DNA of 64,000 nt. It comes from a virus. Its lineage: Duplodnaviria > Caudoviricetes. The DNA lies in IMG/VR virus record IMGVR_UViG_3300011335_000826, positions 24,254-88,253 of that record; one strand, given 5' to 3'. The position numbers and the translations under genes were made by a program. Position 1 is the first letter of the stretch. The number at the start of each line of letters is the position of its first letter. Below, one piece after another: positions 1 to 64,000 of the stretch. The notes beneath the pieces are model-generated. The model made no database searches. It saw only the letters and a list, made by a program, of their open reading frames with translations, and was not told the origin of the DNA.

Positions 1-2
1 AT

Positions 3-605
3 GATGATCAACTGGAACAGATCCAGGAGTCGGCGGCAACTGATTACCAACCCATCCATTGCCACAAGTGCAACACTGAACTGATCAATGCACCGGGCAT
101 AGGATTGTTCTGCCCTAACAAAGCGTGTGATGTAATGGACGGCCCATTCTCCGATGATGAGGAACCCGTGATCATCCGGTCCGGCATATTGGCAGAAGAT
201 GATGACGACGAAGACAGCCCCGAACTCAAGTCAGCCAAAGCACAATGGAAAGCCGACCATCCAGACGACTCTCTCAAACGCCAACGACGACTACTTGACA
301 TGGGTGTAATAGATCAATTGCCCTGGCTAGACTATTTGCATCGAGAACCCGAATCTGGCTTTGGTACAGAGTTACCTGTGGAAGGAACCAAAGGTGATAC
401 CTATGTTCTTACCTCTGCCATCCCCAACCAACTATATAAACACAATGGCGATCACTGGATCAACATTGACAATCGAGACAACTATACCTACGACACAGCA
501 TACATCGATCATTTGATCACCCAAATTGAACACGGATTATACGATCCTGACATGCTTAGTGACAGCGAACGCGACCAGATAGAACAACGTATACAAACCA
601 AATGA
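3..605 (+). CDS. Conserved phage hypothetical protein, 5'-truncated by window edge, with Zn-ribbon-like segment
   Basis: The frame of ORF 105..605 is open from position 3 ([42 protein letters not shown]; CxxC...CxxxxC). Stop overlaps the clpX start (ATGA). Confidence 0.7.
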
Positions 606-1807
606 CCAAAGAAACACACACAAATTGCAGCTTTTGCGGCAAAAACAAAGACTCAGTAAAGAACCTCATCGTTGGCGAATACGCGGGTATATGCAACGAA
701 TGCGTGGACTTCTGCCAGGACTTGCTCAAGGATGAAACACCCACACTAGAGATAGCTCCACAACCATCCGACAAGATGGATCCAATGGCCTTGAAGAAAT
801 ACCTGGATCAATATGTGATTGGGCAACATTCTGCCAAGATCATGCTGGCAGTGGCCATCGTGAATCACTACAAGCGTATCAGCAAGACCACAACAGAGCC
901 CGAACTGGACAAGGCCAACATCCTGATGTTAGGACCAACTGGCTCGGGCAAGACCTTGTTGGCCAAGTCAGTGGCACGATACCTTGATGTTCCTTTTGCT
1001 ATCGCAGATGCCACAAGTATCACTGAAGCAGGCTATGTAGGTGATGATGTGGAAAGTCTGATCAGCAGACTGTATGCTGCTTCGGGCAATGATGTTGCTA
1101 AGACACAGCAAGGCATTGTGTTCGTGGATGAGATTGACAAAATCAGCCGCAAAGGTGAATCCACTAGTATCACACGAGATGTATCAGGTGAAGGTGTGCA
1201 ACAAGCCCTGCTGAAAATGGTAGAAGGCACAGTATGTCGCGTGAGTGCCGGTGGTGGCCGCAAACATCCCGGCGGTGAAATGATTGAGATTGATACCAAG
1301 AATATCTTGTTCATTGCCGGTGGTGCTTTTGTGGGCCTGGACAGCATTGTAAAGAACCGTGTGCAAGGCACCAGTATCGGATTCAATGCCCGAGTAGAAG
1401 CCAACATGGACACAGACTTGGATATGACCACGCCCGACGACCTTGTGAAGTTTGGTATGATCCCAGAGTTTGTGGGACGCTTCCCTAACTGGGTCAGTCT
1501 GAAAGAACTGTCAAAAGCAGACTTGATCCGTATCCTCACTGAAGTCAAGAACAACTATATCGAGCAGTATCACTGGCTGTTCAAAGAAGATGGTGTGGAG
1601 TTGGAGTTCACAGAATCTGCCTTGGATCTCATCGCAGAACGCACACTCACAAACAAAACAGGTGCTCGTGGCTTGCATTCAGAAATTGAACGCACACTGA
1701 TACCACACATGTTTAATCTACGCCGTTATTCAGGCATGGGCATCAAGGTATTAAAGATTGAGCCTAGCATGGTAGAAACACCTGCTGCTTTAGACGGCAC
1801 AGACTGA
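602..1807 (+). CDS. clpX: ATP-dependent Clp protease ATP-binding subunit ClpX
   Basis: N-terminal C4 zinc domain (CSFC...CNEC), Walker A GPTGSGKT, pore loop GYVG, Walker B VFVDEID, RKH loop, IGF loop, GARGL. Confidence 0.97.
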
Positions 1808-2079
1808 TGTATATTGCGTTTGATCTTATTGCAGCCGACCTTCAAGTGAATGACAACCGATCTCAAGCCGCTTGGGTCAATCATATCCTACATCAAGAGT
1901 TGAGTATTTGGTATCAAAAGCACGGCATTGCTTATTCGATCAAAACGGTAAAATATGTAACCAGGGTGGTGCTAGAGCCTGATGAGATGTATAGTTTTTT
2001 TGCCCTGACTTGGAATCCTCGGAATCCAGAACTCAGAAACTACAGGATGATCGAGCCAATGAAACTTGACAACTCTTGA
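1807..2079 (+). CDS. Hypothetical protein, possible distant member of the F-x-L-[KR]-W small-protein family
   Basis: Coupled to the clpX stop (TGATG). Contains MYSFFALTW near the C-terminus. Confidence 0.6.
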   Translation: MYIAFDLIAADLQVNDNRSQAAWVNHILHQELSIWYQKHGIAYSIKTVKYVTRVVLEPDEMYSFFALTWNPRNPELRNYRMIEPMKLDNS

Positions 2080-2096
2080 AATTTCCTGTATAAATA
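2066..2096 (+). promoter_or_regulatory. Composite sigma70-like and T4-type late promoter of hsp20
   Basis: TTGACA (2066) - 17 nt - TATAAA, extending to TATAAATA (2089-2096). Confidence 0.7.
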
Positions 2097-2100
2097 CACT

Positions 2101-2162
2101 TGTAGATGCCCATGGTGGGGTCTACATTCATAGTCATACTTGCTTATTAAAGGAGAAACAAC
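2101..2162 (+). ncRNA. Structured 5' leader, ROSE-like RNA thermometer candidate (hsp20)
   Basis: Hairpin UGUAGAU(G)CCCA-UGG-UGGG-GUCUACA, then UUGCU (2140) facing SD AAGGAG (2150). A paralogous leader lies at 12200-12255. Confidence 0.65.
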
Positions 2163-2609
2163 ATGACAAAAACTCTACACCTTCGTAGTTTCGATATCCC
2201 CGCATTCAACAAATTTGGAATTGGTTTTGAAAACCTGTTTGATGACCTACAGCGTGTCACACAGATTCAAAGTTCTTCCAACTACCCGCCCCACAATGTG
2301 ATCAAGACCGGTGACAACACTGTCACGATCGAAGTGGCCGTGGCAGGATTTGCTGAAGGCGAAATCGACATTGCGTTAGACAAGCGTTTGCTTACCATCA
2401 CAGGTGCCAAACAGCGTGATGACGATGCTGCACATGAATATCTACATCGTGGAATCTCTTCTAGAGATTTCAAGCAGACATTTCCGCTGGCAGAGCATGT
2501 GGAAGTCAAAGGTGCAACCATCCGTGATGGTATCTTGACTGTGCTGTTGGAACGCGAGATTCCTGAGTCAGCCAAGCCGAAGAGTATTGCGATCACTTAC
2601 ACTTCGTAA
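2163..2609 (+). CDS. Small heat shock protein Hsp20 (IbpA-like)
   Basis: Alpha-crystallin domain motifs NYPPHNVIK, EVAVAGF, YLHRGIS, A...DGILTV. Strong SD. Confidence 0.95.
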   Translation: MTKTLHLRSFDIPAFNKFGIGFENLFDDLQRVTQIQSSSNYPPHNVIKTGDNTVTIEVAVAGFAEGEIDIALDKRLLTITGAKQRDDDAAHEYLHRGISSRDFKQTFPLAEHVEVKGATIRDGILTVLLEREIPESAKPKSIAITYTS

Positions 2610-2619
2610 TATAATTGTG

Positions 2620-2649
2620 TAAATACAGTGGCAGGAATTACCCTGCCAC
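2620..2649 (+). promoter_or_regulatory. Late promoter TAAATA plus leader hairpin before clpS
   Basis: TAAATA 2620-2625. GTGGCAGG (2628) pairs with CCTGCCAC (2642). Confidence 0.5.
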
Positions 2650-2664
2650 TCCATGAGGAAAAAA

Positions 2665-2973
2665 ATGTCAAACGCAGAAGCAGCAACTATTACCCGTACA
2701 AAAAAAGCCGTCAAAGAGCCGCCTCTTTATCGCGTGATCTACATCAACGACAATACTACCACAATGGAATTTGTAGTAGGCAGTCTAGTTGAGTTCTTTG
2801 ACTATACAGTAGAAACTGCTACACAACTCACCGTAGATATCCATGAACATGGTCATGCTACTGTGGCTGTACTGCCTTTTGAGATTGCTGAACAAAAAGG
2901 CACAGAAGTCACAGCCAGTGCTCGCGAACAAGAATACCCATTGCAGATCAAACTAGAACCTGATTCAAAGTAA
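2665..2973 (+). CDS. clpS: ClpS N-end-rule adaptor
   Basis: PPLYRVIYINDNTTTMEFV...VDIHEHGHATV...EQKG...YPLQIKLE. Start placed at ATG 2665 after GAGGA. Confidence 0.92.
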   Translation: MSNAEAATITRTKKAVKEPPLYRVIYINDNTTTMEFVVGSLVEFFDYTVETATQLTVDIHEHGHATVAVLPFEIAEQKGTEVTASAREQEYPLQIKLEPDSK

Positions 2974-3777
2974 TCAAGTCTCTATTACAATGCGTTTAGG
3001 AAAATAAGGATTTTGATTGTAAGGGGTGTCTCCGCGCCCTCTACAGTTGTTGATGAAATGTATTCCGTTGATGTACTGATTCACGCTGCCGTGATAGTGC
3101 CCAAAACACCAAGTATGTATTTTTCTTTCAGTATCGTTGGTATGTACTAGATGCATGAGTCGATTGCCCATGTGATTGAATTTTTCAGTGCCTGACAGTT
3201 CGATATCATGTTTGATCAATTGTGCAGCAGGCACAGTATGAGTCACAATCACTATCTTTTTCACATCATTGTGTGTTTGTAATCTTTGTACCGTGTTTAT
3301 CAAATATGCCGCATCCTTACGACTCAGGTCACTGATTATCTCAGGGTCAAACTCATGATCGGGCATGACTTTAGCATACCAATCAACCATGCATTGTTTA
3401 GAGTGATCTCGGTCAATGGTTTCATCTAGATCATACCCCCACCACCCGTTGGTACCAATTATGGCTACACCGTCTATCACTACCACATTGTCTTGAAGAT
3501 AAGTCACCCGAGGAATTCTATTAACACTTCGTGCTAGATCTCGATAGCTGCCACCAAGATCGTGGAATCTAAATTTGTGCTCGTCGTTGCCTTCAATGTA
3601 GAAAACAGCCGCATAGCAGTTGGCGAGATGTTTAAGACAGTTTCTCACTATCCTAGGATCGGAACTGATGTCACCGGCTACCACACAGATTGGACTAGTA
3701 GGCTGGCCACTCCAGTCAAATTCGTCGGGCCAAGTTTCCAGATGCAGATCAGAAATTAAGTCAAATGCAATACTCAT
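2974..3777 (-). CDS. Calcineurin-like metallophosphoesterase
   Basis: DLHLE, AGDI, GNDEH, THT, FGHYH motifs. Confidence 0.88.
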   Translation of the reverse strand: MSIAFDLISDLHLETWPDEFDWSGQPTSPICVVAGDISSDPRIVRNCLKHLANCYAAVFYIEGNDEHKFRFHDLGGSYRDLARSVNRIPRVTYLQDNVVVIDGVAIIGTNGWWGYDLDETIDRDHSKQCMVDWYAKVMPDHEFDPEIISDLSRKDAAYLINTVQRLQTHNDVKKIVIVTHTVPAAQLIKHDIELSGTEKFNHMGNRLMHLVHTNDTERKIHTWCFGHYHGSVNQYINGIHFINNCRGRGDTPYNQNPYFPKRIVIET

Positions 3778-3801
3778 GATACATATTTAAAAGGAAATAC
3801 A

Positions 3802-4161
3802 ATGAACATAATATTTGGAGACAACATAGCCGAACTAGCCCGAGAAAAATATACCGTGCTAGAACTGGATACTCTTGTGATGTCTGGGCAAGATCAAACA
3901 GCTACTGCGTATGCAATAGTGGAAAAAATTCCCTTGCAAGAAATGTCCACCTTGGATCGGTTTCAAGATCTACACGATAATCTCATGAAGGAATACCGCA
4001 AGCGTAACTGGAAATATTGTGAGGATGCCATTGGTCATCTACAAGGACGATGGAACACCGAGATCGATACTTTTTACAGCGAATTGTATGACCGGATACA
4101 ATCGTTGAAAACACAATCATTGCCCGATGATTGGAGTGGATACATCACGAAATCGACTTGA
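3802..4161 (+). CDS. Hypothetical protein resembling the C-terminal tail of class III nucleotide cyclases
   Basis: Clean ORF with SD AAGGA. LELDT...Y...W...PDDWSG pattern. Resemblance recalled, not verified. Confidence 0.55.
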   Translation: MNIIFGDNIAELAREKYTVLELDTLVMSGQDQTATAYAIVEKIPLQEMSTLDRFQDLHDNLMKEYRKRNWKYCEDAIGHLQGRWNTEIDTFYSELYDRIQSLKTQSLPDDWSGYITKST

Positions 4162-5436
4162 TCTATGTCGACGAAGGTCACGAATCATGTTTCTCTGAGC
4201 TTGGTTTTTAAAACACGGATATTTGTTGCTTAGTCCTAACCGCCGAATTAGCTTTCTCCAAGCCCAATAAGTCTCACCTCGATTCTCCAGGTAAAAATCC
4301 ACAGCATGTTTGAGATTTATTTGTAATTCATCTGTCACCTGTTGTATAAAATCTCTGCTGAAAAAATGTTGTTTGTTGTAGCGGGTAATCTTGTTGATTT
4401 CTTTCCAATCTGATTGTGTCAACTGTTGTATCTGCTGCATGGTTTTTACGATCAGTTCCATGCGTTTTACAGTATCAGTTTCCAAATCATAACTTTCATC
4501 CCAAAAATCACCAAAGGTTTTAAACCCATAACCTTTGAGATATTCCAATGCACCTGGCCCGGCCAATAATACAAACGCATGGTCACAAGCAATAGGTCTT
4601 AAGATTTTTTCAGTCAAATGTATCTTAGGGCCATCAACCACTGTTTCTAACACCACACTGACAGCAGTGGTTGTGATATCATTGACATCATAATCGGCAC
4701 TGGCAGTCGGGAACGAGATATTATTTGGTATGCAAACAAGTCGTGAAGTATCCACTGAGAATCTTGGATCTTGGGAGATATAATCTTTGAGATGCACGCC
4801 TTGATTGTTCACATGTTGTGTGCTGATGATACAGTTGTCGGTCAGTCCAGCTTCTACTAGTAAATCAAGAAATTTTAATCTGTATTCTCGATTTGGCATC
4901 CAATCTCTGCAATACACTAAGAAAGTTTTTTCTATATGTCTTTGATCAAACCTGCTATCGTATTCAGCAAATCTATACCAATCTCTGGCTATCACAGCAT
5001 GACTCCAATAATAAACTGGTAAAAATCCAATTTGTCCAAACTGATCTACATCACTGCTATTTTTTTCACTATGCAGCAACACAAACCAATCGTCCATCAT
5101 GGTAGCTGCACTGAGCCAGTTTGGATTAAACTTAGGAAACAATGATGGATTTGAGTACAGGAACATCTCAAATTCTTTTTCTCCCAAAGTAAATTTTCTT
5201 CTGTCAAGTAACCGATCTAATCGATCTAGGTCATAGTCAAATTTATGGTCGGAAAAATTCAAAGGTTCTTGGTCATGACATATTATACTAGGAATCAACG
5301 ACCATGACGGATAATTGTCAAAAATATCGAGATCAAAAATATCTTTGCTACCATGTGGCTGGAATACATAAAGTATCACAGGGTGCTGTGCAAGACCGTG
5401 TATCCAGTGATAAAGATTATCTAAAGGAATGTTCAT
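4117..5436 (-). CDS. Putative glycosyltransferase-like protein (TEK family paralogue 1)
   Basis: VVLETV..KIHLTEKILRPI..GF.TF..FWDESYD, shared with 17278 and 18278. The TEK motif recalls GT10-like GT-B folds. Confidence 0.6.
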   Translation of the reverse strand: MNIPLDNLYHWIHGLAQHPVILYVFQPHGSKDIFDLDIFDNYPSWSLIPSIICHDQEPLNFSDHKFDYDLDRLDRLLDRRKFTLGEKEFEMFLYSNPSLFPKFNPNWLSAATMMDDWFVLLHSEKNSSDVDQFGQIGFLPVYYWSHAVIARDWYRFAEYDSRFDQRHIEKTFLVYCRDWMPNREYRLKFLDLLVEAGLTDNCIISTQHVNNQGVHLKDYISQDPRFSVDTSRLVCIPNNISFPTASADYDVNDITTTAVSVVLETVVDGPKIHLTEKILRPIACDHAFVLLAGPGALEYLKGYGFKTFGDFWDESYDLETDTVKRMELIVKTMQQIQQLTQSDWKEINKITRYNKQHFFSRDFIQQVTDELQINLKHAVDFYLENRGETYWAWRKLIRRLGLSNKYPCFKNQAQRNMIRDLRRHRSSRFRDVSTPIIGQ

Positions 5437-6675
5437 ATGAAGAAAATTGGATTTATTGGTATTGGTAAACTGGGATTAGATTGCGCCGAAGTCATGGCAG
5501 AGAAACATGAAGTCAGAGGCTATGATATTTACCCACGAACCAGTGACTCGGTAAAAGTTTGCGATATCGATGAATTGGTCAACGAAAGCGAATGGATCTT
5601 TATCGCTGTGCCGACTCCGCATGTAGAAGGGTATGATGGAAGCGTACCGTCGAGCCACATGGAACCAAAGGATTTTGGTCATGAAGCAGTGATTGATGCT
5701 ATCAACAAAATCAATACTCATGCTCGTAGTTCTAAGAAGGTGGTGCTGATCAGCACCGTGCTACCGGGTACCACACGCACACACTTTGCGGGACGGTTGG
5801 ATCCTACGCATCAGTTCTTATACAACCCTTATCTCATTGCCATGGGATCAGTGAAGTGGGACATGGTCAATCCAGAGATGATCATGATCGGCACAAAAGA
5901 TGGTGATTGGAATGGCGTAGCCGGCGAACTCCGAGACTTATACAACACAGTGATGCAGAACAACCCTCGTTACGAAATTGGCACCTGGGACGAATGCGAA
6001 GCCATCAAGATCTTCTACAACACATTCATTTCAGCCAAAGTAGGTCTGGTAAACATGATACAAGACTTTGCTATGAAGATTGGCAATATCAATGTGGATG
6101 TTGTGACCAACGCATTGGCCCGCAGCACCATGCGTATCATGGGTCCAAAATACATGACAGCGGGCATGGGTGATGCAGGTGCTTGCCATCCAAGAGACAA
6201 CATCGCCTTGCGTTGGTTGGCCAAAGAGTATGACATTGGTTACGACTTGTTTGACACAGTGATGCATGCTAGAGAGATCCAGGCGCGTAACCTGGCACAT
6301 TTCCTGATCGATCATGCCAAACAAAATGCCATGGGCATAGTGATCCACGGCAAAGCATACAAGCCCGATGTTCCATATTGCATTGGTTCATATAGTACCT
6401 TGGTTGGATACTATGTTAAACAAGCAGGGTTTGAAGTTAGATATCTTGACCCACTAGCAGATGATCCTACAGATGTGATTGAAAAGTTGTCACATCCTGC
6501 TGTTATTCTTTGGGCACATGATCGCAAAATCACATATGAATATACCGGTGATCAACCCGAAACGCAACCCTATTGCGATATTCCCCAAGGGTCAGTGATC
6601 GTTGATCCATGGCGTAAACTCAATGACATGACCGGACTAACTGTGGTCCACTATGGTAACACCCGCGCAAAATAA
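5437..6675 (+). CDS. UDP-glucose/GDP-mannose dehydrogenase family protein
   Basis: GIGKLG Rossmann motif, IAVPTP, YNP, EAIKIFYNTF, GMGDAGACHPRD with catalytic Cys, AYKP. Confidence 0.9.
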   Translation: MKKIGFIGIGKLGLDCAEVMAEKHEVRGYDIYPRTSDSVKVCDIDELVNESEWIFIAVPTPHVEGYDGSVPSSHMEPKDFGHEAVIDAINKINTHARSSKKVVLISTVLPGTTRTHFAGRLDPTHQFLYNPYLIAMGSVKWDMVNPEMIMIGTKDGDWNGVAGELRDLYNTVMQNNPRYEIGTWDECEAIKIFYNTFISAKVGLVNMIQDFAMKIGNINVDVVTNALARSTMRIMGPKYMTAGMGDAGACHPRDNIALRWLAKEYDIGYDLFDTVMHAREIQARNLAHFLIDHAKQNAMGIVIHGKAYKPDVPYCIGSYSTLVGYYVKQAGFEVRYLDPLADDPTDVIEKLSHPAVILWAHDRKITYEYTGDQPETQPYCDIPQGSVIVDPWRKLNDMTGLTVVHYGNTRAK

Positions 6676-7174
6676 TACCTGGGCACAAGGGCATGTAGAT
6701 CCTTGGTGGGGTCTACGGCACAAGGATCTAGTCTATATCAACGAGCCATTCAACGATCAGACCAGTCTTGCAGAATGGCGTAGACTAGGTTACTCACAGA
6801 GTAGATTCACTGGCGACATGTATGACATGCGTAACAGTGAACCTGTGTGGGTAGATCCATTCCGCAACATATTTCCTTTTAAAAGATTCTCCTGGAGTTT
6901 CTATCGTATGGCACCGGGCTGTGTGCTACCTGCACATAGAGATACCTATGATCGATTCAAACTCATACATGGATTAGAAACCACCCATTCGGTAGTGAGA
7001 ACCATAGTATTTCTAGAAGATTGGGCTAGTGGGCATTACATGGAAATGAACGGAACACCCTTCACAGGATGGCGTGCTGGAGATTGGGTATCATGGCACG
7101 ATGACTTTTTACACTTAGCGGCCAACATGGGCCAAACTGATAGATATACATTACAACTAACCGGAACTGTATGA
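6653..7174 (+). CDS. 2OG-Fe(II) oxygenase / cupin-fold protein
   Basis: PAHRD (HxD) ... HLAAN ... RYTLQLTG. Paralogous to 59564..60259. Confidence 0.7.
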   Translation: MVTPAQNNTWAQGHVDPWWGLRHKDLVYINEPFNDQTSLAEWRRLGYSQSRFTGDMYDMRNSEPVWVDPFRNIFPFKRFSWSFYRMAPGCVLPAHRDTYDRFKLIHGLETTHSVVRTIVFLEDWASGHYMEMNGTPFTGWRAGDWVSWHDDFLHLAANMGQTDRYTLQLTGTV

Positions 7175-8088
7175 AAATACATAGTTACAATGAATGGGAT
7201 CCTCTAAGATCCGTAGTAGTAGGGCGTGCTGATCATGCCAATTGGCCGGTAAATGATCCTGTGTTCAAGTTAGAAAGTGAACGCACACTATGGAAAGAAA
7301 CACCTGTGCCATCTGGCGCAGTACCGGATTGGATCATTGAACAAGCCAACGAAGATCTTGAAGAACTGGTCAATACATTGAAATCACTCGGAGTAGAAGT
7401 ATTCCGTCCAGACGATTTCAACTTCCAAACTCACGATGGCATGTATAACTACTGCCCACGAGATCGACTGTTGGTGTACGGCGACACTATAGTGAATCCT
7501 GCCATGATGTATCCTTGCAGAGATATGGAACTGCAATGCTATCACGATGTTGTGGATTCGGCTGCCAACTACCTATTCATGCCTCGCCACGAAGGAATGA
7601 CCCTGGATGCGGCCAACATCGCTAGACTTAATGATCGCTGGATCTTCCTAGAATCGGCTTCGGGCAATCGTGCTGCATATGAATGGCTGCAAGGACATTT
7701 CCCCAAGGTCGATATTGAATTAGCAAACTTCTACTCGGGTGTGCATATTGATTCTACCATAGTGCCCCTGCGTGAAGGGCTTGTGCTAGTCAACGGCAGT
7801 CGTGTGAATCCTATGAACTTGCCTCGAGTATTGCGAGACTGGGAAGTGGTTTATTGTAGTCATGTGGAAGAACAAGGATTCTTTCAATACCCATATGCAT
7901 CAAAATGGATAGCATTAAATATGTTGGTAGTGGATCCTCACACTGTGATCGTGGACAAAGATCAGTCCATGTTGATTTCATGGTTGGAAAATAACAAATT
8001 CACAGTGATACCCATGCAACTGCGTCACAGCAGGACCTTGGGCGGTGGTTTCCATTGCGTTACACTGGACCTACATAGAGAAGCATGA
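7171..8088 (+). CDS. Amidinotransferase (glycine/inosamine-phosphate amidinotransferase-like)
   Basis: NEWDPL..VVVG, CPRD, DAAN, HID, N.L, GGGFHCVT: pentein catalytic Asp/His/Cys. Confidence 0.9.
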   Translation: MKIHSYNEWDPLRSVVVGRADHANWPVNDPVFKLESERTLWKETPVPSGAVPDWIIEQANEDLEELVNTLKSLGVEVFRPDDFNFQTHDGMYNYCPRDRLLVYGDTIVNPAMMYPCRDMELQCYHDVVDSAANYLFMPRHEGMTLDAANIARLNDRWIFLESASGNRAAYEWLQGHFPKVDIELANFYSGVHIDSTIVPLREGLVLVNGSRVNPMNLPRVLRDWEVVYCSHVEEQGFFQYPYASKWIALNMLVVDPHTVIVDKDQSMLISWLENNKFTVIPMQLRHSRTLGGGFHCVTLDLHREA

Positions 8089-8639
8089 ACATAGCATGGT
8101 TGTTTGCAGAAAACACAGTATTACCGCCTACCACACCAGTGCAGGCTATAAAGGATCTCGCCCCCATCTGGGGTAGTTGGCGCACCCAAAGAAGTTACCA
8201 GTCCGACAATGTGGTATGTTGGGATCCGGATCAAGCAGAGAAATTAGTACGCCAAGGCTACGCCAAGACCTGCAATCTCTACATACCTGAACCTGTTTAT
8301 CAACAATTAGGCAAACCCAAAGGTGTGCGAGTGTTTGGTGGCGGATTCGAGTTTGCGGTGGATTCGGTTGACGACATAATAGCCACACACTTAGTTGCAA
8401 GTGTGGCGGATGTGATACTCATGATAGGATTCGATTTGGAAACCAAGACCAAACCCAGCGCCGGCAGAAACAACTATATCGGTATCCTAGCCCAGGCTAT
8501 CGCAGCCAGCGGTAAGCAATGGGTGATCATAGATCATCACACCGATTTAGCCGAACCCATCCAAAAACTCTCCAATATCACTAGAGATCTATTGCCAAAT
8601 GTGTTACAATTACTGGGTAACAACAACAACGGTAACTGA
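8085..8639 (+). CDS. Hypothetical protein
   Basis: ATGA-coupled to the amidinotransferase. Contains a MIGFD motif. Confidence 0.7.
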   Translation: MNIAWLFAENTVLPPTTPVQAIKDLAPIWGSWRTQRSYQSDNVVCWDPDQAEKLVRQGYAKTCNLYIPEPVYQQLGKPKGVRVFGGGFEFAVDSVDDIIATHLVASVADVILMIGFDLETKTKPSAGRNNYIGILAQAIAASGKQWVIIDHHTDLAEPIQKLSNITRDLLPNVLQLLGNNNNGN

Positions 8640-8641
8640 TC

Positions 8642-9664
8642 ATGGCACGATTTGGATTTTGCTGCAAGTGGCTCAATGACCCTTCAGAAACTGGAGGTAT
8701 GAAAGTCAATGCAGTTGACCGCGATATCAACGGTCGGTCAACCACCATGCGTTGGCTACGCGAACACAAAGGCGAAGCCGAACAGCGTCAGTGGGACATC
8801 ATGAACCACAATGCCCGTGCTGCTCTACTCATGGTCGAGCGTGTGGGTGCTATGGTGCCTGAACGCCGTATGGTGCGACTGGGCAGCGAAATGCTACAAG
8901 GCTACACTGAACCGTCGTGGATTGATTGGTGGCAACGACAAGAAATTCAAGACCACTGTGAAAAGATCTTTGCTCCTGTGGGCGAAGCTGCTCGTCGACT
9001 GGGTGTGCGGCTCAGCTTCCACCCTGGACAGTTCTGTGTGCTGGCAAGTGAAGCAGATGAGATTGTAGAACGCAGTATACTAGAGTTTGAATACCATGCA
9101 GACATGGCTCGTTGGATGGGCTATGGCTCTTCGTGGCATGATCACGGTTTTAAGATAAATGTGCATTTAAGCGGTAAAGGTGGCCCCGCTAAATTCCTGC
9201 GTACTCTGGGTCGACTCTCGCCCGAAGCCAGGAATCTAATCGCCATCGAGAATGATGAGATGACAAATGGTATTGACATTACTTTGGCTGTGGCTGAGCA
9301 TTGTGCTCTTACGCTGGACATCCACCACCACTGGATCAACAGCGGTGAATACATCACCCCCCAAGACCCTCGGGCGCGTCGCGTTGTGGAGTCTTGGCGT
9401 GGTGCTCGTCCTGCACTTCACTATAGTGTTAGCCGTGAAGATATTCTGGTTGATCACGATTCCGGAACTAGACCAGATCTCGCGCAGTTACTCGACCGGG
9501 GATACCGTAAACAAAAGCTTCGAGCCCATTCGGACTTTCTTTGGAACACGGCTGTGACTGACTGGGCATTGACATTCAGTGAAGATTGGGATATCCAAGT
9601 AGAAGCCAAAGGCAAGAACTTGGCCACTGATCAACTGCATCGACAATGGCTAAATCAGCAATGA
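8642..9664 (+). CDS. uvsE: UV damage endonuclease UvsE/UvdE
   Basis: RFGFCC, RLSFHPGQF, NVHLSG, IENDE, DIHHH, PALHYS, RAHSD, VEAKGK. Confidence 0.93.
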   Translation: MARFGFCCKWLNDPSETGGMKVNAVDRDINGRSTTMRWLREHKGEAEQRQWDIMNHNARAALLMVERVGAMVPERRMVRLGSEMLQGYTEPSWIDWWQRQEIQDHCEKIFAPVGEAARRLGVRLSFHPGQFCVLASEADEIVERSILEFEYHADMARWMGYGSSWHDHGFKINVHLSGKGGPAKFLRTLGRLSPEARNLIAIENDEMTNGIDITLAVAEHCALTLDIHHHWINSGEYITPQDPRARRVVESWRGARPALHYSVSREDILVDHDSGTRPDLAQLLDRGYRKQKLRAHSDFLWNTAVTDWALTFSEDWDIQVEAKGKNLATDQLHRQWLNQQ

Positions 9665-9666
9665 GT

Positions 9667-9701
9667 TTGTAACACTACTGTAACATGATTGTGTTTAAAT
9701 A
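9667..9701 (+). promoter_or_regulatory. Pho-box-like direct repeats upstream of pstS
   Basis: TTGTAAC-ACTA-CTGTAAC-ATGA-TTGTGTT with an 11-bp period (9667, 9678, 9689), followed by TAAATA at 9696. Confidence 0.65.
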
Positions 9702-9749
9702 GAAGTGTGCATTCGCACATTCTATCATTCACTAACCAAGGAGAAATCA

Positions 9750-10745
9750 GTGAAAAAACTCATTACCATGTTACTCGCAGTTGTTGCATTCGCAGCAACA
9801 GCACAAGAAATTACTGGAGCCGGAGCAACATTTCCGGCTCCCCTCTATGCAAAGTGGGCCAGCGAATACAACAAGGCCACTAACATCAAGATCAATTATC
9901 AATCAGTTGGTTCTGGTGCAGGTATCAAACAGATCGAAGCCAAGACTGTGACCTTTGGTGCCAGTGACATGCCGCTCACAGACGACAAACTAGCAGCATC
10001 GGGCTTGTTCCAGTTTCCCACAGCCATCGGTGGTGTGGTTCCTGTGATCAATGTCAAAGGCATTGAGCCCGGACAACTACGCCTAACAGGTTCTGTTATG
10101 GCTGACATCTTCTTGGGCAAGATCACCCGTTGGGATGATGCTGCTATCAAGGCATTGAACCCGTCACTCGCATTACCTGATCAAGCCATCACAGTGGTTC
10201 GCCGTGCAGATGGATCCGGAACAACATTTATCTGGACCAACTACTTGAGCAAGGTCAGTAAAGAGTTCAAAGAGACTATTGGTGAAGGTACTGCTGTGAG
10301 TTGGAAAACAGGGGCAGGTGGCAAGGGCAACGAAGGCGTTTCTGCTATGGTTCGCCAACTTCCAGGAGCATTCGGCTATGTTGAATTTGCTTATGTAAAG
10401 CAGACCAAGATGAACTGGGTTAATGTGCAGAATGCTGCCGGCACTTGGGTTGCACCTACAGAAGATTCTTTCAAAGCAGCCGCTGCCAACGCTGATTGGA
10501 ACAAAACATACTATCAAATCCTCACAAACCAAGCAGGCAAAGAAGCATGGCCTATCTCGGGTGCTACATTTATCCTTGTGCATGTGAAGCCAGGCGATGC
10601 TGCTGCATCTAAAACTGCTCTAACATTCTTTGATTGGGCGTTCAACAACGGTGACAAAGCCGCAGATGACTTGGATTATGTGGCATTGCCTCCGGCAGTC
10701 AAAGCCAAGATCCGTGCTGATTGGAAGCAGTTGGGATTGAATTAA
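9750..10745 (+). CDS. pstS: Phosphate ABC transporter substrate-binding protein PstS
   Basis: Signal peptide, ITGAGATFP, YQSVGSGAG, FGASD, RRADGSGTT, GKGNEGV, WPISGATF. GTG start after AAGGAG. Confidence 0.96.
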   Translation: MKKLITMLLAVVAFAATAQEITGAGATFPAPLYAKWASEYNKATNIKINYQSVGSGAGIKQIEAKTVTFGASDMPLTDDKLAASGLFQFPTAIGGVVPVINVKGIEPGQLRLTGSVMADIFLGKITRWDDAAIKALNPSLALPDQAITVVRRADGSGTTFIWTNYLSKVSKEFKETIGEGTAVSWKTGAGGKGNEGVSAMVRQLPGAFGYVEFAYVKQTKMNWVNVQNAAGTWVAPTEDSFKAAAANADWNKTYYQILTNQAGKEAWPISGATFILVHVKPGDAAASKTALTFFDWAFNNGDKAADDLDYVALPPAVKAKIRADWKQLGLN

Positions 10746-10790
10746 ACCGACCTCAAGATAGAGAGGAGGCTGGAACTCGTAACCAGCACT

Positions 10791-10812
10791 AAAGGACTTC
10801 GGTCCTTTTTTT
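10791..10812 (+). terminator. Rho-independent terminator with UUCG tetraloop
   Basis: AAAGGAC-TTCG-GTCCTTT followed by a T run. Confidence 0.85.
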
Positions 10813-10858
10813 ATGACTATTTGTATATTATGGATCTGTCTTGGCACTAAGTATTTGT

Positions 10859-10921
10859 ATGAGTTGGTTCCGTCATAAACCCCCAAAATACCCTCCACCA
10901 CCGCCTCCAAAACAATTATAG
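10859..10921 (+). CDS. 20-aa polyproline micro-ORF (MSWFRHKPPKYPPPPPPKQL)
   Basis: Not in the ORF track. TAAGTA at 10848 lies 5 nt before the ATG, the same geometry as other late genes. Confidence 0.4.
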   Translation: MSWFRHKPPKYPPPPPPKQL

Positions 10922-11407
10922 ATGTTTCACTGTTATCAGTTGGAATAGGATAGTGCAGACGGGTATTATTACACACAAACTGCCCATGAACCACAGTGTG
11001 GCCATCATGGCGTTGTATTTCATCTCTCGATCTTTTTGCTTTTGTTCTTCTATACGCCGATCTTCGGCTCGTCGCTCTTCCATCATGCGTAGTCGTTCGG
11101 CCTGCATCTCGTAATACACATCTGCATTGCCGCTCCAAAACAAGATATCTTTTAGTTCTTTTTCGTGTGCTCTCAATGCTCTTGATTGCATGGCCATTTC
11201 CAGAGCCTTGGCATTGATCTCCGCATTGCTCATGCGTATGCTTTCTATCTTGGCCTTGGTAGCAGAGTGATGTAGCACATCTGCTGCTTGATAGAACTTG
11301 CTGAAGTCGTTTATGAGGCCGTTGACATCTTTGCCCAGTTGCACGGCTTTTTTGATACCGGCCACTGCGGCCTGAGCTATAGCAAAGGCTGTGAAAGGAT
11401 CTATCAT
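10916..11407 (-). CDS. Hypothetical coiled-coil protein with C-terminal transmembrane helix
   Basis: ORF track. Helical body and hydrophobic C-terminus. Coupled to 11404..11610. Confidence 0.75.
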   Translation of the reverse strand: MIDPFTAFAIAQAAVAGIKKAVQLGKDVNGLINDFSKFYQAADVLHHSATKAKIESIRMSNAEINAKALEMAMQSRALRAHEKELKDILFWSGNADVYYEMQAERLRMMEERRAEDRRIEEQKQKDREMKYNAMMATLWFMGSLCVIIPVCTILFQLITVKHL

Positions 11408-11610
11408 GGCACCCTCCTCATCCAGGGTTTGTCTTTAACTTCCCATTGTAAACATACACTAGGTTGATTCTGGCTGGGGTCCGAGGATCCAGTCCATCTC
11501 ACACATACATATTCTTTGTTCTTGTCTAATTTTCCAGTAGGAGGCGGTGGCGGATTGCTCGCACTAAGCGGTATTGATACCAAAATCAGAACAAGATAGT
11601 ATTGACGCAT
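11404..11610 (-). CDS. Small secreted protein
   Basis: Signal-like N-terminus, PPPPP linker, two Cys (YVCVRW...VCLQW). Confidence 0.65.
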   Translation of the reverse strand: MRQYYLVLILVSIPLSASNPPPPPTGKLDKNKEYVCVRWTGSSDPSQNQPSVCLQWEVKDKPWMRRVP

Positions 11611-11640
11611 GAGTCATAGCGATGCCATATATTTGAGGCC

Positions 11641-11673
11641 AAAAAGAAACCCCACTATTATTTAAGTGGGGTT
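11641..11673 (-). terminator. Terminator hairpin carrying TAAATA at its loop
   Basis: Minus strand AACCCCACT-TAAATAAT-AGTGGGGTT-TCTTTTT. Confidence 0.65.
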
Positions 11674-11695
11674 GGGAGAAAGAAAACCTAGTGTT

Positions 11696-12070
11696 TTACT
11701 GTGCGGTCTTTTTTGCTCGAGGTTTTGCTGGTGCCTTGATCGCAGCAGGCTTCTTCACAGCAGGTTTGCGTGGCTTCTTCACTGGCTCGGGCACAACCAC
11801 TTTGGTCACAAAGTCAGGATTGCTGGTGCTGGTTGCCCATTGTTCAGGTGTGAGTTTGTGTAAGCCAACACAGTATCCTGTGGCACTACGACCGCAACCG
11901 CATTTGGGTGGCTCGTTGGCCGGAGTCAATGGAATCGGGGTTGTAGCAGCAGGTGGTTCCAACTTGTATGGTGCTTGGGGCACAGCGGGTGTGGTCACTG
12001 CATCCAGAGGATGAGCGTATTTGCTTTCGGGTTTCTTTCCGGTAAAGAATTCGACGATTTTCTTGAACAT
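11696..12070 (-). CDS. CDGSH-like Fe-S/Zn-finger protein with Lys/Ala/Pro-rich tail
   Basis: CGCGRSATGYCVGLH (CxCxxS...CxGxH), C-terminal KKPAAIKAPAKPRAKK. TATAAATA upstream. Confidence 0.6.
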   Translation of the reverse strand: MFKKIVEFFTGKKPESKYAHPLDAVTTPAVPQAPYKLEPPAATTPIPLTPANEPPKCGCGRSATGYCVGLHKLTPEQWATSTSNPDFVTKVVVPEPVKKPRKPAVKKPAAIKAPAKPRAKKTAQ

Positions 12071-12131
12071 GGGTGTCTCCTATGCTTTATTTATAACTGG
12101 GCACATTTAGGCAAAAAAATCTGACAAAAAG

Positions 12132-12178
12132 ATGTGCGGTCGCAGCATATTTTGCCGAACTTTGCTGCGACCGCACAT
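12132..12178. repeat. Perfect 16-bp inverted repeat, each arm a PhaR-like TGC-N4-GCA box
   Basis: ATGTGCGGTCGCAGCA (12132-12147), 15-nt spacer, TGCTGCGACCGCACAT (12163-12178), abutting TAAATA. Confidence 0.8.
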
Positions 12179-12199
12179 AAATAGTGTTACAATAGAACA

Positions 12200-12255
12200 T
12201 AGGATGCTGCATGGTGCGGGTCCTATAGTCTACTTGCTTATCTAAGGAGAAACCC
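12200..12255 (+). ncRNA. Structured 5' leader, ROSE-like, paralogous to the hsp20 leader
   Basis: UAGGAU(G)CUGCA-UGG-UGCGG-GUCCUA hairpin, then TAGTC-TACTTGCTTATCTAAGGAGAAAC, nearly identical to 2131-2159. Confidence 0.65.
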
Positions 12256-12537
12256 ATGTTCACAGCAGACACAATGATCGACACCGTTCAAAACAGTAAA
12301 AAACAATTCGTCAAGACTTTCGTCACCAACGAGCACATCGCCGAGTCAATGAATCATTTCATTGACACACAGGCTGAATACACCAAAAAGGCTTTCAAAG
12401 CTACCACAGATGCAGCCATAGAAATCATGCAAGAAACTCAAAAAGCCATGCGTGAAGCTGCCAAGTTTGACTACAGCAAATTTGGCGAAGGTATCATGAA
12501 AGCATATCAAGCCAATGGGAAGACCAAAGGAGCATAA
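12256..12537 (+). CDS. Phasin-like (PHA granule-associated) protein
   Basis: 93-aa amphipathic all-helical protein (IDTVQNSKKQFVKTF...FIDTQAEYTK). Upstream PhaR-like boxes support the call. Confidence 0.55.
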   Translation: MFTADTMIDTVQNSKKQFVKTFVTNEHIAESMNHFIDTQAEYTKKAFKATTDAAIEIMQETQKAMREAAKFDYSKFGEGIMKAYQANGKTKGA

Positions 12538-12538
12538 C

Positions 12539-12724
12539 ATGTTCACGAAATTGGGAGATTATTTCGACCGAGCGGTGCGTTGGTTTAGTGAGCCACAGCA
12601 TTATGGAACCAAACTGGAACAATACATCTTGTCACACAATCCTACCTCCACATGCCAAGTAGAAGCATTGGAGCGTAAGTTCGAGCTGATGTATTCGGCC
12701 CGCAACAAGAGTTGGATGATTTAA
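12539..12724 (+). CDS. Small hypothetical protein (DUF3563-like)
   Basis: LEQYILSHNPTSTCQVEALERKF. SD AAGGAG, ATG 12539. Confidence 0.55.
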   Translation: MFTKLGDYFDRAVRWFSEPQHYGTKLEQYILSHNPTSTCQVEALERKFELMYSARNKSWMI

Positions 12725-12960
12725 ACGGTAGAAAACAGTGGTTGACCACTAATCCGGTTCCTGCTATAATTACAGCATGGACCGGATTTTTTATGGATGC
12801 AAAGATGACACCAACTAGTTTTGTGATTCAACTACCTCGACAGCGCCGTCGTGCTGTGGAGTTGTATTCTCGCGATACTCCATTCCGTGGGCGGGTGGAG
12901 CAGAGCAAGGTGCGTTATCAACGCCGCCCTAAACATGTTAACCAAAGGCATGAACAATGA
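12712..12960 (+). CDS. Hypothetical protein (start uncertain)
   Basis: Fills the gap in the operon and is ATGA-coupled to the next gene. Confidence 0.45.
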   Translation: MDDLNGRKQWLTTNPVPAIITAWTGFFMDAKMTPTSFVIQLPRQRRRAVELYSRDTPFRGRVEQSKVRYQRRPKHVNQRHEQ

Positions 12961-13181
12961 TTGAAATCTTTATACCTGTGCTGTTTGTATGCTTCAACGG
13001 CAACTGCAATTTCATGCAGGCTCAGATTCATTACAAGTCAGAAGCACAATGCAGAGCCAGCATTGACACTCAAAAGATTCATATGCTGGAAGTGGCCGAA
13101 CGAGCCAATCAAGGCAAGCTCACCACATTAGAAGGCACCTGTATAAACACCAAGGTGGAAGATTTGAAGGGTAAGGTATGA
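12957..13181 (+). CDS. Small exported Cys-containing protein
   Basis: Hydrophobic N-terminus and four Cys. Confidence 0.6.
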   Translation: MIEIFIPVLFVCFNGNCNFMQAQIHYKSEAQCRASIDTQKIHMLEVAERANQGKLTTLEGTCINTKVEDLKGKV

Positions 13182-13333
13182 CTCAAGACAATCGTGTTAG
13201 CATCGAAATTGATCTTGATCAAGATCTCTTGTATCAACTCATGCTAAAGGCGCATGAGCATGATATCACATTGAATCAAATGATCGAAAAAATCCTACGG
13301 GAATACCTTGACAAAGAAACTGGCGTATCATGA
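13178..13333 (+). CDS. Ribbon-helix-helix-like small DNA-binding protein (51 aa)
   Basis: Read manually: MTQDNRVSIEIDLDQDLLYQLMLKAHEHDITLNQMIEKILREYLDKETGVS. Coupled at both ends. Confidence 0.7.
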   Translation: MTQDNRVSIEIDLDQDLLYQLMLKAHEHDITLNQMIEKILREYLDKETGVS

Positions 13334-13548
13334 GATATCTTTTGATAGTTTTGTTTTTGTCTGGGTGCAGTAATCTACGACCCAATGTAGCACCGCCTAT
13401 AGATGTGAGTCTTATCCCTAACGACTGTGCCAATCAACAACGAATCGTCAACTGGCTGGAAAGCCAATCACAAGGAGAATGGAATGAACATGTCGCGCAA
13501 CTTCGCGGTCGTATCTGGCATCTGCGTTACACTTGCAATCCTGTGTAG
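13330..13548 (+). CDS. Lipoprotein
   Basis: Lipobox LSGC after a hydrophobic signal. Confidence 0.7.
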   Translation: MRYLLIVLFLSGCSNLRPNVAPPIDVSLIPNDCANQQRIVNWLESQSQGEWNEHVAQLRGRIWHLRYTCNPV

Positions 13549-13831
13549 TGGTTGCGCCGCGCCTAGATCAAGCCCTATGGGATTCGCAGATTTAGATTCA
13601 TTCCGGATTGATTGTTCTCGACGAGCAGAGCAGATAGCCCTGTTGCAGAGCATGCGTAGCACACCGGACGATCGACTCATTGCCCGTGCCAGCAATGCCT
13701 TACAACCTTGGCTGGCATACACTGATCCGGATCAGCATTATAACAATGCCACTCGCGGATATGGAAGATCAGATTGGGTGATCAATCAGAAACTGTTCGA
13801 ACTCAGAGATAACTGTAGGAGCAATCCATGA
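13484..13831 (+). CDS. Lipoprotein
   Basis: SD AAGGAG at 13472, ATG 13484, lipobox-like CSGC. Overlaps the previous gene by about 65 nt. Confidence 0.6.
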   Translation: MNMSRNFAVVSGICVTLAILCSGCAAPRSSPMGFADLDSFRIDCSRRAEQIALLQSMRSTPDDRLIARASNALQPWLAYTDPDQHYNNATRGYGRSDWVINQKLFELRDNCRSNP

Positions 13832-14385
13832 AACTCAGTATCCTTACACTGTCATTGGTAGCCGTGTCTGCCTATGCTGATTGTGTATTGCAGGACAAGA
13901 CTGTGAGTCAAAGTTCTGTAGTGATAGCCGAACGCACTCAGCTCACTGCTACTGTGGTACCTGACCCAGCGGGTAAACGATGCCTGGTTACTTTTCGAGC
14001 ACGAGTTGGTGCCACATGGTATACTGCCAACGGTGAATATGCTTGGCCCGGAGACACTCCTAGAGATTCGGCCTGTGCTGTGGCCGTGAAACGAGCAGAA
14101 GATTCGGTGCGTGACCAAGTGTCCTCCAGTCTGGTTATTTCGGAAAAGATCTTGGTATGTAAGGATGATCCTACATTGGATACCATCCGACAGACCAATC
14201 CGGGTACCGTGGGCGAGTTGAGCCAATTTAGGCCTCATCCGGATTATCCACGCTCGTTTTGGCACAATGGTACTCGGTGCCGGTGGTTCTTGGATACTGG
14301 ATTTACCGGAAAGACGGTAAGGACTTGGCAAGGGATCATCTGCAAGATCCATGATTCCAAATGGGTAGTAGTTGACAAGTTCTGA
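13828..14385 (+). CDS. Secreted Cys-rich protein
   Basis: Signal peptide ending AYA-DC and multiple Cys. Confidence 0.75.
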   Translation: MKLSILTLSLVAVSAYADCVLQDKTVSQSSVVIAERTQLTATVVPDPAGKRCLVTFRARVGATWYTANGEYAWPGDTPRDSACAVAVKRAEDSVRDQVSSSLVISEKILVCKDDPTLDTIRQTNPGTVGELSQFRPHPDYPRSFWHNGTRCRWFLDTGFTGKTVRTWQGIICKIHDSKWVVVDKF

Positions 14386-14400
14386 TTTTTGTGTTATAAT
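14372..14400 (+). promoter_or_regulatory. Sigma70-type early promoter
   Basis: TTGACA-N17-TATAAT, perfect consensus. Confidence 0.85.
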
Positions 14401-14434
14401 ATGTTTTTACAATCTTTGATCTGAAAGGACAGAT

Positions 14435-14563
14435 ATGAAAGCGAGTTTTGTAGTAGTGTTCATAGTAGCGGCTTTGCTCACCGCCTGTGGTACAATCGGT
14501 GGAGCAGTAAGTGGTGCCGGCCAGGATCTTTCCAAAGCCGGTGACTGGATCAAATCTAAGTAA
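14435..14563 (+). CDS. Entericidin EcnA/B-like lipoprotein (42 aa)
   Basis: Read manually: MKASFVVVFIVAALLTACGTIGGAVSGAGQDLSKAGDWIKSK (LTAC-xT...G.G.D...AG). SD AAGGA. Confidence 0.75.
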   Translation: MKASFVVVFIVAALLTACGTIGGAVSGAGQDLSKAGDWIKSK

Positions 14564-14571
14564 GGAATATC

Positions 14572-15135
14572 ATGAAAAAAGTTTTTACCCTGTTGCCTAT
14601 TGTTGCTGTGATGGCTGCTTGTTCTAGCACCCCCAAAGACGACTACGATAAACGAGCAGCCGCAGTTGAATCCAAGCGTGAAGCCGCTGTGGAGAAATCT
14701 CTATCCAAGGCACCTAGCTGGATGACCGAATTGCCTGCAAGCAACAATGCGGTGTATGCCAATGGATCTGCAGTCAGCGGCGACATGAGCATGGCAGATT
14801 ACAAGGCCAAACTGTTTGCATATGGCAAGATCTGTATGGCAGCTGGCGGCAAGGTCAGCCAACAAGCCAAGGTATTCATGCAGGATACCAGTGATGCCAG
14901 CTATGAGACCAGCGAACTGGCCATCCGCAGCCTATGCCCAGCCGTGGACCTCACTGGCGTTGAAACCAAAGAGATCAAGCGTATCGCAGAAGGATCTCGG
15001 TATCGCAGTTATGTATTGGTAGCATTACCCACAGGCGATGCCAATGCATTACAGAAACGCAAGGATACACTGAAACTGGAAAAACAGTCGGCATTGCGTA
15101 GTGCTGAAGCTTTCAAAGAACTTGAAAAGCAGTAA
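14572..15135 (+). CDS. Lipoprotein (LPP20-like)
   Basis: Lipobox MAAC, APSW, VYANGSA, YRSYVLVALP. Confidence 0.7.
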   Translation: MKKVFTLLPIVAVMAACSSTPKDDYDKRAAAVESKREAAVEKSLSKAPSWMTELPASNNAVYANGSAVSGDMSMADYKAKLFAYGKICMAAGGKVSQQAKVFMQDTSDASYETSELAIRSLCPAVDLTGVETKEIKRIAEGSRYRSYVLVALPTGDANALQKRKDTLKLEKQSALRSAEAFKELEKQ

Positions 15136-15137
15136 AC

Positions 15138-15713
15138 ATGGCATTCCATTCGGATACCAGTGGAGTCTTAGAACGCACACACTCCGACGCCTTGCATGAT
15201 CATGGTGTGTATGTGTTTATGGGGGATGTTGACAATGACAGCATCGCCCCTGTTATCGAATGGATCTTGCACGAAAATCTCGTTGCTAAGAAAAAGAAAC
15301 GAGAATTGCTGTTGATGATCTGTAGCGACGGCGGTGACATGAGTGCCGCTTTTGCTCTAATCGATGTGATGCGTAGCAGCAAGATCTACATCAAGACAGT
15401 AGGGCTTGGACAGATAGCTTCGGCTGGATTGATGATCTTCTTAGCAGGATCACCTGGTCGTCGAACACTCACACCCAACACATCGATCATGAGCCATCAG
15501 TTCTCTTGGGGTGCAGATGGCAAGGTGCATGAGTTGTTTGCCACAATCAAAGAGTTTGAACTCACGCAGAAACGCATGGTAGCGCACTATGTAGAATGCA
15601 CAGGGTTGCCCGAAGATGAAATAAGAAAGACCTTGTTACCGCCACATGATGTATGGCTCACAGCAGAAGAAGCCATGCAATACAAGATCTGCGATCAGAT
15701 ATCGTCTATCTAG
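15138..15713 (+). CDS. Divergent ClpP-family protease
   Basis: CSDGG, GQIASAG (Ser), IMSHQ (His), HDVWLTAEEA (Asp). Confidence 0.85.
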   Translation: MAFHSDTSGVLERTHSDALHDHGVYVFMGDVDNDSIAPVIEWILHENLVAKKKKRELLLMICSDGGDMSAAFALIDVMRSSKIYIKTVGLGQIASAGLMIFLAGSPGRRTLTPNTSIMSHQFSWGADGKVHELFATIKEFELTQKRMVAHYVECTGLPEDEIRKTLLPPHDVWLTAEEAMQYKICDQISSI

Positions 15714-17247
15714 ATCGTCTTTCTCTGCCCAAGGTAGCACGATCCATCCTGGGTTCGTGGGTTCTTCTGGCTGCTTTTGCTCCCGGACCGGTGAGTCGTG
15801 GTGTGCTGGTAACTGCATCGAGGTCGTCGGCGCCGGTAGCAGCCGGGGATCTATCCCAACTGGCTTTTCGATATTCTGTGAGTTTTTCCAACAGTGGACC
15901 TTTTTCAATGTAGTTGCGAACATAGATACGACCGTTGGGTCTATTCTCTATTTTCATCCTGATAGTCAGTAGTCTGTTCTTGGGGTTGTTGCGTTCATGT
16001 ATCACGACCTCTGGCCAAGTTTTACCACTGACATAACTGGCTTCAAGATCCATATCCTTTAGTCTATCAACCAATTTGTTAAATCTCAAAATCTTAAAGC
16101 CACCATCGCTAAAGTCCACAAGTTCGACATTAGGATCGCCTAGTGTGGCAAAGTGTGTGATACCAGTGGCGATGCTGTCAAGCACATTGGCCTCATCTTC
16201 AGGGCTGGCGTTTTGCAGTTCCTGTTCCAGTTGGTTGGCAGCATATTCATACACCTGTCCAAGTGCGGCTTTTGGACCCTTGGATTTCATGGTGGATTTA
16301 AAATCAGACAATGCAGGAGATATATCAACATCAAAGTAATTCCATAGAGTCTTTTGGGTATCTTCCTTATCTCCGCCCACTTGCCCAAACTGTTTAATAC
16401 CACCTACCTTCAAACTGGTATTGAGTCTGAGTTTGCGCGGCTGGCCATTTTCATCAGTGACAAAAACCCATACATCGGTCTTTTGTTCTGTTTCACCAGT
16501 GACCCCGTCAGCCATGATCACGATCTGATCTGACCGGCCATTGATATAAAAATACTTGCTGTATCGTTCAGAATCTGAACTGTTTACATAAGCAGCAGCA
16601 CTACTAAATTCACTGGCCAACAATGAGCGTTTGTCTGGATCCATGAGATCCTGATACGGCCCGGATTTAAGTCTCAGCACAAATGAAATTACATCTGCGT
16701 GTTTGTTATCAAAATCTTCTACTTCCACTTGATACCGATCTTCACCAGTTTGTTGCAAACTATCAAGAACATTGCTGATGTCTTGAGGGGTCACTGTGCC
16801 AATGTCTTCGTCGGCTTCGCGTTTGGTAAATTTAGCAAACATTGCGGCACCTAAGATACCTTCGGCTGTCTCTCCGCGATTGGCAATTTTTCCAACATCT
16901 GCATTAGCAGTGACACCGGTATACGCATTGAACGCTGGCCCAATGGTGCTGGCACTGCCAGTGATCAAAACAGATTGTCCGGCATTGTTAGAAAAAATAT
17001 AACCGTCACTGCCCTTTCCATATGAGACTGTAGGAAGATTTAAGATATCTTCTTCGCTCATTTCGTCGGCATCTTGTCTGGTCATGGGCGGGGTAGCATC
17101 GAACCCTTGTTGCTGTAATAATCCTAGTAACTTTTTCCCAGCCTCTGATCCTGTGGACACAGAAAATTGAGTGCCAGGCCCATATTTGGGTTTGCTGATA
17201 GTCACTTCGGTTATTATGGTATCAAGTGCGTTGATTAAATCTCTCAT
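15706..17247 (-). CDS. Large hypothetical protein with PD-(D/E)XK-like motif
   Basis: Start moved to ATG 17247 (MRDLINALDTIITE), 4 nt after TAAATA. NRGETAEG...KTDVWV...SLK motif. Confidence 0.7.
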   Translation of the reverse strand: MRDLINALDTIITEVTISKPKYGPGTQFSVSTGSEAGKKLLGLLQQQGFDATPPMTRQDADEMSEEDILNLPTVSYGKGSDGYIFSNNAGQSVLITGSASTIGPAFNAYTGVTANADVGKIANRGETAEGILGAAMFAKFTKREADEDIGTVTPQDISNVLDSLQQTGEDRYQVEVEDFDNKHADVISFVLRLKSGPYQDLMDPDKRSLLASEFSSAAAYVNSSDSERYSKYFYINGRSDQIVIMADGVTGETEQKTDVWVFVTDENGQPRKLRLNTSLKVGGIKQFGQVGGDKEDTQKTLWNYFDVDISPALSDFKSTMKSKGPKAALGQVYEYAANQLEQELQNASPEDEANVLDSIATGITHFATLGDPNVELVDFSDGGFKILRFNKLVDRLKDMDLEASYVSGKTWPEVVIHERNNPKNRLLTIRMKIENRPNGRIYVRNYIEKGPLLEKLTEYRKASWDRSPAATGADDLDAVTSTPRLTGPGAKAARRTHEPRMDRATLGRERRSR

Positions 17248-17251
17248 GTAG

Positions 17252-17272
17252 TATTTAGCCACACCATAAGTA
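17252..17272. promoter_or_regulatory. Back-to-back late promoters
   Basis: TAAATA on minus (17257-17252) and TAAGTA on plus (17267-17272), 4 and 5 nt before their ATGs. Confidence 0.6.
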
Positions 17273-17277
17273 TTGGA

Positions 17278-18297
17278 ATGACAGAACCTATAGCAGTGGA
17301 ATTCAGCGGAGATTGCTGGAATAATCCCACTCGATTCCAACAACAGATTGACCAACATCCTGCCGGAGAACCATTGGTCCTAGATTTCCGCAGTGAAGGG
17401 CCTGGCCTTGGAGTGTTAGGAGTCACTGATGTGATTGATGCCTGGCTTGCAAATAGACACTTGCCCCCAGAAACTGTTCATTTGACACGATGGAACAATC
17501 CAGTGGAATTTGTGCCATATCAAAGAACCAAAGACAACCGGATAAGTCATTTTTTCTTCATGGTCCGAGACTATTGGCAATCTGAAATTTCTGTTGAACA
17601 ACTACGGTATCAAAGACTATTTGGATTGTTCATCGGGCGGATGAGCTTGAGTAGAGCTGTTATTTTACATCAGGCATACGGAGATAATGTTTTTACCAGT
17701 TTGATGAATCACATCCAACCATTGCCTTGGAAACAGCCTCCCATTGATCGTCGAAATCTAGAGAATCTATCTGATTGGATGTTACCAAATGACCAATACA
17801 AGATGTTTTCTTGGTATGATCAAAAACCAGTGTCCAGTGTGGATAACAAATCTGTTAGAGATCAATTTGTCACTCCTACTTCATACTCAGATACCAATGC
17901 CAGTTTATTGCAGCATTATTATAATTTTGCCGTAGAGATAGTATGCGAAACTTATACTTTGGGTGATACATTTTTTCCTACAGAAAAAACCATACGCCCC
18001 ATCATGGCTGCCAAACCCATCATGGTATACGCACCTCGTTACTATCTAGCAAGATTGCGAAGCCTGGGATTCCGTACCTATGGTACCATCTGGGATGAGA
18101 GTTATGATCTATACCAAGGTCCTGCTCGTTGGCACCTCATGCAAAAAAGCATGAAAACATTGATGGAATGCAGCCGAGACGACCAACATCGAATGTTGAC
18201 ACAGGCCAACGAAATTGCCATGTATAACAGACAACATCTCAGCAAGATTTGTAATCACCAAATTGATTTAAGAAAACATGATTATACAAGAATTTAA
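17278..18297 (+). CDS. Putative glycosyltransferase-like protein (TEK family paralogue 2)
   Basis: EIVCET...FPTEKTIRPI...GFRTY..IWDESYD. Confidence 0.6.
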   Translation: MTEPIAVEFSGDCWNNPTRFQQQIDQHPAGEPLVLDFRSEGPGLGVLGVTDVIDAWLANRHLPPETVHLTRWNNPVEFVPYQRTKDNRISHFFFMVRDYWQSEISVEQLRYQRLFGLFIGRMSLSRAVILHQAYGDNVFTSLMNHIQPLPWKQPPIDRRNLENLSDWMLPNDQYKMFSWYDQKPVSSVDNKSVRDQFVTPTSYSDTNASLLQHYYNFAVEIVCETYTLGDTFFPTEKTIRPIMAAKPIMVYAPRYYLARLRSLGFRTYGTIWDESYDLYQGPARWHLMQKSMKTLMECSRDDQHRMLTQANEIAMYNRQHLSKICNHQIDLRKHDYTRI

Positions 18298-19270
18298 CAA
18301 CGGCTGGGGATCAGTTTGGACCCTTAAAAAATTCGAACAGCACATAGTTGATAGTTTATTACGACATATCGCATTGGATCAGAATCGCACTGTGGTGATA
18401 AATTCAGTTTGGTATTCTACTGAATATCATCAACAAGTGCTAACCTGGTTGAGAAGCAATCCAGTAGACAGAATTGTACTTGTGGCCATGCTAGATCAAG
18501 CCATACCTCAACCAGAGTGGTACAGTGAATTTGACTGTGAAGTATTGGCCGTGGGATATTATCCAGGAGAACACTTTGTAGATTTTTGTGCGATATTTGT
18601 AGATCATTATTTGACAGCACCTCACTTGGACATACTGTGTGACTCGACTCAGATTGATACGGCCTATATGTGCCTGAACCGAAAACCGCATTGGCATAGG
18701 CGTAAATTATACAACAGATTAAAATCACTTGATATCGTCAAACATGGCATAGTAAGCATGGGCGGAGTCAATGGTCAAGCAGAACAATTACTGGATGTTG
18801 ATCGAGATCATGATACACTGGCACCCAACCCAGGAAAAGAACACTACGGCCCACCCAACGACATTGTGAGTCTAGGGCACATCAAGAATTGGCAACGGCA
18901 CTTGGTCAACATAGTCACTGAAACTGGCTATGATATAAATCGATCTGGATTTGTGAGCGAAAAGATTTATAAACCCATGGTAGGGTGTAGACCCTTCTTG
19001 GTGTATGATCCAGATGGTGGCACACGCTGGTTACAGGATCGTGGGTTTGAAACTTATGTTAAGGATTTCACAGACATCACTGATCTTGATTTGGCAATCC
19101 CGGATAACATCGCAGCCTTTTTGGTGGTGTTATGTGAGCAGACTCCAGAATATTGGCGAGCCAAATATCTTGCTCTAGAGGAAAAAATCCTATACAATAA
19201 ACATCACTTCACTGATTATGTAAAAGATCAGTGGATCAAAATCAACCAAGGAATACCATGTCAAGTTTAG
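18278..19270 (+). CDS. Putative glycosyltransferase-like protein (TEK family paralogue 3)
   Basis: [16 protein letters not shown]...VSEKIYKPM...RPF...GFET. Confidence 0.6.
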
Positions 19271-19842
19271 TACCTATAGTTCTCGAACAAACCTCCAAAG
19301 GTGAACGCAGTTATGATATCTACAGTCGATTGTTGCGTGACCGCGTGATCATGCTGGACGGAGAAGTGCATGGACACAGTTCTAGTCTAGTGTGTGCTCA
19401 ATTGCTGTTTCTGGAAGCGGACAATCCCGACAAAGACATCAGCTTGTACATCAATTCGCCCGGTGGATCAGTCACAGCAGGCATGGCCATCTACGATACC
19501 ATGCAGTTCATCAAGCCCGATATCATGACCATCGTGATGGGTCAAGCAGCGTCAATGGGCTCACTGTTGGCAAGTGCTGGCGCAAAAGGCAAACGCTATA
19601 TCCTGCCTAATGCACGACACATGATCCATCAACCCTTGGGCGGTGCGTCAGGGCAAGCCACAGATGTGGAAATCCAAGCTCGTGAACTGTTGCGTTGGAA
19701 GAAAGTTCTGACTGATATCTATGTCACGCACACTGGCAAATCCTATGACACTTTACGAGCAGACATGGAGCGTGACAACTTCATGACTGCGGAAGAAGCC
19801 GTAGCCTATGGACTAGCCGACAAGGTGATCACTAAACGATAA
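19258..19842 (+). CDS. clpP: ATP-dependent Clp protease proteolytic subunit ClpP
   Basis: [44 protein letters not shown]. Confidence 0.97.
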
Positions 19843-19843
19843 C

Positions 19844-21133
19844 ATGTCTTTACCACAGACTTTTTGCTCTAGCCCTTGGACGCATATGAAAATAGCTTCC
19901 AACGGCCAGATGAAATATTGTCGTTGGAGTAGCTTAACAGGAAAGATAACCCAAGATTCGCCAGTGATCGGTGACCTTCATCCACTAACTTTCTTCCAAA
20001 AAAATATGTCCGTAGAGCGGCAAGCCATTCTAGATGGCCAGCCTTTGGATGGATGCAATGATTGCTATGTGATGGAGAAGTATAGCAAGGTCAGTGGGCG
20101 ACAAAAACAATTATTGAAGACTGGAATCACAGTAAAAGATTTCGCTAAGAGTTGTGCGAGCAGTACATTTGCAACAGAATTTGAAAAATCTCTACAGCAA
20201 GGACACACGGATCTGGTTCCATTGGATTGGCAGATTGATCTTGGTAATCATTGCAATAGCGCCTGTGTGATGTGTGCTCCTGCATCCAGCTCAAGATTAG
20301 CGTCGGAGTTCCATCGCATTGGATTTATCGATAAATTACCAGTGTTGAACTGGACTGAAGATTCGCGCCGTGTTGATGTGTTGATTGATGTGTTGAGCAA
20401 AACTTCTGATTTAGCATACTTACATTTCATCGGTGGAGAGACCTTGATCACCCCGGGGTTCAAAAAAATACTACGGGCATTGATGAAACATGAGTTCCGT
20501 CATAACATCACCGTGGGTCTCACTACCAATCTCACAGTATGGGATCCTGAGATAAATCACATGCTGTGCGAGTTCAAACAAGTGAATCTTGGAATGAGCA
20601 TAGACTCAATGACCCGGGTCAATGACTATGTGAGATACCCAAGCGAGATCCAATCCGTGACCGAGATCATGCATCAGTGGATTGATCTCAGCAGAGAACA
20701 CGACTGGATTCCCACCATCCGCACCACCCCTACTGCACTGACCGCAGGCGAATTGTTGGATATCTATAAGTTTGCATCCAAACATCAGATAGGGATAGAA
20801 AGTTGCAATTTCTTGGATGAGCCGCAGGTTCTTCGCATGTCGGTGTTACCACCGAGCATACGCCAACAGATCAGTGGCCAGATACAACATTGGTTACAAG
20901 ATCAGAAAATTGATGCCACAACTGTGATTAACAATCGAGATCCTAGCCATGTGCAACAAAGTATATTGCAAGATGCTGCAAGTTATGTAAACTATCTTGA
21001 TCACTGCCCTGATGAAACACATCAATTGACAGCCATGACACAGTATCTAAAAAAACTAGACCAATCGCGTGGCAACTGTGTGTTAGACTATCTACCTGAA
21101 TATGAAGAACTTTTCAGATCTTCTGGCTACTGA
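19844..21133 (+). CDS. Radical SAM protein with N-terminal SPASM/twitch-like domain
   Basis: FCSSPW...KYCRW...CNDCY, then CNSACVMC (CxxxCxxC) and GGETL. Confidence 0.85.
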   Translation: MSLPQTFCSSPWTHMKIASNGQMKYCRWSSLTGKITQDSPVIGDLHPLTFFQKNMSVERQAILDGQPLDGCNDCYVMEKYSKVSGRQKQLLKTGITVKDFAKSCASSTFATEFEKSLQQGHTDLVPLDWQIDLGNHCNSACVMCAPASSSRLASEFHRIGFIDKLPVLNWTEDSRRVDVLIDVLSKTSDLAYLHFIGGETLITPGFKKILRALMKHEFRHNITVGLTTNLTVWDPEINHMLCEFKQVNLGMSIDSMTRVNDYVRYPSEIQSVTEIMHQWIDLSREHDWIPTIRTTPTALTAGELLDIYKFASKHQIGIESCNFLDEPQVLRMSVLPPSIRQQISGQIQHWLQDQKIDATTVINNRDPSHVQQSILQDAASYVNYLDHCPDETHQLTAMTQYLKKLDQSRGNCVLDYLPEYEELFRSSGY

Positions 21134-21551
21134 TCTACATCTAGATCTTGAGTTGATAGTGGAACCTGTTGGTCGTCCAGATGTAGAAATTTGGGTAAAT
21201 CAACAGTTAATACATCAAGGGCAATTATCGGAATCTATCACAGTATCAAAACAATTACCATTGCTGAAAGAATTTTCAGTCGCGGTGAAGTTGAAAAACA
21301 AAGTATACAGTCAAGAATCTGAAACAGCGGTGGTATTAAACCAGTTATCTATTGATGGATTTGATATCATCCCACAGTTTACACATCTGGCACGATATGT
21401 CAATGATCATGTATTCACTGACCCCACTTGTTATCTTGGATTCAATGGCGAGTGGAGATTGGAAGTAACTAAACCATTCTATCAATGGCAACATGAAATA
21501 ACCAGTCAAGGTTGGTTATTTCAACCCTGCAGAATCACTGAGATTCTTTGA
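21102..21551 (+). CDS. Hypothetical protein
   Basis: ORF track, YLGFNGEW motif, overlaps the radical SAM stop. Confidence 0.7.
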   Translation: MKNFSDLLATDLHLDLELIVEPVGRPDVEIWVNQQLIHQGQLSESITVSKQLPLLKEFSVAVKLKNKVYSQESETAVVLNQLSIDGFDIIPQFTHLARYVNDHVFTDPTCYLGFNGEWRLEVTKPFYQWQHEITSQGWLFQPCRITEIL

Positions 21552-21837
21552 ATGTATCTGCTAATATTTTAAATCCGGTACCACTTTGCAATACACAGGC
21601 CATGGTCTGATCGTATTGAACCACGGTCCAGGTCAGAGTTTGGGTGTTTTGTAATATCATGGTATGAGTTCCTGTTTGAGGATCTGCTCCGGCCCATATG
21701 GGTTTTTCTTGGGCATTTTGGGTCAACGCCGAGATCACAAATTGAGTTTTGCCGCAGGTAAATCTGCGTTCATATTCAGATAACTGAGCATGAGCAATTG
21801 AGCATATCAAAACGAGTGCGACAAATATGTATTTCAT
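21535..21837 (-). CDS. Small secreted protein
   Basis: Signal peptide AHA, two Cys, TAAGTA upstream. Confidence 0.7.
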   Translation of the reverse strand: MKYIFVALVLICSIAHAQLSEYERRFTCGKTQFVISALTQNAQEKPIWAGADPQTGTHTMILQNTQTLTWTVVQYDQTMACVLQSGTGFKILADTFKESQ

Positions 21838-21888
21838 GTTACAGATACTTATGAAATGCCACTCAAAATTGCCAACTTGAATTGGTGA

Positions 21889-21976
21889 AAAATCGCAACT
21901 TTTGTTGGATTCTTTGGTTGACCACTAATGCCCGAAATGCTATAATACACGCATGTTCAGCAAAAAGGAGTTCCAA
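21889..21976 (+). promoter_or_regulatory. Repeated early promoter module, copy 1
   Basis: AAAATCGCAACTTT-N15-TTGACC-N17-TATAAT-ACACGCATG-TTCAGCAAAAAGGAGT. Same layout at 34657. Confidence 0.8.
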
Positions 21977-22249
21977 ATGGATATCAAAGCAATCAACACC
22001 GCGATCATCACTGGTTCTTTTACCAACGATCAACTGACATCAATCATCGATGCTGTAAAATATGCTCGTAGCCAACTGATCAAGACCAATGTCCGCAGTT
22101 TCTCTGTGGGCGACAAGGTCCGGTTCACCAGCAACAAAAACGGCATGACTTATGTTGGTGAAGTGGAGAAGGTCAAACTGAAGTTTGTGCTGGTCAAGAC
22201 GCCCACTACTCGTTGGAATGTGCCTGCCAACATGCTGGAAGCCGCATAA
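21977..22249 (+). CDS. Small SH3/KOW-like early protein
   Basis: FSVGDKVRF...GEVEKVK.K...V...W. Start placed after AAGGAG. Confidence 0.7.
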   Translation: MDIKAINTAIITGSFTNDQLTSIIDAVKYARSQLIKTNVRSFSVGDKVRFTSNKNGMTYVGEVEKVKLKFVLVKTPTTRWNVPANMLEAA

Positions 22250-22254
22250 AGCGG

Positions 22255-22283
22255 TTGACCAGAAACAGATCGAGTGCTATAAT
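22255..22283 (+). promoter_or_regulatory. Sigma70-type early promoter
   Basis: TTGACC-N17-TATAAT. Confidence 0.85.
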
Positions 22284-22397
22284 ACACACATAGACAAACA
22301 AGGTTGCTCCAAAAAGCGAGACACGCGAAAGCAAAAAGTCAAGCAAGGAGCATTAAATGGGCAGAGCCCAGCCAATCTTTTTAACCTGGAGAACAGC

Positions 22398-22664
22398 ATG
22401 ACAGCATTGCAAGCATACATCAACCAGAAGAACAAGTGGAACGCCATCTTCAAGGGTGAGCAGTTTGAACTTGAAACAGCCAAAGGTCGTCAACGAGTAG
22501 CAGACAGTCTGGATGCAGACTTGAGTCCCGAGAACCTAACCTGCGATGGCGAACTGAGCCGTAGCCAGATTCGGGCCAAGCATAGTGCCCTGACAGCGGC
22601 TGCAACTGAGTTGTTCCGCATGGATCCTAGCGTTCGAATCTACGAACTTTACACTGGAGAATAA
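22398..22664 (+). CDS. Early hypothetical protein
   Basis: LSPENLTCDGEL motif, SD GGAG, ATG 22398. Confidence 0.75.
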   Translation: MTALQAYINQKNKWNAIFKGEQFELETAKGRQRVADSLDADLSPENLTCDGELSRSQIRAKHSALTAAATELFRMDPSVRIYELYTGE

Positions 22665-22665
22665 C

Positions 22666-22884
22666 ATGAACCAAATTACCTCAGCCGTTGGCGCATTCAT
22701 TATCGTAGTCGCAGGTGCTCTGTTCGTATCCTTCCTACTGGCCTGGCCTGTGATGGAACTGTGGAATGGTTGCCTTGTGCCCGCAGTCAACGGTGTCAAC
22801 AAGATTGAGTGGCTACAGGCATGGGGCCTGCAATTCCTGATCAACATGCTGTTCAAAGTTTCTATCGTCAACAAGAAGGGCTAA
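22666..22884 (+). CDS. Small membrane protein
   Basis: Two hydrophobic segments, MELWN...WLQAWGL. Confidence 0.75.
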   Translation: MNQITSAVGAFIIVVAGALFVSFLLAWPVMELWNGCLVPAVNGVNKIEWLQAWGLQFLINMLFKVSIVNKKG

Positions 22885-22885
22885 C

Positions 22886-23116
22886 ATGAACTTGAAAATT
22901 AAAGCACTCGTCCACACCGTAGGTCTCATTGTGGGGACCATTGCGGTCTCCCTAGGACTTACTTACATTGGCAGTCTATTGACACGCGACCAGGTGGGCT
23001 GGATCCTGGCATCAGCAGTAGTTGGAGGTTTTATCTACCTGGTGTATGGAATCATGCTGAGCCGCCTAGAGTATCGAGCCGCTTTGGAAAAAATCAATCA
23101 ACCGGTGGACGAATGA
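22886..23116 (+). CDS. Small membrane protein
   Basis: Two transmembrane segments. Confidence 0.7.
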   Translation: MNLKIKALVHTVGLIVGTIAVSLGLTYIGSLLTRDQVGWILASAVVGGFIYLVYGIMLSRLEYRAALEKINQPVDE

Positions 23117-23280
23117 ATCAGTCATTCCGTGAGTGGCTGGCTGAACTGTGGCGTCAGAACTGCGACGAGCATGATGGTTGGGGCCAACCACGCTACACCC
23201 TGCAGGAATACTTCGCACGGTACAAGTGGTGGCTCAAGCGTGAATATCGATATCAACGCCACGCTCGCCGCGTGAGCTAA
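23113..23280 (+). CDS. Small hypothetical protein (55 aa)
   Basis: Read manually: MNQSFREWLAELW...YKWWLKREY. ATGA-coupled. Confidence 0.7.
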   Translation: MNQSFREWLAELWRQNCDEHDGWGQPRYTLQEYFARYKWWLKREYRYQRHARRVS

Positions 23281-23289
23281 GGACACAAG

Positions 23290-23637
23290 ATGAAATGGTT
23301 TGCTGAGACAACTGAGTGGAAGGACATGGCTCCCAACCATGTGTATCTCATGGATGATGCCAAGAGCAAAATGTTTGCTTATGTGCCACAAGGAGCCAGC
23401 TGCCCAACCATCTTCAAGGCACCTATCCGCATCGATATTCGTGGACGCAAATTCAAAATCAACCCTGTGCAGTTCAAGACTGATATAGCACCACCTGAGC
23501 CCGAAGGCCGTATTTGGGAAATCAAGGGTAGCAAGGGCGATATATACAAGGTCACTGAAGTGCGCGGCGAATATGCTTGCACCTGCTCGGGATTTAAATT
23601 CCGCGGTGACTGTAAACATATCAAACAAGTGCAATGA
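23290..23637 (+). CDS. SWIM zinc-finger protein
   Basis: GSKGDIYKV...CTCSGFKFRGDCKHI. Confidence 0.8.
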   Translation: MKWFAETTEWKDMAPNHVYLMDDAKSKMFAYVPQGASCPTIFKAPIRIDIRGRKFKINPVQFKTDIAPPEPEGRIWEIKGSKGDIYKVTEVRGEYACTCSGFKFRGDCKHIKQVQ

Positions 23638-24365
23638 CAACACCTGCATGGTTACCTGACAAAAGATATTATGAATATCTCAACCATAAGATACGCACCC
23701 CGGGCGTAGAATGGGACACTTGGCGTCCTTGGGATCAATGGACTTATCCAGATGAAGTGATTACATGGCTAAGTCATCTGATTGAAAAACAAATCCCCCA
23801 CATACAAAACCGCCGCGTTTTGGATGCTGGATGTGCTCAGGGCTTTGTGAGTCTGTTCTGTCTCCACAACAATGCCAGCTATGTGACTGGGCTGGATGTA
23901 AGAGATACCCCGCTGGAACTGGCCAGAGAAGTGACCCAGTTGGCCGGATATTCAAACTGCAACTTTAAGGTAGGGGACATCCAAGGTCCAGAATTTCGAA
24001 AGTTATGCGATGACCACGATACTGTGCTCATATCAGGAACACTGCAATATCTCACAGATCATTACTCTGTGCTACGCACCATTGCAGAATCCCGTGCCCA
24101 AACAGTTATACTGAATTCATGCACCTCGCCCATACATGCAGACTCCCAACCTGTGGTAGAATGGAGTTTGAAGCCCACCACACAGGTAGAAGAAGCAGAC
24201 TATAATCAACCATATCATCCAACACGCACTGAGCTATTTCTTGGCCAACCCAATCATACATGGACAGAACAGGCACTGCGCTCACTAGGATATAAAATCA
24301 CCTACAGTGAGATTTGGCAATACGGGCCTTGGATACACTATGTTCTAACAGGAACCAAATCATGA
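23634..24365 (+). CDS. Class I SAM-dependent methyltransferase
   Basis: VLDAGCAQG, VTGLD, FKVGDI, GTLQY. Confidence 0.85.
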   Translation: MTTPAWLPDKRYYEYLNHKIRTPGVEWDTWRPWDQWTYPDEVITWLSHLIEKQIPHIQNRRVLDAGCAQGFVSLFCLHNNASYVTGLDVRDTPLELAREVTQLAGYSNCNFKVGDIQGPEFRKLCDDHDTVLISGTLQYLTDHYSVLRTIAESRAQTVILNSCTSPIHADSQPVVEWSLKPTTQVEEADYNQPYHPTRTELFLGQPNHTWTEQALRSLGYKITYSEIWQYGPWIHYVLTGTKS

Positions 24366-24508
24366 TCTATGTATTTTATTTTGTGGTCGGTATGTATGCA
24401 ATATCCGTGGGTGGTGGATTGGCTGTGAGTTGGTTGATCCAGAGGTTTGGTACCTTTGGCTCGGATCATAGCCACACCAACATCAAACCACCCCAAAATC
24501 CCCAGTAA
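24362..24508 (+). CDS. Small membrane protein
   Basis: ATGA-coupled, single hydrophobic segment. Confidence 0.45.
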   Translation: MIYVFYFVVGMYAISVGGGLAVSWLIQRFGTFGSDHSHTNIKPPQNPQ

Positions 24509-24584
24509 ATCCTGCTATTGCTCGCAGTATCTGTAAATAAAATCCAGCACACTAACAATCGTGCTTAACAAAGGAGTTTATTTT

Positions 24585-24815
24585 ATGGACAATGTAATGA
24601 CAAAGGCAAATGGCCTACTTTCCGGTATCATCGATATCGGTATCAAACTGATTGCCGCTGGCGTGATTCTGCAGATTCTCTTCGGAGCCGCAGTTCCCTT
24701 CCTGGCAATCGATGTGACCGCAAGCCTGTTGAAATTCGTGGGTGCCCTGGGCAGCCAAGGATTGGTTGGTTTGGCAGCACTGGGCGTGATCTATTGGTCC
24801 TTCACTAAGAAGTAA
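24585..24815 (+). CDS. Small multi-pass membrane protein
   Basis: SD AAGGAG, ATG 24585, GLVGLAALG. Followed by a terminator. Confidence 0.75.
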   Translation: MDNVMTKANGLLSGIIDIGIKLIAAGVILQILFGAAVPFLAIDVTASLLKFVGALGSQGLVGLAALGVIYWSFTKK

Positions 24816-24833
24816 ACTCCAATAGCACAAACT

Positions 24834-24860
24834 AAAAAGCCCCTTAATGGGGCTTTTTTT
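24834..24860. terminator. Bidirectional terminator
   Basis: AAAAAGCCCC-TTAAT-GGGGCTTTTT between convergent genes. Confidence 0.85.
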
Positions 24861-25290
24861 ATTTGTAAATGTAGTTGATGGTGTTGGGATTTTCGCGCAG
24901 TTCTCTGGCACCATTCTTGAGATGGAATCGTCGAGCCATCTCGGTCTTGGGACTCAAGGTCACATAGGTCTGTATGCCAGGAAATTCGGTCTCTATCGAC
25001 TTTTGGGCTTCTTGGATCAACACACGGCCAGCACCAGCAGCATAACTCCAGATGGTGTAAAAAACCGCAGTTGTGGCACTCTCGACCAATTCGGCCATGT
25101 CTTCTACAGCAGCAGGAACCGATTCAAGGAACTTCACACAGGTAACTGCGGCAGTTTCCTCGCCTTGTTTCCAAACATAGATTCGACTATTGCTGTTCAC
25201 ACGGTCGCTGAGCGGTATCTCGGGCCGCACCGGGTCGTCTTTGATGAGATTCAATAGGTAGTCGTTGGGTTGGGTGATGGTGTGTAACAT
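24859..25290 (-). CDS. GNAT-fold protein
   Basis: AVFYTIWSY..GAGR.LI...VTLSP...RFHLKNGA, an acetyl-CoA-binding-like pattern. Confidence 0.6.
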   Translation of the reverse strand: MLHTITQPNDYLLNLIKDDPVRPEIPLSDRVNSNSRIYVWKQGEETAAVTCVKFLESVPAAVEDMAELVESATTAVFYTIWSYAAGAGRVLIQEAQKSIETEFPGIQTYVTLSPKTEMARRFHLKNGARELRENPNTINYIYK

Positions 25291-25369
25291 GGGTGCCTCC
25301 GGTTACACGGTTATTTATGTGCGCCGTTTATTTTTTAGATATTTTGGCAAAGTTGATTGCCAAAAAGTA

Positions 25370-25422
25370 TTGCACATCAGTTACAGATCGCTTATACTGT
25401 GATCATGCTGTGGCAACAGCAT
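25370..25422 (+). promoter_or_regulatory. Early promoter plus leader hairpin
   Basis: TTGCAC-N17-TATACT, then ATGCTGT-GGCA-ACAGCAT. Confidence 0.65.
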
Positions 25423-25443
25423 CTTTCATAGGAGATTAAAAAT

Positions 25444-25707
25444 ATGCGAATTAGCGAAAACACCAAGACCTTCAAACTGTTCACAGCCCTGCAAGCAGGC
25501 GAAAGCGTGAGCCCCAGCCAAGCTGAAAAGCGTTTTGGTATCAAGAACATGAGTGCTGAGATCAGCCGTGTGCGTCAAGCAGGTTTTGCAGTTTATGCGA
25601 ACCGTCGTGTGGCTGCTAACCATGTTGCAGTGACCGAATACCGTATCGGTAAGCCAAGCCGCAAACTGGTGGCTGCTGGTTACCGAGCAATGGCGTTGGG
25701 TCTGTAA
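25444..25707 (+). CDS. Winged helix-turn-helix protein
   Basis: L..L..G..VSPSQAEKRFGI.N.SA.IS.VR..GF. Confidence 0.75.
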   Translation: MRISENTKTFKLFTALQAGESVSPSQAEKRFGIKNMSAEISRVRQAGFAVYANRRVAANHVAVTEYRIGKPSRKLVAAGYRAMALGL

Positions 25708-25729
25708 TCTTTCGAGATTAGCCCGGAAC

Positions 25730-25755
25730 AAAACCCTGCATTGGCAGGGTTTTTT
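25730..25755 (+). terminator. Rho-independent terminator
   Basis: AAAACCCTGC-ATTG-GCAGGGTTTTTT. Confidence 0.85.
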
Positions 25756-25756
25756 C

Positions 25757-25785
25757 TTGACCAGAAATCCAACTTCGTGTATACT
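25757..25785 (+). promoter_or_regulatory. Sigma70-type early promoter
   Basis: TTGACC-N17-TATACT. Confidence 0.8.
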
Positions 25786-25807
25786 ACACAGGTAAAGGAA
25801 TCAATGG

Positions 25808-26260
25808 ATGATCAAACAACTTTTTACCCGATTAGGCCGCTATCGCGTTATCCGTGATCGGCTAGATGATGAACCCTACTTGGAACGCTACTATGTGTTC
25901 CTCAAAGACCGTGAGCGTTTTCCGTTCAACATGTTTGTGCATAAGTTCTTGAAGTCAGATCCAGACGATGTGCATGATCATCCGTGGCCATTTGCCACTC
26001 TGATCTTGAAAGGTGGCTATTGGGAATGGACACCCACTTTTGACGCCGAAGGTCGCAAAACAGGCGAAGTGGCTCGTTGGTATGGTGCGGGCAGTTTCCG
26101 CACAGCACGAGCCAACACCTATCACAGGATCGAACTGGATCCTGCTATCACATGCTGGACATTGTTCATGCCCGGTCCCAAACAGCGTGATTGGGGCTTC
26201 TTGGTGCGGAATCAGTGGATCCAGTGGGAACAATATCTTAAACAAAGGAAAGCAGCATGA
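25808..26260 (+). CDS. Cupin-fold protein
   Basis: HKF..SD..DVHDHPW...GGYWE...YHRIEL. Confidence 0.75.
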   Translation: MIKQLFTRLGRYRVIRDRLDDEPYLERYYVFLKDRERFPFNMFVHKFLKSDPDDVHDHPWPFATLILKGGYWEWTPTFDAEGRKTGEVARWYGAGSFRTARANTYHRIELDPAITCWTLFMPGPKQRDWGFLVRNQWIQWEQYLKQRKAA

Positions 26261-26574
26261 ACTGGTTTAAAAAGATGGTAGCCAAGTGGGTAAAGGAAGA
26301 TTGGGAAAATGCTGGCATTACCAGCATGGAAGCCAATTCTCTAATCAAACCTCGCCGAGGCTTATCGGTTCAGAGCAATAGTGATAGCATTGATGGCCAC
26401 GCAGGCTTGAACATCACTGTGATGAGTGCAATCGGTGGCAAGATCGTCACATTCCGGCACTACGACCGCCGCAAAGACGACACCAACTATCGCCATTATG
26501 TGATCCCGGACGAACTGGATTTTGAACGCGAACTGGGCAAGATGATCACAATGGAATCAATCCGTCAAGCATAA
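26257..26574 (+). CDS. Hypothetical protein
   Basis: ATGA-coupled, AIGGKIV motif. Confidence 0.75.
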   Translation: MNWFKKMVAKWVKEDWENAGITSMEANSLIKPRRGLSVQSNSDSIDGHAGLNITVMSAIGGKIVTFRHYDRRKDDTNYRHYVIPDELDFERELGKMITMESIRQA

Positions 26575-26581
26575 CTACATC

Positions 26582-26917
26582 ATGATAGACTTTATTATAC
26601 CCGTTTTTGTTGGTGTGGTTCTTGGTGTGATGATCCTGCAATTGATCAACATCTACCGAGCCTGGCGTGAGTTCAATGAGACAGATCACGAGGTGGAAGA
26701 GTTTGTGGATAAAATGGTAAAACAAAAGTTGATTATTTTGGATATAGAGGCCGTAGACGGGCAGTTTATGTGTTATAATAGTCTAACGAAAGAATTCGTG
26801 TGCATGGGGCAAAATATGACGGAAGTGCAAGAAAGATTCCGACAACGCTATCCTCACAAGGAAGCAGCCTTGATCAAAGAGGACCCTGTGGCACAACAAC
26901 TGAAAGCAACTGTATGA
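26582..26917 (+). CDS. Hypothetical protein with N-terminal membrane anchor
   Basis: ORF track, hydrophobic N-terminus. Confidence 0.7.
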   Translation: MIDFIIPVFVGVVLGVMILQLINIYRAWREFNETDHEVEEFVDKMVKQKLIILDIEAVDGQFMCYNSLTKEFVCMGQNMTEVQERFRQRYPHKEAALIKEDPVAQQLKATV

Positions 26918-27798
26918 AAATCGCATTAGCAAGTGATGTCCACCTAGAGTTTGGACCACTGGAAATCAACAATACTGACGGGGCTGATGTGCTCATCCTC
27001 AGCGGTGACATCTGTGTGGCTCGTGATCTTGGTGATCGCGATGTGCATAACCTATTGGGTGAGCATACCAAGAGTCACAGATACCATACATTCTTTGAAT
27101 ACTGTGCCGCACGGTTTCCTAATGTGATCTACATCGCAGGCAATCATGAGCACTACAACGGTGATTATGCCACCTCGATTCCACATTTGAAAGACAAGTT
27201 GAGTTACTTGAAGAACCTGCATGTGTTGGAAAAAGAAACTATCACACTAGGTGATGTGACCTTTGTGTGTGGAACCCTGTGGACCAACATGAACAAAGAA
27301 GATCCGCGCACACTGAGCAGTATCCGTGGCATGATGAATGACTACAGGGTGATCCGTAACAGCAGCAAAAAAGTAACATTCAAAAGTTACATGCCCGATC
27401 CTGAGAATCCTGACAAAGACATCTTTACATTTCAGGAGCGTGATGCCACTTTCTGCCCAGAGGATTCCGTTGAAGATCACAAGGCCATGCTTGCTGTGAT
27501 CCGTGAGGCTGTGGCTGAGAACCCTGCTGGAAAGTTTGTGGTGGTAGGACATCACTCGCCCAGCAAACTCAGCACCAAGCCAGAGTATGAACGCGATGTC
27601 ATCGTGAATGGTGCGTATAGTTCAGACTTGAGCGAGTTGATGTTGGATCATCCGCAGATCCGTATGTGGACACATGGGCACACTCATCATGAGTTCGACT
27701 ACATGATTGGCACATGCCGAGTGGTATGCAACCCACGCGGCTATCATGGGTATGAGCCGCAGGCTGCGGATTGGCAGTTGAAAACTTTTGAGGTGTAG
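26914..27798 (+). CDS. Calcineurin-like metallophosphoesterase
   Basis: SDVHLE, SGDI, GNHEHY, GHH, HGHTH. Start at ATG 26914. Confidence 0.92.
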   Translation: MKIALASDVHLEFGPLEINNTDGADVLILSGDICVARDLGDRDVHNLLGEHTKSHRYHTFFEYCAARFPNVIYIAGNHEHYNGDYATSIPHLKDKLSYLKNLHVLEKETITLGDVTFVCGTLWTNMNKEDPRTLSSIRGMMNDYRVIRNSSKKVTFKSYMPDPENPDKDIFTFQERDATFCPEDSVEDHKAMLAVIREAVAENPAGKFVVVGHHSPSKLSTKPEYERDVIVNGAYSSDLSELMLDHPQIRMWTHGHTHHEFDYMIGTCRVVCNPRGYHGYEPQAADWQLKTFEV

Positions 27799-27799
27799 T

Positions 27800-27979
27800 A
27801 TGACTGAAGCAACAAAATCCTGGACAGTGACCCTTGAAGAAGCCGACGACGGAAGTGGTGACCTTGTACTACCATTCCCGCAGGACATGCTGGATGAAGT
27901 GGGGTGGAATCCCGGCGACAACTTGAAGTGGGCGGACCGTGGAGATGGCACTTGGGAAATCCGCAAGGTTGAAGAATGA
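27800..27979 (+). CDS. AbrB/MazE-like small protein
   Basis: GDLVLPFP...L...GW..GD.LKW. Confidence 0.75.
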   Translation: MTEATKSWTVTLEEADDGSGDLVLPFPQDMLDEVGWNPGDNLKWADRGDGTWEIRKVEE

Positions 27980-28200
27980 ACGAACGAATTAGACAACTTG
28001 CTGAACAGGCTTCGACCACAACAACCTCATATTATGATGGCAGAGGTAATGTGACTCAAACTGTTTTTGATAAAGAAAAGTTCGCCGAGTTGATTGTGCA
28101 GGAATGTGCTGGCCGGGTGGATCATATCCTGCGTGAGCGGCAGGCGGGCGGTGGAACCATGGGTGATGACATTAGAGAACATTTCGGAGTTGAAGAATGA
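27976..28200 (+). CDS. Small hypothetical protein, tandem paralogue A
   Basis: MNERIRQLAEQA...KFAELIVQEC...IREHFGVEE. Confidence 0.75.
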   Translation: MNERIRQLAEQASTTTTSYYDGRGNVTQTVFDKEKFAELIVQECAGRVDHILRERQAGGGTMGDDIREHFGVEE

Positions 28201-28472
28201 AACAAAAACTAATAGATCAACTTTTACACAAGGCTGGTGCTCGCTTTGGTGCCGAGGGCACTGACTATTCCGATTTTACATCAAGCAAGTTTGCTGAACT
28301 GATCATCAACGAATGTATCGACCAAGTGGCAGGAACAAAGATCGTGGGTCAGTTATCAGGAGACAAGTTTGCTGAATTATCTGAATCAGCCGACAACAAA
28401 TACAAACAGTGGAACAATGCATTGGTCATTGCCACTATGAATGTTAGAGATCACTTTGGAATCAAAGAATGA
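28197..28472 (+). CDS. Small hypothetical protein, tandem paralogue B
   Basis: KFAELIINEC...VRDHFGIKE. Confidence 0.75.
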   Translation: MKQKLIDQLLHKAGARFGAEGTDYSDFTSSKFAELIINECIDQVAGTKIVGQLSGDKFAELSESADNKYKQWNNALVIATMNVRDHFGIKE

Positions 28473-28663
28473 AAGTATACAAAGTTCGCCACGCAGAGAC
28501 CAAGTTGTTCCGTACAGCAGGGGTATACACACGCTGGGACCGAGTGGGCAAGACCTGGGATACTATTGGCAAACTACGAACCATGATAACTTGTTCTCTA
28601 AAATTTAGAGACGTCAATAACGATTTTGGCAACTGGCAAATGAAAAAAGAAGTAAATCATTGA
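28469..28663 (+). CDS. Hypothetical protein, probably C-terminally truncated
   Basis: VYKVRH..T.LF..AG...W...GKTW. The tail runs into a homing-endonuclease remnant. Confidence 0.6.
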   Translation: MKVYKVRHAETKLFRTAGVYTRWDRVGKTWDTIGKLRTMITCSLKFRDVNNDFGNWQMKKEVNH

Positions 28664-28764
28664 CTGGAAAACAAAAGCCAGTTATACTGTGCCCACACTG
28701 TGGAAAATCTGGTGGTGCTCCACAAATGAAACAATGGCATTTCGATAAATGTAAAGGAAAATAA
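28636..28764 (+). pseudogene. 3' remnant of a homing endonuclease (NUMOD3-like segment plus Zn finger)
   Basis: An untracked frame reads ANEKRSKSLTGKQKPVILCPHCGKSGGAPQMKQWHFDKCKGK*. No upstream ATG start, and an in-frame stop lies at 28618. Confidence 0.7.
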
Positions 28765-28765
28765 A

Positions 28766-29446
28766 ATGCGTGTCTGGATATCTAACTACCGTAATCACTG
28801 GGTCAGCCCCTACACCATCCTCAAAGCCATTTGCTTCTGGGAAAAAGACGACGATGTGTTTTACAACCATCTCGACGAACCCAACCACAAATACGACAAG
28901 TGGATCAACCGCCTGACTCCGTTCTGCACTGCATGGATGAAGTTCTTGGACTTTGTGCATCCCAAGATTGAGTATGTGAAGATCGACTACTACGACACTT
29001 GGAGCATGGATCACACCCTGGCTCACATGATCCTGCCCATGCTCAAGCAACTGAAAGCCACCAAACATGGTGCTCCGTTAGTGGACGATGAAGATGTGCC
29101 CGAAGGCGTTGGCCTGCGTAGCACAGAAGCAGGCCCAAAAGAAAACGAATGGGACACTGACGACAATCACTTTAAGCGTTGGGATTGGGTGTTGGATGAG
29201 ATGATCTTTGCGTTTGAATGCAAAATGGATGACTCCTGGGAAGATGCATTCCGCGAAGGCGAGATCGACTGGAAATGGAAGGTGTCCAATACTGATCCTG
29301 TGACCGGTAAACCCACTTTGTATCAGACTGAAGACGGCCCCAACCACACCTACAAGTGCGATTACGAAGGCATGCGAGTGGTTGAGAAACGCATCCAGAA
29401 CGGCTTCCGACTGTTTGGTCGATACTACCAGAATCTCTGGGACTGA
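28766..29446 (+). CDS. Conserved phage hypothetical protein
   Basis: YVKID.YDTWSMD.TLA...P.LKQLK..KHG.P...W..VLDEMIFAF. Confidence 0.8.
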   Translation: MRVWISNYRNHWVSPYTILKAICFWEKDDDVFYNHLDEPNHKYDKWINRLTPFCTAWMKFLDFVHPKIEYVKIDYYDTWSMDHTLAHMILPMLKQLKATKHGAPLVDDEDVPEGVGLRSTEAGPKENEWDTDDNHFKRWDWVLDEMIFAFECKMDDSWEDAFREGEIDWKWKVSNTDPVTGKPTLYQTEDGPNHTYKCDYEGMRVVEKRIQNGFRLFGRYYQNLWD

Positions 29447-29907
29447 TGAGCAATGTCCTCAAAGGGCGTGATAGCTTTGATGCTACCGCTGGCAATGTAT
29501 TGGTGCCGTTTATCAATCGGAGTGCGGTTCCTTACGCCACAGAAAGTTCCGGGCCCAAGTTTGATCTTGTGCCTGTGGAAAAGCAAAAAGACATCATGCT
29601 CAACGTGGCCAGAATGCATGCCCAACAGGAATATGATCGGATCATGGAACTGGTGAGTGTGCTGGAGCGTCAAGCTCAACAGATCAAACGGCGACTGGAG
29701 ATCACGGATGCTGTGCATGCCGCAGAGTATCAGTTCCAGATAGCACATGGAAAGAACTATTGGTTGGTGTATGACACAAGGAAAAACATCAATCGATTGT
29801 GCATGCGAGGCCCCGAGGGTTGGAGTTCAGGTCCACCAGAGGATTATCAATATATCGCCCAGGTGCAATGGCTAGGTGATCACTCATGGATAGAAGTGAA
29901 TGTTTAA
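29446..29907 (+). CDS. DUF2452-like protein
   Basis: PY.T....PKFD...QQEYDRI...YWL...GPE.W. Confidence 0.65.
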   Translation: MSNVLKGRDSFDATAGNVLVPFINRSAVPYATESSGPKFDLVPVEKQKDIMLNVARMHAQQEYDRIMELVSVLERQAQQIKRRLEITDAVHAAEYQFQIAHGKNYWLVYDTRKNINRLCMRGPEGWSSGPPEDYQYIAQVQWLGDHSWIEVNV

Positions 29908-30139
29908 AAATCTAATAGATCAGTTAGAGGCAACCAAAACCCGGGCCAGAGAGTTACGGATCACCCGCACAGATTTCGAACATTGGCAAAAACTTTACAC
30001 CTGGGATGCCATAAAGGGCATAGCATATGGAGAGAGTTTCTGCAAGTATTTTGAAATCTATGATGTGTTTTTGATGGTCATGAAGCATTGGGCCACAGCG
30101 GATCTAGAACTGTATATCCAGGAAGAGTATGTGGTCTGA
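29900..30139 (+). CDS. Hypothetical protein
   Basis: ORF track, overlaps both neighbours. Confidence 0.65.
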   Translation: MFKNLIDQLEATKTRARELRITRTDFEHWQKLYTWDAIKGIAYGESFCKYFEIYDVFLMVMKHWATADLELYIQEEYVV

Positions 30140-30368
30140 AGTGGTGTTTGAGGGTGCCGGACCGGCTCAGGGCATGGAGATGGCGTGGGCATTACGGGAT
30201 GCTGGATTGGTGCTAGACAAGGATTTTACTTGGTGCTACATTCCCAAGGCTGCGGATCCAGTTACCATAAACGAATGGTCACTGTTTGAAAAAAATGTAA
30301 GAAAAGTGATCATTGGATTCCAGGATCCTGCTATGGCAACCTTTTATAGCCTAAAGTGGCAGAGGTAG
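30129..30368 (+). CDS. F-x-L-[KR]-W family small protein
   Basis: Ends IGFQDPAMATFYSLKWQR. Confidence 0.75.
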   Translation: MWSEVVFEGAGPAQGMEMAWALRDAGLVLDKDFTWCYIPKAADPVTINEWSLFEKNVRKVIIGFQDPAMATFYSLKWQR

Positions 30369-30393
30369 CAGATAAGTGCATATATAAAGATAC

Positions 30394-30627
30394 ATGCAAG
30401 TTTTAGAAAATTATGTCATACGCGACAAGGAAAGTTTCAAACATTCACATGAACTCAGAAAAAAAACAGGTATCCTGGATCATGTGATCGAGTGGTGCAA
30501 AGACGAACTGGTAGGTGATTGGCGATGGCAACTGGTAGAGATGAGCAGCCATCAACAACCAGGTAGATATATTTTTTATTTTGACAGTGAACGAGATTAT
30601 TTCGCATTTTTATTGAAGTGGCAATAA
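30394..30627 (+). CDS. F-x-L-[KR]-W family small protein
   Basis: IEWCKDEL...YIFYFDSERDYFAFLLKWQ, junction ATTGAAGTGGCAATAATG. Confidence 0.8.
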   Translation: MQVLENYVIRDKESFKHSHELRKKTGILDHVIEWCKDELVGDWRWQLVEMSSHQQPGRYIFYFDSERDYFAFLLKWQ

Positions 30628-30923
30628 TGAGCACAGAACAAGACAAATTCAAACACAGCAAGCGATTGCTCAAAGACGAGAACGCTATCAACAAACAACT
30701 GAAGATTGCCAAAGCACACGGCTCATCAGATGATAAGAATGTTAAAAATCCACATCGACTGGCCAAGCAGCATGCCATGGATTGCGGTAATCCACAATGT
30801 TTGCTATGTTCGAGTGCAAAGGTTTTAGGGGAGCCAACTATAAAACAAAAGAGGTTTGATCAAAACATAGAAGAACCCAGAGATAAACGCAGCAACGGAC
30901 TAACCAATCAAGAGGACCTATAA
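30627..30923 (+). CDS. Hypothetical protein with Cys motif
   Basis: HRLAK.HAMDCGNPQCLLC, TAATG-coupled. Confidence 0.7.
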   Translation: MSTEQDKFKHSKRLLKDENAINKQLKIAKAHGSSDDKNVKNPHRLAKQHAMDCGNPQCLLCSSAKVLGEPTIKQKRFDQNIEEPRDKRSNGLTNQEDL

Positions 30924-31198
30924 TGAGTATCGAATCAGCAACCAACATGTTTCTTTGTTTTATCATGCTGGGCTTTACTGGCATCACAACAGCAGCCACT
31001 ATCATTGCTATCAACAACATGTTCGCACGGTGGTGGAAGCCAGTGCAGTGGTCAGTGTATACCTGGATCGATCACCACACTTCTAAAAATCCGGATTTCC
31101 AACATCCGGAGGATTCAACTTTGGTTGCAACCGCAGTTGACCCTCACAAACCCTGGCCCGCACCTAGATTCACAAAATCAGTTGACGCAAAGGCCTAA
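30923..31198 (+). CDS. Membrane-anchored hypothetical protein
   Basis: N-terminal hydrophobic helix, WWKPV. Confidence 0.65.
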   Translation: MSIESATNMFLCFIMLGFTGITTAATIIAINNMFARWWKPVQWSVYTWIDHHTSKNPDFQHPEDSTLVATAVDPHKPWPAPRFTKSVDAKA

Positions 31199-31211
31199 TT
31201 CGTGCTATACT
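31182..31211 (+). promoter_or_regulatory. Sigma70-type early promoter
   Basis: TTGACG-N18-TATACT. Confidence 0.65.
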
Positions 31212-31236
31212 AACTATATGTTAGCAAGGAGATCCT

Positions 31237-31461
31237 ATGATCCGAATTGAAAATCTTTCCGCAGAGCAGCACCAAATGCTGGACTTGATCTGGAGTTTTA
31301 ACAGCCAGGACGAATACCTAGACTGGTATAGTGAACTGGACGAACCCGACCGCATGCAAGCCTTGGTGTTGATGCGACTCATGGCCTATGAGGTGTTGGA
31401 ACATCGTGTGGGCGAGTTTCGTGATCAAGCCCGTGAACTGCTAGAACAGTTCCGACTGTGA
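31237..31461 (+). CDS. Hypothetical protein
   Basis: SD AAGGAG, ORF track. Confidence 0.75.
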   Translation: MIRIENLSAEQHQMLDLIWSFNSQDEYLDWYSELDEPDRMQALVLMRLMAYEVLEHRVGEFRDQARELLEQFRL

Positions 31462-31808
31462 TGGACGAGGACGAAGAATCACGCCCGCGCACATTTTGCG
31501 TGATGTGGGATTGCAACGGTCTTGAGTCCATCGGAGAGATTGTTGATCCTGCATTGAAAACCTGGGCCATACTAGCCAACAAGCCTGTGCCCCGAGAAGA
31601 TTTCAATGTGTTGCACTGGCAAATGAGAGCACGAAACAATACACAACGGTGTTATGAGATCTATGCTATTGGTGTGGATGGCAGTATCACTCAGGAAGAT
31701 ATCGCGGCCATGTTCAAGACAGATCCACAATACGCCGCGGATCTGATCCGTACTCGGGGTGAGAAGATCTACAGTGATCGTAGAAGCCAGAAGGATGCTA
31801 TCACATGA
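31461..31808 (+). CDS. Hypothetical protein
   Basis: MWDCNGLE...RAR.N.QR.YEIY. Confidence 0.75.
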   Translation: MDEDEESRPRTFCVMWDCNGLESIGEIVDPALKTWAILANKPVPREDFNVLHWQMRARNNTQRCYEIYAIGVDGSITQEDIAAMFKTDPQYAADLIRTRGEKIYSDRRSQKDAIT

Positions 31809-32341
31809 CCCCTGCTCAACTTCGTGATGGTATCTTTGCCTTAAACACTCGTCGTTTTGGTACTGTGGCAGAGATCATGGTCAAACGACTCAAGAGCTTG
31901 GGCAAAAGCCAGAGCATGTTCCATGATCTATATGATACGGATACCAAACAACGAGTAGAGGTCAAGTTCAGCAGAGTTGGACAGAACTTGGACAAGCTCA
32001 CTGAAAACAACTTGTTGGAATGTATCTTGAAAGAGCAAGGAACAGACCGTAGAATTGCTTTCAACAACTGGACTCGGCATCGTTTCCTGTGCAATATACA
32101 GCAGGTTAAACGGTCAGAATTTGAAGTGCTGTACTATGGCATGTTCTTTGATGATTTTGTTAAGATCTTTCGTATCACGCCGGATCAGATTGATTCTAGC
32201 ATTGGATACGGAGATAAGCAGCACAAAGGCAATGTTGGTGAAGGACAGTTTCACATCACTGAAAAGACCTTGCAAATCCACTTGGATCGGTTTTACCATC
32301 ATACCTTGACCTACCAGGACTTGCTGGCATTGTTGAGTTGA
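31805..32341 (+). CDS. Putative PD-(D/E)XK restriction-like endonuclease
   Basis: FG..AE...HDL......RVEVKF (D...E-x-K), NIQQVK. Confidence 0.55.
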   Translation: MTPAQLRDGIFALNTRRFGTVAEIMVKRLKSLGKSQSMFHDLYDTDTKQRVEVKFSRVGQNLDKLTENNLLECILKEQGTDRRIAFNNWTRHRFLCNIQQVKRSEFEVLYYGMFFDDFVKIFRITPDQIDSSIGYGDKQHKGNVGEGQFHITEKTLQIHLDRFYHHTLTYQDLLALLS

Positions 32342-32366
32342 CAATTCATGCAGATTCAGTTATAAT
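32338..32366 (+). promoter_or_regulatory. Sigma70-type promoter
   Basis: TTGACA-N17-TATAAT, perfect consensus. Confidence 0.85.
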
Positions 32367-32386
32367 AGAGTTTTGATTGGACAAAC

Positions 32387-32968
32387 ATGGCAAAATATTT
32401 AGAAAAAGAACTGTTGGCTACGCTGGATGAATATCGGCATAAGATTTTTTCTCTGCGCGAGGAGGCCTATCGGTTGACGGGTATTGATGTGTTAGACAAT
32501 GATACCTTGAGCGCACTCAGCATCTACGAGATCGTCAGCAAGTACGACAAAAATTACAATATCAATTTTGCTCGAAACGGTGAAGATGCCAAGAGCCTGA
32601 CGGAAAATCTTGAACAGAAGATCGAGATGAAGGCCAGTCGTATTGAGCGCATGAAGCGTAGTGGACTTTATGGGCTGGCAGGATTTCAATTCCATGCCAT
32701 GGGCGATCTTGAATACTATCGTTATATCTTTGTCACACGCGACAAAGTCACCCTCAAGTTGATCAAAATCTATGATATCTCTGCAGAAGAAAATTGTCTG
32801 CAGATACAAGCGCATCTGCTGGCTGAAAGAGAAGCATGGTTGGCCCGTGGTCGTGCTGATGAAACAAAAATGAAGCACGATCTTATCATTTTGCCAGAAG
32901 CACTGTTGAAGGTTCTTGAAGGTTCTACTACAAAAACAGTCAATGGAGTAGAAGTTGTAATGGCATGA
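32387..32968 (+). CDS. Putative PvuII-like type II restriction endonuclease
   Basis: RNGEDA...IEMKAS...FQFHAM...YIFV..KIY parallels PvuII REGNDA...YELKS...FSTHHHM...WIFA..AIY (PvuII sequence recalled from memory). Confidence 0.55.
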   Translation: MAKYLEKELLATLDEYRHKIFSLREEAYRLTGIDVLDNDTLSALSIYEIVSKYDKNYNINFARNGEDAKSLTENLEQKIEMKASRIERMKRSGLYGLAGFQFHAMGDLEYYRYIFVTRDKVTLKLIKIYDISAEENCLQIQAHLLAEREAWLARGRADETKMKHDLIILPEALLKVLEGSTTKTVNGVEVVMA

Positions 32969-34209
32969 AATTTACACAACAAGATTTTTTAAAACTATTC
33001 AACTTACAAAAGAACATCTCGTTTGAAGACTTCTCTAAGAAGTTGGCAGTGCTCAACGGCAGCGACATTTCAGGTACTTTTGCCGTACGCAGTGATCTAG
33101 ACACCTTCATCGCCCGGGTTGCAAAAAAAGACAATAGGGGTGCTCGTTTGGATGAATACAAGCGCAAACTCTATCGCATCATAGTGCAAGAGCCCGAGGT
33201 GGCATTGGCAGCTTGGTTCCACCGCACTGCCGCAGTTACAGAGGACTTGGATTTCTATTTCCAAATACCTGATGCCACTGTGCGGGTTGGCGATACCTTT
33301 GCAGGTCGCACATTAGCCAAGTACGGGCGTGTGTGCAAGAACATCAACTTTGACAATTTCTTCAATACCAAGAAGCTGTATGCCAATGACTTTGAGTACA
33401 CCTTTGGTATGTTGAAAGCCATGTTTGAAGATTGCAAACTTCGCAACAGTTTGGTGGGCCCGGCATTCTTTGATCATATCTGCAAACTAGAAGATGACTA
33501 CAATCAGTTCTGGGCAGACTTCATGATGGGATGCAACCGTGCCAGCATTTTTAATCCTGTGACCTATCGCGGGATCATGGAAGAACTATTCACAGGCGAC
33601 ACCATCTTTGCTCCGTGTATGGGGTGGAATGCGTATCAGTTGGGATTCTACAACAGCAACTGGAAGAAGTTTATCTCCACAGATGTGATTCCGGGTGTGG
33701 TGGACAATGGCAAAAAGTTACATGCGGAATGGCAGGCATACAAGGATCGAAGCTTGTTTGAGATCGAAGACAAGACCGTTGATCTTTATCTATGCCCAAG
33801 CGAACTGCTAGATCAACGACATAATTTTGTGAACAAGTATCGAGATCAAGTTGATGCGGTATTGTTTAGCCCTCCTTATTATGATTTGGAAATCTATCCA
33901 GGTGCAGAACAAAGCTTCACTAATTATCCTGAATATGCAGATTGGCTTGAAAACTATTGGGAGGTCACTGTTAAAACGGCCAAGGCTGTTCTTCGCCCAG
34001 GAGGTAAATTTGCGTTCGTTATCAGCAACTATCGCAACAAAGCAAAACAAGAAGTCACAATAAGTGAAGACATGCGAGATGTTGTTGAAAAGCATTTGGG
34101 TGAACCAACACATTACAAAGTTCAATGGAGTGCTATCGCTGGCGGTAGACAAGCTAAAAAGATGAAGGATGGAAATTTCGAAGACCTTTGGGTGTTTGAA
34201 AAGAAATAA
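32965..34209 (+). CDS. Amino (N4-C or N6-A) DNA methyltransferase
   Basis: SAM-binding FAPCMGW, catalytic FSPPY, LRPGGKFAF. ATGA-coupled to the endonuclease-like gene. Confidence 0.8.
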   Translation: MKFTQQDFLKLFNLQKNISFEDFSKKLAVLNGSDISGTFAVRSDLDTFIARVAKKDNRGARLDEYKRKLYRIIVQEPEVALAAWFHRTAAVTEDLDFYFQIPDATVRVGDTFAGRTLAKYGRVCKNINFDNFFNTKKLYANDFEYTFGMLKAMFEDCKLRNSLVGPAFFDHICKLEDDYNQFWADFMMGCNRASIFNPVTYRGIMEELFTGDTIFAPCMGWNAYQLGFYNSNWKKFISTDVIPGVVDNGKKLHAEWQAYKDRSLFEIEDKTVDLYLCPSELLDQRHNFVNKYRDQVDAVLFSPPYYDLEIYPGAEQSFTNYPEYADWLENYWEVTVKTAKAVLRPGGKFAFVISNYRNKAKQEVTISEDMRDVVEKHLGEPTHYKVQWSAIAGGRQAKKMKDGNFEDLWVFEKK

Positions 34210-34210
34210 T

Positions 34211-34636
34211 ATGTTTTATTTTGCATACGGAATGAATACCAATCGAACCAGTATGACCTGGAGATGCCCTGGCGCAGTCCCGTTTGGTCACGCTCGATTA
34301 TTGGATCATGAGTTTAGATTCAGCCACCATGCCGATGTTGTGGTCAGCCCAGGAGAAAGTGTGGATGGAGTATTATGGTTGATCGATGAAGACCATCTGG
34401 CGGATTTGGATACGCTAGAAGGTTATCCCTCATATTATGATCGTAGTATATTACCAGTTGAATATCAAGGTAATATTATCATGGCGGAATGTTATAGGAT
34501 GCAACCAGATAATATAGACAGTCGTCCTAGTAAAGGATATTTAGATATGATATTCGAGGGTTATCAAACATATAATATCCCTAACGATCAAATATGGAAT
34601 GCGCTGGGCAGGATTCCAACTCTGCTTGCAAACTAA
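34211..34636 (+). CDS. Gamma-glutamylcyclotransferase (AIG2-like) family protein
   Basis: YFAYGMN, V.GVLW, LD.LEGYP..Y. Confidence 0.88.
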   Translation: MFYFAYGMNTNRTSMTWRCPGAVPFGHARLLDHEFRFSHHADVVVSPGESVDGVLWLIDEDHLADLDTLEGYPSYYDRSILPVEYQGNIIMAECYRMQPDNIDSRPSKGYLDMIFEGYQTYNIPNDQIWNALGRIPTLLAN

Positions 34637-34656
34637 ATGTTGCAAAAAAGCCACAG

Positions 34657-34744
34657 AAAATCGCAACTTTCTTTGTAGAAATCGGTAGACCAGTATTGCT
34701 CGAAATGCTATAATACACACATGAACAGCAAAAAGGAGTCTACT
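34657..34744 (+). promoter_or_regulatory. Repeated early promoter module, copy 2
   Basis: AAAATCGCAACTTT-N15-TAGACC-N17-TATAAT-ACACACATG-AACAGCAAAAAGGAGT. Confidence 0.8.
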
Positions 34745-35020
34745 ATGTATTACATCATCGTTCGTGCTACTGGACTTATCGCAACTGATGGTCCTAACAA
34801 GGCCCGTTCCTACAAGACCCGTGGTGCTGCTCAAGCCACCCGCACTCGTCTGTGCCGCAAAGCAGGTTGGAGTGCTGGCGAACTCAGCATTGTTGACATC
34901 AAAGATTACAAACCACGCATGGTCACCCGCAAGAACCTCATGAGCGGTGCAGAGTTCCAAGAGGATGTGAACACACCTTACTTCTGCTCGCCCTCTTCTG
35001 AAACTTACTGGAGCATGTGA
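34745..35020 (+). CDS. Early hypothetical protein
   Basis: Start after AAGGAG, NTPYFCSPSSETYWSM. Confidence 0.75.
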   Translation: MYYIIVRATGLIATDGPNKARSYKTRGAAQATRTRLCRKAGWSAGELSIVDIKDYKPRMVTRKNLMSGAEFQEDVNTPYFCSPSSETYWSM

Positions 35021-35024
35021 GATC

Positions 35025-35348
35025 ATGCAAAACAAAGATCTAGAAACACAAGGTGCGAACCTAAAATGGTTCGCGGCACGAGATGCTCGCATGCGTAGCT
35101 ATGCCCAGAGCACAACTTACAGTGAGCAGGCCAAACTGCGAGCAGAGCGTATGCGTGGCGCTCTTGAACTGTGCTATGCACACAAAGAGGTGCATATAAA
35201 CTATCGTCAGCGTTTCATCGCTATCAAGATAGATGGTGCCGAGGTGCGGCGTAAAAAAGATCTTGCCTTGCTGGAAGCAGATTGGGCCAAGGAAGGTATC
35301 ATCAAACGCACATCAGCCCAAGGTGTGATCTATCGCATTCCGCGATAA
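35025..35348 (+). CDS. Hypothetical protein
   Basis: ORF track, in operon. Confidence 0.7.
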   Translation: MQNKDLETQGANLKWFAARDARMRSYAQSTTYSEQAKLRAERMRGALELCYAHKEVHINYRQRFIAIKIDGAEVRRKKDLALLEADWAKEGIIKRTSAQGVIYRIPR

Positions 35349-35357
35349 GGAGAAAGT

Positions 35358-35486
35358 ATGACCAAGTTCATCGTTGGTTTCGTGTTAGGCATAGTAGTCA
35401 GCACCATTGGCTTCACGGGATTGGCTCGTGTGGCAGATCGTGGTGTTGAATCAATCAAACAATCTTCACAAGAGGTAGCAAAATGA
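35358..35486 (+). CDS. Small membrane protein (42 aa)
   Basis: Read manually: MTKFIVGFVLGIVVSTIGFTGLARVADRGVESIKQSSQEVAK. SD AAGGAG. Confidence 0.7.
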   Translation: MTKFIVGFVLGIVVSTIGFTGLARVADRGVESIKQSSQEVAK

Positions 35487-35740
35487 AAAAAGACAAAAAA
35501 TCCAAAACGGCCCAAGTGCCAAAAACCGTGGATCGTTTCGATCTGGAATCTCAGATCATGGCCTGTTGGGGCATGGTAGACGATCTCCGAGCATTCGCCA
35601 ACTCCGGTGCCGACACCGATGAGCTGCGAGCCCTGTCCAAAGTATACGACCGTAAATTCGACATCCTGTTCGAGACCTTCTCGACCATGATCTCGGAAGG
35701 TCAGTTTGTTGAACACATTCGGCAAACTCCCCAAATCTAA
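35483..35740 (+). CDS. Hypothetical protein
   Basis: DRFDLE.QIM.CW..VDDL...Y..KF..L. Confidence 0.75.
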   Translation: MKKDKKSKTAQVPKTVDRFDLESQIMACWGMVDDLRAFANSGADTDELRALSKVYDRKFDILFETFSTMISEGQFVEHIRQTPQI

Positions 35741-35753
35741 ATTAACAAAGAGG

Positions 35754-35804
35754 TTGACACCAACCAACCTTTATGTTATACTTAGGTCAGCTGTGCGGAA
35801 CAGC
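35754..35804 (+). promoter_or_regulatory. Early promoter plus leader hairpin
   Basis: TTGACA-N17-TATACT, then GCTGT-GCGGA-ACAGC. Confidence 0.75.
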
Positions 35805-35837
35805 AATTTAAATCAACTTAAAAAAGGCAACTTTATC

Positions 35838-36176
35838 ATGGCAACAGAAAAAACTTTTACCGTAGCAGGTACCGCAACTAACGCAGATGGCACCGTCAAG
35901 GTCCGTTTTGCAAACGACTTGGTGGCTCGCATCAAGATTCTTAACAAAAACAACTGCACCAATATCAACTTGGTTGAACTGCCTCGGGCAATGACCAAGA
36001 TGGAGGCTCTGCAACATCTGCAGACCCTGGGCATCACTGCTGGTGATGCTGGCTTTGCAGTAGCCAACAAGCTGGCCGAAAAAGCCAAGGTCGCTAAGAA
36101 AGGCGAAGTCAAGATCAAGGCCACCAAGGTGGTCACTGAATCCAAGACTCCCGTGACTCAGGAAGCAACAGCCTAA
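35838..36176 (+). CDS. Conserved phage hypothetical protein
   Basis: FTVAG...KVRFAND...L.ELP..MTK.EA, Lys/Ala tail. ATG 35838. Confidence 0.75.
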   Translation: MATEKTFTVAGTATNADGTVKVRFANDLVARIKILNKNNCTNINLVELPRAMTKMEALQHLQTLGITAGDAGFAVANKLAEKAKVAKKGEVKIKATKVVTESKTPVTQEATA

Positions 36177-36201
36177 TCATCAGGCACTGATTCCGCACGC
36201 C

Positions 36202-36227
36202 AAAGGCCCGCAAGGGCCTTTTCTTTT
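36202..36227 (+). terminator. Rho-independent terminator with GCAA tetraloop
   Basis: AAAGGCCC-GCAA-GGGCCTTTTCTTTT. Confidence 0.85.
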
Positions 36228-36483
36228 GGCTAAATATTCTGTGGGCATGTTGCCCATGTCAACTCTGTGCAATACATAATATTATACCGCGGGGAACTAC
36301 CAGATGCAAAGTTTAAAGGTTGGATCCGATCGAATCCCACAGCAGCCGCTCGCATCATAGAAAACCGTTTACATCTGCCCGACTATCGAGCGTTGGGCCT
36401 GTTTCAACTTTCATGGGCAGGCGACTGGAACCTCACCACCATATGGGACTCATGGGAGCGTCGCCATATCTTCATAGAATAAT

Positions 36484-36512
36484 TTGACATTGTGTCGCTA
36501 GGTGTATATACT
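36484..36512 (+). promoter_or_regulatory. Sigma70-type early promoter
   Basis: TTGACA-N17-TATACT. Confidence 0.8.
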
Positions 36513-36553
36513 AGCACATGAGCACGGTGCTCATCAACACAAGGAAAAACAAA

Positions 36554-36739
36554 ATGACCAATCACGAACAAATCGTAGCTGCTTACGAAACATATATTTC
36601 TGAAAACGAGAAATTCACTGCCAAGGGTGTAAAAGCTTCAGCAGCTCGTGCTAGAAAAGCTCTACAGGAGATGAGCAAAGGCATCAAAGAACGCCGCAAA
36701 GAGATCACCGCAGAAAAAGAAGCATTAGCGGCAAAATGA
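36554..36739 (+). CDS. Hc1-like small basic nucleoid protein
   Basis: E.EKF..KGVKASAARARKAL.E....K.RRKEI. Confidence 0.7.
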   Translation: MTNHEQIVAAYETYISENEKFTAKGVKASAARARKALQEMSKGIKERRKEITAEKEALAAK

Positions 36740-37302
36740 TCGATCCGGTGACTTTTGCTCCTCTTACATCGGAAGAGGTCAAGGTGGAGGACATGAAAAG
36801 CCGCATGCGAGGTCTTGCGTCGGCAGTGAAGAATCTCCAAGAGTATGATGAGTGGAACATGACCAGCAGGGAGTCTAGTGTGCCTTGGGGCCAACTCACT
36901 GCTGCCCAAAGTGCCACAGGTGGGATACATCAGGTAGGTCATATCGGCCTAAGCCCGAATGTGTATACCACCAACTCTCCTTATCAAAATCTGAACACCA
37001 TCACCGGCACTAGCATGAACAGCTTGATCGGCGGCAACGACTATAACATGAAGGTTGAACAATCCGGGCAGATTGATATCCGAGGCGAAAAGGCCGACAT
37101 CCGTATCAACGGCAAGAGCATGAACAAGTGGATGGAACAGGTGGAACAACGACTGAACATCCTGTCTCCCAATCCTGAACTGGAAAAGGAATGGGACGAT
37201 CTGCGCCGCCTGGGCGAACGCTATAGAAAACTGGAGAAGAAATGTCAAGAGAAAGCACAGATGTGGGCAGCATTGAAGAAGTTGCCCAAAGTAAAACCAT
37301 GA
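36736..37302 (+). CDS. Hypothetical protein
   Basis: ADI.INGKS...RL.IL.PNPELEKEW..L..LG..Y. Confidence 0.75.
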   Translation: MIDPVTFAPLTSEEVKVEDMKSRMRGLASAVKNLQEYDEWNMTSRESSVPWGQLTAAQSATGGIHQVGHIGLSPNVYTTNSPYQNLNTITGTSMNSLIGGNDYNMKVEQSGQIDIRGEKADIRINGKSMNKWMEQVEQRLNILSPNPELEKEWDDLRRLGERYRKLEKKCQEKAQMWAALKKLPKVKP

Positions 37303-38096
37303 CACCTAAACAACGCATCACTACCATTGTGAAGTGGATCAAGTCCTATGCCCGCAGTGCCAAAATCCGCACTTTGGTAGTGGGAATCTCAGGCGGCATT
37401 GATAGTTCGGTGGTGAGTGCTTTGTGTGCTAGAACTGGATTGAAAACCATCGTAGTGCAGATGCCCATCCGTCAAAACAAAACTCTGGACAATCGCAGTT
37501 CCATGCAGGCAGGTTGGTTACTGGAACGCCATCCAGACACAGTCACACACATGAGCATGGATTTGACTCCTGTATTTGCCGCGTTTGAAAAGAAAGTAGA
37601 TCCTTACTGCGGCATCGAAGATGATACCTACGGAACATACCAGTTAGCCAGTGCCAACAGTCGTGCTAGATTGCGTATGATGACCTTGTATCAGATTGCA
37701 CAATGCAACCGTGGTCTTGTGGTAGGCACAGGCAACCGGGTGGAAGACTTTGGTGTGGGCTTCTTTACCAAGTATGGTGATGGCGGTGTGGACATCAGTC
37801 CTATTGGTGACTGTATGAAAACTGATGTGTGGGATATGGGTCGCGAAATGGGGTTGCCACAAGAGATCATTGATGCTGCTCCCACTGATGGATTGTGGAC
37901 CGATGGCCGCACTGATGAAGATCAGTTGGGCATGACCTATCCCGAACTGGAACTGGCCATGGACCAGGACGAGAATTCGGATCTTTGGGATCCGACCTCT
38001 CCGCAGGAAAAGAAAAATCTTCGCCGATACCGTGAGATCCGCGCAACAAATCTGCATAAGATGTTGCCGATCCCGGTTTGCAAATTCGACTGGTGA
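37299..38096 (+). CDS. nadE: NH3-dependent NAD+ synthetase
   Basis: VVGISGGIDSSV, N.RARLRM, GTGNRVE, GFFTKYGDGGVD, PTDGLW, DEDQLG..Y. Confidence 0.95.
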   Translation: MTPKQRITTIVKWIKSYARSAKIRTLVVGISGGIDSSVVSALCARTGLKTIVVQMPIRQNKTLDNRSSMQAGWLLERHPDTVTHMSMDLTPVFAAFEKKVDPYCGIEDDTYGTYQLASANSRARLRMMTLYQIAQCNRGLVVGTGNRVEDFGVGFFTKYGDGGVDISPIGDCMKTDVWDMGREMGLPQEIIDAAPTDGLWTDGRTDEDQLGMTYPELELAMDQDENSDLWDPTSPQEKKNLRRYREIRATNLHKMLPIPVCKFDW

Positions 38097-38185
38097 GTGT
38101 ATAATACACATTGGATCGACCAAAACGATACTGTTTTGATTCGATATTCCGGGTGATTTTGCCCATTTCAGTAAGTAAAACTACC

Positions 38186-38758
38186 ATGAAAGCAAATCAA
38201 CTATCCTCTCTGGCACAACGCTACGGTTCATATCTGTTCAAGGCCCTTGGCCTGTTTGCAGTGATCTATGTGGTATGTGCTGTAACTTCTGCCCGATTCG
38301 AAACACTTCGTGAACAATCGGTTGGCCTACCTGAAGGCTACATCAGTGCTGCTCAACGCACTAAAGAACTGGATTGCCTTACACGCAATATCTACTGGGA
38401 AGCTGCAAACGAACCATTCGAAGGCAAAGTGGGCGTGGCACAGGTCACCATGAATCGCATGGAGTCTGGCAAGTTCGCTAGTTCTGTATGTGCAGTGGTG
38501 TATCAGAAAAATGTGTTCTACGAAAAAGTAGTATGCCAGTTCAGTTGGTTCTGTGAATCAGGACACACTGCCAAGACCATCCACAAGCCGCTGTGGAACG
38601 AAAGTGAAGAAGTGGCCAAGAAAGTGCTGTTGGAAGGATTCCGCTTGCCGGGATTGAAGAACGCACTTTACTACCATGCGGATTATGTAAATCCGGGTTG
38701 GAAAAAGCCCAAGTTAGAGAAAATCGGACATCACATATTTTATGGAGAAAACACATGA
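38186..38758 (+). CDS. Cell wall hydrolase, SleB/Hydrolase_2 family
   Basis: CL..NIYWEA..E...G..VAQV.MNR, CQFSW, ALYYHADYV.P.W, IGHHIFY. Confidence 0.92.
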   Translation: MKANQLSSLAQRYGSYLFKALGLFAVIYVVCAVTSARFETLREQSVGLPEGYISAAQRTKELDCLTRNIYWEAANEPFEGKVGVAQVTMNRMESGKFASSVCAVVYQKNVFYEKVVCQFSWFCESGHTAKTIHKPLWNESEEVAKKVLLEGFRLPGLKNALYYHADYVNPGWKKPKLEKIGHHIFYGENT

Positions 38759-39069
38759 CCTTTGAACCGCAAACCTGGCCAAAATCTGTACTCATTTGGC
38801 TGCAGGAACACCTGCCCAGACTCAGTGCAGAAACCCTGCAATGGATGGCCGCTCTGGTTCTACATGCTGCTACAGTTCCAACTTTGCTTGCCCTGATGAC
38901 TGGACTGAGTGATCGCACACCCAGTTTGGATATTGTGCTGTTCATGTGGGCTGGATTGGTGTTGCTGTTCATGCGGGCGGTGGTGCTCAAGGACATGTTG
39001 AACATCGTCACAGTGGGCACTGGATTCATTGTGCAAGCGGTGCTGATGGCCTTGATCCTGTTCAAATAG
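38755..39069 (+). CDS. Multi-pass membrane protein
   Basis: Three hydrophobic segments, ATGA-coupled. Confidence 0.7.
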   Translation: MTFEPQTWPKSVLIWLQEHLPRLSAETLQWMAALVLHAATVPTLLALMTGLSDRTPSLDIVLFMWAGLVLLFMRAVVLKDMLNIVTVGTGFIVQAVLMALILFK

Positions 39070-39072
39070 TCG

Positions 39073-39101
39073 TTGACCAGTATTTCGGGCTGTGCTATAA
39101 T
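39073..39101 (+). promoter_or_regulatory. Sigma70-type early promoter driving the paralogue array operon
   Basis: TTGACC-N17-TATAAT. Confidence 0.85.
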
Positions 39102-39121
39102 AAGCACATGATTACCTGGAG

Positions 39122-39520
39122 ATGTCTATGACCATGCACATGTGCGGCCCTGCGCTGAGCCTCAACGGCAAGAAAAAGGGCAAGTTCAAATATCGTAATG
39201 CTGCTGAAGCCAAGAAGGCTCGCGAGCTTGATGCCGACTGGAAAGAACTGCTCAAGCGTCAAGGTGTGGAGGCAGAAGCGAAGAAGCGTCGTCGTGCTCT
39301 AGCAGCAGAACCCTTGGTTTACAATTTAACTGGTGCTACAGATCGTGCAGGTACTGCTCACATTCCCAGTCTTGGCACAGGCGGAGGAGTTGCTGTGCTG
39401 GCGCCTGCCAAAGTGTATACAGGCACCAAAGTCAAGGGCATTGCCACCATGCACAAGAGCAATGCTGTGCCTGTGTTCAGCGACGAAGAAGCAATTGATA
39501 TTTCCAAGATGCGGCGATGA
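39122..39520 (+). CDS. Conserved phage hypothetical protein
   Basis: VYTG..VKGIATMHKSNAVPVF...A.DIS.MRR. Confidence 0.8.
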   Translation: MSMTMHMCGPALSLNGKKKGKFKYRNAAEAKKARELDADWKELLKRQGVEAEAKKRRRALAAEPLVYNLTGATDRAGTAHIPSLGTGGGVAVLAPAKVYTGTKVKGIATMHKSNAVPVFSDEEAIDISKMRR

Positions 39521-39813
39521 GCGATAGTGAATCGACCGTCAAATGGATATCTGAATTAGCAGAACGATGGATAACTGAACTCAACATGAAACGCATTGAA
39601 ACTGGCTATGCTGAGATTCAACCTCGATATCCTTATTGGGTTCAGCCAGTCAACTACTCTCGTAAGGAGTGGGATGAGATGGGGGATTGGGTAGTGAAAA
39701 CATTCGGCAACGGTGATTGGATGACCGAACATGGACTCTGGGTGGGCAGTGATCGTAAGTATTGGTTCCGCGATGAGCGAGATCGCACCTTGTTCATATT
39801 GAAGTGGTCATGA
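39517..39813 (+). CDS. F-x-L-[KR]-W family, array unit 1
   Basis: DWVVKTFG...YWFRDERDRTLFILKWS. Confidence 0.8.
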   Translation: MSDSESTVKWISELAERWITELNMKRIETGYAEIQPRYPYWVQPVNYSRKEWDEMGDWVVKTFGNGDWMTEHGLWVGSDRKYWFRDERDRTLFILKWS

Positions 39814-40043
39814 GTGTAGTTCTAATCCCCAGAGAGCGAAACAACGAAGCCTTTGTGGCCTGGTTGAAAGAGAACATCGGAGCCAGCAGTTCACGCCGGC
39901 AAGCCTATGTTCGCAAATACGGGTCAGGCTGGGATCTGACCACAGTAATGGTTCGGACCGCTCCCAAGACGGACCGAATATATTGGCAAGTGACCATTGA
40001 AGATGAACACATGGCCATGCTGTTTGCATTGAAGTGGTCATGA
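39810..40043 (+). CDS. F-x-L-[KR]-W family, array unit 2
   Basis: AWLKENIG...VTIEDEHMAMLFALKWS. Start at the ATGA overlap. Confidence 0.8.
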   Translation: MSVVLIPRERNNEAFVAWLKENIGASSSRRQAYVRKYGSGWDLTTVMVRTAPKTDRIYWQVTIEDEHMAMLFALKWS

Positions 40044-40330
40044 GCGGAACTCTTATCTCTCCGGCTGCCCTCACCAAAGAAGCGGTGGGCCTGCTCAACA
40101 AGGCGTTTAAAAAACACTACGGTCAGTTGAACTTTAAAATACGAGATCAATCTCAAGTGGATGGTGACACATGGTATACAGTATCATGCACCGGGGCAGT
40201 GGCCAAATGGATACGATCACAGGATCGAGAAATCTGGCACGAACACATCAATGGCAAATGGGATGTGATCCATAACACATTCGACATACACGAAAAACTC
40301 TATACTTTTTTGGCATTGAAGTGGTCATGA
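40040..40330 (+). CDS. F-x-L-[KR]-W family, array unit 3
   Basis: AKWIRSQ...FDIHEKLYTFLALKWS. Confidence 0.8.
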   Translation: MSGTLISPAALTKEAVGLLNKAFKKHYGQLNFKIRDQSQVDGDTWYTVSCTGAVAKWIRSQDREIWHEHINGKWDVIHNTFDIHEKLYTFLALKWS

Positions 40331-40548
40331 CAGAGAATCCTGTATTGATTGTTGATTACGGTCTCCGCAGAGTTCGGCTGACTTATAGCACCCCAGCGGC
40401 CCAGCCGCTTACACCCGGCCGTGAGTTGTGGGATCAAAGCCAATGGTGCGCGGAAACTTTTAAATCTGAAACCTGTGTTTATAACAACGGCCGGTGGTAT
40501 TTTAAACGACCACAGGACCTGACCATGTTCTTGATGAGGTGGTCATGA
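40327..40548 (+). CDS. F-x-L-[KR]-W family, array unit 4
   Basis: QWCAETF...WYFKRPQDLTMFLMRWS. Confidence 0.8.
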   Translation: MTENPVLIVDYGLRRVRLTYSTPAAQPLTPGRELWDQSQWCAETFKSETCVYNNGRWYFKRPQDLTMFLMRWS

Positions 40549-40739
40549 ACCCGGTCAACGGATGGTATGTGGTCAGCGTGATGGCACCTGGTGTTAGTCA
40601 AGGGTGGACACTTTGTTTTGATTGGTGCTTTGAACAATTCGGTAGCCATACCGTGGATGGTTGGGGGTATGTAGGCGAAGGTGTGTTCGAGTTCCGCGAG
40701 GAAAAACATGCTGCATGGTTCATGTTGAGGTGGCGATGA
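40545..40739 (+). CDS. F-x-L-[KR]-W family, array unit 5
   Basis: DWCFEQFG...FEFREEKHAAWFMLRWR. Confidence 0.8.
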   Translation: MNPVNGWYVVSVMAPGVSQGWTLCFDWCFEQFGSHTVDGWGYVGEGVFEFREEKHAAWFMLRWR

Positions 40740-41008
40740 ATTCAGCACAACGACGCAAAAACGATCGTGGTCTGGTAAAACTGGAGCACGAGATCATGGT
40801 TGATATTGACAGGGGCATTGATCTTCACAGGCACTATGCCGCCGAGGACTGGTGCATTGAACAATTTGGCAAACGGTGGACTGCCCTGGGCGATGCCACT
40901 GGTGCGCGGTGGGCATGTTTCTGGGCAGGTAGAAATGATCCTGCACGGTATAGATTTTGTTTCGCAGAGTCCAAGGACGCTGTGTTTTTTGCATTGAAAT
41001 GGCGATGA
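40736..41008 (+). CDS. F-x-L-[KR]-W family, array unit 6
   Basis: DWCIEQFG...FCFAESKDAVFFALKWR. Start at the ATGA overlap 40736. Confidence 0.8.
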   Translation: MNSAQRRKNDRGLVKLEHEIMVDIDRGIDLHRHYAAEDWCIEQFGKRWTALGDATGARWACFWAGRNDPARYRFCFAESKDAVFFALKWR

Positions 41009-41043
41009 AGAAAAAACGGTTACTAACTTTTAAAGGAGAATTT

Positions 41044-41457
41044 ATGGATACATTGGATTGGGAACAACAAGAAGTGTTCCGGCTGCTGAAAAATCAACCG
41101 GGCACACAATATCAAGAAGCCGACGAGGCAGGACGAAAACAGATGCGTGACTGGGTGCAGAACCTGCTGAGCAACAGCGAAGTCACTGTGCAGTTTGTGA
41201 AATCCGATGGCACTGTGCGCGACATGCGATGCACACTGGACCGCGGTAGAATCCCGCCTGCACCGCCCAAACCTGTGCCCACAGAGATCCAAGCCAGTTC
41301 TACTGTGAACATTGATGGGCTTACAGAAAGCAAGAACCCACGCAAAGAACCCGATCCGGTCACCCAGCGTGTGTATGATCTGGACCAGAATGCCTGGCGT
41401 AGTTTCCGTTATGATCGGCTACAGAAGATTACTGCGGAGATCAGTTTCGCTAAGTAA
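41044..41457 (+). CDS. WYL_2-like SH3/Sm-fold protein
   Basis: V.F.K.DGT.R.M.CTL...VYDLD..AWRSFR. SD AAGGAG. Confidence 0.7.
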
Positions 41458-41464
41458 TGCATCA

Positions 41465-41683
41465 ATGGCCAAAGAAGAAACTTTAGAATTAGAAGGCAAG
41501 GTGCTAGAAGTCTTGCCCAATACCATGTTCCGCATACAGTTGGATGGTGTAGAACGACCCGTGATCGGATACATCTCCGGCCGCATGCGTAAACATGATA
41601 TCAAAATCCTGTTAGGTGACCGTGTGCTGATCGAGTTTTCACCCTATGATCTCACCCGTGGGCGTATAACCCGCCGCCGCTAA
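41465..41683 (+). CDS. infA: Translation initiation factor IF-1
   Basis: [22 protein letters not shown]...[27 protein letters not shown]. Confidence 0.95.
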
Positions 41684-41691
41684 ATACTGAT

Positions 41692-42234
41692 ATGCGTGAA
41701 CATATCGATCTAATAGAAGCAACCACCCGTCCAACCAAGTTGGAAACCACTCCGCTGCCTTATTCACGAGATGAATTGGCCCCTGTGATGAGCGGTGATA
41801 CCATCGACTATCACTTTGAACACTTGGCCAAAGGTTACGCCAAACGCTACAATGCCGGCGAAGGTGATCCCGATTTTAACCGTGCTGGCAGTTTCTTGCA
41901 CAACAAATTCTTCCCACAACTACAACCACCCAAGGGCACAAATCGCCCCCGAGGTGCTGTGCTAGAACTCATAGAACGCAAATTTAAGAGTTACGAAGCA
42001 TTCCAGGATGCTGTAAAAGAAACAGCAATGAAGATCCAAGGATCAGGCTGGGTTTACTTGAGTACCGGCGGTGAGATTAAAACCATCAAGAATCATGCTG
42101 TGCGTACAGATATATGCGTACTTATTGACTGGTGGGAGCATGCCTGGGCCCTAGACTACCAGTGGGACAAAGAGAAATATCTCGACAACATCTGGCGCAT
42201 CATCAACTGGGATGTGTGCTCAGATAGACTATAA
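41692..42234 (+). CDS. Fe/Mn superoxide dismutase
   Basis: LPY..L.P..S..TI.YH..H..Y, H..FF, GSGW, DWWEHAW.LDY. Confidence 0.9.
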   Translation: MREHIDLIEATTRPTKLETTPLPYSRDELAPVMSGDTIDYHFEHLAKGYAKRYNAGEGDPDFNRAGSFLHNKFFPQLQPPKGTNRPRGAVLELIERKFKSYEAFQDAVKETAMKIQGSGWVYLSTGGEIKTIKNHAVRTDICVLIDWWEHAWALDYQWDKEKYLDNIWRIINWDVCSDRL

Positions 42235-42246
42235 ACGGACCACATT

Positions 42247-42567
42247 ATGAAACTAGAAACTGGAGCAGTTTCCAAACTGCGAGAACTCATTGCCGAAGAA
42301 GCCAACCCTGATCTCAAACTCAGAGTATTTGTGCAAGGTGGCGGGTGTTCCGGATTCAGTTACGGATTCACCTTTGATGAAGTTCAAAATGAAGATGATT
42401 TTGACTTCAATTATGAAGAAGTGCGTGTGATAGTAGATGCCATGAGCATGCAATATCTGCAAGATTCAACCATAGATTTCCGTGAAGATGTCATGGGATC
42501 CAGTTTTGTGATCAACAATCCCGCCGCAAAAACCACTTGCGGCTGCGGGTCCAGTTTCTCCGTTTAG
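42247..42567 (+). CDS. A-type Fe-S carrier protein (ErpA/IscA, HesB family)
   Basis: [17 protein letters not shown]...[13 protein letters not shown]. Confidence 0.93.
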
Positions 42568-42619
42568 CATAATCAAGTAGATAGGTTGCTCTGGTAAATA
42601 CACCAGAGAGCACCTACCT

Positions 42620-44830
42620 ATGACCCAAGAATATATAAATGTTGGCAGTTCACCTGACGATGGCACCGGAGATCCGTTGCGTACAGGTTTCATAAAAACC
42701 AACAACAACTTCAGCCAATTATTTTCTGCCATACTGGGCAATGTGTCATCATTGACCTATGGCAACACCAGTATAACCATTCCAGTTGCTAATGGCAATA
42801 TTGCTGTACAAGTAACAGGCACCAGCAATGTAGCAGTGTTTTCGCCCAATGGGCAATATGTGTCTGGTTTGATTTCGGCCACTGGTAACATTACCGGATC
42901 CTATTTGATTGGTAATGGTAGCCAGATCACAGGTATAGGCAATTCTACAGCCATCGTAAATGGCACATCCAATGTAAAAATGGTTGTGTCTGGCGGAAAT
43001 GTTACAATAGGTGTGGGCGGCACCACCGTTGGCACTTTTGCCACAACAGGTGAATATGTAACTGGATTGATTTCGGCTACCGGTAATATCAAAGCAGCAG
43101 GATTTACTTTTGCCAATGGTCAACCGGTTAGCACAGGTGCTCAAGGCGCAACAGGAACACAAGGCGCAACAGGAACACAAGGCGCTGTGGGCACACAAGG
43201 GTCTGTAGGTACACAAGGTATCCAGGGCACTGTTGGTGCTCAAGGAGAAACAGGCACACAGGGTGTGCAAGGTATACAAGGTGCTATCGCAGCACAAGGT
43301 ATCCAAGGTGAAATTGGCGCACAGGGCGAAACTGGTACACAGGGTATCACCGGCACACAAGGCATCCAAGGTATCACCGGCAGTCAAGGTACCATTGGAG
43401 TCAGCGACAAATATGCAACGACCAGCAGCACTAGCCTAACTATCGGTCTTGGTACTCAAAACCTGACGGTGGGTACAGGACTTTCATATTCAGTAGCCCA
43501 AGATGTAATCATTGCTTATGACATAAGCAATCACATGACTGGAATGATCGTATCATATGATTCCGGTACCGGTGCCATGGTAGTGAATGTGGACACCGTA
43601 ATTGGTTCCGGCACCTATGCTGCCTGGACAGTGAATTTAAACGGTGCCGTGGGTATCCAAGGCACAACCGGCGCACAGGGTATACAAGGCATTACTGGAA
43701 CACAAGGTATCACAGGAGCACAAGGTATTCAAGGCGTCCAAGGTAGACAAGGTATAACTGGTATACAAGGATTACAGGGTGTGTCTGGCGCTCAAGGCAT
43801 AACCGGAGCACAAGGTATCCAAGGTATCCAAGGTATCACCGGAGCACAAGGTGCAGTTGGCACACAGGGTGCAATAGGAACTCAAGGTACAATCGGAACC
43901 CAAGGCATCCAAGGTATCACAGGCGCACAAGGCGCAATCGGTACACAAGGTACCACTGGTACACAAGGGATCCAGGGCATTGTAGGAACTCAGGGCACAC
44001 AAGGTACTCAAGGTACAACTGGTATCCAGGGTATACAAGGTGTACAAGGCACCCAAGGCATCCAAGGTCCAATAGGTCCAAGCACTGCTATCAATGCCAC
44101 CAATGTTACCACAGGCACATTTTATCCTGTGATGGTGGGCGCTGCTGGTAGTGATCAGACTGCTAATATTGACACCCTGGGATTATCATTTACCGCTACA
44201 GGTAATATCTTCAGCACTACAGGTAATGTGGTGTCTAACAATGTGATCACCACTAACAGTCTCACAGGGGCATTAGTGTCAGTATCAGGCAATATCACTG
44301 CTGCCAACCTCATACTCAACGGGACAGCAGCAGCAGGCAGTGGTGTGTTGATCGTGAGTGGTAATATACAGACCAGTTCTGCCAATGCCACAGCAAACAT
44401 TGGCAATGCATCCAACTATTTTAACCGATTGTTTGCTCAAGCAACCACAGCACTTTACGCCGACTTGGCAGAGATGTACGAATCCGATGCAGATTATACA
44501 CCGGGCACTGTGGTAAGTTTTGGCGGTAGCAAAGAAGTCACTTTGACACAGATATCCAGCGATCAACGAGTGGCAGGAGTTATTAGTACCCATCCAGCAC
44601 ACACAATGAATTCGGGCATACAAGGTGAATTCACAGTGGCAGTGGCACTCACAGGTCGTGTACCTACTTCGGTTATCGGCACTGTGGCCAAAGGCGATAT
44701 GATGGTATCTGCTGGCAATGGCTACGCACAAGCCAGCGCCACTCCGGCTATGGGCACTGTGATCGGCAAGGCATTAGAAAACTTTGATGGCGAAAGTGGA
44801 ATCATTGAAATCGTCGTAGGAAGAATGTAA
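42620..44830 (+). CDS. Collagen-repeat tail fibre / virion protein
   Basis: N-terminal INVG..DDGTGDPLR.F.K.N.NF, two G-X-Y tracts, C-terminal YADLAE.Y.SD..Y.PGTVV...GRVP..V.G.V.KGD. Confidence 0.85.
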   Translation: MTQEYINVGSSPDDGTGDPLRTGFIKTNNNFSQLFSAILGNVSSLTYGNTSITIPVANGNIAVQVTGTSNVAVFSPNGQYVSGLISATGNITGSYLIGNGSQITGIGNSTAIVNGTSNVKMVVSGGNVTIGVGGTTVGTFATTGEYVTGLISATGNIKAAGFTFANGQPVSTGAQGATGTQGATGTQGAVGTQGSVGTQGIQGTVGAQGETGTQGVQGIQGAIAAQGIQGEIGAQGETGTQGITGTQGIQGITGSQGTIGVSDKYATTSSTSLTIGLGTQNLTVGTGLSYSVAQDVIIAYDISNHMTGMIVSYDSGTGAMVVNVDTVIGSGTYAAWTVNLNGAVGIQGTTGAQGIQGITGTQGITGAQGIQGVQGRQGITGIQGLQGVSGAQGITGAQGIQGIQGITGAQGAVGTQGAIGTQGTIGTQGIQGITGAQGAIGTQGTTGTQGIQGIVGTQGTQGTQGTTGIQGIQGVQGTQGIQGPIGPSTAINATNVTTGTFYPVMVGAAGSDQTANIDTLGLSFTATGNIFSTTGNVVSNNVITTNSLTGALVSVSGNITAANLILNGTAAAGSGVLIVSGNIQTSSANATANIGNASNYFNRLFAQATTALYADLAEMYESDADYTPGTVVSFGGSKEVTLTQISSDQRVAGVISTHPAHTMNSGIQGEFTVAVALTGRVPTSVIGTVAKGDMMVSAGNGYAQASATPAMGTVIGKALENFDGESGIIEIVVGRM
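43136..44080 (+). repeat. Pro-poor Gly-X-Y collagen tracts (43136-43399 and 43643-44080)
   Basis: GAQ/GTQ/GIQ/GIT triplets. DNA units such as GGCACACAA, GGTATCCAA. Confidence 0.9.
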
Positions 44831-44834
44831 CGCC

Positions 44835-47800
44835 ATGGCACAACCAGTCTGGATCACAGATGCAGGTAGTTTGGGCACAATACCGGAAGGTATTTTTTAT
44901 CAGGTCCCTTTGTTGGCCTACGACCCAGCCGATCCCGAAGGCCGAAATGTTTATTATATAATGTTGGCCGGCGAACTACCCGCAGGTATACAATGCAGCC
45001 GAACAGGATTGATCTCAGGAATACCCAAGGCCATCGCTAGTTTGCAAGGTGTACCGTCGCCAGTTTCACGAGCAGTGATTAGTACATTTGCTGTTCGTGC
45101 GTATACCGAACGAGTTGTGAATGGTGTTGTGGTCGTTGATCGATTGGCCGACCGTACATTCAGTCTCACCGTCACAGGACAGAATCCACCGGTGTTTGTT
45201 ACCCCTGCTGGTAATGTAGGTACCTTCTATGATGGATCACCTATTGATCCTATACAGATTGCTATTTCTGACAACGACCCGGCGGACACAGTGGTAGTAT
45301 CTGTGGCCTCAGGAACACTTCCTCCTGGGCTCAGTATCAGTGCCCGGGGCCTTATCACTGGCTATATCATACCAGTAAATCCTATCACAGTGAATGGTGG
45401 ATGGGATAGGACAGAACCCAATGTAGTAGCATGGGATCAATATCCATTTGATTTTGTGATCAACAGTCCCAACACAAACTATCAATTCACACTGGAAGTA
45501 ACTGACGGTAAGGACAGTGATCTGCGTACCTATGAGATATATGTATACAGTAGGAGCACACTACAAGCCAGCACCACTGACATTGATGCAGACGACACAT
45601 TTGTTGATGCATCACAAACTCCTGATTATCCTCCATTCTTGGTCAACTCAACTCCTAGCGACCTCGGTCGTATCCGATCAGATAACTTCTGGGCATATCA
45701 ATTCCAAGGCCTCACATTTGGTGATTACACTATTGAATACTTGGAATACCCTGGACTAGGATTACAGTTACCCCCAGGCACCACATTAGATCCATTTACT
45801 GGATGGTTGTACGGGTATCTGCCAGATCTAGGCGCCACAGAAATCACATACAACTTTGCCATATATCTAATCGATACCGGTGATTCACAGATAAAATCCA
45901 ACCCTTACTATTTCACAGTCACACTGACCGGACAAGTAGAGACCCAAGTGGTCTGGTTAACCGATGCTGATCTTGGCGACATCATCAATGGATCTACCAG
46001 TTTGCTTCAAGTGGAGGCTGTTAATGTTGGTGGGCGTAGTCTACAATATCGTCTGCGCCCGGGTGCTATCCCTCCTACCGATTATGTGCCCGGTGTGTAC
46101 AACAAACTACCCCAAGGTCTTCAACTGTTACCATCGGGCGATATCGCCGGCAGAGTCAGCTTCAATACCTTTGCTGTAGATCTAGGCACCACAACATTTG
46201 ACAAAGAACTGCGTACCACACTGATACAGAATCCACAAGAGACCACATTTGATACACAATTCACATTCACAGTAAATGCATATTCAGTTGATGGCTATGT
46301 GTCTGTGTTCAAGACATTCACAGTGAAAGTGCTGCGGGTGTACAACCAACCTTATGAGAATCTATATATCAAGGCCATGCCGCCTTACACAGATCGTGCA
46401 TTGATAAATCAGCTTATACAGAATTCAGACATCTTCAAACCTGATCTCATATACCGACCACAAGATCCTAACTTCGGTATTGCTACTTCGGTGATATACA
46501 ACCATGCTTATGGATTGACCAGTAGCACCTATGAATTGTATGTGAGCAGCCTATATGAAAACCACTATTGGAAGAATCTCATACTGGGCGAGATCAAAAC
46601 AGCACAGGCCACTGATGCCCGTGGAAATGTGATCTACGAAGTGGTATACAGCGCCATACAAGATGATCTTGTGAACAACGATGGTATCAGTGTAAGCAAA
46701 CAAGTCACATTGCCTTATCCAATCAACGCCGAAGACAGCACCGAAATCACTACAGTGTATCCCAACAGTTTGCCCAACATGCGTGATCAGGTAATAGATG
46801 TGGTAGGGCAGATAAGCAATCTATTGCCACTGTGGATGTTGAGCAAACAAAAAGATGGCAGAGTACTAGGATTCACCCCGGCCTGGGTCATCGCGTATTG
46901 CAATCCAGGTTGTTCAGGACAGGTGGCTTATAACATCCGTACACAATTCGGACAGCAACTCAATCTTGTGGATTTTGAAGTTGATAGATATGAACTGGAT
47001 AGATTGCTCAGTGTAAATTGGGATCCGGTTGTGCCTAGCATGATATTTGATCCTGATTACACCGGTGACAATCTTGTGATATCCAATCGTGGCCTTAGTG
47101 TCAAAGCACCATCTAGTATTGTAGGGTATCCGTCATCGCTGACAACTCGTGCCATCAATCCCAACGAAAAAGTCATGTTCAGTGTGACCATAGATGTTTG
47201 GGCACCGTCTGTAGGAAATACCAGCATAGGCATTGCCAATCATTTATTTAATAATACAACTCAATATCTTGGTGAGGATTTAAACAGCATAGGATTTTGG
47301 GATGCAGGTGATTTATACATTGACGGCAATGTTGACAGCAGTGGATATCCTTCATTTGGATTCAATGGTGCCATAGTAGATGTGGCAGTGGATCGACTTC
47401 GCAATCTAATCTGGATGCGGGTGAATGGTGGACTGTGGAACAACAGTTCTTCAGCAAATCCTGCTACAGCCACCGGCGGAGTTGATATATCTTATATCTC
47501 TGGTATAGTATATCCGGGAGTGAGTCCGTATTATGCGTCCGGCACCGAAGGAAGAACTTCAATCAATACCACAGCACGATATTCTGTACCTCTTGAATTT
47601 GATTTCATTGGCGCTGAACAAGGCGCTTGGGTACCGCCCGCAGCAGAAACCACATTCGATCTGGTGCTACACTACGAAGTCACTACTATTGTTAACTCCG
47701 GTGTCAGTTATGTGATCGGCGACCGGATCTTGATCTTGGGCAGCAATCTTGGCGGGCAGGATGTGCTAAATGATGTGGTAATCACAGTACAAGATATAGA

Positions 47801-48062
47801 CCCAATAACTGGTGCTATTACCATAATAAATCTCACCGGAACTGCGCCATTGTTCAGCGATGGTGAGACTTTTACCAATGTGTCTGGAACCAACATTATT
47901 GGGTCTGGCACAGGTGCTAGTTTTGATTTTGTGGTTGGATCTGGGGAAACAACCACATTCGATGCTACCAGTATGAGATTTGAAGCGCCAGTGGATATCT
48001 ATACTGACACAGACGCATTCGATAAATATCTAGTATTTCCCCGTAGGAACATTTTAGTGTAG
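44835..48062 (+). CDS. Baseplate wedge-like structural protein with Ig-like repeats and an inserted SPRY-like domain
   Basis: PVW.T.AG.LG, G.LP.G..G.I.G.P Ig repeats, TTFD repeats, C-terminal DKYL.FP. Confidence 0.7.
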   Translation: MAQPVWITDAGSLGTIPEGIFYQVPLLAYDPADPEGRNVYYIMLAGELPAGIQCSRTGLISGIPKAIASLQGVPSPVSRAVISTFAVRAYTERVVNGVVVVDRLADRTFSLTVTGQNPPVFVTPAGNVGTFYDGSPIDPIQIAISDNDPADTVVVSVASGTLPPGLSISARGLITGYIIPVNPITVNGGWDRTEPNVVAWDQYPFDFVINSPNTNYQFTLEVTDGKDSDLRTYEIYVYSRSTLQASTTDIDADDTFVDASQTPDYPPFLVNSTPSDLGRIRSDNFWAYQFQGLTFGDYTIEYLEYPGLGLQLPPGTTLDPFTGWLYGYLPDLGATEITYNFAIYLIDTGDSQIKSNPYYFTVTLTGQVETQVVWLTDADLGDIINGSTSLLQVEAVNVGGRSLQYRLRPGAIPPTDYVPGVYNKLPQGLQLLPSGDIAGRVSFNTFAVDLGTTTFDKELRTTLIQNPQETTFDTQFTFTVNAYSVDGYVSVFKTFTVKVLRVYNQPYENLYIKAMPPYTDRALINQLIQNSDIFKPDLIYRPQDPNFGIATSVIYNHAYGLTSSTYELYVSSLYENHYWKNLILGEIKTAQATDARGNVIYEVVYSAIQDDLVNNDGISVSKQVTLPYPINAEDSTEITTVYPNSLPNMRDQVIDVVGQISNLLPLWMLSKQKDGRVLGFTPAWVIAYCNPGCSGQVAYNIRTQFGQQLNLVDFEVDRYELDRLLSVNWDPVVPSMIFDPDYTGDNLVISNRGLSVKAPSSIVGYPSSLTTRAINPNEKVMFSVTIDVWAPSVGNTSIGIANHLFNNTTQYLGEDLNSIGFWDAGDLYIDGNVDSSGYPSFGFNGAIVDVAVDRLRNLIWMRVNGGLWNNSSSANPATATGGVDISYISGIVYPGVSPYYASGTEGRTSINTTARYSVPLEFDFIGAEQGAWVPPAAETTFDLVLHYEVTTIVNSGVSYVIGDRILILGSNLGGQDVLNDVVITVQDIDPITGAITIINLTGTAPLFSDGETFTNVSGTNIIGSGTGASFDFVVGSGETTTFDATSMRFEAPVDIYTDTDAFDKYLVFPRRNILV

Positions 48063-48070
48063 GAACAACT

Positions 48071-48967
48071 ATGACCAGTGCAATTAACCCAAACGACATC
48101 GACGGCACATATCCAATAGCCGGACAAGATAACAACAGTCAAGGTTTTCGTGATAACTTCACCAACACCAAGACCAACTTTCAGTATGCAGCCAATGAAA
48201 TCACGGATCTGCAGACCAATGTAGTGCTCAAAGCAGCACTTACCGGAACAACCCTGGACAACGACATGGGCGGAAGTCCATTGAGCAATGCCAACATCTC
48301 AGACTTCAGTGCTGTGGCAGCCATCTTAGGAACCTTGTCGGGCTCTGTGACCATCAATTATATCGCAGGACATTACCAGACTGTGACCACCGGTGGATCG
48401 ATCTCGCTGTCATTTACAAACTTTCCAGCAGCCGGTAACTTTGGTGTAGTGCGAGTGCAGATCACAGTGAACAGCACAGCATACACTTTAACCCTGCCCG
48501 CAGCAGTGAGTGTGGGCACCAGCAACTTGCAAGGTTATAGTTCCGGCGTGATTACTTTTAACCGTGTAGGAACATACACATATGATTTCACTACCAGCGA
48601 TGGCGGCACCACAATCAGTGTGTTTGATTGCAGCCAGAATCAGGATCCTATCTATCTGCCCAGCACACAAAATCTAGGCACTGGCAGCGGTTCGTTGGGT
48701 GCTATCAATCTTACCACTACAGCCACATACTTTGCTACCAGCGGTGGTGCAGCCACTGCTACACTGGCAGCAGGTTACAATGGGCAGATCAAGACTATCA
48801 TGATGGCAGCCGACGGTGGCGACATGGTAGTCACAGTTACCAATGCTGGTTGGAAATCATCGGGCACAGGATCTATCACATTTAATGATATCGGTGATGG
48901 CGTTACCTTACAGTACATCAATTCCAAATGGTACTGTGTAGGAAACAACGGAACAGCATTCGCCTAA
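48071..48967 (+). CDS. Virion structural (tail/baseplate) protein
   Basis: ID..YP.AGQDN.SQGFRDNF, Thr/Gly-rich beta structure. Confidence 0.7.
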   Translation: MTSAINPNDIDGTYPIAGQDNNSQGFRDNFTNTKTNFQYAANEITDLQTNVVLKAALTGTTLDNDMGGSPLSNANISDFSAVAAILGTLSGSVTINYIAGHYQTVTTGGSISLSFTNFPAAGNFGVVRVQITVNSTAYTLTLPAAVSVGTSNLQGYSSGVITFNRVGTYTYDFTTSDGGTTISVFDCSQNQDPIYLPSTQNLGTGSGSLGAINLTTTATYFATSGGAATATLAAGYNGQIKTIMMAADGGDMVVTVTNAGWKSSGTGSITFNDIGDGVTLQYINSKWYCVGNNGTAFA

Positions 48968-48972
48968 TTGAC

Positions 48973-49001
48973 TTGACTTCCATTGGCGATTGCTGTAAAA
49001 T
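48973..49001 (+). promoter_or_regulatory. Sigma70-type promoter
   Basis: TTGACT-N17-TAAAAT. Confidence 0.7.
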
Positions 49002-49019
49002 ACAACAGCAAGGAGTCGC

Positions 49020-49259
49020 ATGGAACATCCGTTTATCAACAACTTAGAGGATTTGACCCTGGAGCAACTGGGGTCAAAGATCTCTGAACTTCACAAAAAA
49101 CTCAGCATAGCCCACAGGATGGGCAATGGATATCTCTGCGATCAGATCCGTATGGCCATAGAAAGCTACAACGGAAAATACCAACAAAAGATGCAGGCAC
49201 TGTCTGCACCCAAACCTGGTGACACCGACTCATTTAACGACAAGATTGATATATCATGA
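49020..49259 (+). CDS. Hypothetical protein
   Basis: SD AAGGAG, MEHP...L..L..KIS.L.KK. Confidence 0.75.
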   Translation: MEHPFINNLEDLTLEQLGSKISELHKKLSIAHRMGNGYLCDQIRMAIESYNGKYQQKMQALSAPKPGDTDSFNDKIDIS

Positions 49260-49861
49260 ATGTAAGATTAGAATATGACATGAACTGGCGAGCAGCCATT
49301 TGGTTTGAAGATCGTTTGCAGATCAATGACTACTCGGCAGAACTGAGCATACACACCAATACCATGGACCACCAAGATCATGTGACCTGCATGGCTCGAT
49401 TAAATCACTTTGTGTATCATGAACTCACTAATACTGTGTTCATCAAACAGGACAATCAAGAACAACTTAAGGCTCTGGCAGCGGCCGGAATCAAAGTGAC
49501 CACATTGCCTGAGGAACCCATTGACCAGATCATTGGTATTGCGCTATACTGCAAACTCAATGCTATTCTTGAAGAACGAATGATCGTGACCAATGTCACA
49601 ATACAGAGCCTGTTGGGCGACAATGTGCGATACTTGCACAGCAATCAAGAGAGCCTAGGACCATGCAGTGATGCAGGTTGGTGGACTGATCCCGGCCCGG
49701 TACACAGCAATTTCAAACCATCAGCAGGCGGCAAGCGTGTGGTTAAGATCAATAGAACACCCACATGGCGCGATATGGATCTTGGATGGAGTGGTTCAGA
49801 AGAACCCAAGAACGAAACAAACACCGTGGTATTTGCCAAGTTTCCCACAGATGAAAACTGA
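49256..49861 (+). CDS. Hypothetical protein, possible T-fold (QueD/PTPS-like)
   Basis: Secondary-structure-like pattern LTNTVF...LPEEP.DQ....L..KL...V.NV.I. The Zn-binding His residues are not evident. Confidence 0.5.
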   Translation: MNVRLEYDMNWRAAIWFEDRLQINDYSAELSIHTNTMDHQDHVTCMARLNHFVYHELTNTVFIKQDNQEQLKALAAAGIKVTTLPEEPIDQIIGIALYCKLNAILEERMIVTNVTIQSLLGDNVRYLHSNQESLGPCSDAGWWTDPGPVHSNFKPSAGGKRVVKINRTPTWRDMDLGWSGSEEPKNETNTVVFAKFPTDEN

Positions 49862-50369
49862 TCACCTTGGACAGATGATCTTCTCAGAAGATGATTGTGT
49901 GAACATGCTCATGCGTGGCCAGAGCATACATGTGAATGGTATGTTGGTCGATGCCACCGTGGATCTGGAAACTGCTGCGTTAATGTTGGAGGATGTTCCA
50001 ACATTTATACGATACAATGAACTAGTCGTGCAGGCCATGTCTGTGGAAGATTTTGATCATCGGAATCAAGGTCGATGGCTCATGCCCGACGAATACAAAC
50101 AATTGGACATCGCAGAATATGTTCTGAGTCTATGTGAATCCGAAGCAGCATTACAGCGTGTAGGCGAAGAACTGTTGCTGTATCAGGCACGAGACTTGTT
50201 TGACCTTTTGAAATATCTCAAGTTCTTAGTAGATGTGATGCAAAAAAACAATCTAATCTGGGGTGTAGGTCGTGGTAGTTCAGTGGCCAGTTATGTGTTG
50301 TATCTGTTAAAGATCCACAGGATTGATAGTCTGCACTACAATTTAGACATCGCAGAGTTCCTGCGTTAA
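49851..50369 (+). CDS. Stand-alone N-terminal fragment of DNA polymerase III alpha (split C-family polymerase)
   Basis: R..EEL...L.Y...LVD......WGVGRGSSVASYVLYLL.IH.ID.L.YNL...EFLR*. ATG 49851. Confidence 0.8.
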   Translation: MKTDHLGQMIFSEDDCVNMLMRGQSIHVNGMLVDATVDLETAALMLEDVPTFIRYNELVVQAMSVEDFDHRNQGRWLMPDEYKQLDIAEYVLSLCESEAALQRVGEELLLYQARDLFDLLKYLKFLVDVMQKNNLIWGVGRGSSVASYVLYLLKIHRIDSLHYNLDIAEFLR

Positions 50370-50388
50370 ATATCTCAAGGAGCAAATT

Positions 50389-50790
50389 ATGACAAAGAAA
50401 GTTTATAGAACTGCACAAGGCAAACTTGTGGATCTTGGTGCATTGGAAGTGCAAAACGAACATGTTCGGGCTGTTGGCAATATGAATGTCAACGCTCGTG
50501 GAGACAAGTTGGATGCAGATGGTAATGTGATCTCCACTAGATCACAGCAGGTAAATCGCAATCTCAATCGAACCACAAACACCGCAGCTGGACCTATTCC
50601 TACCAGCAGCCGAGCACAGAAAGAAGAAGATTCTGCTGCTATCAAGGCAGCCGAGCAAGAGAAAATAGAAAAGGCACGAGCACAGCGACAGGCTGCTAGA
50701 GAACAAGGCATGGCACCACCTGTAGAACAACCCGCAGTAGGACTGGCTGCCGCCATGGCACGAGCAGCAAAAATCAAAGACGAGGAATAA
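50389..50790 (+). CDS. Conserved phage hypothetical protein
   Basis: YRTAQGK.VD...L...NE...AVGNM.VNARGD. Confidence 0.75.
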   Translation: MTKKVYRTAQGKLVDLGALEVQNEHVRAVGNMNVNARGDKLDADGNVISTRSQQVNRNLNRTTNTAAGPIPTSSRAQKEEDSAAIKAAEQEKIEKARAQRQAAREQGMAPPVEQPAVGLAAAMARAAKIKDEE

Positions 50791-51192
50791 ATGACCAAAC
50801 TAGCATATCAACCACATCAGATCAAGCGCCATCAACTGCAACCACTGAAAGACTCAGTGATCGTAAGTGACATGATATTCGATGCCCGTATTACTACCAG
50901 TGGTATCATCCTGCCCAACGACAATGGTAAGAGCACCGGCATCCGACCGCGTTGGGGACAAGTGTATGCGGTAGGGCCCGAGCAACAAGATGTTGCAGTA
51001 GGGCAGTGGATCTGTATCGAACATGGTCGTTGGACTCGTGGAATCGATGTGGAAGATGAATCGGGCAAGGTCACCCTGCGCCGTGTGGATCCTAAAGATA
51101 TCATGATGATAAGTGATGACAAACCCAACGATGACACATTCTCCACTGCCATCCATGTGGAAGCCAAACCCGAGTGGATGCAGCACAATTGA
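50791..51192 (+). CDS. GroES-like co-chaperonin
   Basis: LQPLKDSV...TTSGIIL...GQV.AVGP...V.VGQW...D..DI. Confidence 0.8.
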   Translation: MTKLAYQPHQIKRHQLQPLKDSVIVSDMIFDARITTSGIILPNDNGKSTGIRPRWGQVYAVGPEQQDVAVGQWICIEHGRWTRGIDVEDESGKVTLRRVDPKDIMMISDDKPNDDTFSTAIHVEAKPEWMQHN

Positions 51193-51665
51193 TCTTCAAT
51201 CATATCAAACAACTCAAGGCCGAGGGCAAACGCATCGGCATCACCTTCTCAACTTTTGACATGCTACATGCTGGCCACATCGCCATGCTGTCAGAAGCCA
51301 AGAATCACTGTGACTACTTGATTGCAGGCTTGCAGACTGATCCCACAATAGATCGTCCTACAGAAAAGAACCCACCGGTGCAGAGCATAGTGGAACGCCA
51401 GATACAACTGGCTGCTTGTCGCTATGTGGATGAAGTGGTGGTATATCAAACTGAAGAGGATCTCGTGGATCTGCTGTTGATACTGCCCATAGATGTGCGT
51501 ATCCTGGGCGTGGAATATCAAGGCCTAGATTTTACTGGTCTGGACGAATGCGCGAGTCGAGGCATTGAACTGGTATTCAACAGGCGTGATCATTCATTCT
51601 CCAGTTCAAGCCTGCGTCGCAGAGTGGTAGCGGCCGAAGTAGAACGCGGACTCACTCAAAAGTAA
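51189..51665 (+). CDS. Cytidylyltransferase (TagD-like, HxGH family)
   Basis: TFSTFDMLHAGH, GLQTDP, ER.IQL.AC.YVDEV, SSSSLR. TTG start overlaps the previous stop. Confidence 0.88.
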   Translation: MIFNHIKQLKAEGKRIGITFSTFDMLHAGHIAMLSEAKNHCDYLIAGLQTDPTIDRPTEKNPPVQSIVERQIQLAACRYVDEVVVYQTEEDLVDLLLILPIDVRILGVEYQGLDFTGLDECASRGIELVFNRRDHSFSSSSLRRRVVAAEVERGLTQK

Positions 51666-51675
51666 AAAGGATTAT

Positions 51676-51843
51676 ATGGAAATTCAACCCAAAGACACCA
51701 GCCGCGGACATTTTTATGTCAGCATTGCGAAGAGTTTTATCCGGATATTCGCCGGCATGGCACTGATCGATGGCAGTTTGATCATTGCCGGAGTGAGTTT
51801 TATCATAGCCGAACTATTAGGCATTGTTGAGGAACTAGTGTAA
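51676..51843 (+). CDS. Small membrane protein (55 aa)
   Basis: Read manually: MEIQPKDTSRGHFYVSIAKS...AELLGIVEELV. Confidence 0.7.
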   Translation: MEIQPKDTSRGHFYVSIAKSFIRIFAGMALIDGSLIIAGVSFIIAELLGIVEELV

Positions 51844-51844
51844 A

Positions 51845-52036
51845 ATGATTGATCGAGAAGCAGTAAACAATCGTATGGATGAACTCATGAAACCTATCGA
51901 TCGCCAGATCATGATGAGCGACAGCAGAGAAGAATTGCTGATGATAGCCTGTGCAATGATGCAACGCACCACTGAGATATTTGAAGCCGAACTCGGCGTT
52001 AACGGTAGAAAACAAATGTACAAGGATTGGGTATGA
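51845..52036 (+). CDS. Hypothetical protein
   Basis: ORF track, in operon. Confidence 0.65.
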   Translation: MIDREAVNNRMDELMKPIDRQIMMSDSREELLMIACAMMQRTTEIFEAELGVNGRKQMYKDWV

Positions 52037-52956
52037 AACAGTTGTGGGTAGAGAAATATCGTCCAAACAAAGTGGACGGCTATGTGTTTGTAGACGAAGC
52101 ACAGCGTGAACAAGTTGAATCCTGGATCCGAGACGGAACCATTCCACACTTGTTGCTGAGTGGTGCAGCAGGCACAGGCAAGACCACACTGGCCAAGGTT
52201 CTGATCACGGAACTGGGTGTGGACGAATACGATGTGATGTATGTGAATGGATCCAAAGAAGGTCGTAAGATCGAATGGGTGGACAAACTGATCTCATTTG
52301 TGCAGACCATGCCATTTGGCAAGTTCAAAGTGGTCTTGATCGACGAAGCAGACTACATGAACAAAGAATCAGTACAGCCTGCACTACGCAACTTGATGGA
52401 AGACTACAGCAGCACAGTGCGATTCATCATGACTTGTAACTATCCACACAAGATCATTGATCCCATCCACAGTCGCTGTCAAGGTTTCCATATTACCAAG
52501 ACTGATCACACAGAATTCACTGCCCGTGTAGCCACTGTGCTGGTAGAAGAGAACATGGTGTTTGACTTAGATGTACTAGACACTTATGTCAAAGCCACAT
52601 ATCCTGATCTGCGTAAGTGTTTGAATCTTGTACAGATGAACTCACAGTCGGGCACATTGAGCCCGCCTAGTGCCACAGACAAAGCAGCCAAGGATTGGAA
52701 ACTGGACTGTGTGGACATGTTCAAGCGTGGGCAGATCCGTCAAGCCCGGACTTTGCTATGCCAAAGCTCTACCCCAGAGGAAGCGGAAGATGTGTTCCGT
52801 TGGATGTATGACAACTTGGATCTCTGGGGTAAGACCGACGAGCAAAAGGATCAGGCTGTGGTGATCATCCGCAATGGTATCGTGAATCACAACTCAGTGG
52901 CCGATGTAGAGATCAACTTGAGTGCTACGCTGATTGAATTAGCAAACATAAAATAA
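52033..52956 (+). CDS. Clamp loader AAA+ subunit (T4 gp44 / RFC-small-like)
   Basis: LWVEKYRP, G.AGTGKTT, DEAD, ALR..ME, TCNY..KII.PI.SRC. Confidence 0.93.
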   Translation: MKQLWVEKYRPNKVDGYVFVDEAQREQVESWIRDGTIPHLLLSGAAGTGKTTLAKVLITELGVDEYDVMYVNGSKEGRKIEWVDKLISFVQTMPFGKFKVVLIDEADYMNKESVQPALRNLMEDYSSTVRFIMTCNYPHKIIDPIHSRCQGFHITKTDHTEFTARVATVLVEENMVFDLDVLDTYVKATYPDLRKCLNLVQMNSQSGTLSPPSATDKAAKDWKLDCVDMFKRGQIRQARTLLCQSSTPEEAEDVFRWMYDNLDLWGKTDEQKDQAVVIIRNGIVNHNSVADVEINLSATLIELANIK

Positions 52957-52960
52957 AATT

Positions 52961-53605
52961 TTATTTGTGTTTATCGACTAAATGACACAGCACTCGGCTG
53001 ATGGCTCGGTGGCTGTTTAATCCAAATGTGTCAGGGTAAGTTGGTAATGATTGATCTAGATGAAATTTATTATATATACTGATTTCACTGATCACACTGC
53101 GTGGTAGAGAATACTGTATGTTATCCCAATAAACATAGATCACATGATGATTTTTACATAGCTCATTGATCTGATCAAAATAATCTAAAAATCGTCTTAT
53201 TGCCCAATCAGCGTCGAGATTGGTTTTTACCTTACCACAATCTCGATATCGATCCAGATTGTTTATCTGGATTAAAAATACATCATCACTATCTCTTTTG
53301 ATCATGTTATTTAAATTCTGCAGGTGATCATGATTTTCATGCAGATAACATCCAAACGAGCAATTGTTTAGATCAAGATTTAAGTGATGTGCAAGTTGAC
53401 TGACAAATGTATGCTGCTGGTTTAGTCCCAGGCCAAATGACAAAGTATTTCCTATCACATTCAAGCATCTACCATCATGTTTTTGCGATCTGAATCCACG
53501 CGAATCAAAAGAATAGCTCACTGTGTTGGTATTGTCTGGACCAAACTGTGTCACCGTGGTGTCGGCCAATTGTTTCATGTGGTCAGGGACAAACCATTTT
53601 TCCAT
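52961..53605 (-). CDS. Hypothetical protein (SGNH-like start motif)
   Basis: YSFDSRGFR...IGNTLSFG.G...TF. AT-rich, antisense to its neighbours. Confidence 0.6.
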   Translation of the reverse strand: MEKWFVPDHMKQLADTTVTQFGPDNTNTVSYSFDSRGFRSQKHDGRCLNVIGNTLSFGLGLNQQHTFVSQLAHHLNLDLNNCSFGCYLHENHDHLQNLNNMIKRDSDDVFLIQINNLDRYRDCGKVKTNLDADWAIRRFLDYFDQINELCKNHHVIYVYWDNIQYSLPRSVISEISIYNKFHLDQSLPTYPDTFGLNSHRAISRVLCHLVDKHK

Positions 53606-54324
53606 GACAGAATTTCCTTGAGTATTGCTGTTTGTTGATTTTTTATCACCGGTTGATTGCCTAAGAATTTCTTATAAAAATTTTGACTGTTTTTTTCTTT
53701 ATAAATTTCATAAACCTCATGCCATTTATCTAACCGAGATGAATCAATTGATATTTCTAGATAGTCAAACAACTTATAGATATGCTGGTCAAGAGTTTCA
53801 AACATGCTGGTGTAATCTAACATGTAAAACTGATTGTCTATGGTGGGTTGATAGTATCCTACAAGCATTTTGTGGCAATCAGTTATGACTTTTTTCACCG
53901 TGGTGTTATCATATTTTACACTAAGCTCACTTACTAGCTGTAGGACACTATTTTTTTCTTCTGAATTATTATGTTCTTCCTCTAATACTATGCAAAACCT
54001 TGACAAGATTTTTTCACCATGGATCAATGGATTAAAAATTATTTTTCTTCCTGGCAAAGATACTATATACTCATAGTGAGATTGTGAGTTAGGAACTACA
54101 TAAACAATACTGTGTTTGTGACCCGATGACAATAAACTTTTTGATTTTTCAAACCTCAAATGATCTTTGATATTTTTGTGTGCAACGGCTCCTTGAAACG
54201 GATCACTGGGCACTGGATACAAGATTCCATCCAATGTTTGATAAAAGTCATCTCCTCGTAAAAAAGAAATTGTCCAATTTAAAAAAGAAAATCCGCACCC
54301 TGCTGGACCAATTGTTAAAATCAT
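53575..54324 (-). CDS. Hypothetical protein (sulfotransferase-like P-loop start)
   Basis: MILTIGPAGCGFSFLNW. AT-rich. Confidence 0.6.
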   Translation of the reverse strand: MILTIGPAGCGFSFLNWTISFLRGDDFYQTLDGILYPVPSDPFQGAVAHKNIKDHLRFEKSKSLLSSGHKHSIVYVVPNSQSHYEYIVSLPGRKIIFNPLIHGEKILSRFCIVLEEEHNNSEEKNSVLQLVSELSVKYDNTTVKKVITDCHKMLVGYYQPTIDNQFYMLDYTSMFETLDQHIYKLFDYLEISIDSSRLDKWHEVYEIYKEKNSQNFYKKFLGNQPVIKNQQTAILKEILSWKNGLSLTT

Positions 54325-54335
54325 TATGAAATAAT

Positions 54336-54632
54336 ATGCGCTATCTTTTATTTACCTACTACAAAAAGCCCAACGGGCAAATTGACGAAACCACGGCCGT
54401 GGCCCGAAATCTCAAAATGCGTGATCACCAAACAGCCAGTGTGATCTTGGACTTCAAAAAACTTGCTGTGGTCAAAGCACAACTAAACGGCGTAAGTGTT
54501 CCTAAGGATTTCAACCGTATTGTTGAATACTACATGCAGCACTACGAAAACATCATCAAGCGACTATTTAAAGAAAATGGATACGAAATTGAACTTACAA
54601 AACCTGAACAAGAACAACATGATCCTAGTTGA
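54336..54632 (+). CDS. Hypothetical protein
   Basis: MRYLLFTYYKKPNGQIDE, ASVILDFK. Confidence 0.75.
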   Translation: MRYLLFTYYKKPNGQIDETTAVARNLKMRDHQTASVILDFKKLAVVKAQLNGVSVPKDFNRIVEYYMQHYENIIKRLFKENGYEIELTKPEQEQHDPS

Positions 54633-55209
54633 TGCCGATGGCGTATTGCTAGACTGGGCCGGGCACTTTGATGAATGGATGGTCAGTCACGGCCATGAAC
54701 TACAAGATCCCAATGCATACTTTATCGACCAACGCTTTGATGTGACTTACAACATGAGTCGTAACTGTGTGAAGCAGTTCAACGAATCTGCTACCATTGG
54801 ATACTTAGATGCATTAAGAGATGCTCAATGGTATGTGCGTAAATTGCACGAACGGCATGGCTACACATTTCACTTGATCACCAGTCTCAGTCGAGACCGG
54901 TATGCCATGCGAGCAAGGGAAGCAAACATCCGTCGCTTGTTTGGTAAAACTGCATTCAGTCGCTTTGTGTTCTTGGACACAGGTGCAGACAAACATGAAG
55001 CACTAGCAGAATACAAGGACTCAGGTTGCTGGTGGTTGGAAGATAAAGTGGAAAATGCCGAAGTGGGCTTGGATTTTGGATTACGCTCAGTGCTGATGGC
55101 ACACGGGTATAACGAGAACTATCAAAATCCCCGTATACCCGTGGTCCAAGACTGGCATGGTTTCTATCAGTTAGTTATTGATCATAAAGAGCCAGTACCT
55201 TTCCGATAA
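54619..55209 (+). CDS. HAD-superfamily 5'(3')-deoxyribonucleotidase-like protein
   Basis: ILVDADGVLLDW, ITS, K, LEDK..N. Confidence 0.85.
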   Translation: MILVDADGVLLDWAGHFDEWMVSHGHELQDPNAYFIDQRFDVTYNMSRNCVKQFNESATIGYLDALRDAQWYVRKLHERHGYTFHLITSLSRDRYAMRAREANIRRLFGKTAFSRFVFLDTGADKHEALAEYKDSGCWWLEDKVENAEVGLDFGLRSVLMAHGYNENYQNPRIPVVQDWHGFYQLVIDHKEPVPFR

Positions 55210-55906
55210 TTGGGTGGCGTTGTATGTCTCGTCCGTTTAGCCTGCAAACAGCCATTCCTGTGACTGGGTAGTGCTCTAAGCGTGAGCAGAGATCTAACAA
55301 ACCGTTTTGTCCTCGGGCTCTATCAGCTTGTTCCACATCTCCAGTGACCACGATGCGTGATTCAGTGCCTATGCGACTCAGCAGCATTTTCATCTGTGCT
55401 GGCGTGGCGTTCTGCATTTCATCGGCGATGATCCACGCATGTTTAAATGTGCGACCTCGCATGTAAGCCAAGGGTGATATTTCGATAGTGCCATCGTCTA
55501 TCATGGCTGCAATTTCAGGCGGGCGATAGTATTCACGCAATACATCCAGCAAGGGACGAGTCCACGGCTCCATCTTGGCAACGAGATTCCCGGGTAAGAA
55601 CCCGTGCTGTTCGTCTTCTACGCCAATGGCCGGTCGTGTTAGGATGATGCGTTTTGCTTCACCTGATCTGAACGCTTTCACAGCAGCCAACATGGCCAGG
55701 TAGGTTTTACCTGTGCCTGCGGGTCCAACTGCGACCACGATACTTTGATCTGTGTTGAGTAGATTTAGTATGAGATTTTCTTGATTTCTTGATTTGGGGA
55801 TGAGTTCTATAGGTCTTTGTCGCTGCTTGGGTTGGTTAAAAGGAATTGTGTTTTCTACCATGATTTGTTTTTGTATTTGGGCTTTGGCCCCTCTTTGTCT
55901 ACTCAA
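55175..55906 (-). CDS. phoH: PhoH-like ATPase
   Basis: GPAGTGKTYLA, TRP, GFLPG, PLAYMRGRTF, DEMQN, GD.EQ.D. TTG start after AGGAG. Confidence 0.93.
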   Translation of the reverse strand: MSRQRGAKAQIQKQIMVENTIPFNQPKQRQRPIELIPKSRNQENLILNLLNTDQSIVVAVGPAGTGKTYLAMLAAVKAFRSGEAKRIILTRPAIGVEDEQHGFLPGNLVAKMEPWTRPLLDVLREYYRPPEIAAMIDDGTIEISPLAYMRGRTFKHAWIIADEMQNATPAQMKMLLSRIGTESRIVVTGDVEQADRARGQNGLLDLCSRLEHYPVTGMAVCRLNGRDIQRHPIIGKVLALYDQ

Positions 55907-56069
55907 GTGTGTTTCTCCTAGTTAAGTTACCTTTCGATAACACGAATATTTAGGCCTGTGCCGTCTGAAATCTATGTATCGAAATTTCAGAAGATCCTGG
56001 GGTAAGTATTAGGCTTTGCGGAGAGAAATCAAAGCAAACCAGTTCTAGTCTCTTGCCATAAATATCCGT

Positions 56070-56663
56070 ATGGACGAAAATATCTTTAAGAACCATCAAG
56101 ACTACTGGATGGTGGCCGACAACATCCGTGATCTGTACCTGTCAGAAGGTAGTTTGCTCACACTGTTGGATTTTGAGCGTGTGCTAGACGAACTGGATAT
56201 GTACGCATTCCGGAACTGGAATCGCGGCGAACTGGTTCAAGGCCCAGACATCGGCAAATACAAGGTCACCTGCATATTCATGTGGCCCGAGAATCTCATG
56301 CCTGATCCCCGCGGTGGACGCAGATTGTTGCCCTTTGACTGTGATGTAAAGTACAAAAAAGTAGACATGAAAATCCCTATCAAGGTCACAGAACCCAGTG
56401 ACTACGAAGCAGGCACGCATATCGCTAGATTGATAACTAAAAAAGTATGGTTAGTAGAAATTACCATGCCCAAGAACTTGATAGCAGACATACGCACAGG
56501 CAGTATCGATCTAGAAGGTGAAGAGATTGATCTAGCAGATCTCGACGACGCTTATGCAGAAGATATCGACCAAGATCAATACAAAAATGAAGAGAGCGCA
56601 AATGCAGCACAACAACAACTTCAACAACCAGCAGCAGCCCCAGGTGCACCACCGCCAGCTTAA
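56070..56663 (+). CDS. Conserved phage protein
   Basis: LLDFERVLD..D.Y.F.NW..GELV.GP...FMWP...MPDP.G. TAAATA 5 nt upstream. Confidence 0.8.
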   Translation: MDENIFKNHQDYWMVADNIRDLYLSEGSLLTLLDFERVLDELDMYAFRNWNRGELVQGPDIGKYKVTCIFMWPENLMPDPRGGRRLLPFDCDVKYKKVDMKIPIKVTEPSDYEAGTHIARLITKKVWLVEITMPKNLIADIRTGSIDLEGEEIDLADLDDAYAEDIDQDQYKNEESANAAQQQLQQPAAAPGAPPPA

Positions 56664-57192
56664 CGAAGGCCTGGGCTACAAAGATATGGAGGGCATGATG
56701 AAGCCCACTATCCATATCGACGAGTTCTCGAGCAAGATGGGCGAAGATGCCGATGTGATCGTCGTGAGCTTCTTTGTGCGTGATAAACAAGCAGCCAAAG
56801 ATCTCATGCATTGGTTTGAAAAGGGCTATGATTTTGTGCTAGATGCCGATACCAGCCCGGGTGAGATCAAACCCAATCGCTATCTAGTATACATTGAGAT
56901 GCGTAGACGCAATGCTGCTCCTAGACAGATCGAGGAAATCCTGGACGATCTTGGTACACTCACAGAGTATGATAGCTCTGATGATTGGACCATGGTCTAC
57001 AAAAAGAAACGGCACGATTGGAGCCCGGAAACTTTTGCCAAACTGGTACCACTCACGCCCAACGAATATCGTGAACGCACCGAAGGTGACTTAAATGAAA
57101 TGCGTATTGCTGCCGGGCTAAATGTCAAGCCAATCTATACCACTGTGAGCCCGGATCTACAAGCTCTGCAATCAGCAGCAGGTATACTATAA
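56644..57192 (+). CDS. Conserved phage protein (start uncertain: GTG 56644 or ATG 56602)
   Basis: LNEGL...IHIDEF.SKMG.D...SFFV...A.DL..WFEKGY..LDAD.S.GE. Confidence 0.75.
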   Translation: MHHRQLNEGLGYKDMEGMMKPTIHIDEFSSKMGEDADVIVVSFFVRDKQAAKDLMHWFEKGYDFVLDADTSPGEIKPNRYLVYIEMRRRNAAPRQIEEILDDLGTLTEYDSSDDWTMVYKKKRHDWSPETFAKLVPLTPNEYRERTEGDLNEMRIAAGLNVKPIYTTVSPDLQALQSAAGIL

Positions 57193-57915
57193 TTTGGTGT
57201 AAACAAAATACAATCGATCATTGGCATCACGCTTGAATGTGTCCAAACGCAGATTGTAAGTTTCCGCAAACTCATTTACTACTTCAAAGCACCAGGGGAA
57301 TATGTCCACATACGGCCCTGTTTTGTGTGTGATACCTGGATTGGCCCGCAGATAAAACTTCCCACCTGACTTCAGTAAATCCACGCAGTGACTGAATCGC
57401 TGCTCAATGTCCGATCTACTGTTGAAGTTGATTGACCCTAGCGCAATGATCACATCGTGGCTCGCTGGTTTTACTCGATATTCCAGAATGTCCACTTCAT
57501 AATCAGCACAGTTATTGTAAGGATCAATACCCACAAGATTGTGTATACGGCCTTTGAATGGGTGATACCCGCAGCCCACATCTAGCACTGATTGGGGTTC
57601 TAGCGCATTGACCTCGTCCACTAGACTCCACCCTGTGTGTTCGTAATCACCGGTCCTGGGTTTCCAAATTTCAGCAAAGAACCTATGTGTGTAGCGTTCA
57701 CTGAGATCATCCACGATTTCTCGCAGCGTGCCACGATATTCACAGGGCAAACTGAGCTCGGCTTCTACAGCATCTTTGAACTTGCGATAGCGAACAGGGG
57801 TCCAGGGCAACTGATCTACTTGGGTTTCTTCAGTGATAGAAATTTTGCTATACTTGGGCAAAATAAACGCACTCTGCAAATTTTTTGTGATTAGGGAGAA
57901 AATTTTTGTGTTCAT
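57187..57915 (-). CDS. SAM-dependent methyltransferase with small N-terminal domain
   Basis: VLDVGCG, GIDP, ALGSINF, LKSGG. Start placed at ATG 57915. Confidence 0.8.
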   Translation of the reverse strand: MNTKIFSLITKNLQSAFILPKYSKISITEETQVDQLPWTPVRYRKFKDAVEAELSLPCEYRGTLREIVDDLSERYTHRFFAEIWKPRTGDYEHTGWSLVDEVNALEPQSVLDVGCGYHPFKGRIHNLVGIDPYNNCADYEVDILEYRVKPASHDVIIALGSINFNSRSDIEQRFSHCVDLLKSGGKFYLRANPGITHKTGPYVDIFPWCFEVVNEFAETYNLRLDTFKRDANDRLYFVYTKL

Positions 57916-57966
57916 ATAAAATTTTTGGTAAATAACTTTGATTTCAAACATATTTAAGGAGAAGTT

Positions 57967-58950
57967 ATGAACATCAAAAAAATACTAGCAACTTTGGTTC
58001 TTGTGCCCGCAATAGCATTTGCCTGGGAACCCACAAAACCCGTCACAGTGATCGTGGGCAATACCCCCGGTGCAGGCAACGAGATAGCGTTTAGGAAACT
58101 GGCTGAGATCGTTCAAAAGACCAATCCCAAGGTTAGCTTTGTAGTTGAGAACCGCCCGGGTGTGGATTCGGCATTGGCCAACAACTACTTTCTAACACAA
58201 GCACCGGATGGACACACAATCAACTTGCCAAGTCACATGAGCAGTTATGTGACCAATGACATCTGGGAAAAGAGTGTGAAGAAATACAACTACGATTCAT
58301 TTGTAGATGTGTTGACCATGGGCAAATCACCTCTGGTGCTAGTGGCACATCCTAGCAGTACAGTAAACACCCCACAGGATTTTGTCCGGTTGATCAGCAC
58401 TACCACACGCCCAATCAATGTGGCACTAGGCGGCGGCGCACATAGAACAGCATATGAATACTTGATGGACCGCGGCAAAGGTAACAGACAGCAGGTGCAA
58501 CCTATCAAATTCAACGGTCCCATGCCAGCGGTAGTAAGCGTGGCATCCTTTGATCCTAAAAATGGTGGAACTGAATTTGGCATCATGCCCATTGCTGTGG
58601 CCCGTGCTCTGGTAGAAGGCGGCAAAGTCAAACCCATTGGATTCACTGGCACACAACGGATGCCGCAATTCCCTACAGTGCCCTTGCTGAAAGATGTAGC
58701 ACCCGGTATCAATGTGTATGCCGCGTGGAGCATCCAACTGCCACCCAACACGCCCAAGGACATTGTAGAATGGTATCAGAAGAATTTCAGTGCTGCTGTG
58801 CGTAGTAAGGAATATGCTGAATGGAGAGAACTCAATGTGGTGTTCTACGAAGAAGATGAGCTCACACCTGCAGGCCTGCGTCGACACATGGACGAATTAC
58901 GAGCCTCCTTTATTCCTGTGCTGAGTCGAATTGATTTAAGTAAAGAGTGA
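57967..58950 (+). CDS. Tripartite tricarboxylate transporter substrate-binding protein (Bug/TctC family)
   Basis: Signal AFA-WEPTKPVTVIVG..PG.G, VVENRPG, APDGHT, VP.L, LP..TP. Confidence 0.88.
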   Translation: MNIKKILATLVLVPAIAFAWEPTKPVTVIVGNTPGAGNEIAFRKLAEIVQKTNPKVSFVVENRPGVDSALANNYFLTQAPDGHTINLPSHMSSYVTNDIWEKSVKKYNYDSFVDVLTMGKSPLVLVAHPSSTVNTPQDFVRLISTTTRPINVALGGGAHRTAYEYLMDRGKGNRQQVQPIKFNGPMPAVVSVASFDPKNGGTEFGIMPIAVARALVEGGKVKPIGFTGTQRMPQFPTVPLLKDVAPGINVYAAWSIQLPPNTPKDIVEWYQKNFSAAVRSKEYAEWRELNVVFYEEDELTPAGLRRHMDELRASFIPVLSRIDLSKE

Positions 58951-59567
58951 AATATATCTTTGTAGCCGGCGCTCCAGGCTCTAAATGGAGCAGCGTAGTA
59001 AAGAATATCTACTACAGTCCCGACATTGATTCAAGCGATTATTCCAATGCTAGGACTTATTATCACGACGCCAGTGGGAAAATGGAACTCATGCATCTAG
59101 GCGCATATTTTGATCCGGGCATGGAGTTTGGCAGCTTCTTCCATAGGCTACAGGAGCATGGGTGGTTTGAATGTGAAACAGAATTCGATCGGCCATTCGC
59201 CGGCACAGGTGTACGCATTATCAAAAGTCATGTGTTTGCCGACAATATCGATTACATTAAACGGACCTGGCCCGATTGCCCTGTTGTATTAGTACACAGA
59301 CCCGACGATGCTTGTTTAGGTTGGTGGGTCAAATGCGGCCATTTCGATATCACATATCCTGACTATCACGGATATTACAAGAATTTAAAAACAATGGCCC
59401 AGATCATCCAACGGCAGAACCGTGGTATCATTGCATCGTCAATGATATATCCGGGCAAGAATCCATTGACAAATCTTCAATTATGCACTATGTTGGGCAT
59501 AGAGCCGCCGCCTGCGGACTATTCGCAGGATTATGGACAATCAGATGTAAGGGTAACAGTTATATGA
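58947..59567 (+). CDS. Sulfotransferase-fold (P-loop-like) protein
   Basis: IFVAGAPGSKWS, IIKSH, VLVHR. Confidence 0.55.
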   Translation: MKYIFVAGAPGSKWSSVVKNIYYSPDIDSSDYSNARTYYHDASGKMELMHLGAYFDPGMEFGSFFHRLQEHGWFECETEFDRPFAGTGVRIIKSHVFADNIDYIKRTWPDCPVVLVHRPDDACLGWWVKCGHFDITYPDYHGYYKNLKTMAQIIQRQNRGIIASSMIYPGKNPLTNLQLCTMLGIEPPPADYSQDYGQSDVRVTVI

Positions 59568-60259
59568 AATCAAATTGGGAAGAATCAAAGAAACGCAGTA
59601 GATACCATTTTGATCCGCAGCGTAGAGATCAAGCACATGAAGTGATTGAACACTTGGGTCGTTTGGCTCCTATATGGTTGGATGACATCGACGAGATCGT
59701 CGCCGACTCAAAACCCGCTACCTGGGAAACTCGAGGCTACAAAGGTGAAGGCGTGCTGCCACCTAGAGAAGATCTACTAGCAGAAGAATACGACCTCATC
59801 CAGGCAGGCATGGCAGTGAATACCACTATCACACACTTGAACTGGCATTTACCACCTAGCCTGCAACTCATAGCTGATCAATTTGGCCTGGATGATGCCA
59901 TGTATAGGATACATGTGCAGAGACCCGGCGAAGTATGGAATCTACACATCGACAAACTGCAAAAATGGAATCCCGACGCCTGGAACAATGTGCTCAGAGT
60001 ATTCATACAACTTACAGACTGGCAACCTGGGCAGTTCTGGGAATACGGCAACTATCACTGGAATCAATGGCGTGCTGGAGATGTGAGTACATTTGACTGG
60101 CACAACATTCCGCATTGCACCGCTAATGCAGGCTATCATCCCAGGGTCACATTCCAACTCACTGGCTGTATCACAGAAAAGACTAGAGAATTCTTAGAAG
60201 TATTAAAATACCCTAATTATCGGACCAAAAGAATTTCAGACATTTTAAACAACCGATGA
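59564..60259 (+). CDS. 2OG-Fe(II) oxygenase / cupin-fold protein
   Basis: PGEVWNLHID (HxD), WRAGD, PHCTAN, RVTFQLTG. Confidence 0.7.
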   Translation: MKSNWEESKKRSRYHFDPQRRDQAHEVIEHLGRLAPIWLDDIDEIVADSKPATWETRGYKGEGVLPPREDLLAEEYDLIQAGMAVNTTITHLNWHLPPSLQLIADQFGLDDAMYRIHVQRPGEVWNLHIDKLQKWNPDAWNNVLRVFIQLTDWQPGQFWEYGNYHWNQWRAGDVSTFDWHNIPHCTANAGYHPRVTFQLTGCITEKTREFLEVLKYPNYRTKRISDILNNR

Positions 60260-60876
60260 AAACTATACTAATACTTACAGGCCCGCAAGGCTCCGGAAAT
60301 CATTTATGGTCCAAGATATTTGCCCTACATCCACAGGTAATAGGATGGCAAGCATTGTTAACGGAATATTGGATCGGGCACGACCAAGAACCATTTGCGC
60401 CTTATTGGCAGGATCCCTCACAATTAAAATATTATCGCTGGGCACAAAGCGATTGGTTTGTGACTTCAATGAGTGTGCCTTACATGAACAATGGAGAAGC
60501 CACTGTGCCTGATTTCCGAAGTTTTGTGCGCGAAGTACAGAACCTCGGACACAGGGTAAAGTTTGCTATAATTGGTCGCGATCAAAACATAGTGAGAATG
60601 CAGGAAACCCGAGTTCGTGGCGCACCTACTGTGGATCAAGCTATAGCAGCATATGATCAACTTGCAGCGCCGGTGTTTCTCAGTTATGAATTATTGCATC
60701 TTTATGGTCGGAAATATCTAGAAAGTGTGTCGCAGCAGTTGGGATTTCCTATAGCTGCCGGAGATCCACGCTTAGAAACCATCATGGACGAAGATACCAA
60801 CAGTAAATATTTCAGCCCCATCAAGCATCATCCCACAGATGATCTTGCTCAACACTCTTCAAGGAAATGGCAATGA
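60256..60876 (+). CDS. Sulfotransferase-fold (P-loop-like) protein
   Basis: LILTGPQGSGNH, IIGRD, FLSYELL. Confidence 0.55.
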   Translation: MKTILILTGPQGSGNHLWSKIFALHPQVIGWQALLTEYWIGHDQEPFAPYWQDPSQLKYYRWAQSDWFVTSMSVPYMNNGEATVPDFRSFVREVQNLGHRVKFAIIGRDQNIVRMQETRVRGAPTVDQAIAAYDQLAAPVFLSYELLHLYGRKYLESVSQQLGFPIAAGDPRLETIMDEDTNSKYFSPIKHHPTDDLAQHSSRKWQ

Positions 60877-61730
60877 ACGCACAGAAAATACTCATAATGG
60901 GCCTACCGGGCTCGGGCAAAACATATCTTGCCACGGCATTGAAACTGTATCTAGAAACAAACAGCAGCATAAAGACCATGCCCATGTATCGTAGTGTGAA
61001 CATGGAACATGCTCCTGTGACATATACTTCTCAAGTGGATTGGTTCAATGCCGATGAGATACGCAAACGCTACAATGACTGGGATTTCAGCAGAGAAGGA
61101 CGCATACGCCAAAGTCTACGCATGGCTGAGTTTGCGCTAAAATGCACAGGTGATTATGTGATCTGTGACTTTGTTGCTCCCTTGGTGGAACAGCGCAACA
61201 ACTTCAAAGCCGACTGGACCATTTGGATGGACACAATTGATGCTGGCCGTTATGCGGACACCAATCAAGCGTTTGTACCGCCGGAAGTTTATGATTTCCG
61301 CATCACAGAACAAAATGCAGATCGATGGGCAGAATTCATTGGGCAACACATATTAGAAAATCGCCGCAGACCCACATTTGATTGGCAAAAAGAAACTGTG
61401 CAGATGCTGGGTCGTTGGCAACCTTGGCATGCAGGCCATAGAGCATTGTTTGATCGTGCTATTGCCAAAACTGGACAGGTTGTGATACAGGTGCGTGATT
61501 GTCAAGGTTGGCAAGGATCAAATCCTTTTGCTATAGATCAAGTGAAGAATAATATACGCAGAGATCTGGACCCTTTGTATCAAGGTCAATACGAGATACA
61601 AGTAGTGCCCAACATTGTAAACATCACTTACGGGCGTGATGTAGGGTACCGAATTGAACAAGAAACATTTGATGACGCCACACACGATATCTCGGCCACC
61701 AAGATAAGAGCGAGCATGGGTTTGAAATAA
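60873..61730 (+). CDS. APS-kinase-like (CysC) domain fused to an HxGH nucleotidyltransferase
   Basis: GLPGSGKT, NAD..R...DW.FS.EGR.RQ, ICDFVAP...R; then LGRWQPWHAGH and ISAT.IR. Confidence 0.8.
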   Translation: MNAQKILIMGLPGSGKTYLATALKLYLETNSSIKTMPMYRSVNMEHAPVTYTSQVDWFNADEIRKRYNDWDFSREGRIRQSLRMAEFALKCTGDYVICDFVAPLVEQRNNFKADWTIWMDTIDAGRYADTNQAFVPPEVYDFRITEQNADRWAEFIGQHILENRRRPTFDWQKETVQMLGRWQPWHAGHRALFDRAIAKTGQVVIQVRDCQGWQGSNPFAIDQVKNNIRRDLDPLYQGQYEIQVVPNIVNITYGRDVGYRIEQETFDDATHDISATKIRASMGLK

Positions 61731-61741
61731 TAAATATCTGC

Positions 61742-62215
61742 ATGTGGATCTTACATCTTTTACCAGACGCACTGATCGCCTGGGTTGTTAACTTAGTTTT
61801 GATAGCCGGCGCGGTAGTCACTATAGCCGGCTTCTTTGTGCGGTTCATTCCTTTTGTGAATACCTATCGAATCCCTGTGCAGATCACAGGCATACTACTG
61901 CTCACGATTGGTGTATACTTTCAAGGCGGTTATACCACAGAGATGGCCTGGCGCGAGCGTGTGCGCGAAGTAGAAGCCCGACTAGCAGTAGCAGAAAAGC
62001 AGAGTGCAGAAGTCAACACAGAGATTGTGACCAAGGTAGTCACACAGACCAAGATAGTAAAAGAACGCGGTGATGACATAATAAAGTATGTGGACCGTGA
62101 AGTTGTGAAGAATCAGGAAGTGATTCGATTTGTAGAGAATTGCCCTATTCCTGAAATAATCATCAACACACACAATGCTGCTGCATTGAATCGCCCTGTT
62201 GAGGAAAAGAAATGA
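61742..62215 (+). CDS. Rz-like inner-membrane spanin
   Basis: Two N-terminal TM segments, coiled coil, IKYVDREV, late promoter. Confidence 0.7.
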   Translation: MWILHLLPDALIAWVVNLVLIAGAVVTIAGFFVRFIPFVNTYRIPVQITGILLLTIGVYFQGGYTTEMAWRERVREVEARLAVAEKQSAEVNTEIVTKVVTQTKIVKERGDDIIKYVDREVVKNQEVIRFVENCPIPEIIINTHNAAALNRPVEEKK

Positions 62216-62478
62216 GAATAATATTGTTGGGGTTAGTATCATTGTTGGCCGCATGTTCCACTGCTGTACCACTCACACAGAGTTTTCCAGAAGCGCCGGC
62301 CATGCTTAAAGAAAAATGCCCTGAATTAAAAGTCATAGTAGGTGAACGGGTCAGCATAGTGGATTTCACAAAAACAGTGAGTGAGAATTACACGACCTAT
62401 TATCAATGTGCAGGAAAACAACAAGCCTGGACGGATTGGTATGAACAGCAAAAGAAAATATGGGATGAAGCGAGATAG
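62212..62478 (+). CDS. Rz1-like outer-membrane lipoprotein spanin
   Basis: Lipobox LAAC, FP.AP..L...CP.L, NY..YY.C..K. Confidence 0.75.
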   Translation: MRIILLGLVSLLAACSTAVPLTQSFPEAPAMLKEKCPELKVIVGERVSIVDFTKTVSENYTTYYQCAGKQQAWTDWYEQQKKIWDEAR

Positions 62479-62481
62479 TCA

Positions 62482-63288
62482 GTGCAAGATCTAAATCTGT
62501 TTTATTCAGGTGGATCAGGTGGGTTTTTGTTGTTACATTTGTTGTTGCTGTCAGGCCGATACCATGTGGTATTTAAGAACAATGTACCAATGCCCACAGC
62601 ATTAGCCAATCAATGGAAAATCACCTGTCACGAATCGTGGAAGAAATCAGAGACCTGGCCCGACAACGAAAAAACATTTCACAGTGACAGTAAATTAACA
62701 AAGATTTATTTTTACTGTAATCCGGAAGCAGAATACACGCCGGACAATGTTGATTATCACGGCAAGTTTGGAGAATACAGTGATTACAATGTTGGACTGT
62801 ATACTGATTATTCTTCACAGACCCTGTTGGCAAAATACAAAAAAGCATTGTATTTTAGTAAAACAGACACAGTGAAAAATCAGAAGTTTTCTACTTTCAG
62901 AAAATTATTAAAGACTTGGCAAACACATTACGATAATGTACGAGGCCCTGGTTGGCCCGAGTGCAAAAGTTTTACAAAAATCAACCGATTGCCCGCGGCA
63001 ATAAAACAGGAGTTAATGGACAACCCGCATACTCAGTACTTCCTGGATTTTGAATACCACAGTGATTATCAAGGGCAAGAAGTTTGTCTGGAAGTTTTGC
63101 CATTCCTAAAATCAGCCAATGTGACTGTGAAACTTCAAGATCTAGTGAATCACACAGAACATGTATTAAATCAAGTATTTGAGATTGATCTGATCAATGA
63201 TCAGCAAAAAAGTCTAGTGGAACATTGGAAAACATTGCACCCCACGAGCATGCTGACTGCACTGGGAATTATACCAACAGATAGATAA
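62482..63288 (+). CDS. Hypothetical protein inserted in the lysis cassette
   Basis: FYSGGSGG start and Y..VRGPGWP.C motif. AT-rich, GTG start. Confidence 0.6.
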   Translation: MQDLNLFYSGGSGGFLLLHLLLLSGRYHVVFKNNVPMPTALANQWKITCHESWKKSETWPDNEKTFHSDSKLTKIYFYCNPEAEYTPDNVDYHGKFGEYSDYNVGLYTDYSSQTLLAKYKKALYFSKTDTVKNQKFSTFRKLLKTWQTHYDNVRGPGWPECKSFTKINRLPAAIKQELMDNPHTQYFLDFEYHSDYQGQEVCLEVLPFLKSANVTVKLQDLVNHTEHVLNQVFEIDLINDQQKSLVEHWKTLHPTSMLTALGIIPTDR

Positions 63289-63310
63289 GTATTGTAACAA
63301 GGAGACAACA

Positions 63311-63931
63311 ATGAGCAATTCAATTCTAACATTGAATCAATTAAAACAAATGGTCAAGAACCCACATATCGACCATTGGTACGAAGCCATTGATCAATTG
63401 TTGCCCGACTACGATATCAACACACCCAAGCGTGTAGCAGCATTTATTGCACAATGTGCTCACGAGTCAGGCAGTTTTGTGTTCATCAAAGAAAACCTTA
63501 ATTACAAGGCCGCCAGTTTGATGAAGACATTTGGCAAGTATTTCCCCACACAGGAACTGGCTGCACAATACGAAAAGCGTCCGGAAAAGATCGCCAACAG
63601 AGTGTATGCCAACAGGATGGGCAACGGAGACGAAGCGTCAGGAGATGGATATCGTTTCTGTGGCCGTGGACTGATACAGTTAACTGGGCGTGACAACTAC
63701 ACATTCTTCGCCGGCAGTCTTGACATTCCTGTGGAAGAGGCCAGTGAATATCTGGCCACATTTGAAGGTGCTGTACAAAGTGCCTGCTGGTTCTGGGAGA
63801 CCAACAACTTGAATCGATTTGCTGATGTGGGCGATATCAAAGGACTCACACGGGCCATCAATGGTGGATACATTGGGTTGGAAGATCGCATCAGCCATTA
63901 TGAACATGCATTACATGTGATGGGAGTGTGA
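63311..63931 (+). CDS. Glycoside hydrolase family 19 endolysin
   Basis: AAFIAQCAHESG, ENLNY, GDG..F.GRG.IQLTG..NY, T..ING..GL.DR. Confidence 0.93.
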   Translation: MSNSILTLNQLKQMVKNPHIDHWYEAIDQLLPDYDINTPKRVAAFIAQCAHESGSFVFIKENLNYKAASLMKTFGKYFPTQELAAQYEKRPEKIANRVYANRMGNGDEASGDGYRFCGRGLIQLTGRDNYTFFAGSLDIPVEEASEYLATFEGAVQSACWFWETNNLNRFADVGDIKGLTRAINGGYIGLEDRISHYEHALHVMGV

Positions 63932-63932
63932 T

Positions 63933-64000
63933 GTGGGAGTAGTGGTTGGCCCAGGAATATCAGTAGGTGCCGGGATCAACATCGGCGGTGGGTTTGCGCC
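63933..64000 (+). CDS. Partial CDS at window edge (Gly-rich N-terminus of a probable virion protein)
   Basis: GTG start, VGVVVGPGISVGAGINIGGGFA. Frame is open to the window end. Confidence 0.45.
   Translation, partial: MGVVVGPGISVGAGINIGGGFA

Follow-up and report, generated by a model that had tools for sequence, protein, structure and literature searches.

The window analysed here, a stretch of 64 000 nt within an 88-kb contig, comes from an uncultured giant freshwater phage. We observed in it one two-hairpin leader common to a small heat-shock gene and a conserved gene for a protein of 93 residues. The first gene, hsp20 (positions 2163–2609, + strand), encodes an IbpA-like small heat-shock protein of 148 aa (Pfam HSP20, E = 2.1e-15; PHROG 432, E = 9.6e-38). 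The second gene (12256–12537, + strand) encodes the 93-aa three-helix protein that the initial annotation called phasin-like. The proposal made there, that one element stands before two unrelated genes, is borne out by this arrangement.

Upstream of hsp20 the sequence reads as a putative promoter (2066–2096, + strand): TTGACA at 2066–2071, a 17-nt spacer and TATAAA(TA) at 2089–2096. It was absent from the output of a sigma-70 scan, since its second hexamer does not end in T. The −10-like element as a whole, TATAAATA at 2089–2096, is also the consensus of T4-type late promoters, and it lies 5′ of hairpin I in hsp20 leaders of cultured phages. As an over-represented late promoter it was rejected, with two copies in the 88-kb contig against 5.3 expected by composition. 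Transcription is likely to start at about 2101–2103, which would place hairpin I at the 5′-end of the mRNA or adjoining it.

Hairpin I of the hsp20 leader (2101–2126, + strand; RNAfold, ROSE_3 alignment and covariation) has a lower stem of 7 bp (2101–2107 with 2120–2126), a bulged G (G2108) and an upper stem of 4 bp (2109–2112 with 2116–2119) with a UGG loop; RNAfold predicted it throughout the range of 4 to 50°C, and it aligned to positions 1–27 of ROSE_3. Hairpin II, the ROSE core (2139–2155, + strand), was delineated by the ROSE_3 alignment and by R1, a phage covariance model that we built. It pairs the anti-SD sequence CUU(G)CUU (2139–2145) with the SD sequence AAGGAG (2150–2155) around an AUUA loop; in the predicted structure G2142 is unpaired, and the AUG of hsp20 follows at 2163. 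The RNAfold minimum-energy structure contains a third helix, P3, whose 5′ arm GUCAU (2133–2137, + strand) pairs with AUGAC (2163–2167), the first five bases of the coding sequence being the 3′ arm. This duplex, with a predicted energy of −5.5 kcal/mol, would sequester the start codon.

The leader of the 93-aa gene is built in the same way. A likely extended −10, TGTTACAAT, was read from the sequence at 12185–12193 (+ strand); homologous loci of the gene keep it, as TGTTACAAT or TATATAAT, at equal distance. Transcription would thus start at about 12199–12201. The initial annotation had both leaders following TAAATA; for hsp20 this hexamer belongs to the −10-like TATAAATA, while before the 93-aa gene TAAATA (12178–12183) lies upstream of the likelier extended −10. 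The hexamer common to both leaders carries little weight alone, given how few copies of TATAAATA the contig holds relative to expectation. Hairpin I begins at 12199 or 12200 and ends at 12225 or 12226 (+ strand; RNAfold, ROSE_3 alignment and R1), with a lower stem, a bulged G12206, an upper stem of 5 bp and a UGG loop; its RNAfold energy is −11.4 kcal/mol (z = −2.9), and the leader scores 69.2 bits with R1. In hairpin II (12233–12249, + strand; ROSE_3 alignment and R1) CUU(G)CUU at 12233–12239 pairs with AAGGAG at 12244–12249 around an AUCU loop; G12236 is unpaired in the predicted structure, and the AUG of the gene is at 12256. P3 is absent from this leader of the window, the duplex reaching only −1.1 kcal/mol against −6.1 kcal/mol in most homologues. 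A competing fold was predicted for this leader at 15°C and above. Pairing of a loop with the start codon (CAUGG with CCAUG), seen in an alternative fold, was rejected, as it is not kept in relatives.

The lower stems of the two hairpins I are unlike in sequence and yet both are paired, in agreement with the compensatory changes noted at the outset. With a tolerance of three mismatches, the window holds two occurrences of the common 23-nt block, CUU(G)CUU with AAGGAG, and no more (none expected, from 100 shuffles); in the whole contig, too, the block and the two-hairpin leader are each present exactly twice.

Among thermometer families only ROSE_3 (RF02523) matched. It aligned full-length to both leaders, with 24.1 bits for hsp20 and 26.4 bits for the 93-aa gene (E = 0.0016 and 0.0004); phage relatives scored 30–37 bits. 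These values, 24–37 bits in all, are below the Rfam gathering cut-off of 43 bits, and a scan of the window at that threshold gave no match. A search of the phage contig with RF02523 did not return the two leaders either, which we attribute to filtering and do not count as evidence. The leader of Pseudomonas aeruginosa ibpA, used as a positive control, scored 69.2 bits with ROSE_3, and it was also detected by the phage model R1, with 27 bits. Models of classical ROSE (RF00435) and ROSE_2 (RF01832) matched neither leader at E-values up to 10. Weak matches to the Rfam freshwater-2 motif (E = 1.2 and 8.3) were non-significant and arose mainly through the common context of a ribosome-binding site.

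The ROSE_3 type was described as two hairpins, a stable conserved hairpin I and a hairpin II in which U(U/C)GCU is imperfectly paired to the SD sequence and which melts on heating (Krajewski et al. 2013; PMC3669281). The phage leaders resemble those of Pseudomonas ibpA in having two hairpins directly 3′ of the likely transcription start, in the GAU-G-CC...GG-GUC hairpin I with its bulged G, in the pairing of U(U/C)GCU with the SD sequence with G left unpaired, and, for the first copy, in standing before an IbpA-type small heat-shock gene. The ROSE-type pairing recognized in the initial annotation is confirmed on the ROSE_3 model, with CUUGCUU facing AAGGAG in both leaders and with G2142 and G12236 at the bulge position of both ROSE_3 and R1. 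In contrast, the bulged-G hairpin, which had been thought unnamed, is hairpin I of ROSE_3, the consensus having the same design.

There are differences as well. In all Pseudomonas sequences G-C pairs lie on both sides of the SD/anti-SD core, and the upper G-C clamp is required for repression in P. putida (PMC3669281). The phage leaders keep the lower C-G pair (2139–2155 and 12233–12249), whereas the upper closing pair is U-A and only three pairs, rich in A-U, make up the top of hairpin II where Pseudomonas has four; phage hairpin II is ∼4 kcal/mol weaker than that of P. aeruginosa. Many phage copies add a helix over the start codon, whereas in Pseudomonas this codon is left free of pairing. 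In place of a sigma-32 promoter there is one of the sigma-70 or phage late type, and the element is phage-borne, standing also before dnaK, groES and the 93-aa gene, the last of these without a recognizable family. Rhizobial ROSE (RF00435) and enterobacterial ibpA ROSE_2 (RF01832) share the U(U/C)GCU anti-SD with its unpaired G but are longer, with three or four hairpins, the last of which also takes in the start codon, much as P3 does here. That ROSE-like thermometers extend beyond heat-shock genes is known from elements that precede ABC transporter genes (PMC11342760, PMC12857270); these are bacterial, and phages, viruses and phasins are not mentioned in the report on them.

In hsp20 loci of phages, picked by protein alone, R1 detected the element in 71 of the 77 that were testable, and it was present in all six cultured or deposited hsp20 records tested (five phages and the Pseudomonas control). 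Methylophilales phage Melnitz and cyanophage P-RSM6, both cultured, carry it. The covariance model also found it before phage dnaK and groES and before the 93-aa gene; all identifiable genes behind the element encode chaperones (HSP20, HSP70 or Cpn10). Eight near-complete jumbo phage genomes of 315–353 kb carry two copies each, except for one with three. The literature searched, chiefly phage-directed, yielded no description of a ROSE-like element in a phage.

The initial annotation had proposed looking for covariation in homologues, and it is present: hairpin I covaries strongly, with changes on both sides at 9 to 10 of its 11 pairs, and paired cells amounted to 91.5% and 92.4%, compared with 74–75% in shuffles and 34–56% in slid controls. 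In sets of 62 and 66 distinct relatives the anti-SD reads UUGCU or UCGCU. Pairing extends over 6 bp in the UUGCU form but is shortened to 5 bp in UCGCU, the stronger form, which is consistent with the stability of hairpin II being held marginal. Of 60 unique phage hsp20 leaders, 41 have P3, which takes several forms whose sequence changes compensate each other; with its 5′ arm shuffled, the share was 5%. U·G occupied the pair adjoining the bulge in 42 sequences out of 62 and in 49 out of 66. Such pairs make the structure strand-specific, which identifies it as RNA and not a DNA operator. An inverted repeat just 3′ of a promoter and before chaperone genes might otherwise be a DNA operator of the CIRCE or HAIR type, bound by a heat-shock repressor. 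We give this reading almost no credence: the many U·G pairs would be A·C mismatches on the opposite strand, the bulge is asymmetric, and the stem sequence is free to vary as long as pairing is kept; to our knowledge, the leader has no similarity to the CIRCE or HAIR consensus sequences.

The two copies do not stem from a recent duplication in this phage, since 12 jumbo-phage genomes related to it keep each leader before the gene to which it belongs here; the range of the hsp20 copy takes in T4-like cyanophages at one end and Pelagibacter phages at the other. We also considered concerted evolution or gene conversion of the copies and rejected it, as in the 12 genomes similarity was 0.728 for matched and 0.724 for mismatched pairs (permutation p = 0.38). 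In the same matrix the window's own pair of hsp20 and 93-aa leaders is the most alike (0.85), a single case. Origin from a sequenced host was rejected as well: the exact hairpin II motif had 14 matches in 185 579 species genomes, apparently by chance, with one short Clostridia contig (L116) a possible exception. No DNA similarity of the contig to deposited phages was found.

The two leaders are probably members of a branch, carried by phages, of the short ROSE-like RNA thermometers with two hairpins (ROSE_3 type). Transcription would start at hairpin I or no more than one or two bases away. Hairpin I, whose stem is stable and has a bulged G that does not vary, would stay unmelted, probably shielding the 5′-end and letting the weak structure downstream fold independently. 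Within hairpin II, AAGGAG would be masked by the anti-SD, CUU(G)CUU, whose G stays unpaired, and in the hsp20 leader the third helix (GUCAU with AUGAC) would mask the start codon too. At low temperature the ribosome would be excluded; warming, or another cause of opening of these marginal helices, would free the site. The phage promoters are of sigma-70 or late type, as opposed to sigma-32; such a cis-acting RNA would thus allow the phage to tune synthesis of the 93-aa protein and of its own chaperones, Hsp20 here and DnaK and GroES in its relatives, independently of the heat-shock regulon of the host.

For this reading we observed a conserved, covarying structure homologous to ROSE_3 and the range of genes that it precedes; we infer the temperature dependence, the start of transcription and what hairpin I does. 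The predicted energetics bear on temperature dependence in both directions. By nearest-neighbour calculation the energy of hsp20 hairpin II rises from −2.7 kcal/mol at 4°C through ∼0 (27°C) to +1.0 kcal/mol at 37°C, and alone the hairpin is predicted to be unstable above ∼27°C; for P2 and P3 together the values are −8.2 kcal/mol at 4°C, −3.5 kcal/mol at 25°C and +0.4 kcal/mol at 42°C. In partition-function folding the phage SD was ∼50% unpaired throughout 4 to 50°C, and the energy model thus gives no clear thermal switch, while in the Pseudomonas control the unpaired fraction rose from 0.01 to 0.36 over this range. Such a weak hairpin II and an SD accessibility flat with temperature are what one would expect of a constitutive cassette, a former thermometer with no sensing in the host range, in which hairpin I stabilizes the mRNA, as was suggested for Pseudomonas (PMC3669281), and a weak anti-SD fixes moderate translation. 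However, even very distant phages show next to no variation in the anti-SD and its unpaired G. Two further features suggest selection on marginal stability, namely the compensating difference in length of UUGCU and UCGCU pairing and the covariation of P3 over the start codon; and only chaperones are identifiable behind the element. We regard the constitutive cassette as unlikely.

A further explanation concerns hairpin I, in which the bulged G and adjacent C-G pair are kept and the remaining stem positions are free to change. Hairpins with a bulged purine are well-known binding sites of proteins, and the bulged G with its fixed flanks (Y-G-C ... G-G) could be an operator bound by a phage or host protein or by a small RNA that controls all genes with the leader, for instance in chaperone feedback. 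The conservation of the bulged G from Pseudomonas to phages, for which the literature offers no explanation, is in favor of this. Still, we found no candidate factor, and hairpin II of Pseudomonas on its own conferred thermoregulation when hairpin I was missing (PMC3669281). Moreover, the element occurs in phages of cyanobacteria, SAR11, OM43 and rhizobia, hosts so different as to argue against a host-specific binding partner. A binding operator appears to us quite improbable.

Apart from lambda cIII, we know of no RNA thermometers in phages. The element described here is the normal hsp20 leader in T4-like cyanophages, in phages of SAR11 and OM43 and in 350-kb freshwater phages. If it senses temperature, as in the thermometer reading, these phages would match chaperone supply to temperature without the sigma-32 response of the host, the very weak hairpin II would mark a thermometer tuned to cold waters, and the common leader would be a testable functional clue to the 93-aa protein, a member of an abundant viral family without annotation.

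This protein has 749 homologues, all unnamed and from viral or metagenome sources, and is absent from deposited phages. Pfam gave no match for the protein itself and, for six homologues at E-values up to 10, no phasin family (Phasin_2 PF09361, Phasin PF05597); a PDB profile search gave no sequence match and no phasin. The AF2 model has three helices (pLDDT 83.6), for which Foldseek found no match in PDB. The nearest named Atlas clusters by language model are Phasin_2, PHB_acc and PHA_synth_III_E (0.84–0.89, lead grade only), and we keep 'phasin-like' as a weak lead. Tentatively, and with low confidence, one could speculate that the leader marks a phage post-transcriptional proteostasis regulon (Hsp20, DnaK, GroES and the 93-aa protein), that the 93-aa protein is a new component of the chaperone system, e.g. 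a holdase partner or a coat of hydrophobic inclusions, and that the invariant bulged-G core of hairpin I serves for recognition by a new factor and not as a passive stabilizer. In connection with such a regulon, we observed that the 93-aa protein is virus-only and is kept in every near-complete genome of the jumbo-phage clade.

In the window, a portion of an 88-kb contig from an uncultured phage (estimated completeness 26%), we observed the same structured leader before two genes: hsp20 (2163-2609; IbpA-like Hsp20, Pfam HSP20, E = 2.1e-15) and a gene for a 93-aa protein (12256-12537) with no family assigned. Each leader has a first stem-loop, hairpin I, with a UGG loop and a bulged G; a 23-nt block, near-identical in both, follows and reaches the start codon. 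The window contains two copies of this block and no more, whereas 100 shuffles gave none, and the whole 88-kb contig also has two. The lower stems of hairpin I are unlike in sequence and pairing is kept in both. The initial annotation was right about a shared leader with compensatory changes.

Rather than a new motif, the element is a phage-borne variant of an RNA thermometer family already described. An Rfam scan of the window at the gathering threshold gave no match; a permissive scan of two 100-nt slices aligned both leaders to positions 1-69 of 69 of ROSE_3 (RF02523), at 24.1 (E = 0.0016) and 26.4 bits (E = 0.0004), both under the 43-bit cut-off; ROSE_3 was the only thermometer family matched in these slices. 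The positive control, a record with an ibpA-type gene whose label, Pseudomonas phage Y7, is unverified, scored 69.2 bits on ROSE_3. ROSE_3 thermometers of Pseudomonas ibpA are short and consist of two hairpins: U(U/C)GCU is imperfectly paired to the SD within hairpin II, which opens as the temperature rises; hairpin I, conserved and G-C-rich, remains closed, and its function there is not understood (PMC3669281). In hairpin II of the window leaders, two C-U-U stretches cover the SD, one pairing with its G-A-G and the other with its A-A-G, and the G between them stays unpaired, which is how ROSE elements are arranged. The bulged-G hairpin was earlier taken for a possibly unnamed motif. It is a known part of the family, since hairpin I of the ROSE_3 consensus is the same (GAU-G-CC...GG-GUC, the G being bulged). 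Less ordinary are the helix over the start codon and the placement on a second, unknown gene family.

Thirty-five IMG/VR loci matched the exact hairpin II motif, and a further 55 came from homologues of the 93-aa protein. A bulged-G hairpin followed by an anti-SD was seen in 54 of 55 leaders, each folded singly, and 49 of them were used to make a covariance model, R1, whose only matches within the window are the two copies (69.2 and 64.8 bits). Among 62 distinct R1 hits, 91.5% of cells were paired, versus 75% when shuffled and 43-56% with slid partners; 10 of the 11 hairpin I pairs had changes on both sides. In an independent set of 80 phage hsp20 loci, selected on protein similarity alone, an R1 match ended at the start codon in 71; with three of the nine non-matching loci having no upstream sequence, the rate is 71/77. 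This set repeated the covariation (92.4% paired; double changes in 9 of 11 hairpin I pairs). Hairpin II is nearly invariant, as expected of the partner of the SD, its sole common change being U.G to C-G. U.G pairs are frequent, which ties the fold to this strand, and the element is thus an RNA.

Searches with R1 placed the element upstream of hsp20 in cultured or deposited phages: Methylophilales phage Melnitz (52.6 bits), cyanophage P-RSM6 (43.0), Sinorhizobium jumbo phage Phosso (33.7), phage C48C1 (24.4) and Pelagibacter phage HTVC115P (23.9). Among eight near-complete jumbo-phage genomes (315-353 kb, 91-100% complete), seven had two R1 copies and one had three, always on hsp20 and the 93-aa gene, spaced 10-25 kb; the third copy was upstream of groES (Cpn10, E = 1.9e-32). 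On other contigs the element precedes dnaK (HSP70, E about 1e-260). All identifiable leader-bearing genes are therefore chaperones, the 93-aa gene being the exception. Since the exact hairpin II motif is essentially absent among 185,579 bacterial and archaeal species genomes, this version appears to belong to phages. A literature search, largely phage-directed, found no description of ROSE-like elements in phages.

The same hairpin II block was seen at 4921-4986 (R1 36.6 bits) of a 7.9-kb contig (L116) binned as a Clostridia MAG from roe deer rectum, with a first hairpin different from the phage hairpin I, perfect and G-C-rich; this may be a phage contig. A viral contig (L015, 8911-8991) has the exact block upstream of an unannotated 115-aa gene, and its first hairpin is of a different type, without the bulged G. 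Weak, non-significant matches to Rfam freshwater-2 RNA (RF02980) were observed at 2106-2165 and 12205-12258; the AAGGAGAAAA...AUG context of both leaders recurs at the 3′ end of that RNA, which may have originated in leaders of related freshwater phages.

A third helix, P3, pairs GUCAU (2133-2137) with AUGAC (2163-2167) in the hsp20 leader, so that hairpin II is closed and the start codon covered. As the start codon is unpaired in the Pseudomonas thermometer (PMC3669281), P3 is a real design difference. A P3-type duplex of -4 kcal/mol or better was present in 41 of 60 unique hsp20 leaders of the independent set, versus 5% with the 5′ arm shuffled and 29% with mismatched partners, and several compensating versions track the second codon (UAGUCA/UGACUA, CGUUC/GAACG, CAUUC/GAAUG, ACUCA/UGAGU). 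Most 93-aa leaders pair GUAAAC with GUUUAC; the one in the window is without P3 (GUCUAC versus GUUCAC, only -1.1 kcal/mol). From 15 C upwards, RNAfold favours another structure for this leader (12200-12273), in which the start-codon region and codons 3-4 pair with the upper part of hairpin I; the complementarity is lost in relatives, so this predicted fold is probably due to chance.

We infer that the phage leader may sense temperature, given its descent from a proven thermometer and its restriction to chaperone genes. The compensating lengths (6 bp for the UUGCU form, 5 bp for the UCGCU form) argue the same way, as does the energy of hairpin II plus P3 in the hsp20 leader, -8.2 kcal/mol at 4 C, -3.5 at 25 C and +0.4 at 42 C. 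Against temperature sensing, hairpin II alone reaches only -2.7 kcal/mol at 4 C and turns positive beyond about 27 C, its Pseudomonas counterpart being roughly 4 kcal/mol stronger, and the SD accessibility predicted by partition function stays near 0.5 over 4-50 C (Pseudomonas control, a rise from 0.01 to 0.36). Non-canonical pairs are reportedly formed around the ROSE G (Chowdhury et al. 2006); the energy model misses such pairs, so the energy figures do not decide the matter. One could speculate that a very weak hairpin II is suited to cold lake water.

A total of 749 homologues of the 93-aa protein, none of them named, come from viral or metagenome sources; deposited phages gave none. Its AF2 model has three helices (pLDDT 83.6), and no PDB match was obtained by sequence or by fold. 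Among named language-model clusters, those closest to it are without exception PHA-granule families (0.84-0.89); the ‘phasin-like’ character suggested initially can be taken as a lead only, and the best functional clue is the leader in common with chaperone genes.

A single cluster at 602-2973 comprises clpX (602-1807), a 90-aa ORF, hsp20 and, on its other side, clpS (2653-2973). The putative hsp20 promoter (TTGACA, 17-nt spacer, TATAAA(TA)), unlisted by a consensus scan because its -10 hexamer lacks the last T, together with the ROSE-like leader would give hsp20 its own control inside this proteostasis gene block; transcription would begin near 2101-2103, at the base of hairpin I. TATAAATA is likewise the T4 late-promoter consensus and, in the cultured phages, lies upstream of hairpin I. 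For the 93-aa gene, TGTTACAAT (12185-12193) is a candidate extended -10, with a transcription start expected at about 12199-12201. The sole other TATAAATA in the 88-kb contig (12088-12095, minus strand) precedes a divergent 124-aa gene (11696-12070, minus), whose leader is short and has no ROSE-like element. A perfect 16-bp inverted repeat (12132-12147/12163-12178, 15-nt spacer) is located between the divergent genes, just 5′ of the -10 of the 93-aa gene. At this position homologous loci have one short palindrome, TGC-rich and of the TGTTGC...GCAACA type, and the repeat (12132-12178) looks like a conserved DNA operator over the -35 region.

Follow-up and report, generated by a model that had tools for sequence, protein, structure and literature searches.

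Phasin genes are repressed by PhaR, which is titrated off by PHB granules. The locus described here raises the question of whether a phage gene can be placed under the same host regulator. The window, i.e., the whole stretch of 64 kb of viral DNA that was analyzed, contains a small gene preceded by a perfect 16-bp inverted repeat, and the original prediction read the repeat as PhaR-like operators and the gene product as phasin-like. The arms ATGTGCGGTCGCAGCA (12132-12147) and TGCTGCGACCGCACAT (12163-12178) are fully complementary and enclose a 15-nt spacer, exactly as had been claimed, and they form the longest inverted repeat of the window. Neither the window nor its source, an 88-kb IMG/VR contig with an estimated completeness of 26%, contains another close copy of the 16-mer arm. 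An independent 163-nt contig, obtained in a different study from a DNA run, is identical to 12064-12226 throughout, which shows that the repeat did not arise in assembly. In a further DNA run, X13, a contig of depth 6 joins 12093 to 12191, so that 97 nt with both boxes are skipped or replaced; this contig is probably from a co-occurring relative with another promoter module. The open reading frames on either side of the repeat diverge and no co-oriented gene ends between them, in agreement with the original view that the repeat lies between divergent genes and is not a terminator. The elements of the locus are:

11696..12070, minus strand: divergent 124-aa gene; the left box lies ~50-65 nt upstream of the likely transcription start at its putative promoter.
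12132..12148: left box, ATG-TGCG-GT-CGCA-GCAT, a centre+1 ("N2") dyad of 17 bp; nucleotides 1-16 of it repeat the right box exactly in inverted orientation.
12149..12161: inter-box spacer, ..ATTTTGCCGAACT..; the box centres, at 12140 and 12170, are 30 bp apart.
12162..12178: right box, TTGCTGCGACCGCACAT, of the N2 type, over the -35/spacer region of the predicted promoter.
12185..12193, plus strand: predicted extended -10, TGT-TACAAT, with the hexamer TACAAT at 12188-12193; TAYAAT in all aligned relatives.
12199..12226, plus strand: leader hairpin I, AUAGGA...UCCUAU, at the 5' end of the predicted transcript.
12232..12250, plus strand: leader hairpin II, in which ACUUGCU faces the Shine-Dalgarno sequence AAGGAG as a ROSE-like anti-SD.
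12256..12537, plus strand: gene of a 93-aa all-helical protein from a conserved jumbo-phage family; candidate PHB-granule surface protein.
12539..12724, plus strand: 61-aa gene directly after the 93-aa gene, co-transcribed with it in a predicted operon.

For 36 non-redundant viral loci, the upstream regions were aligned, and ~57 metagenomic loci were added in a wider set of 93 non-redundant loci in all. The 36 viral loci display a fixed order of elements, where a 17-bp dyad box (ATGYTGC-N3-GCARCAT) is followed 5-9 nt on by the -10 element TAYAAT, in many cases preceded by TG, and then by a hairpin starting at the predicted transcript start, an ACUYGCUUA stretch, AAGGAGAAA and the ATG. The position of the box and the -10 are conserved in the viral and the metagenomic loci alike. 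The right box of the window stands at the position homologous to that of the canonical PhaR-type boxes in the relatives and ends 9 nt before the conserved -10, a position that is fixed in the alignment. It thus overlaps or abuts the -35/-10 region, as expected of a PhaR operator, at what is a predicted promoter. Transcription is predicted to start at ~12199-12201. The promoter had originally been placed at TAAATA; this hexamer is present (12178-12183), but the element common to all relatives is TAYAAT, here TACAAT, and TAAATA is unlikely to serve as the -10. If TACAAT is taken, hairpin I is as far from the -10 as it is at the putative hsp20 gene of the same phage, which has a perfect sigma-70 promoter (TTGACA-17-TATAAA, 2066-2094). 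The single boxes of the relatives are found in both orientations, as would be expected of a site for a symmetric dimer and not of a -35 element. In many relatives (L011, L016-L020, L022, L023, L027-L032, L034, L038-L042, and L045), the PhaR-type box is preceded at ~20-40 nt by another palindrome, TTAGTGA-N4-TCACTAA, which the window lacks.

The identity of the box was explored by comparison with the operators of the host regulator. At phaP1 of R. eutropha, the PhaR footprints BS1 and BS2 are two boxes flanking the promoter, with the palindromic consensus YTKNTGCRNYGCANMAR, and the published criterion for a PhaR site allows up to three mismatches to it (PMC12849132). For Herbaspirillum (H. seropedicae), the footprint-confirmed motif of PhbF, which is described as a tetramer, is TG-N-TGC-N3-GCAA, and the Rhodobacter motif is quoted as CTGC-N3-GCAG (PMC3206438). 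The match of 7 of 8 positions to CTGC..GCAG that had been reported for each arm of the repeat is reproduced if the gap is set to 4 nt, whereas the 3-nt gap of the quoted Rhodobacter motif leaves only one matching half-site. In five Comamonadaceae-type genomes, the phasin gene (PF09361, 93-100 bits) always has two copies of (A/T)TGCTGCA-N-YGCAACA(T/A), one immediately before the -35 and one immediately behind the -10, at a distance of 58-59 bp. The PhaR footprints at R. eutropha phaP1 have this same layout, and the consensus also fits the PhbF motif. In a set of 31 Burkholderiales phasin promoters, from which L186 (G185, unpublished) was left out, 30 genes have at least one site with no more than three mismatches within 250 nt upstream, usually two of them that flank the promoter ~58 bp apart, and 74 sites were observed where 5.9 were expected.

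The boxes of the related phages closely resemble these host sites. At the fixed position, 30 of the 36 viral loci have a box with at most three mismatches to the consensus. A matrix was derived from the host sites, which themselves score 8.5-24 bits (median, 20); canonical phage relatives score 18-22 bits on it. Over the wider set, 59 of the 93 phage upstream regions reach at least 16 bits and 11 more score 8.5-16 bits, placing 70 of 93 in the host range, with sites at -107 to -51 (median, -94), and none of 121 shuffled controls reached 16 bits. Host and phage boxes agree in their conserved positions (T2, TGC, GCA, and A16), and host L193 and phage L038 share an identical 17-mer box. The possibility that the box marks a general promoter class was ruled out, given that the motif is not in excess in the window and that the complete 340- to 350-kb relatives have 2-4 copies per genome. 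One canonical-type site elsewhere in the window, ATGATGCAACGCACCAC at 51956-51972, scores 16.1 bits but lies in a 63-aa open reading frame that precedes a clamp-loader-like gene; with 1 site observed and ~0.2 expected, it does not exceed chance, and it was set aside.

A search for the PhaR DNA-binding domain (PF07879) gave no match in four near-complete related phage genomes or in the contig of the window. The one clue to the host is PstS (9705..10745), which is 65 to 72% identical to Comamonadaceae proteins from Polaromonas, Rhodoferax, Limnohabitans, and Curvibacter and suggests this family as the host lineage. PhaR and a phasin are encoded in all five genomes closest by PstS, the single gene that points to the presumed host. 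Because the canonical boxes match the host consensus and the host phasin promoters, and because no phage PhaR was found in the genomes searched, a reading by host PhaR is well supported by comparison at the level of the family, and for the relatives with canonical boxes we consider such control very probable.

To this extent the original proposal of a host PhaR reading holds for the family; it does not carry over as such to the arms from which it was made. The two boxes of the window have 4-5 mismatches to YTKNTGCRNYGCANMAR and a 2-nt dyad centre, which places them outside the published criterion, and they score -0.2 bits (left) and 1.1 bits (right) on the host matrix. Compared with the canonical TGCR-N-YGCA, their core TGCG-AC-CGCA has one extra base at the dyad centre, so that one perfect PhaR half-site and the outer T/A positions are kept, with a 1-base shift of the other inner block. 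The same form is found as the only box in other phages: in L003, L005, L205, L208, and others, the 15-17-mer of the left box stands alone at the corresponding place of the promoter. The strict cores of the 93 phage loci are distributed as follows:

Canonical core (1-nt centre): 54 loci.
Centre+1 core (2-nt centre): 22 loci.
Neither strict core: 17 loci.
Both types together: 0 loci.

The centre+1 allele is nearly invariant in sequence, and the canonical boxes vary at their free positions. Among the 31 host phasin promoters there is no centre+1 core, versus 52 canonical cores, and a search of 151 host-family genomes for the exact variant 17-mer, allowing up to two mismatches, gave one-mismatch matches at about the chance level. 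One genome of this sample, G154, is unpublished, and like L186 it supports no claim made here. When L205-L253 are compared with positions 12100-12200 of the window, the box alleles and two -10 contexts (TGTTACAAT and CATATATAAT) alternate among phages with 94 to 98% identical proteins, which points to recombination of promoter modules. The boxes of the window are best read as a derived allele of the PhaR-type operator that has been duplicated, and the chances that PhaR or a PhaR-like regulator controls the window's variant boxes appear to us evenly balanced.

Other explanations of the repeat were weighed as well. The centre+1 allele may be no PhaR site at all and be read by another dimeric regulator, of the phage or of the host, or it may represent an escape from PhaR control; the two inverted copies would then be an operator pair for that other protein. 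The scores near 0 bits, the failed published criterion, the lack of the allele in the host phasin promoters, and the mutual exclusion of a nearly invariant allele and the canonical boxes are all in line with this. Against it, the allele sits exactly in the place of the canonical box, even in phages with 96 to 98% identical proteins, and it keeps a perfect PhaR half-site, the outer T/A contacts and the inner blocks TGCR..YGCA. Moreover, no alternative candidate regulator was found, and on balance we regard this explanation as rather unlikely. The repeat could also work as a nucleic acid hairpin, with a minus-strand stem followed by CUUUUUGUCAGAUUUUUUU that would act as an intrinsic terminator or insulator for leftward transcription before the divergent promoter. 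Folded as RNA, it reaches -30.4 kcal/mol (z = -5.1 versus shuffles), and a U-rich tract follows the stem on the minus strand. This shape exists on the minus strand but ends no co-oriented unit: no leftward gene ends there, as the flanking genes diverge, and the repeat was not listed by a consensus terminator scan.

The comparison with the relatives weighs further against a hairpin. About 91 of the 93 loci have a single box and no hairpin; the two-box layout is found in 2 of 93 only, the window and L245, whose protein is 80% identical and whose inter-box spacer is the same. In L003-L005, the homologue of this spacer is the sequence that precedes the single box. The left box of L245, ATGTGCAATTGCAGCAT, has three differences from that of the window, which preserve its own dyad (TGCA-AT-TGCA) and break the complementarity to the right arm. 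This indicates selection on each box as a protein-binding dyad and not on a long hairpin, and together with the single boxes that occur in either orientation it favors an operator pair over a function as an RNA or DNA hairpin, the latter being highly improbable in our view. A somewhat less remote alternative, although still improbable, is that the second copy arose by a recent neutral inverted duplication or gene conversion and has no function. The rarity of the layout would fit this, as would the lack of the exact two-arm pattern in any other IMG/VR contig and the clear shuffling of promoter alleles among near-identical phages. However, layout and spacer have persisted in L245 in spite of the divergence of the protein, the sequence is unchanged in independent samples, and the spacing of 30 bp between centres suits cooperative binding of a tetramer on the same face of the DNA. 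Conservation upstream of homologues, which the original prediction looked for in the repeat, is found for the single box at the same position in the relatives, whereas the 16-bp repeat as such is not conserved and its two-box layout is shared by L245 only.

Downstream of the operator pair, the predicted transcript begins with a two-hairpin leader. The original prediction had called it ROSE-like, and this is supported in part. Hairpin I displays compensatory double changes in 7 of 9 consensus pairs across the relatives and aligns to helix 1 of ROSE_3; one row of this alignment, L020, has wrong coordinates and adds noise only. In the region of hairpin II, ACUYGCUUA..AGGAGAAA is conserved in the relatives, and the hairpin is without covariation because both of its sides are invariant. 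Positions 12198-12261 align to the full ROSE_3 model of Rfam (RF02523, positions 1-69 of 69) with 26.4 bits. The same type of leader precedes the putative hsp20 gene, where 2100-2168 align over positions 1-69 of 69 with 24.1 bits; both alignments are below the gathering score of 43. Two features of ROSE elements were searched for. The UYGCU anti-SD opposite AGGAG is present in both leaders, where ACUUGCU faces AAGGAG, and a putative small heat shock gene, hsp20, follows one of the two. A ROSE-like thermometer is a plausible reading.

The family of the 93-aa protein is large: more than 749 clusters are obtained at 90% identity, and at 50% there are 199 representatives. All relatives are from metagenomes, and contigs of up to 350 kb show that jumbo phages carry the gene. 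Among 50,697 GenBank phage records, tblastn gave no match to the 93-aa protein, and none to a host phasin. The AlphaFold2 model has three helices with a pLDDT of 86, and a Foldseek search of the PDB returned nothing at an E value of 0.001 or below, as expected for a three-helix protein; a profile search of the PDB sequences matched designed helical bundles only.

Homology to phasins, as implied by the original term phasin-like, could not be demonstrated with phasin models. For the protein of the window, no Pfam phasin model matched at an E value of 1 or below, and the top match, TIGR01985 (E = 0.014), scored 15.8 bits against a cutoff of 99.7. In the relatives, PF09361 (Phasin_2) matched 14 of 50 at an E value of 0.1 or below (best, 8e-4), with 14.7 bits for the G001 homologue against a cutoff of 24.9, and TIGR01841 matched 5 of 50 weakly. 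Language-model features place Phasin_2 (0.89), PHB_acc (0.87), and PhaE (0.84) as the neighbors of the protein. All of the phasin matches are below threshold, alignment of the family with 31 host phasins by hhalign gave P = 0.068, and reversed or shuffled family members scored as high as the real ones on an HMM of these phasins. Because decoys do equally well, the recurrent matches are not counted as homology, and the resemblance is one of composition and amphipathic-helix character. The fold and profile comparison proposed at the outset was thus uninformative for the fold and stayed below threshold for the profiles. The label "phasin" should be dropped in favor of "phasin-like in composition only." The amphipathic character may nevertheless matter for binding to a polymer surface. 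The most plausible reading is an amphipathic protein that would act at the granule surface or in stress, and the main argument for a granule-related role is the regulatory context, i.e., the PhaR-type box.

The neighboring genes add to this context. Three complete relatives have a second conserved copy of the box ~50 nt upstream of a 55-58-aa gene, the homologue of 12539..12724. Members of this 55-61-aa family have their own canonical PhaR-type box in other jumbo phages (L059, 1316-1483, minus strand; L060, 1290-1466, minus strand; and L062), and so the two gene families share the box either as one operon, as in the window, or as two loci. In those phages the box is flanked by direct repeats, AGTAGAAACCA. 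The 61-aa protein is DUF3563-like by language-model features only (score, 0.86), and DUF3563 (PF12086) had no match in five candidate host genomes. On the other side, the divergent arrangement with the 124-aa gene is conserved in L001-L005 and L011. The 124-aa protein had no match in Pfam; its C terminus is a Lys/Pro/Ala-rich tail (..KKPRKPAVKKPAAIKAPAKPRAKK..) that we take to resemble the histone-like tails of the granule-associated PhaM and PhaF. Contigs from an RNA-seq "viral metagenome" and from two metatranscriptomes cover parts of 12305-12727, and their absence over 12023-12304 is uninformative. They do not count as evidence of transcription, since the libraries possibly contain DNA and the contigs come from relatives.

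Taken together, the observations can be brought into one explanation. The repeat would be two inverted copies of a 17-bp dyad box for a dimeric regulator, placed on and just upstream of a sigma-70-type promoter with an extended -10, from which a putative operon for the 93-aa helical protein and the 61-aa protein would be transcribed. The norm of the family at this position is a single canonical Burkholderiales PhaR box, by which host PhaR would repress the operon in the absence of PHB; once PHB granules form and titrate PhaR onto their surface, the operon would be released. In the window, the two weakened centre+1 boxes, 30 bp apart, would most likely be read cooperatively by one PhaR tetramer or by a PhaR-like regulator, and the ROSE_3-like leader, which is common to this operon and the putative hsp20, would add control at the level of translation. 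We give this explanation as a whole, with a PhaR-type operator pair on a jumbo-phage operon promoter, cooperative reading, and a ROSE-like leader, an even chance of being correct. Within it, binding of PhaR to the centre+1 allele, cooperative binding at the box pair, and binding of the 93-aa protein to granules are what we infer from the arrangement, and a mobilization of PHB by the phage protein would be purely conjectural.

Phages borrow the host regulators PhoB, LexA, and NtcA for the timing of their genes. If the present reading is true, a PhaR operator on a phage promoter provides a new input, namely, the carbon storage state of the host, conveyed by titration of the repressor onto granules. 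Literature searches found no published phage case of PhaR control. In its widest form, the idea is that of a "PhaR regulon" common in freshwater jumbo phages, where the 93-aa and the 55-61-aa proteins stand behind copies of the host PhaR operator and the gene of the former also has a ROSE-like leader. Such a regulon would sense PHB granules and temperature or stress and bring the phage's own protein onto the granules, and centre+1 would be a retuning allele evolved by the phages and spread through recombination of promoter modules. We put this forward tentatively, as a possible but doubtful generalization. Its subject is an abundant gene family that has no match among the GenBank phage records, and the occurrence of canonical and centre+1 alleles on near-identical genes is a natural experiment on operator evolution. 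Moreover, the PhaR idea is directly testable with the genetics of C. necator.

The locus can be set against four known systems. Like ROSE-type thermometers (ROSE_3, RF02523), the phage leaders have two hairpins, a UYGCU facing AGGAG, and an alignment over the full model; they differ in scoring 24 to 26 bits against the 43 required and in a helix 2 without covariation. With the phasins of PF09361 (Phasin_2), TIGR01841, and TIGR01985, which are the most recurrent weak matches of the family, the phage protein has in common that it is small, all-helical, and encoded behind a PhaR-type box, whereas at 93 aa it has half the length of the host phasins (~180 aa) and its scores are below their cutoffs. 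The boxes of the related phages share the conserved positions of the PhaR (PhbF/AniA) operators of the Burkholderiales and likewise overlap the promoter in the position of a repressor site. In contrast with those, they are on a phage genome and there is one box per promoter instead of two flanking it, and in the window the dyad centre is of 2 nt and not 1 nt and the box has an inverted duplicate 30 bp away, as judged by comparison of sequences. Finally, cyanophage pstS carries PhoB boxes and is a phage auxiliary gene under a host regulator. Here as there, the operator of a host nutrient-state regulator lies on a phage promoter; for the present locus, the signal would be carbon storage in PHB granules, read through titration of a repressor and not through a two-component activator.

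Follow-up and report, generated by a model that had tools for sequence, protein, structure and literature searches.

Small phage genes chained in tandem by a junction that may serve both as protein C-terminus and as translational coupling signal

Six small genes of a Caudoviricetes phage stand end to end on one strand, and the question raised by this locus is what keeps the short junctions between them alike when the proteins that they join differ so widely, and whether those junctions have a part in the gain, loss or movement of the genes. The window analysed here is the whole 64,000-nt stretch of DNA, taken from an 88-kb contig. The six open reading frames listed in the initial annotation were recovered at 39517-41008, with each start overlapping the preceding stop as ATGA; every unit is a complete frame with a start and a stop, and the frame that follows it is shifted by one base. 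The coupling of the six units stood, but the extent of the chain did not, since the gene at 39122-39520 (56-92% identity in relatives) is also ATGA-coupled and the WYL_2 gene beyond the array probably is too. Two starts can be considered for WYL_2, the ATGA-coupled ATG at 41005 or an ATG at 41044 behind AAGGAG. In relatives the protein sequence of the N-terminal extension from 41005 is conserved, and the coupled ATG is probably the start, which would bring this gene into the chain. The array as a whole sits between the phrog_27048 gene and the WYL_2, infA and SOD genes. The sigma70-type promoter previously placed at 39073 has 11/12 consensus matches and is the top-scoring site within 37000-43000; it is the single strong promoter of that region, where no terminator-like site was found at any junction, and an Rfam search of 38500-42000 returned no RNA family.

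Table 1. Positions in the window of the array, its flanking features and two further members of the family.
Feature	Position	Strand	Description
Two dispersed members of the array family	30129-30368, 30394-30627	+	Outside the array, same stretch
Sigma70-type promoter	39073..39101	+	TTGACC, 17-nt spacer, TATAAT, TG extension; drives operon
Operon gene 1, phrog_27048	39122..39520	+	132 aa, function unknown; stop overlaps unit 1 start (CGATGA)
Unit 1, orthogroup A	39517..39813	+	98 aa, C-terminus LKWS; orthologues in 10 related contigs
Junction of units 1 and 2	39796..39813	+	Last codons of unit, SD-like GAAGTGG, ATGA stop/start overlap
Unit 2, orthogroup B	39810..40043	+	77 aa, C-terminus LKWS; several relatives' arrays without B
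Unit 3, orthogroup C	40040..40330	+	96 aa, C-terminus LKWS; 15 close relatives without C
Unit 4, orthogroup D	40327..40548	+	73 aa, C-terminus MRWS
Unit 5, orthogroup E	40545..40739	+	64 aa, smallest (minimal) unit, C-terminus LRWR
Unit 6, orthogroup F	40736..41008	+	90 aa, C-terminus LKWR; basic N-terminus
WYL_2 (Sm-like SH3) gene after array	41005..41457	+	PF10902, E 1.4e-10

The element found between units 1 and 2 recurs with ends at 40043, 40330, 40548, 40739 and 41008. In its identical form, ATTGAAGTGGTCATGA, it occurs three times (ends at 39813, 40043 and 40330), and a relaxed pattern, TTGARRTGGNNATGA, has five occurrences in the 64-kb window, all of them within the array, where 0.02 would be expected. 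These identical copies had been described from the sequence, as had the C-terminal motifs of units 1-6 (Table 1), the restriction of the last codon to TCA (four units) or CGA (two) and the GAGGTG at two junctions (40548 and 40739), and all were found again. The W-x4-[FI]-G centre ascribed to most units also held overall, with unit 3 lacking it.

Sequence comparison places the units, as separately translated genes, in a phage-only family of small alpha/beta proteins that is very large and has no name. A family profile search at E<=1e-3 returned 4081 representatives (clusters at 50% identity), exclusively from viruses, with the family domain at the C-terminus in the listed profile matches. Profile A2, the alignment of which itself includes these six units, matched them with E-values of 4e-8 to 7e-23; it comprises a W-C-x3-F-G helix, a W strand, an F-x-F strand and an E-x-D-A turn, and its weakest match is unit 3, which is without the WC..FG helix motif. 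A C-terminal F-x-L-[KR]-W, 0-2 residues from the stop, is present in all six units and in 78 of 81 distinct units in relatives. Paralogue bodies share a mean column identity of 13-31%. The initial annotation had proposed the fixed C-terminal helix as a possible shared docking element; the conserved positions are mostly hydrophobic, as a fold core would predict. Copy number reaches at least 32 in a complete 364-kb phage and 21 in a 214-kb contig, with 9-10 copies in the present 88-kb contig. Unit 3 has 66 homologue clusters elsewhere and is present in the arrays of other phages, and the unit type with the widest conservation is that of unit 6. One relative (P0069) is a fused two-domain protein, and some members of the family carry at the N-terminus a copy of the most conserved stretch of their own phage's major capsid protein.

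The family had been taken to be uncharacterised, and no above-threshold match to the six units was obtained from Pfam, PHROG, NCBIfam or PDB sequence profiles. The ESM Atlas returned solely 'hypothetical protein' clusters, the cluster names were all 'hypothetical', and a literature search for a description of the family found nothing relevant. Against 50,697 phage records, blastn of the region gave a single 78-nt match, to a hypothetical gene of Delftia phage PhiW-14 and lying under the upstream gene, and tblastn of unit 5 gave none. Searched against the remaining genes of the 88-kb contig, the N-termini of the six units gave no match of significance. In some relatives the N-terminus reads Y-Q ... 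A-G-R-Q-T-G-K-S, and its resemblance to the adenine-binding and Walker A segments of the large terminase was rejected as not significant (blastp E 0.2-0.8; HMM E 0.42, though the top match of 271 ORFs).

A check for a common fold was run with AF2 on two of the six units. The model of unit 6 is beta-alpha-beta-beta-alpha and that of unit 3 is an alpha-beta-beta-alpha C-terminal core plus a hairpin (pLDDT 75.5 in both cases); compared by secondary-structure order, the two have the alpha-beta-beta-alpha C-terminal core in common. Foldseek and VIA-align searches with these two models gave generic alpha/beta plaits (EF-G domains, ACT, designed ferredoxins, Z<=6.3) or nothing (Z<=4.5), and the BFVD matches were uncharacterised phage proteins only. 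As modelled, the family is a small alpha/beta fold with a last helix ending in F-x-L-[KR]-W.

The history of the array was approached by comparison with 15 related contigs that have the same slot. The slot was found to hold 4-8 units drawn from 12 orthogroups, with whole units present or absent and the joint at the ATGA junction, which links 21 of 22 distinct neighbour pairs. Unit number, then, varies among relatives, as the initial annotation had anticipated; reordering, which it had also anticipated, was absent among the close relatives and seen only in distant phages. One master order, A G B H K C D D' E E' I F J/L, accommodates the 15 close relatives without exception and also L051, which has the same flanking genes, while distant arrays in other orders and contexts run A-I-C-D (L048) and D-A-F-C (L055). 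The description of the units as hypervariable did not survive this comparison: orthologues are 55-93% identical with dN/dS of 0.28-0.50, indicating purifying selection, and the divergence therefore lies between old paralogues.

Whether the protein motif by itself could hold the junction nucleotides in place was examined through codon counts in 81 distinct units. An NNA-TGA ending is present in 78 of the 81; the last residue is free (S, R, Q, A, L or G), yet its codon stays NNA. Leucine at position -4 is encoded by TTG (49) or CTG (6) and by no other codon, against 49% G-ending leucine codons genome-wide, and arginine at -3 by AGG (36) or AGA (4) and never by CGN, which makes up 74% genome-wide. 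Synonymous differences are fewer in the last five codons than in the gene body in all six orthogroups. In distant phages, units that are ATGA-coupled have G-ending leucine in 40/46 cases and AGR arginine in 28/28, whereas in units without an overlapping downstream start the counts fall to 3/14 and 6/11 (Fisher p = 9e-6 and 8e-4, respectively), which matches the background within those genes (31% G-ending leucine, 32% AGR). Amino-acid constraint alone does not explain the identity of the junctions, as uncoupled units do not keep the codon bias. Since the bias vanishes where no start overlaps, the reading that fits the junction best is that of an element combining a Shine-Dalgarno sequence with start/stop coupling.

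Pairing energies were calculated with an assumed 16S 3' tail, which may differ from that of the host; they were predicted at -7.5 to -14.1 kcal/mol for five junctions, compared with -3.3 for random 16-mers. The strongest SD-like site is the junction of unit 4, GAGGTGGTC, predicted to pair with the tail at -14.1 kcal/mol. For three of the six junctions the advantage over synonymous recodings is only moderate (fraction 0.19-0.21), and the long ORFs of the phage, with crude start calls, gave no strong average SD signal. Dual coding, as protein tail and as mRNA signal, is supported by the comparison of coupled and uncoupled units as what holds the junction nucleotides constrained, and junction identity would come mainly from the protein motif together with selection for translational coupling and an SD-like sequence.

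Coupling at ATGA or TAATG overlaps with a Shine-Dalgarno sequence inside the upstream gene is general operon biology. The array resembles such operon genes in its 4-nt overlap, in SD-like purines about 5 nt upstream and in the constraint on the last codons of the upstream gene, coupling itself being predicted here from the sequence. It differs from them in that the Shine-Dalgarno sequence lies in the defining C-terminal motif of the family, as a portable signal carried by each member, and in that units with no gene behind them do not show the codon bias.

Recombination between junction repeats is plausible as the cause of unit turnover, because the variable units carry flanking direct repeats of 11-39 nt: 18 nt around C (bounded on both sides by an identical junction repeat in the present array), 18/14/14 nt around I, 39/17 nt around the second E copy and 11 nt around L. 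Around the core units A, D, E and F such repeats measure 4-10 nt. T4 recombines at microhomologies of 6-10 bp (PMC9391042). The repeats of the variable units match through the otherwise free last codon; the two E copies have an identical 39-nt tail and many differences in the rest of the genes, with the tails co-varying within a genome; and identity at the nucleotide level changes abruptly, from 100% in one unit to 79% in its neighbour. The excess of tail similarity within the locus is small (15.21 versus 15.06 of 26 nt, permutation p about 0.045).

The reading that we consider rather probable is that these are real genes of one family, that their junction is dual-coding and that units turn over by recombination at it. 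The operon that contains the units would be early and sigma70-driven, in an uncultured jumbo phage from fresh water. As protein, the junction would close the C-terminal helix; as mRNA, it would place a purine-rich GA(A/G)GUGG about 5 nt before the next ATG, itself overlapping the stop as ATGA, and each unit would thus carry the translation-initiation signal for whichever gene comes next. Through shared ends of 11-18 nt or longer, out-of-register recombination could remove, duplicate or insert whole units, leaving frame and coupling intact. The outcome, as the comparison suggests, would be that close relatives have 4-8 units per array and larger phages dozens per genome.

The single register in which 21 of the 22 different neighbour pairs are joined, the position of the longest repeats around variable units, with matches running through a free last codon, and the shared tail of E copies that otherwise differ all argue against an alternative in which the junction has no role in recombination. 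Its similarity would then be that of protein tail plus ATGA, with illegitimate or allelic recombination at work and selection keeping coupled, intact ORFs. This we judge unlikely, though several observations accord with it: every orthogroup retains its own junction variant across relatives; the flanking repeats of adjacent junctions were not, overall, significantly longer than those of non-adjacent ones (Mann-Whitney p = 0.14); the ends of exact-match runs, taken as breakpoints of allelic exchange, also fall within units; and some joints are irregular or contain remnants, with gaps of 157 nt in L022 and 67 nt in L024 and an odd ORF of 59 aa in L029.

Turnover might also run in one direction, from an ancestor that held all 13-14 unit types in fixed order and of which present arrays are deletion products, with no insertion or movement. 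The collinear order in close relatives fits differential loss alone, as 15 of 15 follow the one master order and L051 does so as well. Contraction as the whole history is nevertheless quite improbable in our estimation, given the other orders in L048 and L055, the diverged adjacent duplicates (D/D' and E/E'), which show that expansion happens too, and large phages with 20-30 or more copies. Diversification by dedicated machinery, either through hypermutation or at specific sites (such as a diversity-generating retroelement or an integron-like recombinase), or translation as a single polyprotein, for which the very divergent paralogue bodies and the fused relative P0069 might speak, is highly improbable in view of conserved orthologues with dN/dS below 1, a stop and start for each unit with the next frame offset by one base, and the lack of near-identical template/variable repeats, attC-like inverted repeats or intergenic sites.

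Recombination at the junctions can be set beside several known systems. Integron cassettes need attC inverted repeats and a tyrosine integrase, whereas the array has a lone 12-nt inverted pair, 381 nt apart, and no recombinase among the adjoining genes; the proposal that the array is integrase-free agrees with this, as no integrase among the adjacent genes, attC-like repeat or intergenic promoter/terminator cassette is involved. It differs from targets of diversity-generating retroelements in that its direct repeats are junctions and short motif matches only, with dN/dS below 1. Poxviruses are said to possess 'genomic accordions', as reportedly described by Elde et al. in 2012. In T4, segmental amplification of dmd-tifA against toxIN is driven by microhomology (PMC9391042). 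These amplifications are like the array in that the copy number of small early genes shifts through repeats of at least 6-10 bp, but they consist of recent identical copies under acute selection, and the array of old diverged paralogues whose repeat selection on translation would preserve. Promoter-early stem-loop (PeSL) cassettes undergo modular shuffling in T4-type hyperplastic regions (PMC2839356, PMC4122927). In both PeSL cassettes and the array short repeats flank small genes (non-essential and early in PeSL), and integrase-free exchange of whole genes has been proposed. PeSLs are intergenic promoter-terminator units, while in the array the units follow a single promoter without intergenic DNA and no terminator separates them, and its repeat, unlike PeSL, is coding sequence plus ribosome-binding site; moreover, PeSL mini-circles have been demonstrated, and the array is known from sequence data. 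Jumbo phages G and 121Q have tandem arrays of more than 30 similar genes (PMC5646251), and there too tandem duplication of small genes has enlarged jumbo genomes, a likeness drawn from description.

As a working guess, the proteins may be expressed early and bind host or phage targets, with variable N-termini and loops carried on a common scaffold, and an anti-defence role can at most be inferred. The conserved capsid stretch copied by some members lies in the first quarter of gp23, a part that in T4 includes the Gol peptide, which the abortive-infection protease Lit senses. A speculative and quite improbable extension would make the LRW scaffold a display platform for an early counter-defence arsenal, in which members with gp23 fragments act as decoys or blockers of host sensors and the junction is retained for swapping members without loss of expression.

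If the favoured account of dual coding and junction recombination is correct, one short sequence would be at once the C-terminus of a protein, the site at which ribosomes bind and start on the following gene, and the homology for exchange of whole genes. This would account for the building and remodelling of long rows of small accessory genes in giant phages, with neither integrases nor intergenic signals needed. Elsewhere, where gene ends overlap, the relaxation of codon choice in uncoupled units offers a simple means of telling constraint on the protein from constraint on the RNA. With several thousand clusters, dozens of copies in some genomes and neither a name nor a solved structure, the family is a target for screens of early phage-host interactions.

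The array had initially been annotated as six ATGA-coupled ORFs with a repeated junction under one sigma70 promoter, and checks of the ORFs, overlaps, promoter (11/12 matches) and junction counts found this description accurate. The units are 98, 77, 96, 73, 64 and 90 aa long in array order, and an ATGA stop/start overlap is present at every start of the array, including the joint between the phrog_27048 gene and unit 1. A relaxed form of the junction, TTGARRTGGNNATGA, has five matches in the window where 0.02 are expected, and all five lie within the array. Since the peptide translated from 41005 is kept in relatives, the coupled chain probably extends into WYL_2 and then infA and superoxide dismutase (SOD). 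Beyond the array the operon goes on with host-like genes (WYL_2, IF-1, SOD and IscA/ErpA-like; 41005-42567), and IF-1 and SOD are 64-99% identical across relatives. The sole DNA-level match to a cultured phage lies inside the phrog_27048 gene (39415-39492; 78 nt, 82% identity), the target being hypothetical gene 114 of Delftia phage PhiW-14. Because CheckV completeness of the 88-kb IMG/VR record is only 26%, the record is taken to be a fragment of a jumbo phage.

Features of the array operon (window coordinates) and LRW-tail proteins with a Gp23-like segment in distant relatives
Feature	Position	Remarks
Two further LRW-tail family members	30129-30627	outside the array
Sigma70 promoter, near consensus	39073-39101	TTGACC, 17-nt spacer, TATAAT; 11/12 matches; TG extension
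phrog_27048 gene	39122-39520	132 aa; between promoter and unit 1
WYL_2 gene	ATG at 41005	frame opened by an ATG overlapping the unit 6 stop; PF10902 match
IF-1 (translation initiation factor) homologue	41465-41683	same operon as array
Fe/Mn superoxide dismutase-like gene	41692-42234	same operon as array
IscA/ErpA-like gene	42247-42567	same operon as array
Gp23-segment member	L013:6376-6759	= G002:C1, array at ~200-205 kb
Gp23-segment member	L059:1471-1845
Gp23-segment member P0125
Gp23-segment member P0179

All six units belong to the LRW-tail family, small phage proteins ending in F-x-L-[KR]-W, yet units 2-6 share no more than 20-26% identity with unit 1. Most share a motif order of a W-C-x3-F-G helix, a W strand, an F-x-F strand, an E-x-D-A turn and a final helix ending in F-x-L-[KR]-W. 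No function had been recognised for the units from sequence, and none of the six matched Pfam, PHROGs, NCBIfam or PDB sequences. At E ≤ 1e-3, an 84-member profile retrieved 4081 sequences, each representing a cluster at 50% identity; in the hits listed from this search the domain is C-terminal. Family members are viral and, where annotated at all, are called 'hypothetical protein'; a literature search found no paper describing the family or its junction. G002, a complete phage of 364 kb with terminal repeats, carries at least 32 copies in two arrays, a 214-kb contig 21 copies, and the 88-kb record 9-10, two of them at 30129-30627. AlphaFold models of units 6 and 3 (pLDDT 75.5 each) have an alpha-beta-beta-alpha C-terminal core in common, unit 6 being beta-alpha-beta-beta-alpha overall, and structure searches with the models led no further than uncharacterised phage proteins and alpha/beta plaits of a generic kind (Z ≤ 6.3). 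One metagenome protein of 141 aa (P0069) consists of two complete LRW-tail domains fused in a single ORF, as if the junction stop had been lost.

The initial annotation called the units hypervariable, a view contradicted by their orthologue clusters (unit 6, n = 39, 57-83% identity; unit 3, n = 66) and by dN/dS values of 0.28-0.50 inside orthogroups. The divergence among units lies between old paralogues, each under purifying selection.

Codons were tallied at the ends of 81 distinct units. NNA-TGA ends 78 of them, with S, R, Q, A, L or G as last residue. Leu at -4 is encoded by TTG (49) or CTG (6) and by no other codon, compared with 49% G-ending Leu codons in the genome; Arg at -3 is AGG (36) or AGA (4) and never CGN, compared with 74% CGN in the genome. 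The last five codons also hold fewer synonymous differences than the gene body in 6/6 orthogroups tested, so the identity of the junctions does not come from amino-acid constraint alone. In distant phages, where some units have no overlapping start downstream, ATGA-coupled units have G-ending Leu at -4 in 40/46 cases and AGR Arg at -3 in 28/28, versus 3/14 (mostly TTA) and 6/11 (5 CGN) in uncoupled units (Fisher p = 9e-6 for Leu and 8e-4 for Arg); bodies of the same genes give 31% and 32%, respectively. Since coupled units show this bias and uncoupled units have lost it, the nucleotide constraint is tied to a downstream start being present. GAGGUGGUC is able to pair over nine positions with the 16S rRNA 3′ tail. 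With this tail the two GAGGTG junctions are predicted to form duplexes of -14.1 and -10.7 kcal/mol, each of the three GAAGTGG junctions one of -7.5 and the last junction one of -3.4, compared with -3.3 for random 16-mers. The junction is best read as a putative dual-coded element combining the end of the last helix, a Shine-Dalgarno-like site and the stop/start overlap, and it is likely that it acts in translational coupling.

A metagenome scan yielded 17 close relatives of the locus, and 15 of these span the array; their flanking genes (SleB-like, phrog_27048, WYL_2, infA, SOD) match those in the window at 56-99% identity. Clustering of all units gave 12 orthogroups, A to L.

Order of orthogroups in the window and in related metagenome loci
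Locus	Units
Window	A B C D E F
L018	A G B H D E I F
L019	A B H D E F
L020	A B H D E I F
L021	A B D E F J
L022	A D E E' F
L025	A G D' E I F
L026, L027	A D E F
L028	..H K D E I F L
L032	A B H D D' E F

The initial annotation proposed that units are gained, lost and reordered. Unit number does vary among close relatives (4-8 per slot), and unit C is missing from all of them, but their order is collinear throughout; other orders appear at greater distance, where the same unit types occur as A-I-C-D (L048), D-A-F-C (L055) and A-a'-H-C-J (L051), the last retaining the flanking genes of the window. A unit number and order fixed across relatives, which would have spoken against the proposal, is not what these loci show. 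For 21 of 22 distinct neighbour pairs, one or more loci have the ATGA overlap at the joint, and no more than four joints are irregular. Nucleotide identity between loci shifts sharply from unit to unit (L019 versus L025: E 100%, neighbouring F 79%), and exchange among co-circulating relatives is therefore frequent. Between D and E, one locus has a 59-aa ORF with a degenerate L-R-C-L tail and a GTGA overlap (L029:5634-5813); at the same place another has a 157-nt non-coding gap that may be a decaying unit (L022:5443-5600).

That the junction is also a recombination site is somewhat more probable than not, and the evidence is indirect and suggestive. In support, the boundaries of all unit-level differences fall in the junction, and the longest direct repeats are those around the units that vary between relatives (18 nt for C, 18/14/14 nt for I, 39 + 17 nt for the second E copy, 11 nt for L). 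These repeats match even through the otherwise free last codon, whereas A, D, E and F, the core units, have flanking repeats of just 4-10 nt. Since T4 amplifies and deletes segments at microhomologies of 6-10 bp (PMC9391042), repeats of 11-18 nt or more would be sufficient substrates in principle. The two E copies of L022 have an identical 39-nt tail and differ at many positions elsewhere, and both tails change jointly between L022 and L024, a pattern that points to gene conversion near the junction. Of 29 ends of exact-match runs between loci, 15 lie no more than 26 nt from a junction, versus ~7 expected, the ends not being mutually independent. Against this role, similarity between adjacent junctions does not significantly exceed that between non-adjacent ones overall (p = 0.14), the within-locus excess of tail similarity is small (p ~0.045), and each orthogroup has and retains its own junction variant. 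The likeness of units 2 and 3, both starting M-S-x-x-L-I, runs ~15 nt beyond the junction into the first codons (39810-39827 versus 40040-40057), so that the direct repeat flanking unit 2 extends over 37 nt at 78% identity.

Since the promoter is of host type, the units are probably expressed early. They are small and numerous, differ in count between close relatives and present variable N-termini on a single scaffold; from these traits and the promoter, a role as accessory host-interaction or counter-defence proteins is a tentative and rather doubtful proposal. An LRW-tail subfamily in distant relatives carries a ~45-residue N-terminal segment matching the start of PF07068 (Gp23; positions 1-56) above the gathering score. 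Two such fragments, one encoded by G002 itself, share 42-52% identity with residues 54-99 of the G002 major capsid protein (E 1e-11 to 1e-13); G002 has two small ORFs with the segment in addition to its real capsid gene. According to a T4 review (PMC3014915), the Gol region falls within the first quarter of gp23 and is the most conserved part of that protein. The segment might correspond to Gol and might act as a decoy; it is absent from all six window units. Many longer relatives, including distant unit 3 homologues, start with 'Y-Q ... A-G-R-Q-T-G-K-S' (P0252, P0098, P0158, P0061, P0109; L001:4107-4565). Alignment of this start with the adenine-binding and Walker A segment of the G002 large terminase was not significant (E 0.2-0.8; HMM E 0.42).

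Of the mechanisms described for shuffling small early genes in phages without an integrase, the closest is the promoter-early stem-loop (PeSL) cassette of T4-type phages (PMC2839356, PMC4122927). The array is comparable in working, yet its repeat sits within coding sequence, and, lacking promoter-terminator units between its genes, it falls outside the definition of a PeSL cassette. Neither attC-like nor DGR-type repeats were found in the array region, and large tandem arrays are recorded in jumbo phages G and 121Q (PMC5646251). The array thus combines known kinds, coupled paralogue arrays and repeat-mediated modular shuffling, within a large family that has no name, and its significance lies mainly in the dual-coded portable junction and in the size of the uncharacterised LRW-tail family.
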